Of a stretch of DNA of 4,905 nt, positions 1-4,905 are shown piece by piece. Below the pieces are notes generated by a model, which was given only the letters and a program-made list of their open reading frames with translations, searched no databases and had not been told where the DNA came from. The translations under genes were made by a program, and so were the position numbers. The stretch comes from a virus. Its lineage: Duplodnaviria; Heunggongvirae; Uroviricota; Caudoviricetes. The stretch lies in the IMG/VR virus record IMGVR_UViG_2724679172_000008. One strand, written 5' to 3'. How positions within the stretch are numbered: position 1 is the stretch's first letter; each line of letters opens with the position of its first letter.

Positions 1-1031
1 CCCTTTGTCGTCAGGTATTCGCAGATATATTTGTTCAGTGCTATGGGATCTTTGTGAATGTCGATCGGACGCTCACGGACAAGGCCAAAAATAGTTTGGC
101 GGTCGTAGCGAAGGGCATCAGGCTGTTTGCGCATTGATGCCGAGATACGCTTCCAGTCTTCGCGGTCGTTATCGATAACTTCATTTTTTGCCCAGCGATG
201 GATGCTGCCGTCAATGTTTCCGGCATCCACATCACCAGGCCAGAGAGCGTAGGCCAGTTCGTCATCCAGTGTTTTCCATGTCTGCTTGTATTCGCGATGA
301 ATGGCAGCAATGACCGGGCTGATTTTTCCTGTTGAATTTTCAACTGTTGAATTTTCACTGTGCTGTTGATTGGTTCTGGCGCGGGCGAGATCAATAACAG
401 ACGTGTATTTTCCGGTTTCCTTGCGTTCACCTTCGCGACGTTTTTTCCAGATGCGCATCTCTGCCTGAATTTCGGGCCATTTGGCACCAGGCTTACATTT
501 ATGCTTAACCCACCCGATGGCATGCAGCTTAAGCTCCGGATACATGGCGTTAACTTCTGGCATTTTCATCAACGCTTCAACGATATGTCCGTCGAATGTT
601 GCCATGTCTTCCTGCAACAATTCCTGTGCGCTAATAACCATATCAACGGTGATGTTTTCACATGTGTCGAACTTAACCATGACAGCGTTCTGTACTTCAG
701 GGGCCAGCTTGTCAAAAGTGACGTTCATCGGATCTGATTCAGTCTCAACCGGGACAAAAGAAGCAGACTCCTCATCCCAGCGGTTTTCCTGCATATATTC
801 AGCATCCCAGGAATCGAGGGCAGGGCGGGGTATGCCGGGTTTATCCTCACAGACAATAAATTTATAAGCGCAGTCCTGAGCTGCAGGGAATTGCTCCAGA
901 AATTGCCAATGAAATTTTGCGCGTGCGCGACGCTCATCACCAGCTTCAATGGCAGTGGCCACCGCAACAGCGCTATCTTCTTTTATGGCCTGTTCATCAG
1001 GAATAGCAGCGCAAATAAAGACCTTACTCAT
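1..1031 (-). CDS. Large early-left prophage protein, 5' part only (343 codons in window, continues past the left edge); possibly YdfE-like by position downstream of dicB and the ydfD-like gene
   Basis: ATG at 1029-1031 on the minus strand with GAGG 9 nt upstream; an in-frame stop just upstream (1038-1040) fixes the start. I checked every triplet of this frame down to position 3 and found no stop. N-terminus reads MSKVFICAAIPDEQAIKEDSAVAVATAIEAG. It is absent from the supplied ORF track only because it has no stop inside the window; track ORFs 41-523, 360-737, 481-867 and 725-967 lie in other frames over it. The product name rests on synteny alone. Confidence 0.6.
   Translation of the reverse strand, partial: MSKVFICAAIPDEQAIKEDSAVAVATAIEAGDERRARAKFHWQFLEQFPAAQDCAYKFIVCEDKPGIPRPALDSWDAEYMQENRWDEESASFVPVETESDPMNVTFDKLAPEVQNAVMVKFDTCENITVDMVISAQELLQEDMATFDGHIVEALMKMPEVNAMYPELKLHAIGWVKHKCKPGAKWPEIQAEMRIWKKRREGERKETGKYTSVIDLARARTNQQHSENSTVENSTGKISPVIAAIHREYKQTWKTLDDELAYALWPGDVDAGNIDGSIHRWAKNEVIDNDREDWKRISASMRKQPDALRYDRQTIFGLVRERPIDIHKDPIALNKYICEYLTTK
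329..358. repeat. Two tandem copies of a 15-bp unit (CTGTTGAATTTTCAA / CTGTTGAATTTTCAC) inside the large left-edge gene; each contains the near-palindrome TTGAA-TT-TTCAA
   Basis: Direct reading: TTGAATTTTCAA at 332-343 and TTGAATTTTCAC at 347-358, period 15 bp; encodes the peptide repeat ENSTV-ENSTG in the minus-strand protein. Confidence 0.5.
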
Positions 1032-1126
1032 TTTGTTTTAACCTCATTACAGATTTCAGGGTGAACGAATCCCTGCCATTGCTGGCATTTTTAATCCGTT
1101 GGTATGGTGTTAATATGGCTGGAGGG

Positions 1127-1315
1127 TTATCCAGCCGGTGTTTCGTTATTCAGGTACAGCGATACTTTTTTTAGCGGGAGGCATTCACCAGAAATTTTTT
1201 GCTCGTCTCTTGCCTGGAGGCAGGATTCTTTACTTGCATAAATTCCGGTAATCACATTCTGTGATTCACCCGTTATAAGAAAAACCGTCATCATCAGTGC
1301 AAATGCTGAAGTCAT
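1127..1315 (-). CDS. Small protein (62 aa) with N-terminal hydrophobic helix; YdfD-like (Qin prophage small membrane/lysis protein) by size, position after dicB and N-terminal character
   Basis: Track ORF MTSAFALMMTVFLITGESQNVITGIYASKESCLQARDEQKISGECLPLKKVSLYLNNETPAG. Its ATG (1313-1315) overlaps the TGA of the upstream gene (1312-1314), the classic ATGA translational-coupling arrangement. AT-rich relative to flanks. The YdfD identification is from memory of the Qin dicB operon order, not a search. Confidence 0.55.
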   Translation of the reverse strand: MTSAFALMMTVFLITGESQNVITGIYASKESCLQARDEQKISGECLPLKKVSLYLNNETPAG

Positions 1316-1500
1316 TGACGTTCTCCGAAAATACCAAGTTCAAGAAGAGCAATTCGGGAAAGTATGGAATTATCATTGAGCAGATAAGGCTCATATTTCC
1401 TCATATTAATGGCATCTTCAGTAAACTCCCGGTTACTGAGCAGAACACCAATATCAAAACAACCTTCAGACGTATTAACGTTTGGTAATAACGTTTCCAT
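1312..1500 (-). CDS. dicB: DicB-family cell division inhibitor (62 aa)
   Basis: Translation METLLPNVNTSEGCFDIGVLLSNREFTEDAINMRKYEPYLLNDNSILSRIALLELGIFGERQ. The N-terminal half matches my recollection of E. coli K-12 DicB (M-TLLPNVNTSEGCF-IGV--SN--FTEDAIN); length is also 62 aa. GAGGA sits 7 nt upstream of the ATG (1498-1500). It lies immediately downstream of a DicF-like sRNA and an RNase III-type hairpin, as in the Qin dicB operon. Confidence 0.75.
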   Translation of the reverse strand: METLLPNVNTSEGCFDIGVLLSNREFTEDAINMRKYEPYLLNDNSILSRIALLELGIFGERQ

Positions 1501-1517
1501 TATCGCGTCCTCAACAA

Positions 1518-1674
1518 TGAATTTTGTGATGCAGTGCCTGGTGCCTCCAGGTGACGTTAACCAGTTAACAATTAACGCCGGGTTAGTTGATGCTCGTTAC
1601 GCCCGTAAAATACCGCCTTACTGCTTTAACTGTTCCGCGTGCGCATAGCCGCATTCACCGCATCACAAAATTCA
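1518..1674 (-). promoter_or_regulatory. Long hairpin between DicF and dicB: 19-bp inverted arms (1518-1536 and 1656-1674, 18/19 complementary) enclosing 119 bp; candidate RNase III processing site that releases DicF and sits 5 nt upstream of the dicB Shine-Dalgarno
   Basis: Arm 1 ATGAATTTTGTGATGCAGTG pairs with arm 2 CACCGCATCACAAAATTCA; I checked this base by base. The enclosed segment has further local dyads (CCTGG-TGCCT-CCAGG at 1537-1551, a twin GTTAAC). RNase III processing of the dicF-dicB transcript is established for Qin. Confidence 0.5.
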
Positions 1675-1678
1675 CTTT

Positions 1679-1736
1679 AAAAAGGGCGGCAGAGCAGTCA
1701 CGGAGTAAAACTGATACCGCCAAATGTCACCAGAAA
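1679..1736 (-). ncRNA. dicF: DicF-like sRNA (53-nt core, plus coordinates 1684-1736) with 3' GC stem (GGCGG/CCGCC) and U5 tract (1679-1683) acting as intrinsic terminator
   Basis: Minus-strand sequence TTTCTGGTGACATTTGGCGGTATCAGTTTTACTCCGTGACTGCTCTGCCGCCC followed by TTTTT. This matches my recollection of K-12 DicF at all but one position (A for G at position 12), which I cannot verify without a database. Context is right: dicB follows, with an RNase III-type hairpin between them. Confidence 0.7.
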
Positions 1737-1759
1737 ATTGATAACAGAGGGCGTTGTAG

Positions 1760-1800
1760 CGGGGTTGTCACTTAAGCGTATGGTCAACCTGACAACCCGG
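1760..1800. repeat. Inverted repeat CGGGGTTGTCA - 19 bp - TGACAACCCGG located 25-65 bp upstream (minus-strand sense) of the DicF 5' end
   Basis: Direct reading: 1760-1770 against 1790-1800, 10/11 complementary; followed on the plus strand by TGCATTTTCT. Confidence 0.45.
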
Positions 1801-2071
1801 TGCATTTTCTGGAGCAATGGAGGAAACCCCAGCCATACTTACCGCCGCGCCATTTCGCGGAGTGCCACAACCGGAAGCGCACGGTCGAACTAAATTTAAC
1901 GACACCGTACAGAGAGACCAATTTCGCCGTGCGCTTTCGCGTTATGCCCTGACTTTTCAGGGACATATCCTTTCAGTAAGCTGTCAGTGCCGGATGCTCA
2001 CCCGTGTCCGGCGCACGCACTCCACCTGACCCGTGGAGAACTCCTTAATTACCAACCCTCAGGAGGGTGAA

Positions 2072-2350
2072 ATGGATAAAAAGCAAATTGAGGCCCTGCA
2101 ATCTATTATTGAAGAACAAGATGAAGCTATCAGGATTCTTTCATATCGCACTGATATGATACTAAATATGCTTTCTGCATTAACGGCTGCGCTTGGTGGT
2201 ACAAAAACAAACGTATACCGCGAAGTTGTTATTCAACAGATAGATAAATTTGAAAAAACCATACCAGGTATTAATGCTCATCTTGCAGAACAAGAGAAAG
2301 ACTATGCTCTTATGGCAATTTCTTCAGTAGCTCTCCCGAAAGTTGAGTAG
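2072..2350 (+). CDS. Hypothetical protein, 92 aa; AT-rich accessory (moron-like) gene on the opposite strand inside the leftward operon
   Basis: ATG at 2072 preceded by a near-consensus Shine-Dalgarno (AGGAGG at 2061-2066, 5-nt spacer). Translation MDKKQIEALQSIIEEQDEAIRILSYRTDMILNMLSALTAALGGTKTNVYREVVIQQIDKFEKTIPGINAHLAEQEKDYALMAISSVALPKVE. Composition is visibly more AT-rich than the GC-rich region 1800-2030 just upstream. The track ORF begins at GTG 2033, but ATG 2072 has the RBS. I recognise no family. Confidence 0.5.
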   Translation: MDKKQIEALQSIIEEQDEAIRILSYRTDMILNMLSALTAALGGTKTNVYREVVIQQIDKFEKTIPGINAHLAEQEKDYALMAISSVALPKVE

Positions 2351-2723
2351 TTTTAATTGTTGTTTTGAAATAATCACTGCTTTCACATTTGAGTGATTTC
2401 ATGGCAATCCAAATGCGGGCCTCTGTGCCTGCATTTGGTTCCAGTTGCTGTAGACGTTTTGCGTCTTCCAAAAGTAAGGCGATAATGTGTTTCAGCTTCT
2501 CATCATTTGCTTGATTCTTGTTTTCAGGCGAATTCTGTCCGCCGAATAGGCGCTTCTCTTCATACAGACCTATAAAGGCACGACGCACGTTACCGGATAT
2601 AGTATCGATGGTTTCCTTTTCTACGGTACTCAGGTCAAGAGTCGCCAGTTGAGAGCGAACCACATTCGATGCCATTTCCTGGAATGGTACTGGTAAATCT
2701 TTAAATTCCATCGTCAACCTCAT
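2310..2723 (-). CDS. Hypothetical protein, 137 aa (or 133 aa from the alternative ATG at 2709-2711 with GAGG 6 nt upstream); second gene of the leftward operon
   Basis: Track ORF; its ATG (2721-2723) overlaps the TGA of the upstream small gene (2723-2725), an ATGA coupling. Acidic, helical-looking sequence with no motif I recognise. Its last 41 bp overlap the 3' end of the convergent plus-strand gene 2072-2350. Confidence 0.5.
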   Translation of the reverse strand: MRLTMEFKDLPVPFQEMASNVVRSQLATLDLSTVEKETIDTISGNVRRAFIGLYEEKRLFGGQNSPENKNQANDEKLKHIIALLLEDAKRLQQLEPNAGTEARIWIAMKSLKCESSDYFKTTIKTTQLSGELLKKLP

Positions 2724-2956
2724 CAGTCAGTGTTTCTGGTTAACCAGCGACGCGCGCCAGCTTCAGTTTTAAACGTTTTGCTTCTGGTATACGTCATCGC
2801 GGTGAACGTACCGTCCTGGTTGGGGAACACGCCACATACCAGAGATTCGCTGTTGCCAAGATCGATAGTATCCATGCTGACCTCATTTCCCCTTAACGCC
2901 GGGGTAGCGGAACAAAAACCTGCTGCATAGTTATTAAAGTTGAACCCTGCCGTCAT
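2723..2956 (-). CDS. Small hypothetical protein, first gene after the PL-like promoter: 77 aa from ATG 2954-2956 or 50 aa from ATG 2873-2875 (MDTIDLGNSESLVCGVFPNQDGTFTAMTYTRSKTFKTEAGARRWLTRNTD)
   Basis: Both candidate starts have an upstream GAGG (9 nt and 5 nt spacers). The shorter form has the size of the small genes found next to Rac/Qin-type repressors. No family assignment is possible from sequence alone. Confidence 0.45.
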   Translation of the reverse strand: MTAGFNFNNYAAGFCSATPALRGNEVSMDTIDLGNSESLVCGVFPNQDGTFTAMTYTRSKTFKTEAGARRWLTRNTD

Positions 2957-3060
2957 GTTCTTACGCCTCGGGCTGGCTACTTAACCCCTGACCACTGCCT
3001 GGTAACTCGAAGTATTGCCCTGCATTCTGTGGGGCGGGGTGGGTTGGTATGAAAAGAAGG

Positions 3061-3101
3061 ATACCCATAGGTATTTAAAAAGTAAATACCCATGGGTAAA
3101 T
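3061..3101. promoter_or_regulatory. OL-like operator pair (ATACCCATAGGTAT at 3061-3074; ATACCCATGGGTAA at 3086-3099, core TACCCATGGGTA a perfect 12-bp palindrome) overlapping a candidate leftward promoter (minus strand -35 TTTACC, 17-bp spacer, -10 TAAATA)
   Basis: Direct reading. Both sites share the half-site ATACC/GGTAT with the sites between the repressor and cro-like genes; centre-to-centre spacing is 25 bp. They lie just downstream of the repressor stop and upstream of the leftward operon, the position of lambda OL/PL. Confidence 0.5.
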
Positions 3102-3140
3102 TTTTGCGGTGTCTTAACTGGTGACTAGTTGTTTGGTGAG

Positions 3141-3560
3141 CTATGATGCGTTTTGTGCTTTCTTTTTACGGATTTCTTCGTAGATCATATTGTAATACTG
3201 TTTTTTCTCTTCAAGAGTTTTTAATAATTTATCCGCTTCACTTTCTGGCAGTTCGTCTAAGAGATCTAAAAAAATACGTTGTCGTGGCGTTAGAACCCTT
3301 GTTTCATAACTGGAGGCTGTGTTCGTTGATGATGAAACGATACCATCCATCCATCCCCGGGGTAACCCAAAGGACTCTTCGATAATCTCCACCATATCAT
3401 CAGCGATCCGTTTTTTTCCCTTTTTCCCCTCTGGGTACAACATTCTTGATACATAAGAAGGCTCGCGCCCGATCTTTCTGGCCACGTTAACCGCTTTACC
3501 ATCGCATTTCTCATCACGAATTTTGATGAGTTGCTGTCGTCTAAATTCATATTTGTCCAT
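3141..3560 (-). CDS. Prophage repressor, DicA/RacR-family HTH protein (139 aa), no LexA-type peptidase domain
   Basis: Translation MDKYEFRRQQLIKIRDEKCDGKAVNVARKIGREPSYVSRMLYPEGKKGKKRIADDMVEIIEESFGLPRGWMDGIVSSSTNTASSYETRVLTPRQRIFLDLLDELPESEADKLLKTLEEKKQYYNMIYEEIRKKKAQNAS. N-terminal HTH (AVNVARKIGREPSYVSRM); the C-terminal segment L-P-x-LPESE-D-L resembles my recollection of DicA. It is divergent from a cro-like gene and flanked by operator repeats. There is no Shine-Dalgarno upstream of the ATG. Confidence 0.75.
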   Translation of the reverse strand: MDKYEFRRQQLIKIRDEKCDGKAVNVARKIGREPSYVSRMLYPEGKKGKKRIADDMVEIIEESFGLPRGWMDGIVSSSTNTASSYETRVLTPRQRIFLDLLDELPESEADKLLKTLEEKKQYYNMIYEEIRKKKAQNAS

Positions 3561-3636
3561 AGGTAAATAATAGATGCGATTACCGCAAGGTAAACAACCT
3601 GTGGGTATTGACTTTTGTTTACCTGTGGGTATTCTT
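3553..3636. promoter_or_regulatory. OR-like control region with three operator copies and back-to-back promoters. Operators: 3553-3566 (weak, overlaps the repressor ATG), 3595-3608 and 3619-3632 (both ATACCCACAGGT on the minus strand, 24 bp apart). Rightward promoter: -35 TTGACT 3608-3613, -10 TATTCT 3630-3635. Leftward repressor promoter: -35 TTTACC (plus 3589-3594), 16-bp spacer, -10 TATTAT (plus 3567-3572)
   Basis: Direct reading of hexamers and repeats. Operators overlap the -35 and -10 of the rightward promoter. The repressor -10 ends 6 nt before its ATG, so the predicted transcription start is at or next to the A of ATG. Confidence 0.55.
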
Positions 3637-3661
3637 TTGCTGTGTTTACTAAGGAGTAGCT

Positions 3662-3943
3662 ATGGAAGAATTAAGAATATTTCTCAATTCTCTTTCGTCA
3701 GATGAACAGCGTATGTTTGCATGCGAGTGTGGTACCAGCATCGGTTATCTAAGAAAGGCATTGAGTAAAGGTCAAGTGTTAGGGGCATCGTTATGTGTCC
3801 TTATTGAGCGAGCCAGTAATGGTGAAGTTACACGTCAGCAACTAAGGCCTTTTGATTGGATGAATATTTGGCCCGAGCTGGAAGATACCAAAACGTTAAC
3901 ACAACCACTTTCTAGGAGCTTGATTCATGAAAATCAAGCATGA
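3662..3943 (+). CDS. YdaS-like Cro/CI-type HTH regulator (93 aa)
   Basis: AGGAG 5 nt upstream of ATG 3662. The segment IERASNGEVTRQQLRPFDW fits the IE-x-TNG-x-VT-x-E-LRPD pattern I associate with YdaS/Cro-like proteins. First gene of the rightward operon divergent from the repressor; its last 17 bp overlap the next gene. Confidence 0.6.
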   Translation: MEELRIFLNSLSSDEQRMFACECGTSIGYLRKALSKGQVLGASLCVLIERASNGEVTRQQLRPFDWMNIWPELEDTKTLTQPLSRSLIHENQA

Positions 3944-4352
3944 ACACATCCGCATGGCGATGAATGCCTGGGCGCGTCCTGATGGCGAAAAAGTTCCAGC
4001 AGCTGGAATAACCCAGGCTTATTTTGAGTTGGGTATGACGTTCCCAGAACTGTATGACGACAGCCATCCGGAAGCCCTGGCTCGCAATACCCAGAAAATT
4101 TTCCGCTGGGTAGAGAAAGACACCCCTGATGCTGTTGAAAAAATGCAGGCTCTGTTACCGGCGATCGAAAAGGCGATGCCGCCTTTGCTGGTGGCCCGTA
4201 TGCGCAGCCACAGTTCTGAATATTACCGTGAGATCGTCGAACGGAGGGATCGGCTGGTGAAGGATGTCGATGATTTTGTTGCGTCAGCGGTTGTTTTGTA
4301 TGACCAGATGAATCGCGGCGGCCCGGCAGGGAATGCTGTGGTGATGCACTAA
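3927..4352 (+). CDS. YdaT-family protein (141 aa), CII-like regulator / conditionally toxic protein of Rac-type prophages
   Basis: Begins MKIKHEHI and ends VVMH, matching my recollection of the termini of E. coli Rac YdaT (MKIKHEHI ... VIVH) and of similar length; AGGAG 8 nt upstream of ATG 3927; follows the YdaS-like gene as in Rac. Confidence 0.65.
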   Translation: MKIKHEHIRMAMNAWARPDGEKVPAAGITQAYFELGMTFPELYDDSHPEALARNTQKIFRWVEKDTPDAVEKMQALLPAIEKAMPPLLVARMRSHSSEYYREIVERRDRLVKDVDDFVASAVVLYDQMNRGGPAGNAVVMH

Positions 4353-4374
4353 AAGCACGGTGTTCGGGGGTTTT

Positions 4375-4866
4375 ATGAGCAGCAAGCTTCATGGTCTTGT
4401 CTGGGAAGGGTGCGCCTTCACCGGCATGATCTTATCCAGGGTGGCGGTTATGGCCCGTCTTGCAGACTACAGCAATGACGAGGGCGTGTCATGGCCTGCC
4501 ATTGAAACTATCCGGCGTCAGATCGGTGCAAGAAGTGAATCCACAGTGAAATCGGCTATTGCAGAACTGGCGAAAGAGGGCTGGCTGACGAAGGAAGAGC
4601 GTAAGGTCGGTGGGCGTAATGTAAGCAATATCTATCGGCTTAATGTGGAAAAACTCGAAGCAGCTGCGGCGGCGGCGCGTGAGTCATATAAACCGAAAAG
4701 AAAAATTAGCCCGGCAAAAAATGACCCGTTAACAGTTGACCCGTCAAATATTGACCCCTCAACGGTTGACCCGTCAAATTTTGATGGATCAACTGTTGAT
4801 AAAAAACTGCCGATTAGGGGGGCGATGATTGACCCCGATCCGTCAGTATTAAAACCTGATCCGTGA
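4375..4866 (+). CDS. Phage replication initiation protein, winged-helix HTH_36 type (O-like); 163 aa from ATG 4375 (track start GTG 4360 gives 168 aa)
   Basis: The segment ARLADYSNDEGVSWPAIETIRRQIGARSESTVKSAIAELAKEGWLTKEE has the LAD-x-NDEG-x-WPS-x-TIA-x-G-x-S-x-TV-x-A-x-L pattern of HTH_36 replication proteins. The C-terminus is a DPxxV pentapeptide repeat region encoded by iteron-like DNA repeats. It follows the cII-like gene, the position of lambda O. Confidence 0.6.
   Translation: MSSKLHGLVWEGCAFTGMILSRVAVMARLADYSNDEGVSWPAIETIRRQIGARSESTVKSAIAELAKEGWLTKEERKVGGRNVSNIYRLNVEKLEAAAAAARESYKPKRKISPAKNDPLTVDPSNIDPSTVDPSNFDGSTVDKKLPIRGAMIDPDPSVLKPDP
4721..4810 (+). repeat. Six phased 15-bp repeats (iterons) inside the 3' end of the replication gene; four good copies carry the dyad TTGAC-CC-GTCAA, a fifth the variant TTGAT-GG-ATCAA, the sixth is degenerate; a further partial copy lies at 4829-4843
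   Basis: Copies start at 4721, 4736, 4751, 4766, 4781 and 4796 (ATGACCCGTTAACAG, TTGACCCGTCAAATA, TTGACCCCTCAACGG, TTGACCCGTCAAATT, TTGATGGATCAACTG, TTGATAAAAAACTGC). Embedding origin iterons in the initiator gene is established for lambda O. Confidence 0.55.
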
Positions 4867-4905
4867 ACCGCCCCGGGAATCCTGGAGACTAAACTTCCTG
4901 AGAAA

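Follow-up and report, generated by a model that had tools for sequence, protein, structure and literature searches.

An ordinary dicF-dicB-ydfD module, in its canonical place, in a lambdoid prophage

The window, by which is meant the whole stretch of 4,905 nucleotides that was analyzed, carries on its minus strand a repressor gene, a set of genes leading away from it, the small RNA DicF, dicB, a ydfD-type gene and, at the window edge, an exonuclease gene. The identities of these elements, their order and strands, the operators on either side of the repressor gene and the homology of the region to the Qin prophage of Escherichia coli K-12 can be read directly from the DNA. The features are given here one to a line, with the evidence for each in brackets and with promoter assignments marked as putative.

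1..1031, minus strand: 5' part of a YdfE-type exonuclease gene that runs off the window (identity to K-12 YdfE; PHROG 2082)
1127..1315, minus strand: ydfD-type gene (DUF1482), 62 aa, whose start overlaps the dicB stop in ATGA (Pfam PF07358)
1312..1500, minus strand: dicB, a 62-aa cell-division inhibitor by homology, with a non-K-12 C-terminal allele (Pfam, NCBIfam)
1501..1678, minus strand: DicF-dicB spacer with the dicB ribosome-binding site (K-12 alignment)
1679..1683, minus strand: U5 tract, the intrinsic terminator tail after the DicF hairpin (sequence reading; identical in K-12)
1684..1736, minus strand: DicF small RNA, 53 nt, with a 3' terminator hairpin (Rfam RF00039, K-12 alignment and centroid fold)
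1737..2063, minus strand: structured untranslated leader, the DicF precursor region (K-12 alignment and folding)
2072-2350, plus strand: 92-aa ORF, convergent, between the putative leftward promoter and DicF (open reading frame)
2310..2723, minus strand: 137-aa ORF of unknown function in the ydfB/ydfC position (PHROG 1363, E 1e-44)
2723..2875, minus strand: ydfA homologue (DUF1391), the first gene of the leftward operon (Pfam DUF1391, 93 bits)
3058..3098, minus strand: OL-type operators (3062-3073 and 3087-3098) and putative PL-type promoter
3086-3058, minus strand: the putative leftward promoter itself (-35 TTTACT at 3086-3081, 17 nt, -10 TATCCT at 3063-3058)
3141..3560, minus strand: prophage repressor, 139 aa, a putative functional counterpart of DicA/CI (PHROG 5736 transcriptional regulator, E 6e-70)
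3581..3631, no single strand: OR-type operators (3581-3592, 3596-3607 and 3620-3631) with divergent PR/PRM-like promoters

A DicF-like RNA with a 3' stem and a U tract had been proposed for the minus strand, and the covariance model of the family bears this out. Run against the whole window, RF00039 gave a significant match inside the proposed interval of 1679-1736, at 1735-1684 on the minus strand, covering the full model (52 of 52 positions) with a score of 77.0 bits (E 2.2e-16; the gathering score is 48 bits); K-12 dicF itself scores 76.7 bits on the same model. No other Rfam family rose above its threshold in the whole-window scan. Over 1736-1684, 52 of the 53 bases are identical to K-12 dicF, the sole change being an A for a G at window position 1725, and the expected 3' hairpin, GGCGGUA...UGCCGCC, emerges from a centroid fold, with UUUUU next to it at 1683-1679. 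This layout of an unpaired 5' region, a 3' hairpin and a U tract has the form of an intrinsic terminator.

The sequence on the upstream side of DicF, about 330 nt of leader, aligns at high identity with the spacer between ydfC and dicF of K-12, leader and DicF being conserved together as one block. The two fold together at -149 kcal/mol (z -3.1), a stability matched by 0 of 100 shuffles. On the downstream side, dicB lies on the same strand and starts 183 nt from DicF; the intervening spacer also aligns with K-12, its one divergent stretch being a short middle segment with an 8-nt indel, and the dicB ribosome-binding site, GAGG, stands 8 nt ahead of the ATG. A match to STnc100 within this spacer was rejected as sub-threshold (31 versus 47 bits) and is read as a shared motif rather than a member of that family; genuine copies of STnc100 occur elsewhere in prophages of the same type. 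Three further Rfam candidates were likewise discarded: the mir-2041 match at 3062-3098 is the operator palindrome, the mir-250 match at 4731-4797 corresponds to ori-type iterons, and ZEB2_AS1 reached 17.9 bits, where the gathering score is 70.

The 62-residue protein encoded beyond DicF is, as predicted, a homologue of DicB. It aligns with the K-12 protein and passes both curated models, scoring 125.5 bits against Pfam PF05358 (cut-off 27) over residues 1-62 of 62 and 114.2 bits against NCBIfam NF049927 (cut-off 100). The next gene, whose start shares an ATGA with the dicB stop, is predicted from this overlap to be translationally coupled to dicB, and its product matches the DUF1482 family of Pfam PF07358 at 54 bits (cut-off 25), with both cysteines (C32 and C45) invariant in the alignment with K-12 YdfD. 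Of its earlier description as a coupled membrane protein of 62 residues, the likeness to YdfD and the coupling stand, but the membrane label is unsupported, the sole hydrophobic stretch being some 15 residues at the N-terminus. YdfD has been described in K-12 as a lysis protein whose gene overlaps dicB and whose lytic effect is offset by DicB, with lysis and binding to IspG known for K-12 YdfD only (PMC8835842).

Beyond the ydfD-type gene, a large intact reading frame had been noted; it starts at 1031 on the minus strand, remains open for 343 codons up to the window edge and encodes a YdfE-like protein. It matches the exonucleases of PHROG 2082 with an E value of 7e-261 (the family has 823 profile positions), and matching genomes annotate an exonuclease gene of 2.47 kb at this place. 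Pairwise alignment of the three products with their K-12 counterparts gives identities of 63% for DicB, 44% for YdfD and 93%, over 255 aa, for YdfE. With dicF, dicB and the ydfD-type gene all intact, the description of the cassette as undegraded is upheld.

Of the 62 residues of the window's DicB, 39 are identical to those of K-12 DicB, with near-complete identity over residues 1-35 and poor identity over 36-62, and the corresponding DNA identity collapses past approximately codon 33-36 and stays low through ydfD, a pattern that points to a mosaic junction inside dicB. The original prediction was correct that the C-terminal half differs from K-12, but this half belongs to a common, annotated allele class and is no peculiarity of the locus. 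In a database search the DicB family comprised 142 clusters, many of which bear the NCBI name DicB; several clusters of the window type are large, one with 521 members. In an alignment of 19 representatives the family resolves by C-terminus into two classes, that of the window and that of K-12, along with a few recombinants. Judged from these comparisons, the DicB of the window is one of two common allele classes and is annotated as DicB in many genomes.

A functional shift could nonetheless be read into the sharp change within DicB, the junction in its gene, the existence of two classes with occasional recombinants and the co-variation of DicB and YdfD alleles in the four loci compared. By this reading, the divergent C-terminal half of DicB and the divergent YdfD allele that accompanies it would mark a change in partner or target specificity, concerning MinC, ZipA or the ManYZ-related exclusion of phages. 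The features that the two classes have in common argue against it. E37, I46, S48 and A51 are invariant in both classes among the 19 representatives, and L41 is nearly so; an AlphaFold (AF2) model of the window protein, small, helical and of moderate confidence (pLDDT 71.6), predicts a helix at 46-55; both classes pass the curated DicB models; and alleles of the window class are very frequent, within the same operon context. The papers that were read on DicB yielded no residue map for MinC binding, and a search for a solved DicB structure found none. A shift of this kind is accordingly held to be unlikely. The same low probability attaches to the narrower proposal that the non-K-12 C-terminus YEPYLLNDNSILSRIALLELGIFGERQ, together with the matching divergent YdfD allele in the loci compared, confers a different specificity for partners or for phage exclusion. 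As for an altered interaction with MinC, which the original prediction had raised, the comparisons speak neither for nor against it, and it is considered unlikely. If a difference in specificity were real, the two DicB/YdfD allele classes would constitute functionally distinct modules, kept apart by the intragenic recombination junction.

Control of the module is suggested by the sequences around the repressor gene. The motif TACC-N4-GGTA, allowing at most one mismatch, occurs seven times in the window, where 0.97 copies would be expected by chance and where 0 of 200 shuffles reach seven. Five of these copies flank the ORF of the 139-aa repressor, two at 3062-3098, the site of a 16-bp inverted repeat, and three at 3581-3631, which agrees with the placing of OL-like operators upstream of a cassette that is co-directional with the repressor. 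The three copies at 3581-3631 are accompanied by a PR-like promoter on the plus strand, TTGACT-16-TATTCT at 3608-3635. A PL-type promoter is assigned to the other side because the layout there parallels that of the PR-like site, with an operator, a -35 element and a -10 element overlapping the second operator; its -10/-35 match to consensus is weak, and it was missed by the promoter scan.

The leftward genes nearest to these operators differ in how closely they follow Qin. The ydfA homologue is 88% identical to K-12 YdfA (RefSeq annotates a 50-aa form). The 137-aa ORF beside it was considered as a fusion of YdfB and YdfC, an assignment that was rejected on finding no similarity to either protein. 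Between 3050 and 1736 the minus strand showed no site resembling a terminator. Leftward transcription must, however, cross the opposing 92-aa gene (2072-2350, plus strand) that lies between the putative promoter and DicF, and for which a tblastn search of phage records returned no match.

With high confidence, the region represents the dicBF module of an early-left (lambda PL-type) operon in a lambdoid prophage of the ompW-adjacent type, and no observation speaks against the identification. For the existence of a single transcript, its processing and the activities of its products, the model draws on experimental work in K-12. In the lysogen, the 139-aa repressor would bind TACC-N4-GGTA on both sides of its own gene and shut the leftward promoter at approximately 3086-3058. 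Derepression would lead to a leftward polycistronic RNA spanning the ydfA homologue, the 137-aa ORF, the leader of about 330 nt, DicF, dicB, the ydfD-type gene and the exonuclease gene, and continuing outside the window to xis and int. Nuclease processing on its 5' side would free DicF from this RNA, while the hairpin and U tract of DicF would set its 3' end, with read-through past the hairpin supplying dicB and the ydfD-type gene. By homology, DicF would pair with ftsZ and other host mRNAs, DicB would block division with MinC and the YdfD-type protein would serve as a lysis factor; together the three products may arrest host division early after induction.

A quite different arrangement would make the cassette an autonomous moron, with DicF and dicB expressed in the lysogen, independently of the repressor, from a promoter of their own in or just upstream of the leader (about 1740-2070), and with the convergent 92-aa gene insulating them from the PL-type promoter. 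The position of that gene fits such a role, facing the leftward operon exactly where Qin homology stops, as does the conservation of the leader in one block with DicF; in K-12, moreover, DicF accumulates in stationary phase despite a repressed dicBp (PMC10448788). Against this, a scan of the minus strand from 2350 to 1736 found no promoter-like site, and the corresponding leader of K-12 lies within a ydfABC-dicF transcript from which DicF is made by processing (PMC10448788). The Rac prophage has sieB convergent inside its own leftward operon, and therefore an opposing gene need not mean insulation. Autonomous expression is thus judged very unlikely, and transcription of the cassette as part of the early-left operon is the preferred reading.

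The immunity genes under which the operon stands had been typed as RacR/YdaS/YdaT, a description that holds only in part. Rightward of the repressor gene, the plus strand encodes a 93-aa Cro-like protein, a 141-aa YdaT/CII-like protein and an O-like replication initiator. The YdaT-like protein passes the Pfam model YdaT_toxin (37.8 bits; cut-off 21), has 31% full-length identity to YdaT and falls in the CII-like PHROG 163, its gene following that of the Cro-like protein. The Cro-like protein shares 15 of 28 residues with YdaS but, at 25.8 bits, stays under the cut-off of 30 for Pfam YdaS_toxin. The repressor is unlike RacR: BLASTP found no similarity between them (E 2.3), by which a repressor of the RacR type is rejected, and the protein has no Pfam match either. 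Over its last 46 residues it is 33% identical to DicA, and against the NCBIfam DicA model it scores 24.5 bits, far under the cut-off.

How the cassette is connected to its repressor was a point on which the original prediction was wrong, since it supposed a wiring different from that of Qin. The K-12 annotation of Qin has dicA, ydfA, ydfB, ydfC, dicF, dicB, ydfD, ydfE and intQ on one strand and dicC, with ydfX and ydfW, on the opposite strand, so that the cassette already lies on the dicA strand and dicC is divergent. In published work, dicBp is a lambda PL-like promoter, just downstream of dicA and repressed by DicA, the spacer between dicA and dicBp holds operators like those controlling lambda PL, and the dicAC locus is immediately upstream (PMC10448788, PMC6832061). 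From the strand of the Qin cassette and the PL-like nature of dicBp it follows that the window is wired like Qin; the claimed novelty rested on an incorrect K-12 map, with the cassette placed downstream of the Cro-like dicC. The order in the window, namely repressor, OL, ydfA and so on to DicF, dicB, ydfD, ydfE and eventually int, is that of Qin. That the cassette was moved to the repressor side from a rightward operon on the Cro side, its supposed place in Qin, and so acquired a new wiring under RacR-type immunity is scarcely credible: its orientation with the repressor, its location downstream of OL-type operators and immunity genes unlike dicA/dicC would suit such a move, but Qin itself has its cassette past dicA on the dicA strand, the literature has dicBp PL-like and DicA-repressed, both flanks are common to Qin (ydfA 88%, ydfE 93%), the repressor is no RacR homologue, and annotated genomes already hold a genuine racR locus of the same layout. 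The prophage of UTAK-6 is such a locus, where racR is annotated together with a YdaT-family gene and, in the same orientation, ydfA-ydfB-ydfC-DicF-dicB-DUF1482-exonuclease, and the combination of racR-type immunity with dicBF is therefore already present in annotated genomes.

Loci of this kind are widespread. Among 5426 complete E. coli genomes, 998 contain the 610-nt cassette at a coverage of at least 80% and 4641 contain some part of it, and the whole window is found at a coverage of at least 80% in 104, at up to 99.7% identity. In strain CE10, whose locus is 99.5% identical to the window, the operon leads into the 2.47-kb exonuclease gene, an excisionase, an integrase and an attachment site beside ompW. 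DicB homologues in the same position also occur in phage records, among them those of mEp460, Tritos, HannyBb and the EHEC PPompW prophages. That many E. coli prophages have a dicBF locus, at times in more than one copy, has been on record since 2016 (PMC5069750).

Bases 4864-4905, the final 42 of the window, are identical to the left end of an annotated IS3-family element of UTAK-6, and they cut the O-like replication gene after about 163 codons, the intact CE10 form being 320 aa. The cut in the replication gene makes it likely that the element is a defective prophage and not a phage that can be induced. The dicF-dicB-ydfD module is real, ordinary and in the place where such modules are usually found, and it is already known. 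Its import beyond correct annotation is small, and the question that it touches, whether the two common DicB/YdfD classes behave differently, is a modest one. The locus does present the decayed dicBF operon of Qin in a more complete form, with a full-length exonuclease gene, xis, int and swappable immunity modules, and bears out that DicF, DicB and YdfD travel as one early-left block under whatever repressor the prophage carries.

Placement of a division inhibitor in an early-left operon is a strategy found in other lambdoid elements as well. The PL operon of lambda includes the kil division inhibitor as an early-left gene, controlled by the repressor at OL and situated between the immunity genes and those for recombination and integration. 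The window shares with it a division inhibitor in the early-left operon, built from components without sequence similarity; it differs in that neither an N gene nor nut sites could be identified in the window. The Rac prophage provides another parallel. Its early-left operon, consisting of racR, ydaG, ydaF, sieB, kilS, kilR, ydaE, racC, recE and recT, resembles the window in having a repressor, a DUF1391 gene, a convergent gene (sieB), a small RNA with a small FtsZ-directed division inhibitor, an exonuclease, xis and int, and rightward genes that are YdaT-like and, for the window tentatively, YdaS-like. In contrast, Rac has KilR/KilS instead of DicB/DicF, RacR is unrelated to the repressor of the window, and RecE is only weakly similar to its exonuclease.

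Lambdoid prophages of pathogenic E. coli are a further parallel. CP-933M/O/P of O157:H7 and PPompW of EHEC bear the same cassette within large lambdoid prophages (PMC5069750). The PPompW phage records match positions 1-2071 of the window at 88.6%, and the PPompW DicB is 95% identical to that of the window; in an O157:H7 genome, 92% of the cassette has a counterpart, at 96.6% identity. The immunity region and the module at 2064-2730 differ among these prophages, which represents ordinary lambdoid mosaicism.

The Qin dicBF operon itself has the same gene order as the window and the same strand relation to the repressor (DicA), along with operators between the repressor gene and the operon, an overlap of dicB with ydfD and an integrase as the most distant gene of the operon. 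The two diverge in their immunity genes, the window having a YdaT-like and a tentatively YdaS-like protein in place of DicC and a repressor that is DicA-like at the C-terminus only. Furthermore, ydfB and ydfC of Qin are replaced in the window by the 137-aa ORF and the convergent 92-aa ORF, and DicB residues 36-62 and YdfD are of the other allele class (63% and 44% identity for the two proteins). In Qin, ydfE is cut by IS2, whereas the exonuclease gene of the window has no IS2 cut over the part that lies within it. Taken as a whole, the dicBF module of the window is very probably the orthologue, in both gene content and location, of the Qin dicBF operon, and less decayed.

The resemblance of the cassette to that of the cryptic Qin prophage of E. 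coli K-12 changes abruptly within dicB. Window and K-12 DNA are about 90% or more identical across the DicF leader and on as far as dicB codon 33-36, from which point identity is near-random through ydfD, and likeness to K-12 is regained in ydfE, where the proteins are 93% identical. Recombinant DicB alleles are known, as represented by the family members P0066 and P0058. Features noted in the window are as follows.

1395-1410, inside dicB: mosaic junction
2072-2350, plus strand: ORF of 92 aa (PHROG 18692), preceded by a good ribosome-binding site
3058-3098 and 3581-3635, on both sides of the repressor gene: five palindromic 12-bp operators, TACC-N4-GGTA
3141-3560, minus strand: repressor, 139 aa
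4716-4797, inside the O-like gene: iteron-like 15-bp repeats, 4-6 copies, core TTGACCCGTC
4864-4905, the final 42 bases of the window: left end of an insertion sequence of the IS3 family

In 2016, sequenced phage genomes were reported to be without a DicB or DicF homologue (PMC5069750). The current phage collection holds a DicB homologue in 20 records (H53-H72), among them mEp460, Tritos, HannyBb, PhiR42_1, vB_Eco phages and PPompW, and the cassette is therefore not limited to defective prophages.

The spacer between DicF and dicB gives a sub-threshold match to STnc100 (1468-1686, minus strand; 31 versus 47 bits), with which it has the hairpin CACCUGGAGGCACCAGGCAC in common. In strain CE10, the same prophage type has two genuine copies of STnc100, scoring 136 and 165 bits, in its late region (locus L001, 25074-25264 and 25542-25751).

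The repressor has neither a Pfam domain nor an S24 peptidase domain and is unrelated to RacR; its likeness to DicA is limited to the C-terminal 46 residues. Like that of DicA, its induction probably does not proceed by RecA-mediated self-cleavage. The predicted PL-type and PR-type promoters share one layout of operators and hexamers. The left operator pair forms a 16-bp perfect-looking hairpin, mis-scored by scans both as a terminator and as a miRNA.

At the right end, the bases of the insertion sequence terminus are identical to 6176-6217 of L004, a prophage locus of strain UTAK-6, a locus in which they are followed by an IS3 transposase gene and an ALIL pseudoknot. The element interrupts the O-like replication initiator gene after about 163 codons and provides a TGA as its stop, and the prophage of this genome is therefore probably replication-defective. 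The placing of the iteron-like repeats within the O-like gene resembles the lambda origin; together they build an imperfect palindrome, mis-scored as Rfam mir-250.

The 92-aa ORF, which had no match in Pfam, in NCBIfam or by tblastn of the phage collection, is oriented convergently to the leftward operon, and 41 nt of it overlap the 3' end of the operon's 137-aa ORF. The module containing it (2064-2730) is present in 124 of 5426 E. coli genomes. In K-12, ydfC holds exactly the position that this opposite-strand ORF takes in the window, and its placement also recalls that of sieB in Rac.

Follow-up and report, generated by a model that had tools for sequence, protein, structure and literature searches.

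In phage T7 each of the R1-R5 signals is one hairpin with an internal loop, usually cut once; they lie between cistrons and divide the polycistronic phage transcript into mRNAs with defined ends. The leader of the lambda N gene carries an RNase III site in the form of a hairpin in a PL-type early transcript, just before the ribosome-binding site of the gene, and its cleavage reportedly alters the translation of the downstream gene, in that case through the N/nutL autoregulation. The closest described system is the spacer between the small RNA DicF and the gene dicB in the Qin prophage of Escherichia coli K-12. According to Balasubramanian 2016 and Ponath 2022 (PMC5069750, PMC9438474), both of which cite Faubladier 1990, DicF has two 3' ends: that of the main form, of 53 nt, is produced by Rho-independent termination, while that of a form of 72 nt is made by RNase III. 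A 2009 review includes the dicA-dicF-dicB intergenic region among the RNase III substrates, and Gordon 2017 (Table S1) lists at position 1649470, as 'intergenic dicF-dicB', a site with 26 reads in the rnc mutant and none (0/0) in the two wild-type replicates, annotated as 'Known: Yes', a count that stands in a table rich in low-count sites. Ragunathan 2023, on the other hand, mentions no RNase III cut other than the one upstream of DicF, from which a 190-nt precursor takes its 5' end. A paralogous arrangement, in which a DicF-like sRNA with its terminator precedes a division-inhibitor gene, is that of KilS and kilR in the Rac prophage (Bar et al. 2021, PMC8175672); for the KilS-kilR spacer, the literature yielded no report of a cut by RNase III.

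The DNA analysed here, to which we refer as the window, is a stretch of 4,905 nt from a virus of the Caudoviricetes (IMG/VR record IMGVR_UViG_2724679172_000008), and it covers the immunity and the early region of a Qin/Rac-like prophage of lambdoid type. DicF, 53 nt long with its intrinsic-terminator hairpin, lies at 1684-1736(-), aligns to K-12 dicF (b1574) and matches the full Rfam model RF00039 at 1684-1735(-) with 77 bits, above the gathering score of 48; the U-tail of the terminator is read in the sequence at 1679-1683(-). The dicB coding sequence, of 62 aa, occupies 1312-1500(-) (Pfam PF05358, 125.5 bits), and its Shine-Dalgarno sequence GAGGA, read directly from the sequence at 1508-1512(-), stands 7 nt before the AUG at 1498-1500. 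Between the two, the first-pass annotation had pointed to a long hairpin with 19-nt arms at 1518-1536 and 1656-1674, and a repeat search reproduced those arms, their complementarity (18/19, 95%) and the 119 nt between them; the further dyads inside are present as well (P2 at 1637-1652, P4 at 1553-1579 and P5 at 1537-1551). A script that searched all 4905 nt for 19-nt inverted repeats with at most one mismatch and 3-200 nt of loop found no other, and an equivalent repeat, again with at most one mismatch, occurred in 0 of 30 shuffles. The lone mismatch, A1533:C1659 on the plus strand, becomes a U·G wobble in the RNA of the minus strand, in which G1675·U1517 and A1676-U1516 are added at the outer end; the resulting helix P1 has 21 contiguous pairs, two G·U among them, between the 5' arm AGUGAAUUUUGUGAUGCGGUG (1656-1676(-), from repeat search and fold) and the 3' arm CACUGCAUCACAAAAUUCAUU (1516-1536(-), from repeat search, fold and covariation). 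The distance of 5 nt from hairpin to Shine-Dalgarno was correctly given for the arm 1518-1536, and the extended helix ends 3 nt from GAGGA. The helix exists, and a chance match is ruled out; what had been described as a long stem is a 21-bp helix between DicF and dicB, yet it is no simple stem-loop, since it closes an RNA of several helices.

In our opinion the repeat is, with good probability, the basal helix P1 of an RNA of about 160 nt in the DicF-dicB spacer of the leftward early (dicBF-type) operon of a lambdoid prophage, where RNase III cuts read-through transcripts. The K-12 Qin site is orthologous to it and occupies the same place, between the DicF terminator and the dicB Shine-Dalgarno. 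Both arms are present there, the 3' arm identical and the 5' arm with one base different (a C-G pair becomes U·G), and the same helix of 21 bp is formed in both prophages. The two spacers differ in length (183 nt in the window, 174 nt in K-12) and are 84% identical, the central region P3 being replaced; the window's prophage differs from Qin also in a divergent 3' part of dicB and in a different ydfD-like gene. If 72 nt, the length quoted in the papers that cite Faubladier 1990, are counted from the 5' end of K-12 DicF, the end falls after ...AAAGUGAAUUUUGU and before GAUG, midway along the 5' arm; it separates ...CCCUUUUUAAAGUGAAUUUUGU from GAUGUGGUG, 11 nt into the arm, and the alignment carries it to a predicted cut between U1665 and G1664 of the window (1664-1665(-)). 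Position 1649470 of Gordon 2017 maps 36 nt beyond DicF, just within P1.

As for the geometry of the cut, Altuvia 2018 describes an RNase III substrate of about 22 bp and an in vivo double-cleavage rule that expects a G-C pair between the two cuts. With its 21 contiguous pairs, P1 has the two helical turns of double-stranded RNA (about 20-22 bp) expected for double cleavage by RNase III, and from the same geometry the partner cut is predicted between C1526 and A1525 in the 3' arm (1525-1526(-)), which would leave a 2-nt 3' overhang. The pairs between the predicted cuts are U1665-A1527 and G1666-C1526, so that a G-C is present as the rule, in the form given above, expects. Support for the RNase III reading comes from the orthologue in K-12 Qin, for which it is already published: both the dependence on RNase III and the 72-nt end come from the literature on that orthologue, as quoted in the later papers, and the positions of the cuts in the window are derived from them. 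Processing in this spacer has, by those citations, been in the literature since 1990; the site was known, and the window adds a new allele of it. The first-pass annotation had also suggested that RNase III releases DicF. This agrees with the K-12 72-nt end and with the reads in the rnc mutant, but not with the 53-nt end, which is made by the terminator; since the main form takes its end from its own terminator, RNase III matters only for the transcripts that read through.

The likeness to the lambda N leader is one of position, as the sequences are unrelated and the lambda effect is exerted through N/nutL, and by contrast with the single hairpins of T7 the element of the window is a junction of several helices, with a perfect two-turn helix as its closure. 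The position immediately before a toxic gene, together with the great stability of the helix, could also suggest a transcription terminator or attenuator governing read-through into dicB. However, no U-run follows the 3' arm, where the next sequence is UUGUUGAGGAC, a terminator scan was negative at that place, and the real intrinsic terminator, namely the DicF hairpin followed by U5, is found immediately upstream; we regard such a function as very unlikely. It has to be added that the simple scan misses the DicF terminator as well, because of its large loop, and its result is not evidence about DicF.

The fold of the minus-strand RNA 1745-1490 has a predicted energy of -87.5 kcal/mol (z = -3.5, 0/200 shuffles as good), compared to -68.4 kcal/mol for the plus strand (z = -1.8, 10/200 shuffles as good). 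In the minus-strand fold P1 closes a junction that holds, from 5' to 3', the hairpin P2 (GCGGCUAUGCGCACGC, 1637-1652(-)), which fold and alignment identify as conserved core, the variable central region P3 (1580-1636(-)), with a closing helix of 3 bp in fold and alignment, the hairpin P4 (1553-1579(-)), with 8 bp and the loop UUGUUAACUGG, and the hairpin P5, CCUGG-AGGCA-CCAGG (1537-1551(-)), recognised in the alignment. The alignment comprises 30 sequences from E. coli, Shigella, Citrobacter, Klebsiella, Raoultella, Enterobacter and P1-like phages, and on it RNAalifold predicted P1-P5 with 23/38 pairs compensatory. When five pseudoknot pairs, discussed below, are included, 93.5% of the cells are paired, against 34-41% if the partners are slid by 1-3 columns, 25/43 pairs show changes on both sides, and the covariation score reaches 0.342, compared to 0.06-0.08 with slid partners. 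Compensatory pairs amount to 11/17 in P1 and to all 8 in P4, and the central pair of P5 is divided equally between U-A and G-C (15 sequences each). The sequences had been gathered with a 19-base core pattern inside P2, which misses more divergent relatives; P2 is invariant because the search pattern lies in it, and for this reason it holds no covariation information. The outer P1 of Klebsiella, Raoultella and Citrobacter is wholly different in sequence (e.g. CAGACCUUGCAAUGCAGUG) and nonetheless measures 20-22 bp; the P1 duplexes have 21-26 bp and about -30 kcal/mol, compared to -9 for shuffled arms, and their length suits the RNase III substrate of about 22 bp. Among 44 long stems, G·U combinations outnumber A·C by 71 to 7, from which it follows that the dicB-sense RNA is the strand under selection and that a symmetry at DNA level is ruled out. 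Selection acts on the RNA of the dicB-sense strand, and it conserves the length of the helix.

The same data bear on the idea that the repeat works in the DNA, as a cruciform or as a palindrome bound by a dimeric protein, for example an operator. A long and nearly perfect pair of arms, with GTTAAC motifs inside, is what may recommend it; but the arms stand 119 bp apart and covary, with no recognition sequence conserved, both the G·U/A·C asymmetry and that of the folding energies of the two strands are unexpected for DNA symmetry, and the operator-like palindromes of the window are elsewhere, at 3062-3098 and 3597-3633. A role in the DNA is accordingly given very little credit.

Within the RNA, the junction segment CAGUUAA at 1626-1632(-) is perfectly complementary to UUAACUG at 1562-1568(-), in the loop of P4, and the two are probably the strands of a pseudoknot. 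A perfect 7-mer complement to the P4 loop was present in 94% of 82 unique elements, compared to 3% of shuffles, and divergent classes have other complementary 7-mers in its place, AAGGUUG/CAACCUU, which was scored, and UGGUUAU/AUAACCA, which was read by eye. Two further observations concern the same region. A Shine-Dalgarno-like GGAGG at 1544-1548(-) spans the stem and the loop of P5 in 29/30 aligned sequences, the remaining one having GGAAG, and no start codon was found at a usable distance after it. Moreover, the single-stranded 5' region of DicF, GGUGACAUU (1723-1731), is complementary in 8/9 positions to the P4/P5 junction AACGUCACC (1550-1558); the K-12 counterpart of this match is 9/9 (GGUGACGUU), which could be due to chance, at about 3% per perfect 9-mer.

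As to the distribution of the element, 4642 of the 5426 complete E. coli genomes have homologous spacers (median 2 places per genome, maximum 9), as do 45 phage records, and the 19-base core pattern retrieved 39 loci in species-representative genomes and at least 120 in viral contigs. About six chance matches to the pattern, in unrelated MAGs (L013, L014, L019, L022, L028, L035), were discarded, as the rest of the element was absent from them. Every copy examined was in the same syntenic early-operon slot of a prophage or phage, or in the ban operon of P1 type. Repetition in the genome and inverted termini are the two features that a miniature inverted-repeat transposable element would share, and a 157-bp unit of this kind, inserted between DicF and dicB, had been ranked by the first-pass annotation below the RNase III site. 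That ranking was right: none of the copies sampled was dispersed outside prophages or phages, and target-site duplication was lacking, the flanks showing no direct repeat (AAAG... versus ...UUGU). Instead, the copies share one operon slot, as just described, and their number matches that of multiple lambdoid prophages, of which K-12 has two, Qin and Rac. Furthermore, the arms vary between genera and stay complementary, whereas termini recognised by a transposase would be conserved, and the ratio of G·U to A·C denotes a strand-specific selection at the RNA level. We therefore consider a mobile element almost certainly not to be the explanation.

The genes that follow the fold are various. Among the matches listed, it stands directly upstream of dicB in about 60 occurrences; in Rac it precedes kilR, after the DicF-like sRNA KilS, and P1 is there made of 10 bp, a bulged A and 10 bp; in P7, D6 and P1-like plasmids it is upstream of terB/tciA in the ban operon; and it is also found before a gene of the Rha/Ash family, small membrane peptides and ORFs without Pfam assignment. 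A specificity of the element for cell-division inhibitors had been considered and was dropped, the Pfam families of the downstream ORFs being mixed (DicB, KilR, TerB, Rha/Ash, unknowns). In 31 of about 160 occurrences among the matches listed, the fold lies immediately before a DicF/KilS-like sRNA with a terminator, and not after it, in another class of prophage (e.g. L011 at 1376-1598, L045, L048, L072), and nearly all the other occurrences among these matches have a Shine-Dalgarno and an ORF downstream, the few exceptions being chance matches to the pattern. The closing helix of the copies that precede DicF/KilS-like sRNAs has 9-10 contiguous pairs, or 16-20 bp by duplex prediction, and that of the P1-phage copies has 9-15 bp by duplex prediction; the occurrence of these shorter helices indicates that a helix of the size required by RNase III is not universal to the fold. 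As a separate observation, about 110 nt before the element the ban operon of P1-like phages has a tRNA-like sequence, at 2229-2313(-) in phage P7 (L003) and at 2231-2317 in D6 (L004); that of P7 scores 46.6 bits on the tRNA-Sec model, whose gathering score is 47, and that of D6 is annotated as tRNA-Ser(UGA).

The nearest family in Rfam is STnc100 (RF02076), with its relative PasD. The element of the window matches the STnc100 model with 31.1 bits (E = 5e-4), below the gathering threshold of 47, and ten of its relatives score 28-45 bits, all under 47; cmscan, which gave only this one STnc100-like match in the window, aligns the full model. The likeness extends to the closing helix (...GGUG/CAC...), the AAU junction, the first hairpin, a hairpin with a conserved loop and the hairpin CCNGG-AGGCA-CCNGG. 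By contrast, STnc100 and PasD belong to the late region, from Q or stx to the lysis genes, a context that was not found here: the element of the window is in an early, leftward operon, and its closing helix is much longer.

This kinship raises the question of whether the element is an autonomous RNA of the STnc100/PasD type, either an Hfq-associated sRNA or a domain that binds a protein or the ribosome, of which P1 would be no more than the closing helix and for which RNase III would be incidental or would serve for excision only. Several observations fit such an RNA. Every variant matches the STnc100 model, the core (P2, the junctions, the P4 loop and P5) is far more conserved than P1, a pseudoknot is probable, and some copies have shorter closing helices, of about 9-20 bp with 9-10 contiguous pairs; in addition, PasD and STnc100 have been reported as prophage sRNAs, PasD with RIL-seq targets. 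Against it, no score is at the gathering threshold of 47 bits, and in the enterobacterial prophages P1 has 20-26 bp in front of every ORF, more than the fold needs. Moreover, in the K-12 RIL-seq tables, where dicF, ydfC.dicF and sieB.kilR do appear, no RNA of the dicF-dicB spacer is listed, a weak argument as the operon is repressed there. Taken on its own this explanation appears unlikely; it overlaps, on the other hand, with the reading of P1 as an RNase III site, of which it may be a complement and not an alternative. It would account for the core, whose strong conservation goes beyond what recognition by RNase III alone explains.

If P1 is the RNase III site of the spacer, the course of events in the operon could be the following. 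Most transcripts would end at the DicF terminator; the RNA that reads through would fold P1, and the RNase III of the host would cut both strands in the middle of the helix, at the two positions predicted above. The cleavage would part the ydf-DicF RNA, on the upstream side, from the mRNA of dicB and ydfD; the former would give rise to the 72-nt isoform of DicF, a core of about 139 nt (1664-1526) would be excised, and the dicB mRNA would keep a leader of about 25 nt. A scan revealed no promoter-like site within 1300-2100 and so no internal dicB promoter.

The consequences for dicB depend on the vicinity of the helix to the Shine-Dalgarno sequence. In the predicted fold of the spacer alone, P1 is extended past a bulged G1515 by seven weak pairs, of which a 4-bp version is seen in the longer fold, and this extension would join the DicF U-tail with the adjoining AA (1677-1683) to UUGAGGA (1508-1514), which includes the dicB Shine-Dalgarno; such pairing is confined to the dicB type and shows no covariation. 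Since the uncut helix ends 3 nt from the Shine-Dalgarno and the U-tail can pair with it, cleavage would most likely relieve an occlusion of the dicB ribosome-binding site. Nearly as plausible is that the cut destabilises the dicB mRNA through the new 5'-monophosphate end, and Gordon 2017 observed faster decay after RNase III cleavage at most sites. That the stem may modulate the translation of dicB, as had been proposed at the outset, can reasonably be inferred. We note also that the tail of the 72-nt DicF could remain annealed to the dicB leader after cleavage.

Some features in the neighbourhood deserve mention. Upstream of DicF, a second hairpin at 1875-1935(-) (AAGCGCACGGCGAA...UUCGACCGUGCGCUU), placed by homology to the 5'-end region of the K-12 190-nt precursor, is stable and conserved with K-12 Qin. 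A species of 190 nt that ends at the DicF terminator would begin near 1873, where the hairpin has its 3' foot, in agreement with the RNase III cut reported for the 190-nt DicF precursor. In Rac, KilS (L007, NC_000913.3 1417800-1420200, at 606-711) scores 39-41 bits on the Rfam DicF model and is thus DicF-like, and its annotated 5' end falls in sequence homologous to this upstream RNase III hairpin of Qin. The 'kilR-sieB' site 1418510 of Gordon 2017 was considered as a cut in the Rac copy of P1 and rejected, as it maps 8 nt upstream of the 5' end of KilS, in the other hairpin; the position of that end in the homologous hairpin, with an rnc-dependent site close by, suggests that it may come from processing and not from a promoter.

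As regards the rest of the window, the identity with E. coli 118UI amounts to 98.6% over 1396-2711 and to 94% over 1-1088, and for 1089-1395, where the ydfD-like gene lies with the 3' two-thirds of dicB, blastn gave no match in 118UI or in K-12; judged from these alignments, the dicB allele is recombinant from about codon 35 onward, with the mosaic joint at 1089-1395. The stop codon of dicB and the start of a 62-aa ydfD-like ORF (1127-1315) overlap by 4 nt (1312-1315), which suggests translational coupling. The repressor gene at 3141-3560(-) is flanked by two pairs of operator-like repeats, 3062-3098 and 3597-3633 (ATACCCATRGGTA; on the other strand ACCTGTGGGTATT), which probably stand at the leftward (dicBp-like) and at the rightward early promoter, and a sub-threshold Rfam match to 'mir-2041' at 3062-3098 corresponds to the operator-like palindrome. 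Within the ORF of a replication protein (4360-4866(+)), four or five TTGACCCGTCAA-like repeats spaced by 15 nt, at 4716-4797, look like origin iterons inside an O-like gene, and this array accounts for a sub-threshold match to 'mir-250'.

DicB and DicF are toxic inhibitors of cell division, retained by most E. coli genomes, and the post-transcriptional restraint of their expression is only partly understood. For the allele of the window the practical value of this analysis lies in exact cut coordinates that can be tested. What is new, compared to the known RNase III site, is that P1 closes a multi-helix RNA of about 160 nt with a probable pseudoknot, that this RNA is akin to STnc100 and PasD, and that it forms a cassette placed before varied cargo in enterobacterial prophages and P1-like phages. 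Three RNAs that bear separate names are linked in this way, which suggests that they share a role in processing or in regulation. We put forward only tentatively, as a possibility we would not bet on, that P1 is the excision helix of an early-operon subfamily of STnc100/PasD, a portable, pseudoknotted cassette of about 140 nt and several helices, with the GGAGG-bearing hairpin invariant, from which RNase III frees a functional and stable core RNA. If this were true, the released core could be a trans-acting sRNA, a decoy for the ribosome or a protein, or a gate on the translation of the downstream gene, and the half-helix left on the 72-nt DicF could remain paired to the dicB Shine-Dalgarno. 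The cassette would then stand before accessory genes that are often toxic to the host, such as dicB, kilR, terB/tciA, rha-like genes and those for small membrane peptides.

Follow-up and report, generated by a model that had tools for sequence, protein, structure and literature searches.

The window (the whole 4,905-nucleotide stretch of DNA that we analysed) contains a leftward early operon in which a 92-aa ORF is the sole plus-strand gene between the repressor and exonuclease genes (Table 1). The DicF small RNA (sRNA) and DicB make up the downstream module of this operon, and the slot that holds the ORF precedes the module. An earlier note on this DNA had placed the ORF in the leftward operon between genes of unknown function and DicF, and the Rfam match to DicF on the minus strand confirms that position. 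The note had also described an overlap of 41 bp between the ORF and the minus-strand gene for a 137-aa protein. We found the same overlap: the 137-aa gene ends at 2310 and the ORF at 2350. The gene layout supports the further claim that leftward read-through would be antisense to the ORF.

Table 1. Coordinates of genes, RNA elements and other features at the locus
Feature	Position	Strand	Basis
Exonuclease gene	3-1031	-	
DicB gene	1312-1500	-	Pfam, 6e-37
DicF sRNA	1684-1735	-	Rfam RF00039, 77 bits
Predicted promoter	1954-1982	+	Comparative positioning
Structured leader (match to covariance model R1)	1978-2074	+	cmsearch 104 bits, E 1.6e-25
Hairpin 1: UGCCGGAUGC / loop UCACCC / GUGUCCGGCG	1988-2013	+	10-bp stem, comparative alignment
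Hairpin 2: CUCCAC / loop CUGACCC / GUGGAG	2020-2038	+	Compensatory changes
Hairpin 3: anti-SD CUCCU (2041-2045) paired with SD AGGAG (2061-2065)	2041-2065	+	Invariant and swapped pairs
Cargo gene, 92 aa (WP_016239000.1, phrog_18692)	2072-2350	+	dN/dS, PGAP, PHROGs
Convergent 3'-3' overlap of cargo gene and 137-aa gene, 41 bp	2310-2350	.	
Convergent partner gene, 137 aa (133 aa from the PGAP start, MEFKDLP...)	2310-2723	-	
Strong conserved hairpin, no U-tract	2401-2451	+	Folding z-score, Salmonella conservation
DUF1391 gene	2723-2956	-	Pfam
Repressor gene	3141-3560	-	

The 92-aa ORF and its product

The ORF starts with an ATG at 2072 and has its stop codon at 2348-2350. A program-made ORF list runs it from a GTG at 2033; PGAP (WP_016239000.1) and all homologues use the ATG. 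The near-consensus Shine-Dalgarno sequence (SD) that had been noted is present, as AGGAGG at 2061-2066, 5 nt ahead of the ATG. The AT-rich composition was also borne out: in 200-nt windows, GC content is 0.335-0.35 over the ORF compared with 0.46-0.53 on either side, and the ORF as a whole has a GC content of 0.37 compared with about 0.5 in the flanks.

Judged by comparison with its homologues, the ORF is a genuine gene under purifying selection. The dN/dS ratio against a 70%-identical homologue from Salmonella is 0.25 (0.24 outside the overlap). The length of the ORF is kept among homologues of 40-70% identity found in four different genomic backgrounds, and the SD and its spacing are conserved among them. 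These data bear on the notion that the ORF is spurious, that is, a chance open frame opposite a long untranslated part of a dicBF-type transcript. Published work on dicBF regards the stretch between ydfC and dicF as a long untranslated region (PMC5069750), and the dicBF papers mention neither antisense transcription nor an opposite-strand gene there. Moreover, 92 codons is not an extreme length, although AT-rich DNA disfavours long chance ORFs. However, the comparative data, together with the recognition of the ORF by both PGAP and PHROGs, effectively refute this notion.

A frameshift interrupts the ORF in 4 of 47 loci, and in these 4 the neighbouring gene is intact; such tolerance of loss is in keeping with an accessory and not an essential gene. 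Its family comprises 31 clusters in a set of 5.8 billion proteins, all from Enterobacteriaceae and all hypothetical. The profile of phrog_18692, labelled "unknown function", matches residues 1-92 of 92 (E 7.5e-62), and the identical annotated product (WP_016239000.1) carries the PGAP label "hypothetical protein". The ORF was found in no sequenced phage isolate. The earlier note had recognised no family, and our searches agree with it: Pfam, NCBIfam, PADLOC and PDB-sequence searches with the ORF returned no relatives. Such matches as appeared in these searches were noise, for example a RelB-like match of 15 bits against a cutoff of 50. No family in PADLOC-DB v2 matched the ORF, or the ORF of a sister cassette (cassette B), at E<=1, and no PADLOC defence model fits either one.

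The product is hydrophilic, and we predict from its model that it is a soluble, all-helical protein. The AlphaFold model (pLDDT 69) has helices at residues 3-41, 46-63 and 69-86, arranged as a generic three-helix bundle, and fold comparison of the model gave only generic matches, none of them informative about function. The hydrophobic stretch MILNMLSALTAALGG had been put forward as a possible membrane helix. We found that the maximum Kyte-Doolittle hydropathy over 19 residues is 0.93, compared with the usual ~1.6 for a membrane helix, and that in the model this stretch forms the end of the long helix of residues 3-41. The membrane-helix proposal was thus not upheld. The same measurement argues against an inner-membrane exclusion protein like SieB of the Rac prophage. 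The ORF has the position and orientation of sieB in Rac, and both genes overlap the 3' end of a neighbour. However, Rac SieB gave no BLASTP alignment to the ORF even at E<=100, the ORF has no match to Pfam SieB at E<=0.1, the product has 92 aa compared with 162 aa for SieB, and its model is a soluble helical bundle. We consider a SieB-like membrane protein very improbable.

The folded leader and the predicted ends of the cargo transcript

The ORF is preceded by a structured leader of ~85 nt that reaches up to the start codon. Among 37 distinct leaders, the proportion of paired cells was 92.8%, compared with 32-48% in slid controls, and eight pairs change on both sides. The covariation score was 0.164 compared with 0.069 in shuffled alignments, and none of 500 shuffles reached 0.164.

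The leader folds into three hairpins. Hairpin 1 hardly varies in sequence, and the transcript is predicted to begin with it. Its stem holds three conserved G.U pairs and is therefore specific to the plus strand: its folding energy is -15.9 kcal/mol on the plus strand compared with -11.0 kcal/mol on the minus strand. For the leader as a whole, the two strands differ little in stability (-32.6 and -31.1 kcal/mol). In hairpin 2, four of the six pairs show compensatory changes (UA/CG/AU and CG/AU/GC/UA). Hairpin 3 pairs an anti-SD sequence with the SD, and its CUCC(U/A):(A/U)GGAG stem is found in all leaders. Four of its pairs are invariant. The closing pair covaries, being A-U in 25 leaders and U-A in 7 and never broken; because this swap mostly follows the division between two clades, few independent events may lie behind it. 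In the thermodynamic ensemble predicted for the leader of the window, sequestration of the SD is only partial (probabilities of being unpaired of 1.0, 0.82, 0.82, 0.30, 0.18 and 0.0 along the motif). Both the G.U pairs and the anti-SD stem would make sense on the plus strand only.

The promoter and the folded leader appear to be undescribed. No Rfam family matched positions 1950-2075 at E<=1 or the leader of six other loci at E<=0.01, and the sequence of hairpin 1 was found in no paper of the literature searched. Pairing of DicF with the start region of the cargo gene was considered and rejected: at -23.3 kcal/mol it is at chance level (shuffle mean -21.3 kcal/mol), and 29% of shuffles were equal or better.

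A candidate promoter lies just upstream of hairpin 1, with a -35-like TTTTCA (1954-1959), a 17-nt spacer and a -10 element TAAGCT (1977-1982). The transcript is predicted to start at about 1987-1990, at the base of hairpin 1. Neither a consensus -35/-10 scan nor a weight-matrix scan found anything in the window that beat shuffled sequence, and the window's own site was below shuffle level in the -35/-10 scan (7.8 bits compared with a median best of 9.6). The case for the promoter is therefore made by comparative positioning. When 24 non-redundant upstream regions were aligned on hairpin 1, 12 of them had a TAnnnT hexamer whose end lies exactly 7 nt from the CCGG core. The hexamer usually follows TGn, giving an extended -10 element, and 9 independent phage backgrounds share its placement 87-94 nt upstream of the ATG. 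The -10 element of the window itself is without the TG extension.

On the other side of the ORF, a consensus scan of the plus strand found no canonical intrinsic terminator after the cargo gene. There is a strong hairpin 50-100 nt past the cargo stop codon, with a core formed by CCAAAUGC (2409-2416) and GCAUUUGG (2431-2438). The region from 2345 to 2470 has a folding z-score of -4.8, which none of 200 shuffles matched. Salmonella keeps the hairpin, and an A-to-G change there yields a G.U pair on the plus strand. We regard this hairpin as a candidate 3'-end or processing structure.

The slot, its cargos and the convergent partner

We found that the same leader precedes many other ORFs. At least 15 unrelated cargo families are present in 147 loci, and each cargo begins 54-62 nt after hairpin 1. 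The cargos are single, very small ORFs (30-112 aa) that show no relation to one another, and most have a low GC content (0.29-0.45, compared with about 0.5 for the leader). None of the sister cargos falls in a curated family. One cargo with a zinc ribbon had a Lar-like match below threshold (20 bits compared with 28.6). Of the complete E. coli genomes, about 56% carry the DicF-type leader, unannotated and in up to five copies each. A wider scan of a genome collection with the pattern GCCGGN{5,6}ACCNGTGTCCGGC gave chance matches only, in high-GC genomes (L140-L259), the pattern being too loose.

The enterobacterial prophages that bear the slot are of the DicF type, Rac-like, or of an int-C-Cox type, and the leader is conserved across these phage types, more so than the cargo protein. 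In every context with called genes the slot is antisense to the early-lytic (leftward, pL) operon, and it lies just upstream of a regulatory sRNA (DicF, IsrK/C4 or similar) and toxic early genes. The strandedness of the flanks was judged from called or annotated genes; a heuristic based on ORF coverage failed on the GC-rich left flank, where shadow ORFs misled it.

Among related prophages the ORF was present or absent at the exact junction, which held one of four alternative ORFs or none. Sister prophages with the identical junction carry three other, unrelated plus-strand ORFs, and in the DicF-type sister prophages four unrelated sequences open a frame at the same ATG position. At K-12 Qin there is no ORF at the junction; a transcript from the Qin copy of the leader would be expected to start at about 1,649,130-1,649,140 of NC_000913.3, on the minus strand. 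These results bear on the claim that the ORF is an independently acquired moron. That the gene is exchanged independently stands: it is swapped or absent at an identical junction (among the 5426 complete E. coli genomes, only 125 have it, compared with about 3050 for the flank), and its GC content is distinct. Other parts of the claim need amending: no terminator was found after the ORF, the overlap is part of the cassette in the DicF-type slot, and the predicted promoter, the leader and the SD are a property of a conserved slot common to many cargos and not of the 92-aa gene.

The conservation of the leader raises the question of whether the slot acts mainly in cis. On this reading, the convergent transcript blocks or destabilises leaky pL read-through in the lysogen, into DicF and DicB, IsrK/C4/ant, or kilR depending on the locus, and the peptides are secondary passengers. 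Several observations are consistent with such a role. K-12 Qin and phage 606R7 keep the leader and the -10 element with no SD or ORF behind them; the slot is always just upstream of regulatory sRNA and toxic genes; the cargos are mutually unrelated; and the leader sequence is more strongly conserved than that of any cargo. However, the protein sequence of the ORF is under purifying selection, the shared SD and ATG lead into an open frame in at least 15 unrelated sequences, and a conserved anti-SD:SD stem would be purposeless without translation. An action in cis could also coexist with a function of the protein instead of replacing it. We think it unlikely that the slot acts mainly in this way.

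We also analysed the convergent partner. Its N-terminal ~50-63 aa are common to all DicF-type cassettes, and its C-terminal ~70 aa are specific to the cassette of the window. The C-terminal part corresponds to a stand-alone gene of 71 aa in Salmonella (55-62% identity) and matches phrog_1363 (unknown function). A PDB profile search with the 137-aa protein was empty, and its AlphaFold model (pLDDT 56, with the C-terminal domain below 50) is too poor to use. Exchange at the DicF-type slot also takes in the 3' portion of this gene, which makes the overlap a component of the cassette. The 41-bp overlap recurs in a pair from a Salmonella Rac-like prophage (L123), and also with unrelated HTH partners in Cox-type prophages. 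Other cargos overlap their partner by 11-23 bp.

This arrangement might indicate a cognate two-gene module in which the 92-aa protein interacts with the C-terminal domain that is specific to its cassette. For instance, the lysogen could make the 92-aa protein as an exclusion or toxic factor, with self-immunity supplied by a domain produced early from pL, in the way that Esc neutralises SieB; a toxin-antitoxin pair is another form that the module might take. Across about 110 DicF-type loci, every one of the four ORF families goes with its own partner C-terminus, always with a 3' overlap, and the Salmonella Rac-like prophage repeats the pair with the same overlap and a partner that is the stand-alone 71-aa protein. 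However, covariation of this kind is expected from physical linkage of overlapping DNA without internal homology, and the partner of a further cassette (D) is simply the partner of cassette B with a 65-aa extension. Co-occurrence of ORF and partner is not obligate: homologues of the ORF are found with other partners or none (loci L127-L130 and L134-L138), and at 40-48% identity the gene on the other side of the overlap encodes an unrelated HTH protein or a 109-aa protein, or is lacking altogether. The frameshifted loci, in which the partner is intact, also argue against an essential antitoxin. We find a cognate module rather unlikely, more so than an action mainly in cis.

Possible functions and comparison with known systems

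An identical start position behind this leader is used by at least 15 unrelated ORFs, which makes the 92-aa ORF one exchangeable cargo of a conserved slot. We favour, with modest confidence, the view that the ORF is an exchangeable prophage accessory gene, one cargo of a conserved slot in the early-lytic operon, that works by a mechanism of the lysogenic state. In a lysogen, pL would be repressed, and the slot promoter (about 1954-1982) would make a rightward mRNA with hairpin 1 at its very start. This hairpin would stabilise the mRNA, and the anti-SD stem would hold translation of the cargo low or make it conditional. Upon induction, convergent transcription from pL would run antisense through the whole cargo mRNA and shut it off. 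The 92-aa product would be a small, soluble, helical protein, probably a coiled coil, and binding to another protein would be its most likely mode of action. We infer, and only infer, that it has a role in the lysogen, for example in exclusion or defence. Its most likely role would be a sieB-type lysogen function, that is, exclusion or abortive infection of other phages, or else some other modulation of the host. In our searches for a link to exclusion or defence, PADLOC gave no match to the ORF and the fold matches were generic.

A broader reading is possible, although we regard it as doubtful: the unit of leader and cargo may be an unrecognised, widespread cassette system of enterobacterial temperate phages that combines poised small effectors with convergent gating of read-through into DicF/DicB, IsrK/C4 or kil. 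A fixed promoter and the three-hairpin leader, acting as a riboregulator, would hold translation of a hypervariable set of such effectors in readiness in the lysogen. The effectors would then have exclusion, abortive-infection, anti-defence or host-modulating functions, and expression of the 92-aa protein, a new small effector on this reading, would be coupled to the choice between lysis and lysogeny through RNA structure and antisense transcription.

The leader lies in dicBF, among the best-studied prophage loci, in a stretch that the literature treats as untranslated spacer. If it is a real expression platform, it marks a catalogue of small, fast-evolving prophage proteins (at least 15 families) that can be screened for functions in exclusion, defence, anti-defence and host control. 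It would also extend the regulatory RNAs of phages by a new structured element: a leader that sequesters the SD and has a hairpin at its 5' end. Convergent transcription from the slot could then alter how DicF and DicB are expressed, and the effects of these two reach to cell division, metabolism, phage receptors and EHEC virulence. The 92-aa protein, formerly an anonymous hypothetical ORF, is now a defined and testable candidate.

The slot resembles several known systems in part. Like the leaders of type I toxins (hok, tisB), it has a structured 5' UTR with anti-SD:SD pairing, and the pL transcript could serve as a long antisense RNA to the cargo mRNA. In contrast to those toxins, the product is a hydrophilic protein of 92 aa and not a short hydrophobic peptide, and no dedicated antitoxin sRNA was identified. 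Like the variable hotspots of temperate phages and satellites, such as those of P2/P4, the slot is a fixed site with conserved flanks that receives many unrelated, mostly low-GC genes. It differs in that its cargos are single ORFs of 30-112 aa, and we know of no variable accessory or defence hotspot described as sharing an SD-sequestering leader within a unit antisense to an early operon.

The ORF also resembles the morons of lambdoid phages, a concept that reportedly came from the comparison of HK97 and HK022. Its presence varies between otherwise similar prophages, its GC content is unlike that of its flanks, its orientation opposes the surrounding operon, and its transcription unit is predicted to be independent. 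However, classical morons bring their own promoter and terminator. In the window, the predicted promoter, the leader and the SD are a constant part of the phage, with exchange confined to the coding part. The scan found no terminator after the ORF, and the exchanged block takes in the end of the neighbouring gene.

The closest likeness in position is to sieB of Rac (K-12 b1353), a gene with counterparts in lambda and P22; sieB is expressed in lysogens. The ORF has no sequence similarity to sieB, encodes no membrane segments and is shorter, and Rac has no copy of the conserved leader. The convergent overlap with the 3' end of the neighbour is 4 bp for Rac sieB and 41 bp for the ORF. In both prophages, no other gene within the leftward early operon is on the opposite strand, and the gene is flanked on one side by a DUF1391 gene and on the other by an sRNA with a cell-division inhibitor. 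The order in Rac is racR, ydaG, ydaF, sieB (plus strand), KilS and kilR, and that in the window is DUF1391 gene, 137-aa gene, ORF (plus strand), DicF and DicB. The position of the ORF, which is that of sieB in Rac, fits the suggestion of the earlier note that exclusion genes reside at such sites.

Setting and reality of the 92-aa ORF

The 4.9-kb window comes from a lambdoid prophage inserted beside ompW and corresponds to its immunity and early-left region; an identical region is present in E. coli WP7-S17-ESBL-01. Two sets of repeats look like OL and OR operator sets: inverted repeats (TACCCATGGGTA / TACCTATGGGTA) at 3062-3098, to the left of the repressor gene, and ACCTGTGGGTA repeats at 3598-3640, between the repressor and cro-like genes. 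A consensus scan classed the repeats at 3062-3098 as terminator-like. In the DicF-dicB spacer, the Salmonella sRNA STnc100 gave an Rfam match below threshold (1468-1686, minus strand; 31 bits vs. a gathering score of 47).

Genes of the window, from right to left, and elements upstream of the 92-aa ORF
Feature	Position	Strand	Remark
O-like replication gene, YdaT-like, Cro/YdaS-like genes	3662-4866	+	
Repressor	3141-3560	-	139 aa
DUF1391 gene	2723-2956	-	
137-aa gene (partner)	2310-2723	-	
92-aa ORF (cargo)	2072-2350	+	
DicF	1684-1735	-	Rfam 77 bits
DicB	1312-1500	-	
DUF1482 gene, then exonuclease start	left of DicB		
-35-like TTTTCA	1954-1959	+	
Candidate -10 TAAGCT	1977-1982	+	comparative positioning
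Hairpin H1	1988-1997 with 2004-2013	+	nearly invariant; three conserved G.U pairs
Hairpin H2	2020-2025 with 2033-2038	+	compensatory changes in several pairs
Hairpin H3	CUCCU 2041-2045 with AGGAG 2061-2065 (Shine-Dalgarno)	+	closing pair A-U or U-A, never broken; swap mostly divides two clades

The features that the earlier note had described were borne out. The ORF has 92 codons and a near-consensus Shine-Dalgarno sequence (AGGAGG, 2061-2066) 5 nt upstream of its ATG at 2072. It is AT-rich (GC 0.335-0.35 vs. 0.46-0.53 around it in a 200-nt window scan), overlaps the 3' end of the convergent partner by 41 bp, and is the only plus-strand gene within the leftward operon. One alternative is that the ORF is spurious. 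Measured against a 70%-identical Salmonella homologue, its dN/dS was 0.25 (0.24 outside the overlap), and homologues at 39-48% identity are 90-98 aa long with the same start context. Our comparisons of sequences show a real, selected, exchangeable gene and no chance frame.

The protein belongs to a very small family and is uncharacterised. PGAP already annotates it (WP_016239000.1, hypothetical), and it matches phrog_18692, labelled unknown function, over its full length. Searches with Pfam, NCBIfam and PADLOC profiles gave no match, and a PDB-sequence profile gave nothing below E 0.6. In two exhaustive searches of 5.8 billion proteins, one of which used a family profile, no more than 31 clusters were recovered, all hypothetical and all from Escherichia, Salmonella, Klebsiella or Enterobacter. 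None of these sequence searches turned up a relative of known function, in agreement with the earlier reading, which recognised no family. Of 5426 complete E. coli genomes, 125 carry the window-type cargo. A tblastn search gave no copy among 50,697 phage isolates; a single copy lies in a plasmid record (CP088590.1, 91514-91789; 98.9% identical). This 175-kb non-mobilisable "plasmid" record, from an E. coli blood isolate, could represent either a phage-plasmid or an artefact of assembly.

Exchange at a fixed junction and the convergent partner

Related prophages carry several alternative ORFs at the same junction, and the 92-aa ORF is one of them. The PPompW prophage (a Stx2 phage record) is ~95% identical to the window from DicF through AGGAGGGTGAA and fully divergent beyond it; similarity returns only over the initial ~50 codons of the gene on the minus strand. 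The divergent block contains a different 77-aa plus-strand ORF that likewise overlaps the 3' end of its neighbour. A scan of IMG/VR for this exact junction yielded at least 120 loci. Their plus-strand ORFs are of four unrelated types (92, 77, 73 and 63 aa), which overlap the partner by 41, 23, 11 and 23 bp, respectively, and each type is paired with a C-terminus of its own in the "MEFKDLP..." partner. In K-12 Qin and phage 606R7, the flank is kept up to ...CCTTAATTAC and is followed directly by ydfC, with no Shine-Dalgarno sequence and no opposite-strand ORF at the junction. Four alternative ORFs, or none, at one junction in related prophages support the proposal that this is an independently acquired accessory gene.

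The partner (phrog_1363, labelled unknown function) is modular, with a conserved N-terminal part of ~50-63 aa that is followed by one of at least four unrelated C-terminal parts. Structure prediction for the partner gave a model of too little confidence to use. In Salmonella, the window-type C-terminus is also found as a stand-alone 71-aa gene homologous to residues ~67-137. A minor alternative is that the ORF and its partner are a functionally coupled, cognate pair: their covariation is strict within the DicF-type slot, and a Salmonella Rac-like prophage retains the pair with the identical 41-bp overlap, the partner there being the stand-alone homologue. However, among the four DicF-type variants, the partner of cassette D is that of cassette B plus an extension, and distant ORF homologues overlap unrelated HTH proteins, a 109-aa protein, or nothing. 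Moreover, the ORF is cut to 27 aa in 4 of 47 loci (L013, L105, L114 and L118) by a +1 T insertion that recurs within a short run of T (~2136-2141), and the partner is always intact. Because of these three observations, we read the covariation mainly as physical linkage.

A conserved, structured leader common to many unrelated cargos

Upstream of the ORF, a stretch of ~130 nt shows homology across three kinds of phage (DicF-type lambdoid, Rac-like with RecE/RecT/YdaE, and int-C-Cox type), the backgrounds in which homologues of the ORF occur, and its conservation exceeds that of the protein. RNAalifold and explicit pair counting gave three hairpins, the third of which pairs the Shine-Dalgarno sequence. 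Among 28 unique leaders, 91% of cells were paired (vs. 34-49% with slid partners), and the covariation score was 0.161 (vs. 0.081 in shuffles; reached by 0 of 500). Realignment of 37 distinct leaders with a covariance model, which biases the alignment towards the model's own structure, gave 92.8% of cells paired, a covariation score of 0.164 vs. 0.069, and 8 pairs changing on both sides (0/500 shuffles). H1 is clearly stabler when folded as plus-strand RNA (-15.9 kcal/mol) than as minus-strand RNA (-11.0 kcal/mol); whole-leader stability differs little between strands. In the ensemble of the window's own leader, the Shine-Dalgarno sequence is only partly paired.

The same leader precedes many unrelated cargos. 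A search of IMG/VR for non-DicF H1 variants added 39 loci, giving a pooled 147 in which the leader is followed by a Shine-Dalgarno sequence and an ATG 54-62 nt past H1. Their cargos fall into 15 unrelated ORF families (30-112 aa), mostly of low GC and none with an assigned function; in some loci no ORF follows the leader. The sole functional hint is a 62-aa zinc-ribbon cargo (MAVTTCPKCSSTSFELK..., locus L278), whose match to the restriction-alleviation protein Lar falls below threshold (20.3 bits vs. a cutoff of 28.6). One locus (L285) has two tandem leader-cargo units on one strand (1789-1886 and 2461-2557, both minus), and three others (L264, L289 and L292) have two leaders each; the units can be stacked in the manner of cassettes. 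The DicF-type leader is found in 3049 of 5426 complete E. coli genomes (≥80% coverage), at 4260 places and up to 5 per genome, generally without annotation.

Within the window, a -35/-10 scan gave no site that exceeded shuffle level. By comparative positioning, 12 of 24 non-redundant H1-anchored upstream regions have a TAnnnT hexamer whose end lies exactly 7 nt ahead of the H1 CCGG core; the hexamer is mostly preceded by TGn, i.e., an extended -10. Because of the -10 and -35-like elements in the window, transcription is predicted to start at ~1987-1990, the base of H1. The K-12 Qin leader (58 bits; NC_000913.3 ~1,649,049-1,649,141, minus strand; 2050-2142 of our Qin region L131) aligns with 1978-2071 (+) and keeps the -10 (TAAACT); ydfC directly abuts it. 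A strong plus-strand hairpin at 2401-2451 (region z = -4.8) lies within the partner coding sequence (...PNAGTEARIW...). It is kept in Salmonella, where one change preserves pairing solely on the plus strand. The hairpin lacks a following U-tract; it may be a 3' end or processing site of the cargo mRNA.

The leader matched no Rfam family, and its sequence was found in no paper of the literature searched; the dicBF literature gives the interval as untranslated (PMC5069750; PMC10448788). As far as the literature and databases searched show, a conserved leader with variable cargo is undescribed. The element is common, lies inside a classic locus, and is open to direct testing.

Position in the early operon and the parallel with Rac sieB

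In all three backgrounds, no gene other than the ORF's homologue runs antisense to the early-lytic operon, and it lies one or two genes past the early promoter; the ORF is antisense within this operon and directly ahead of sRNA and toxic-gene modules. In Salmonella prophages (L134 4026-4317, L136 3874-4143, L264 9910-10092 and L123 4734-4782), the slot directly precedes IsrK and C4 antisense RNA (with its a1/b1 target), or a DicF-like RNA (36 bits, under the Rfam gathering score of 48). An adjacent sRNA is a recurrent feature of the slot.

We propose that the slot's own promoter would transcribe the ORF while pL, the early leftward promoter, is repressed. The 5' hairpin would stabilise the cargo mRNA, the anti-Shine-Dalgarno stem would throttle its translation, and upon induction convergent pL transcription would silence it. 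Alternatively, the convergent transcript might act in cis as an insulator, possibly besides a role of the protein. The protein would be a small, soluble, helical binder with a role in the lysogenic state; a rival view is a membrane, SieB-like protein.

The closest parallel to this arrangement is in Rac, where the order is racR, ydaG, ydaF (DUF1391), sieB(+), KilS, kilR. A search of Rac found no copy of the leader, and the neighbours overlap by 4 bp (sieB/ydaF) vs. 41 bp in the window. The layout is the same as the window's repressor, DUF1391, 137-aa gene, ORF(+), DicF and DicB. Because the ORF occupies the sieB position, this analogy suggests a function in exclusion or abortive infection.

Follow-up and report, generated by a model that had tools for sequence, protein, structure and literature searches.

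A stretch of an E. coli lambdoid prophage, analysed here over its full length of 4,905 nucleotides (the window), carries a repressor gene on the minus strand (3141-3560) that is bracketed by short inverted repeats. This arrangement raises two questions, namely whether the repeats are the operators of an immunity switch, and which part of which protein would determine the sequence that is read.

Inverted repeats on both sides of the repressor gene

A sequence-only reading of the locus had named five copies of the dyad ATACC-N4-GGTAT. The sequences at the five coordinates, all verified, are ATACCCATAGGTAT (3061-3074), ATACCCATGGGTAA (3086-3099), TTGTCCATAGGTAA (3553-3566), CAACCTGTGGGTAT (3595-3608) and TTACCTGTGGGTAT (3619-3632). 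Four of these sites hold, while the one at 3553-3566 cannot be told from background; motif scans revealed a perfect dyad, TTACCGCAAGGTAA at 3580-3593, that had been overlooked.

Scanning the window for ATACC-N4-GGTAT with up to two mismatches yielded 5 matches for 1.4 expected, a count of 5 being reached in 2/200 shuffles. With the core TACC-N4-GGTA and up to one mismatch, 7 matches were obtained for 0.97 expected (0/200 shuffles), and 5/7 are located in the two intergenic regions flanking the repressor gene. The dyad repeats are real and far above chance. The two other core matches, at 1476-1487 (dicB) and 4101-4112 (ydaT-like gene), each have one mismatch; they were weighed as further operators but set aside as coding-sequence coincidences, because both also occur in phage Tritos, and the dicB one in Qin too, despite the other immunities of these two. 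Over 18.7 kb of the prophage, perfect matches were limited to four, all in the immunity region.

A weight matrix trained on the sites of other loci only, without those of the window, was then used to score 4890 window positions. Its five best positions are five candidate operators, with scores of 10.1-20.6, while the best background positions reached 7.1 and 5.9. On the leftward side, OL1 (3061-3074) is a perfect match (18.1, rank 3) and OL2 (3086-3099) obtained the highest score of all (20.6, rank 1). On the rightward side, OR3 (3580-3593) has a perfect core (16.2), OR2 (3595-3608) has a degenerate half facing OR3 (10.1), and OR1 (3619-3632) scored 20.5. The consensus of the five dyads is T-T/A-TACC-N4-GGTA-A/T-A. 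The lambda-like spacing of 24-25 bp claimed for adjacent sites was borne out, with 25 bp from OL1 to OL2 (3061 to 3086) and 24 bp from OR2 to OR1 (3595 to 3619); OR3 and OR2 are 15 bp apart (3580 to 3595). The window contains two OL sites only.

A repressor of composite origin and its relatives

The repressor, a protein of 139 aa annotated in RefSeq as a hypothetical protein, belongs to phrog_5736 (E 6e-70). It gave no Pfam match even at E values up to 10, neither HTH_3 nor S24 peptidase, and a PDB sequence search returned chance-level matches only (E at least 0.078). Its N-terminus is 65% identical over 86 residues to the cI protein of phage mEp043, and the N-terminal ~72 residues, which include the peptide EPSYVSRMLYP, are 65-82% identical to the enterobacterial members and, in alignment, 42-48% identical to those from Mannheimia and Xanthomonas. 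This invariant peptide is the probable recognition helix. With DicA, BLASTP aligned the C-terminus alone, the last ~46 residues showing 33% identity to residues 84-129 (E 2e-7).

The AF2 model of the repressor (pLDDT 86) places a helix-turn-helix at residues 23-40 and helices at residues 92-103 and 106-138. Its structural matches are XRE-type repressors; the fold is thus XRE-like, but the sequence family is separate from the HTH_3 domain of DicA, which itself matches that family with an E value of 1.3e-16. The protein is laid out as a mEp043-cI-type helix-turn-helix (~1-72), a disordered linker (~73-90) and a DicA/Tritos-like helical tail (~91-139). The repressor is thus a chimera that joins a mEp043-cI-type DNA-binding domain to a DicA-like tail and lacks a self-cleavage domain.

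The sequence-only reading had assigned it to a DicA/RacR family, which is a quarter right: the tail is DicA-like, but the N-terminus is of the mEp043 type, and RacR was rejected as a relative, BLASTP revealing no similarity (best segment E 2.3 over 7 residues). Similarly, the recognition sequence that had been predicted stands as a motif, but it should belong to the mEp043-type domain and not to DicA, since the N-terminus lacks an HTH_3 or other Pfam match and resembles mEp043 cI. Most relatives are long forms that carry PF00717 (Peptidase_S24). The window repressor represents a minority short form, also found in Salmonella, Serratia and Yersinia, and is present in 822/5426 complete E. coli genomes (~15%). 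Searches for the motif, both as operator strings and in generic form, and for the peptide of the recognition helix yielded no relevant paper within the library searched.

Conservation was analysed in 19 loci, 18 besides the window, that encode the same N-terminal DNA-binding domain and come from at least 10 genera or groups, among them Escherichia, Dryocola, Pantoea, Atlantibacter, Izhakiella, Yersinia, Serratia, Mannheimia, Xanthomonas, Ferrovum and a Hydrogenophilaceae MAG. The diverse loci were obtained from a genome contig scan and exact-protein look-ups; a viral contig scan brought no added diversity, because all of its 80 loci are 100% identical to the window's own domain. Across the 19 loci, dyads stand ~73, 48 and 33 bp upstream of the repressor ATG, the OR1 equivalent (~73 bp) being kept in 17/19 and the OR3 equivalent (~33 bp) in 18/19. 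The OL1 equivalent is found in 16/19, and in 16/19 an OL-type pair 25-26 bp apart overlaps the leftward promoter. These positions hold with a repressor of 136-139 aa or of 220-242 aa, regardless of the intervening content. Over 59 sites, the core bases are 91-99% conserved and the N4 is nearly free, and the degenerate OR2 half (AACC/GGTT) recurs in most relatives. With dyads on both sides of the gene and conserved in position, the OL/OR-like layout first proposed is upheld.

The dyads are present in mEp043, CharmingMan and Mannheimia 587AP2, which share the N-terminal domain and have an S24 tail. The motif is absent in Tritos and DicA/Qin, which share the tail and have an HTH_3 domain, and in Rac. 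The operator sequence thus co-varies with the repressor DNA-binding domain (19 loci with it; Tritos, Qin and Rac, with other domains, without it), and, at the level of sequence comparison, operator specificity tracks the N-terminal domain, not the C-terminal tail.

The divergent cro-like gene (3662-3943, plus strand) encodes a YdaS-type protein of 93 aa that is 40-73% identical to the product of the divergent gene in 15 related loci, a comparison that leaves out L096 and L098, the latter having given an unrelated ORF. This gene also co-varies with the repressor domain and the operators, so that the comparative data are not decisive on which protein reads the dyad. The window further encodes a YdaT-type CII analogue, and the end of its ydaS-like gene contains TTGATT-N6-AATCAA, the YdaT operator of CP-933P (PMC9986795).

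Promoter overlaps and the predicted switch

Two divergent promoters were predicted by promoter scan upstream of the repressor gene. The PR-like promoter (3608-3635, plus strand) is composed of a -35 hexamer TTGACT (3608-3613), a 16-nt spacer and a -10 hexamer TATTCT (3630-3635). The PRM-like promoter (3567-3594, minus strand) has TTTACC as its -35 (3594 to 3589, within OR3), a 16-nt spacer and TATTAT as its -10 (3572 to 3567); transcription is predicted to begin with the A of the repressor's own ATG (3560), which would give a leaderless mRNA. In enterobacterial relatives, the -10 likewise lies 6-7 nt before the repressor ATG, and cI and paaR2 are precedents for leaderless repressor messages (PMC8630535). 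Downstream of the gene, a PL-like promoter (3058-3086, minus strand) is predicted, with -35 TTTACT (3086 to 3081), a 17-nt spacer, -10 TATCCT (3063 to 3058) and a start at ~3050. Its hexamers match 8/12 consensus positions, below the threshold of the promoter scan, which explains why it is missing from the scan list.

Between them, the three dyads of the 3580-3632 region overlap the -35 of PRM and both hexamers of PR: OR3 lies over the PRM -35 and the spacer next to it, OR2 abuts the PR -35, and OR1 overlaps the PR spacer and -10. OL2 abuts and overlaps the PL -35, and OL1, the promoter-proximal site, has its outer ATA within the PL -10. Both sides are therefore built alike, with -35 hexamers abutting OR2 and OL2 and -10 hexamers beginning within OR1 and OL1. 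In relatives, the hexamers keep their positions at PL as well as at PR; in 16 loci, the leftward layout is kept, its -35 abutting the proximal dyad and its -10, TAnnnT, beginning within the GGTA of the distal one. A mosaic joint lies at the predicted PL start, from which point on the transcribed leader shares homology with the leaders of Rac and Tritos and, to a lesser degree, with that of Qin. This leader homology and the two overlapping dyads agree with the earlier proposal that the dicB cassette is under a PL-like promoter.

We consider it about 85% probable that the five dyads serve as operators in the lambda-type immunity switch of this E. coli lambdoid prophage, which is integrated beside ompW. 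The sites, their statistics, their positional conservation, their co-variation with a protein domain and the promoter overlaps are direct observations; what we infer from them for binding, occupancy order, activation, cooperativity and induction route would run as follows. A repressor dimer would read each dyad via its N-terminal helix-turn-helix. Bound at OR1 and OR2, over the -10 and next to the -35 of the rightward promoter, it would turn off the cro-like, ydaT-like and replication genes, and OL1 and OL2 would do likewise at PL for the DUF1391-orf137-dicF-dicB-ydfD operon and the downstream recE-like exonuclease gene. The centre of OR2 lies 41.5 bp upstream of the predicted start of the leaderless repressor transcript, which would be an activating position for PRM; lambda CI activates PRM from that OR2 position. 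At high repressor levels, occupation of OR3 over the PRM -35 would turn this promoter off, and the five sites are probably also recognised by the co-inherited Cro-like protein. Since the DicA-like tail replaces the S24 self-cleavage domain, induction probably proceeds via an antirepressor or a Cro-driven bistable flip, not via RecA-stimulated cleavage.

The leftward pair may have an added role beside that of operator, as an intrinsic terminator of the repressor transcript that would stop PRM read-through into the toxic dicF/dicB genes; we regard this as possible but rather doubtful. On the minus strand, the two OL dyads form a hairpin (3098 to 3062, 16-bp stem) followed by UCCUUCUUUU, with an RNA fold of -22.2 kcal/mol (z = -6.4, 0/200 shuffles), and a terminator scan flags it as the sole candidate in the interval from the repressor stop codon (3141) to PL. 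The complementarity runs past the dyads (TTTA/TAAA), and a separate classical terminator before OL or PL exists in mEp043, Serratia L101 and Tritos, with none in the window. However, two near-identical palindromes 25 bp apart yield a hairpin automatically, and the stem, with 5 G-C pairs among its 16, is rich in A/U. C residues break the U-run, which falls on the discriminator and start region of PL, a segment with reasons of its own to be A/T-rich, and repressor bound at OL could serve as a roadblock instead. Given the strong hairpin and U-run, the sequence of the OL dyads may be partly shaped by another function.

The layout proposed initially, in which the OR sites were 3553-3566, 3595-3608 and 3619-3632 and the weakest one, at the start codon, was the autoregulatory OR3, appears improbable. 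The right half of 3553-3566 is a perfect GGTAAA, the site ranks 6 of 4890 in the weight-matrix scores, and it sits at the predicted PRM +1, where a bound protein would block transcription. Its left half, however, is TTGTC, giving 3 mismatches, it was picked up by neither motif scan, and its score of 7.7 is close to that of background. A dyad over the start codon is missing from all 18 related loci, whereas 3580-3593 is kept almost throughout, and the layout leaves out this perfect dyad. We therefore treat 3553-3566 as a non-operator, at most a lone half-site, GGTAA, lying after the PRM -10 and before the ATG, and the OR3 equivalent as the site at 3580-3593 over the PRM -35. Autoregulation of the repressor, as proposed earlier, is still likely, through 3580-3593 and not through 3553-3566.

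Still less credit is due to the suggestion that only the YdaS-type Cro-like protein, or else a host factor, reads the dyads, the 139-aa protein not being an operator-binding repressor. The latter has no Pfam domain and is labelled hypothetical, and nearly every locus with the dyads also has a Cro homologue, a co-occurrence that does not discriminate between the two proteins. Against it, the N-terminus of the 139-aa protein shares homology with the DNA-binding end of S24-type cI/LexA-family repressors and is modelled as a helix-turn-helix, and the dyads stand at the repressor's own promoter in activator and repressor positions, as well as at PL. The occurrence of these sites in such distant hosts as Xanthomonas, Mannheimia and Ferrovum argues against a host factor, and in lambda, Qin and CP-933P the operators are common to both proteins. 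Finally, it is hardly conceivable that the repeats arose by chance or reflect the composition of A/T-rich intergenic DNA: 2/200 shuffles matched the longer motif at up to two mismatches, but none reached the core-motif count, and position is kept across 19 loci while the N4 varies and the controls lack the motif.

The preferred reading, a set of five repressor operators, corresponds in its overall concept to a standard lambda-type switch and is unsurprising to a specialist. More tentatively, and at somewhat less than even odds, we suggest that TTACC-N4-GGTAA is the previously undescribed operator code of a widespread CI DNA-binding family without a Pfam model or solved structure, extending from Enterobacterales to Pasteurellaceae, Xanthomonas and Betaproteobacteria, whose domain is naturally swapped onto a DicA-type tail in ~15% of complete E. 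coli genomes. The analysis yields a testable recognition sequence and a promoter map for a prophage repressor now labelled hypothetical, directly upstream of dicF/dicB, genes that block cell division and alter phage sensitivity once de-repressed. With the operator known, it could be predicted in which strains the prophages would repress one another (immunity groups), and host genes captured by the repressor could be searched for. The domain swap offers a clean case of modular repressor evolution, the same DNA-binding head being joined to an S24 or a DicA-like tail, and the change of tail is expected to alter DNA-damage sensing without changing the DNA target.

Relation to known repressor systems

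The best structural match to the AF2 model is SPC32H Rep from a Salmonella phage (PDB 5d4z and 5d50; E 1.3e-3, probability 1.0), like the window repressor a short non-cleavable phage repressor, and 5d50 is its complex with the antirepressor Ant. The two proteins are just 15-22% identical, the TM-score of ~0.45 reflects mostly the helix-turn-helix, and no common operator is known.

CP-933P of E. coli O157:H7 (PaaR2/YdaS) shares with the window a YdaS-type Cro, a YdaT-type CII analogue, the location of the YdaT operator and a leaderless repressor message, which in the window is a prediction. Its PR and PL have operators in common, which are 18-bp palindromes with the half-site GTTTAGTAA (PMC8630535), whereas those of the window are TACC-N4-GGTA; the paaA2-parE2 toxin-antitoxin pair has no counterpart behind the window repressor.

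In Qin, a cryptic prophage of K-12, DicA represses dicBp and the antirepressor Rem relieves this repression (PMC10448788). The Qin and CP-933P switches have been characterised by experiment and follow the logic proposed for the window. Both systems have a short non-cleavable repressor with homologous C-terminal ~46 residues, a DUF1391-dicF-dicB-ydfD operon and a related leader. The dyad geometry of 5-N4-5 is also shared, the DicA operator Oc being TTAGT-CATA-ACTAA (PMC3441716), but the half-site is TTACC in the window and TTAGT for DicA. DicA has an HTH_3 domain, whereas the window repressor has no Pfam family, and DicC is replaced by a YdaS-type Cro. At the hokD-adjacent position, within the 18.7 kb of prophage, the window's prophage has no rem homologue, the ORF at 14775-15047 of locus L001 being without similarity to Rem.

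A further related system is that of mEp043 cI and the S24 "LexA family" repressors, which share the N-terminal domain, the operators, their offsets and the Cro family. They differ in having a Peptidase_S24 C-terminal domain in place of the DicA/Tritos-type tail, and because of this domain the S24-tailed relatives are presumably RecA-inducible. Within the library searched, no publication on the mEp043 operators was found, the papers that name this phage not treating them.

In lambda, as in the window, repressor and cro genes are divergent, three operators lie between PRM and PR, and the dyad is repeated at the leftward promoter. Also shared are the distances of 24-25 bp between OR1 and OR2 and between OL1 and OL2, an OR2 centred ~42 bp upstream of PRM, a third site over PRM and a leaderless repressor mRNA, the last being a prediction for the window. 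The operator itself is shorter, 14 bp (5-N4-5) against 17 bp, and OR2 and OR3 are 15 bp apart instead of 23 bp, so that the cooperativity rules of lambda may not transfer. The window has two OL sites only, and its repressor has no S24 domain and a DNA-binding domain without detectable sequence relation to lambda CI. With the OR2 half-site systematically weakened, OR3 brought close to OR2 and OL perhaps doubling as a terminator, the logic of this switch may differ from that of lambda.

Predicted operator dyads around the repressor gene

The window constitutes the immunity region of an E. coli lambdoid prophage integrated next to ompW, and 822 of 5426 complete E. coli genomes carry at least 80% of its positions 2950-3700. 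The gene encoding a 139-aa repressor (3141-3560, minus strand) is followed leftwards, on the same strand, by a DUF1391 (ydfA-like) gene (2723-2956), a 137-aa ORF (phrog_1363, 2310-2723), the DicF sRNA (1684-1735, Rfam 77 bits), dicB (1312-1500), a DUF1482/ydfD-like gene (1127-1315) and, beyond it, a recE-like exonuclease gene. Rightwards, the plus strand carries a cro-like gene of YdaS type (3662-3943), a gene of YdaT type (3927-4352) and one resembling replication initiators. A 92-aa ORF annotated in RefSeq (2072-2350, plus strand, phrog_18692) lies within the operon of PL, the predicted leftward promoter, between the DUF1391 gene and dicF, at about the place of sieB in Rac; it is convergent with the 137-aa ORF, which it overlaps by 41 bp.

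Scanning the window for TACC-N4-GGTA with at most one mismatch returned 7 matches for 0.97 expected, a number reached by none of 200 shuffles, and five of the seven fall in the two intergenic regions flanking the repressor gene. The motif is not due to chance. The sequence-only reading had proposed five operators here, and each of its sequences is present where it had been placed. Four of them, OL1 (3061-3074), OL2 (3086-3099), OR2 (3595-3608) and OR1 (3619-3632), were retained, as was the proposed spacing of 24-25 bp (25 bp from 3061 to 3086, 24 bp from 3595 to 3619). The perfect dyad at 3580-3593 (TTACCGCAAGGTAA), 15 bp from the start of OR2, had been overlooked and is designated OR3. A weight matrix made solely from sites of other loci, without those of the window, placed these five dyads at ranks 1 to 5 among 4890 window positions, with scores of 20.6, 20.5, 18.1, 16.2 and 10.1. 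A motif search of the prophage, also suggested by that reading and run on 18.7 kb, gave perfect matches only at the four in the immunity region.

The fifth proposed site, an OR3 over the start codon (3553-3566, TTGTCCATAGGTAA), departs from the motif at three positions, and neither motif scan returned it. Its weight-matrix score of 7.7 is near those of the best background positions (7.1 and 5.9), and a comparable start-codon dyad is absent from every relative compared. It was thus rejected as OR3 and is at most an isolated half-site.

A chimeric repressor and the phylogenetic footprint of its head

The repressor, labelled hypothetical in RefSeq, matches phrog_5736 ('transcriptional regulator') and gave zero Pfam matches, even at E 10. 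Pairwise comparisons revealed 65% identity of residues 1-86 to the N-terminus of phage mEp043 cI, 33% identity of residues 89-134 to DicA 84-129 (E 2e-7), and no similarity to RacR. The earlier assignment to a DicA/RacR family thus holds for the C-terminal domain (tail), which resembles DicA, but neither for RacR nor for the N-terminal DNA-binding domain (head), which matches mEp043 cI and not DicA. The C-terminal half is much nearer still to the 'CI repressor' of phage Tritos, which, like DicA, has an HTH_3 N-terminus. A Peptidase_S24 C-terminal domain is present in the cI proteins of mEp043, CharmingMan and Mannheimia 587AP2. Among 317 relatives in a database search, the majority are 221-242 aa long with S24 ('LexA family protein') and a minority are short forms of 135-145 aa, from E. 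coli, Salmonella, Serratia and Yersinia; S24-tailed and DicA-like-tailed versions of the mEp043-type head both occur in Enterobacterales.

The AlphaFold2 model (pLDDT 86) comprises helices at 3-18, 23-30, 34-40, 54-63, 92-103 and 106-138, with a poorly conserved linker at about 73-90 predicted to be disordered. Foldseek grouped it with XRE-type helix-turn-helix repressors, the best match being Rep of Salmonella phage SPC32H (PDB 5d50, Rep-Ant complex), and no solved structure related by sequence was found. In this linker an mEp043-type head is joined to a tail of DicA/Tritos type, which makes the repressor a natural domain chimera. Several relatives, including P0005, P0010, P0016 and P0019, are frameshifted or alternative-frame gene calls; the N-terminus MNLDDSNSSKF… found in such relatives is that of the out-of-frame ORF 3290-3550 of the window, and the repressor gene may be frameshifted, or miscalled, in some E. 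coli copies.

If the N-terminal domain is what recognizes the dyad, the dyad should track the head and not the tail, and it does so. mEp043 and CharmingMan harbor three TTACC-N4-GGTAA dyads in the cI-cro interval and two ATACC-N4-GGTAA dyads past the cI operon. The same pattern was observed in Mannheimia 587AP2 (head 45% identical) and Xanthomonas Rb1 (50%), in ten more genomes (Dryocola, Pantoea, Atlantibacter, Izhakiella, Ferrovum, a Hydrogenophilaceae MAG and others) and in three short-form loci (Yersinia, Serratia and a metagenome). The negative controls, Qin, Rac and Tritos (which shares the tail but not the head), had no perfect dyad. In nearly all of 19 loci dyads begin near positions -73, -48 and -33 from the repressor ATG, and in 16 of the 19 two more, spaced 25-26 bp, follow the repressor operon at +462 (window) to +2331. 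Across 59 sites from the other loci, conservation of the T-A-C-C core is 91-99% and the N4 is almost unconstrained, which amounts to a classical phylogenetic footprint.

In most of the 19 loci, the OR2 half facing OR3 is degenerate (AACC/GGTT, not TACC/GGTA), and the centre-to-centre distance between OR2 and OR3 is always 15 bp, in the window and in the compared loci L003-L102. Because one half of OR2 is weakened almost always across the family, OR2 occupancy is suggested to need help from OR1. This conserved weakness hints that cooperativity with OR1 is obligatory, and perhaps that RNA polymerase is contacted at PRM, the predicted repressor-gene promoter.

The operator set is of the well-known lambda type. 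The TACC-N4-GGTA-type recognition sequence appears undescribed in the open-access literature searched, as do the DNA-binding domain family of the head, which is without Pfam model or structure, and its swap onto a tail of DicA type in a prophage common in E. coli.

Promoter overlap and predicted regulation

The promoter scan identified PR, the predicted rightward promoter (plus strand; -35 TTGACT 3608-3613, -10 TATTCT 3630-3635), and PRM (minus strand; -35 TTTACC 3594 to 3589, -10 TATTAT 3572 to 3567). PL was read directly on the minus strand (-35 TTTACT 3086 to 3081, 17-nt spacer, -10 TATCCT 3063 to 3058, start at about 3050); its hexamers have 8 of 12 consensus matches, under the scan threshold. 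Alignment of PL and PR from 16-19 loci revealed a common grammar, in which the -35 (TTGACx, TAGACA or TTTACx) directly adjoins the proximal dyad and the -10, always TAnnnT, starts within the GGTA of the distal one. Repressor at OR1 or OL1 would thus occlude the -10, and at OR2 or OL2 the -35. OR3 overlies the PRM -35, and the OR2 centre lies 41.5 bp upstream of the predicted PRM start, at the location used by CI for PRM activation in lambda. Only 6 nt separate the PRM -10 from the ATG at 3560 (6-7 nt in the enterobacterial relatives), which predicts a leaderless repressor mRNA. Leaderless mRNA is known for lambda cI and was shown for paaR2 (PMC8630535).

On the repressor-sense (minus) strand, the OL dyads, with the TTTA/TAAA beside them, fold into an RNA hairpin of 16 bp (3062-3098; -22.2 kcal/mol, z = -6.4), followed by UCCUUCUUUU. 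OL might, in an added role that we regard as plausible but less likely than not, double as a terminator halting PRM read-through into dicBF: the hairpin is the sole terminator-like element from the repressor stop codon to PL, and a separate terminator of classical form occupies the corresponding position in each of mEp043, Serratia L101 and Tritos, but two similar palindromes yield such a hairpin automatically. Binding of the dyads by Cro alone, with which the comparison is by itself compatible, or by a host factor is unlikely, both being opposed by domain homology, promoter geometry and the wide host range.

We infer by analogy that repressor dimers on OR1 and OR2 would silence PR, and those on OL1 and OL2 would silence PL, dicF and dicB included. 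OR2-bound repressor would stimulate its own leaderless transcript, which OR3 would limit. These sites are probably shared with the Cro-like protein, whose order of preference would be reversed; the 40-73% identity of this protein across 15 related loci indicates its co-inheritance with the operators. Since the DicA-like tail is without S24, induction is predicted to occur via an antirepressor or a stochastic Cro flip.

Comparison with CP-933P, Qin, Rac and Tritos

A perfect TTGATTCATGAAAATCAA (TTGATT-N6-AATCAA; chance expectation 0.04) was observed at 3920-3937, at the end of the ydaS-like gene and across the ydaT-like start codon (3927). This sequence is the high-affinity operator (OM) of CP-933P YdaT, located at the same relative place in that element (PMC9986795), which implies that a control point for a CII-like YdaT is conserved here, perhaps as a PRE-type promoter of the repressor gene.

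In Qin, dicBp is repressed 22-fold by DicA and de-repressed 165-fold by the antirepressor Rem, and induction is RecA-independent (PMC10448788). Like Qin, the full prophage carries hokD (locus L001, 14452-15047 region); the 90-aa ORF beside it has no similarity to Rem. Alignment of the repressor-DUF1391 interval revealed a common transcribed leader, …CATACC-ACCCACCCCGCCCCACAGAAT…, which the window shares almost unchanged with Tritos and Rac and, in more diverged form, with Qin. Homology starts at the predicted PL start (about 3046-3051), and upstream each element has its own dyad pair at equivalent positions, of TTAGC/TTAGT type in Qin, TAGGC type in Rac and GTAC type in Tritos, which places the recombination joint of the immunity module at the predicted +1 of PL. 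The experimentally supported DicA operator Oc, TTGTTAGTCATAACTAACAA (PMC3441716), has the same 5-N4-5 geometry as the window dyads but different specificity bases. With a shared leader and dyads of its own specificity, the window would thus represent an additional immunity allele of a locus whose regulation has been established in Qin.

Follow-up and report, generated by a model that had tools for sequence, protein, structure and literature searches.

A truncated replication-initiator gene in the DNA analysed here (4,905 nucleotides, hereafter the window) contains six 12-bp dyad-symmetric units whose starts are exactly 15 bp apart, and this array probably represents the iterons of the lytic origin of a Rac/Qin-like lambdoid prophage of Escherichia coli, placed within the part of the gene that encodes a disordered linker. 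To judge from sequence comparison, the locus is very probably a lambda-type intragenic iteron origin belonging to a different initiator family, and it has been inactivated in the window. An origin inside the initiator gene, following the logic of lambda O and its ori, had been proposed in an earlier sequence-only reading; that proposal is supported by signs of selection on the DNA itself, by co-inheritance of the array with the N-terminal domain, by homology of the C-terminal domain to that of lambda O, and by matching coordinates in the two genes.

The array has no assigned strand and occupies positions 4721-4807, or nucleotides 347-433 of the initiator gene, with unit starts at 4721, 4736, 4751, 4766, 4781, and 4796 and the unit core TTGA-SSSS-TCAA. 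Unit 1 (4721-4732, ATGACCCGTTAA) has two mismatches, units 2 (4736-4747) and 4 (4766-4777) both read TTGACCCGTCAA, unit 3 (4751-4762) reads TTGACCCCTCAA, unit 5 (4781-4792, TTGATGGATCAA) has the G-rich centre of a reverse-type unit, and unit 6 (4796-4807, TTGATAAAAAAC) is degenerate. The sequence-only reading had described repeats phased at 15 bp with a degenerate sixth copy, and both are confirmed: the motif TTGAYSSRTCAA, at no more than one mismatch, has four matches in the window, every one inside the array, against a chance expectation of 0.22 (sd 0.45), and four or more matches occurred in 0 of 200 dinucleotide shuffles. Tandem Repeats Finder reports a period of 15 with five copies, but a period of 30 with three copies scores better (84% matches), as every second spacer is of the same type (AATA/ATT or ACGG/ACTG). 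The tandem palindromes also give rise to further dyads whose centres lie in the spacers (GTCAA-N3-TTGAC), and the true binding unit is therefore ambiguous. The peptide given for the repeats, NDPLTVDPSNIDPSTVDPSNFDGSTVD, was confirmed by translation, and the assignment to an HTH_36 protein by a domain match.

The truncated gene (4375-4866, plus strand) encodes residues 1-163 of a protein of 320 residues. It matches HTH_36 (PF13730) at 29.2 bits, above the curated gathering cutoff of 25, and also has a weak match to DnaD_N. The intact gene lies at 5016-5978 of locus L001, the window is identical to it as far as window position 4864, and its product matches phrog_391, "replication initiation O-like," at 2e-115. 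AlphaFold2, using an alignment of homologues that were mostly partial proteins, predicts with confidence a winged helix for residues 1-105 (4375-4689, plus strand; pLDDT 78-93; topology H-H-H-H-beta-beta wing-H), while residues 110-163 are predicted to be disordered. The best Foldseek matches of this N-terminal domain in the PDB are dimeric winged-helix DNA binders of the MarR/PadR/ArsR type, and the domain is presumed to be the reader of the iterons. The repeats had been taken for the tail of the protein, which is not the case: in the intact Escherichia coli copies they encode a disordered linker between the HTH_36 N-terminal domain and a C-terminal domain of lambda O type. Residues 182-300 of the intact initiator align with residues 171-277 of lambda O at 39% identity (E 5e-26), by which measure the C-terminal domain is a true homologue of that of lambda O, and the protein ends in a DnaT-like tail.

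The C-terminal domain is missing from the window because an insertion sequence cuts the gene. An IS3-family element contributes its left end (4864-4905, plus strand, TGAACCGCCCCGGGAATCCTGGAGACTAAACTTCCTGAGAAA), starting at a T that is common to the element and its target, and the TGA stop codon at 4864-4866 is created by this end; intact copies read on past the point as ...CCGTCAGATAAAAG. An identical end is found in locus L002, at a different site of the same initiator gene, and the annotation there places an IS3-family transposase with programmed frameshift after it. The collection of complete E. coli genomes does not contain the exact junction; its sole full-length match consists of two joined pieces. 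The system in the window is dead: with the insertion after 4864 the C-terminal domain is lost and the origin is divided, and the prophage is replication-defective because neither initiator nor origin is whole. The sequence-only reading had suggested a search for an A/T-rich unwinding element just past the end of the window, but a locus broken in this way has nothing useful beyond that end.

If the repeats were important only as peptide, synonymous positions should be free to drift. Codon use was compared in 79 non-identical relative open reading frames from Enterobacterales, with pairwise identity in the N-terminal domain averaging 76% (minimum 46%). At conserved residues in positions 101-177 the normalised codon entropy is 0.23 (38 columns), compared with 0.82 (72 columns) in the N-terminal domain, where synonymous sites are saturated as expected of a control, and 0.73 (12 columns) just downstream (Mann-Whitney, p=2e-15 and p=9e-6, respectively). 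The frozen zone, for which no strand is assigned, covers 4675-4864 in the window (residues about 101-163) and extends to about residue 177 in intact copies; on this codon evidence it is an embedded cis-acting DNA element. Family-wide, the core TGA-N4-TCA has a density of 15.35 per kb in the linker and 0.35 per kb outside it (flanks of about 2.3 kb at each locus), and 150 of the 229 intervals between cores are exactly 15. The free variation among close relatives that the sequence-only reading had associated with a mere linker repeat was not seen: 77 of 80 near-identical copies keep the 320 residues and the array length, and in most of them the linker has 0-2 SNPs. One common variant, an A to C change in the core of unit 3 (window position 4754), is present in 12 of the 80, so not every unit is essential.

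Constraint on the DNA and dyad symmetry leave the binding protein unspecified, and the array might be the cis site of some other protein, such as a partition or centromere factor, a repressor or Cro, or the small terminase subunit at a pac site, with its location in the initiator gene a coincidence. One Foldseek match of the N-terminal domain is indeed a plasmid centromere-binding winged helix. However, the array is always found in the linker between the two domains of the initiator, and it stays with the HTH_36 N-terminal domain in proteins with a lambda-O-like and in proteins with a DnaD-like C-terminal domain. In locus L005 the same C-terminal domain is joined to another N-terminal domain, and a different array (five units of 23 bp) occupies this position. 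Gene neighbours vary from locus to locus, with YdaT or YmfL/YmfM upstream and a DnaC-like protein, YfdN, or Toprim downstream, and the position within the gene agrees with that of the lambda iterons. A coincidental site for another protein is thus improbable, and the initiator remains the preferred candidate.

A comparably low probability is given to the view that recombination explains the frozen DNA, as a junction or "linker sequence" between exchangeable modules that is homogenised by exchange among lambdoid phages and has no function in replication. The frozen zone is exactly where N- and C-terminal modules are shuffled, and a block downstream of the units, GATCCGTCAGTA..., is common to both iteron subfamilies and to proteins with different C-terminal domains; the conservation of this block could be partly due to recombinational homogenisation at the module junction. 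Homogenisation would also erase non-synonymous differences, however, and here, with fixed arms, there is variation in the centre codons and spacers, the number and orientation of units differ between loci, and in one locus the motif is duplicated in another reading frame. Recombination and an origin are compatible, because lambda ori itself lies at the domain junction of O.

The simplest alternative, a low-complexity peptide linker that arose by slippage of a five-residue unit and has no DNA function, would fit the predicted disorder of the region, the in-frame repeat (15 nucleotides for five residues), and the range of unit number across species (2-9). It is nevertheless very hard to credit. 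Beyond the freezing of synonymous sites that are saturated in the N-terminal domain, the serine at the 3' arm of the unit is coded by TCA in 216 of 218 cases, the codon preceding the unit has T as its third base whichever amino acid is encoded, and the centre codon is free (T/P/A/G/V/R). Codon use in the linker is skewed as well, with TCA and TCT together at 84% (27% elsewhere) and AAA at 95% (63% elsewhere). The motif is present in both orientations in one frame, where TTGACCCCTCAA encodes DPS (23 forward units) and its reverse complement TTGAGGGGTCAA encodes EGS (15 reverse units), and locus L171 has an identical 23-nucleotide repeat, with copies 32 nucleotides apart, in two reading frames. 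Very recent common descent of the loci is excluded by N-terminal domains of as little as 46% identity. Frozen synonymous sites, two orientations, and two frames indicate that the selected unit is DNA and not peptide. Just as slight is the chance that RNA or a single DNA strand is the active form, with the palindromes folded into a long hairpin that controls how the initiator mRNA is translated or how stable it is, or that gives a single-strand signal for initiation. The array as a single strand does fold at -16.9 kcal/mol (z = -5.3 relative to shuffles), but this is an automatic by-product of tandem dyads, and no shared hairpin survives among relatives, which keep the TGA/TCA arms but differ in the number, orientation, and centre of the units.

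Two simpler identities were rejected. A known RNA is not indicated, as no Rfam family matches the repeat region. A promoter with TTGAC as its -35 box is contradicted by the lack of a sigma-70-like site in the gene and by the two subfamilies of N-terminal domain, which differ in the flank of the unit (T-TGAC or C-TGAC), the larger having CTGAC.

Iteron-like sequence continues downstream of the array. A half-site, TTGACCCC (4829-4836), read from the sequence, overlaps a GATC-containing iteron-like site, CGATCCGTCA (4836-4845), and GA(T/C)CCGTCAGTA is 90-99% conserved as DNA in 74 loci. Codon use in the columns of these two sites is nearly invariant (GAT 99%, CCG 95%, TCA 100%, and GTA 96%). A further site, TGATCCGT (4857-4864), which in intact copies reads TGATCCGT followed by CAG, is cut by the insertion sequence. 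These three sites come in addition to the six phased units and lie within the coordinates (4721-4866) given in the sequence-only reading.

Profiles of G+C content and nearest-neighbour stability found modest dips and no strong A/T-rich unwinding element. There are three such stretches beside or after the array (z 2.3-2.6), and the best of them is cut by the insertion sequence in the window. On the left flank lies an A-tract-rich stretch, TGAGTCATATAAACCGAAAAGAAAAATTAG (4680-4709, no strand assigned; L001 5321-5350), and few 30-bp windows in the replication genes are less stable (z 2.6). The candidate unwinding element, of which the left part is present at 4843-4864 (no strand assigned), has the intact form TCAGTATTAAAACCTGATCCGTCAGATAAAAGATCTTCTT, with 33% G+C and three GATC sites, and includes the cut site TGATCCGT; at L001 5484-5523 it has the lowest stability of any 40-bp window in the gene pair (z 2.46), and it coincides with a cluster of GATC sites. 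Some observations count against an origin. The A/T-rich element is weak, with about 33% G+C over 40 bp, far below that of lambda, and 12-bp dyads spaced at 15 bp leave little room per bound dimer.

Binding by the initiator, the site of unwinding, and the start of replication at the array are placed by analogy. As in lambda, derepression would lead to rightward transcription from a promoter on the cro side and to synthesis of the initiator. The N-terminal winged-helix domain, probably as a dimer, would bind the 12-bp dyads (TTGA-SSSS-TCAA), with neighbouring sites about 154 degrees apart around the helix as a result of the 15-bp period, and the initiator may also bind the downstream GATC-containing sites (GATCCGTCA). 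The nucleoprotein complex would destabilise the nearby, modestly A/T-rich and GATC-rich stretch, where TCAGTATTAAAACCTGATCCGTCAGATAAAAGATC is the expected opening site. The lambda-O-like C-terminal domain and the DnaC-like ATPase of the next gene would then recruit host DnaB. Because 12-bp dyads in either orientation recur every 15 bp (about 1.4 turns), winged-helix dimers could coat alternating faces of the DNA and not wrap it, and iteron-like sites (TGATCCGTCA) that overlap Dam sites in the opening block would, if this is true, make firing sensitive to methylation and SeqA. The complete picture of a geometry unlike the lambda O-some, with a straight interdigitated filament, opening at a mildly A/T-rich GATC block, and methylation- or SeqA-sensitive firing, is speculative and improbable.

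The surroundings are those of an early right operon, in which the initiator gene lies downstream of a divergent repressor/cro pair. The repressor (3141-3560, minus strand), in the position of cI, RacR, or DicA, matches a transcriptional regulator family (phrog_5736, 6e-70) and has a weak match to DicA. The Cro/YdaS-like regulator (3662-3943, plus strand) has a weak match to YdaS_toxin and is annotated as "transcriptional regulator" in L001; it is the first gene of the rightward operon, transcription of which would cross the putative origin. The gene directly upstream of the initiator (3927-4352, plus strand) belongs to the YdaT family (Pfam YdaT_toxin, 2.6e-9; annotated in L001 and L002) and holds the position of cII. 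The gene that follows the intact initiator, outside the window, encodes a DnaC-type loader (IstB_IS21, 2.5e-19; DnaC-like phrog_50, 5e-82), and several relatives have their own Dam-like methylase gene one or two genes downstream. A 546-nucleotide query (window 4360-4905), covering the initiator gene and the end of the insertion sequence, is at least 80% present in 1515 of 5426 complete E. coli genomes, and relatives of the initiator are found throughout Enterobacterales.

In the literature searched (origins of HTH_36-type phage initiators, Eru types, oriJ, and e14) there was no account of the array, although an earlier in silico prediction is possible, and no binding or replication data for this initiator family. 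A candidate origin defined by sequence would offer a handle on prophage replication after induction, which bears on toxin dose in Stx phages, and the initiator and loader genes with about 250 bp are a candidate compact replicon. The locus also shows cleanly how a cis element can be written over coding sequence and recognised by frozen synonymous sites.

Among known systems, lambda ori is closest in layout. The lambda origin and the candidate here both lie in the middle of the initiator gene, where it encodes the linker that joins the N-terminal DNA-binding domain to the loader-recruiting domain at the C-terminus. The lambda iterons are at nucleotides 349-433 of O and the array here at 347-433; the candidate unwinding element, like the A/T-rich region of lambda, is between the iterons and the start of homology to the O C-terminal domain; the C-terminal domains are homologous, at the identity given above; and in both the gene order is cro- and cII-like genes, initiator, and helicase-loader gene. 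Tandem, internally dyad-symmetric iterons are found in both. The sequence-only reading had set these iterons apart from those of lambda as shorter and palindromic; they are shorter (12 compared with 18 bp), but dyad symmetry is no distinction because lambda iterons are also internally palindromic. The N-terminal domain is different, being an HTH_36 winged helix with no Phage_rep_O match and no alignment to the N-terminus of lambda O, and the locus is therefore an analogue in that respect and not an O orthologue. The units here have a 15-bp period that puts neighbours on roughly opposite faces of the helix, compared with 18-bp units 20-24 bp apart in lambda; there are five to six tandem units with dispersed GATC-carrying sites; the A/T-rich tract is weakly developed; a DnaC/IstB-like loader takes the place of lambda P; and the initiator ends in a DnaT-like tail. 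Variants of the lambda O/P module in Stx phages have six iterons.

The G38P protein of the Bacillus phage SPP1 has an N-terminal DNA-binding domain of winged-helix type and binds repeats in its own coding sequence (oriL). The proposed layout here is the same as in SPP1 and other phages with "replisome organizer" origins inside the initiator gene; some relatives have a DnaD/DnaB_2-like C-terminal domain, and the initiator itself has the weak DnaD_N match. The present family differs in having no Phage_rep_org_N match, hosts in the Enterobacterales, and another repeat architecture. Plasmids of the Rep_3 type (pSC101, F, P1, and R6K) likewise have tandem initiator-binding repeats beside an unwinding element and winged-helix initiators, but their iterons are 17-22 bp, about two helical turns (about 21-22 bp) apart and outside the rep gene. 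An origin of that type was rejected, as there is no Rep_3 match and the 12-bp units at 15-bp spacing are inside the gene.

The Rac prophage of E. coli K-12, which has been reported to have an active origin, oriJ, has YdaU and YdaV in the same slot, with a racR-like repressor, ydaS, ydaT, the initiator, and a ydaV-like DnaC homologue as neighbours. A C-terminal IPPGFRG tail is common to YdaU and the intact initiator; beyond this tail K-12 YdaU, a DUF1376 protein, has no similarity, and a search of K-12 ydaU found no 15-bp array, so oriJ was rejected as the same element. A 2022 survey of Stx phages treated HTH_36 proteins as presumed replication genes next to cI in non-lambda types; it dealt with gene content, mentioned neither an origin nor iterons, and called replication of the non-lambda types unstudied. 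The HTH_36 proteins of the Stx-phage Eru regions (Eru5, 6, 8, 11, and 13) belong to the same domain family as the initiator described here, and Eru8 and Eru11 also have a YdaT neighbour.

The array lies at nt 347-433 of the HTH_36 initiator gene and consists of six units starting at 4721, 4736, 4751, 4766, 4781, and 4796, so that the 15-bp phasing noticed in the sequence-only reading is exact over all six. Tandem Repeats Finder reports 5 copies of period 15 and, as a tighter fit, 3 copies of period 30 (84% matches), the latter reflecting two alternating types of spacer. When up to one mismatch is allowed, TTGAYSSRTCAA has four matches in the window, all within the array, against 0.22 expected, and four matches were reached in 0 of 200 shuffles. 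The encoded peptide is as first read, NDPLTV DPSNI DPSTV DPSNF DGSTV D; its description as the tail of the protein does not hold, since the gene is broken by an insertion sequence and the repeats encode the linker of an intact 320-aa protein.

In a megablast search of 5426 complete E. coli genomes with a 546-nt query, at least 80% of the query was covered in 1515 genomes, and alignment of the window to the E. coli genomes stops at 4864, which is position 505 of the query. Intact initiator copies, such as that of E. coli locus L001 (L001:5016-5978), encode 320 amino acids, and an IstB/DnaC-like ATPase gene begins 6 bp past the initiator gene. An IS3-family element contributes the final 41-42 nt of the window (4864-4905) as its left end, and the TGA stop in the window therefore comes from this element, which may resemble IS629/IS1203 (OrfA start MTKNTRFSPEV). 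The window copy thus lacks the C-terminal half of the initiator, and the conserved DNA 3' of the array is split. In strain UTAK-6 the same element, with an annotated frameshifted transposase, lies in this gene too, about 90 bp farther in, and is flanked by a GTTG target duplication; these are two independent insertions into one small region.

The window as a whole comes from E. coli and forms the early region of a lambdoid prophage of the Rac/Qin-like type. The minus strand carries a RecE-type exonuclease gene, of which the 5' part is present (3-1031, phrog_2082), a small ORF (1127-1315) in the position of the DUF1482 gene annotated beside dicB in related copies, dicB (1312-1500, NCBIfam, 114 bits), and, upstream of dicB, the full-length DicF antisense sRNA (1684-1735, Rfam RF00039, 77 bits, E 2e-16); the prophage therefore has a Qin-type dicBF cell-division-inhibition operon adjoining the exonuclease gene. 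A tandem repeat, TGAATTTTCACTGT (14-15 nt, 3 copies, TRF score 61), occurs at 320-361, within the exonuclease gene on the opposite strand. A DUF1391 gene lies between DicF and the divergent repressor (3141-3560, minus strand, phrog_5736), and two ORFs in the DicF-DUF1391 interval (2072-2347, plus, 92 aa; 2310-2723, minus, 137 aa) have no Pfam or NCBIfam match. In other copies of this prophage type, a RelE/RelB toxin-antitoxin pair occupies the interval from the DUF1391 gene to the gene on the repressor side, so this part of the prophage is a variable cargo region. The rest of the window holds genes of the cro/YdaS-like type (3662-3943) and the YdaT family (3927-4352), followed by the HTH_36 gene (from 4375).

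Selection on the repeats was examined in 80 loci gathered by N-terminal-domain alignment from one-genome-per-species contigs (Erwinia, Edwardsiella, Morganella, Yersinia, Providencia, Proteus, Pantoea, Enterobacter, and others; 54-78% identity), joined by five phage or E. coli loci. TGA-N4-TCA occurs at 15.35 per kb in a 250-nt linker window versus 0.35 per kb elsewhere, and a spacing of exactly 15 accounts for 150 of the 229 intervals between successive sites. Normalised codon entropy was computed from a codon alignment of 79 non-identical ORFs, at positions where a degenerate amino acid is conserved: it is 0.82 over 72 columns of the N-terminal domain, 0.23 over 38 columns at reference aa 101-177, and 0.73 over 12 columns directly past aa 177; the middle region differs from both the N-terminal domain (p=2e-15) and the downstream columns (p=9e-6, Mann-Whitney). 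Linker codon usage is strongly skewed, and many columns use a single codon across all sequences (TCA, AAA, TCT, GAT, TGT). Within the units the centre codon specifies different amino acids (T/P/A/V; A/G/P/T; A/P/R/G), while TCA encodes the next residue, Ser, in 73/73, 69/69, and 74/76 sequences and the codon preceding the unit ends in T whatever the amino acid (TCT, CCT, ATT, AAT, ACT, TTT). In the subfamily nearest the window, one and the same reading frame holds the motif both ways round: 23 units read TTGACCCCTCAA, coding for Asp-Pro-Ser, and 15 read TTGAGGGGTCAA, the exact reverse complement of that sequence, coding for Glu-Gly-Ser. Unit 5 of the array in the window, TTGATGGATCAA, belongs to the reverse type. 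Taken together, density, codon entropy, unit codons, orientation, frame, and codon usage exclude a purely peptide-level repeat. A Salmonella relative with a 42% identical N-terminal domain has the 23-nt repeat GTTTTCACCCGTCAGA(T/A)TCTGAC twice, 32 nt apart (L171:1844-1898), translated in two frames as FHPSDSD and then VFTRQNLT, and so demonstrates constraint on the DNA in compact form. The initiator gene of that relative is followed by a Toprim/primase-type gene, not a DnaC-like one. Free variation among close relatives, which had been named as the sign of a mere linker repeat, was not seen: of 80 copies on viral contigs, all sharing a 100% identical N-terminal domain, 77 retain the 320-aa ORF, and 16 linker variants occur, 35 copies being the same as L001 and the remainder mostly one or two SNPs away. 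One copy lacks a 5-aa unit, and one frequent SNP strikes a core base of the already imperfect unit 3.

A constraint on DNA could also reflect an RNA or single-stranded DNA hairpin, and the array does fold well (z = -5.3); however, hairpins are an automatic by-product of tandem dyads, and the form is not conserved. A site for another protein was also considered, but the array is co-inherited with the HTH_36 N-terminal domain, which it accompanies whether the C-terminal domain is lambda-O-like (L001, L003, L004) or DnaD/DnaB_2-like (L006, L007). Recombinational homogenisation at a recombination junction cannot explain fixed arms beside variable centres. No promoter-like site was found in the initiator gene that would make the repeats a promoter array.

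The array behaves as iterons should if they are recognised by the N-terminal domain of the initiator that they help to encode. Phage mEp460_ev081 combines the C-terminal domain type of the window gene with an unrelated N-terminal domain, and its linker carries a different array at the same position (L005:2699-2828; five units at 23-24 bp, core GGTCAAAATGA), presumably a further iteron set not described before. Between the two HTH_36 subfamilies the base next to the core changes, with units of (A/G)TTGAC-CC-(G/C)TCAA in the window's subfamily and AAATCTGAC(G/C)C(A/G)TCAAAA in the larger one. For the 163 residues encoded in the window, AlphaFold2 with a 30-sequence alignment predicts a confident winged helix at aa 1-105 (pLDDT 78-93), its closest solved folds being dimeric MarR/PadR/ArsR-type DNA binders, and no structure at aa 110-163 (pLDDT <50).

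In intact copies the frozen zone extends through TTGACCCC (4829-4836), CGATCCGTCA (4836-4845), and TGATCCGTCAG to about aa 177, and GA(T/C)CCGTCAGTA is 90-99% conserved in 74 loci. The three least stable 30-40-bp windows across both replication genes lie at 4680-4709 on the left flank of the array, at 4776-4805 at the right-hand end of the array, and at TCAGTATTAAAACCTGATCCGTCAGATAAAAGATCTTCTT (33% G+C), where the insertion occurred in the window, inside a GATC-rich candidate unwinding block. Four GATC sites fall within about 90 bp (L001:5428-5518; window 4787, 4837, and 4858, plus one lost to the insertion), against a background of about 2.2 per kb over the whole locus; three of the four are in the TCAGTATTAAAACCTGATCCGTCAGATAAAAGATCTTCTT stretch and two overlap iteron-like sites. 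In several relatives a gene for a Dam-like methyltransferase follows the initiator gene, one or two genes further downstream, and firing may be under methylation/SeqA control.

The final 20 residues of the intact initiator, QRCVNHISEPDTEIPPGFRG (L001:5916-5975), almost match the C-terminus of E. coli DnaT (PDB 9zbt_D, 2ru8, 6aep; E 1e-4 to 3e-4) and were removed from the window by the insertion. The same tail ends K-12 Rac YdaU and closes about 45 of 84 HTH_36 initiators, spanning three different C-domain types, as well as the mEp460_ev081 protein. Gene order is parallel, dnaT preceding dnaC and HTH_36 initiators preceding a DnaC-like gene. This tail, of which no mention was found in the literature searched, may be a portable DnaC/DnaB-recruiting peptide; a 2026 paper states that how DnaT recruits DnaB/DnaC is unknown.

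A 2022 survey of Stx-phage replication regions (PMC8951638) records several 'Eru' types with HTH_36 and YdaT genes, states that nothing is known of their replication, and does not mention iterons. No description of the array was found in the literature searched, the main review of phage replication modules lying outside that search. The proposal of an origin within the initiator gene was the correct call, with a function that we infer and a window copy that has been inactivated. The whole intact initiator matches phrog_391 'replication initiation O-like' (2e-115), and residues 182-300 are 39% identical to lambda O residues 171-277 (E 5e-26); the N-terminal domain has no lambda-O likeness by family search or alignment to lambda O. 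Lambda has four annotated iterons at O-gene nt 349-433, then an A/T-rich region, then the C-domain, and the array here occupies gene nt 347-433. By position, the TCAGTATTAAAACCTGATCCGTCAGATAAAAGATCTTCTT stretch is the counterpart of lambda's A/T-rich region, but it is far less A/T-rich and the predicted unwinding site is therefore uncertain. Compared with lambda, the system described here has a different DNA-binding domain, its units are shorter and packed more closely, and its loader is of the DnaC type.
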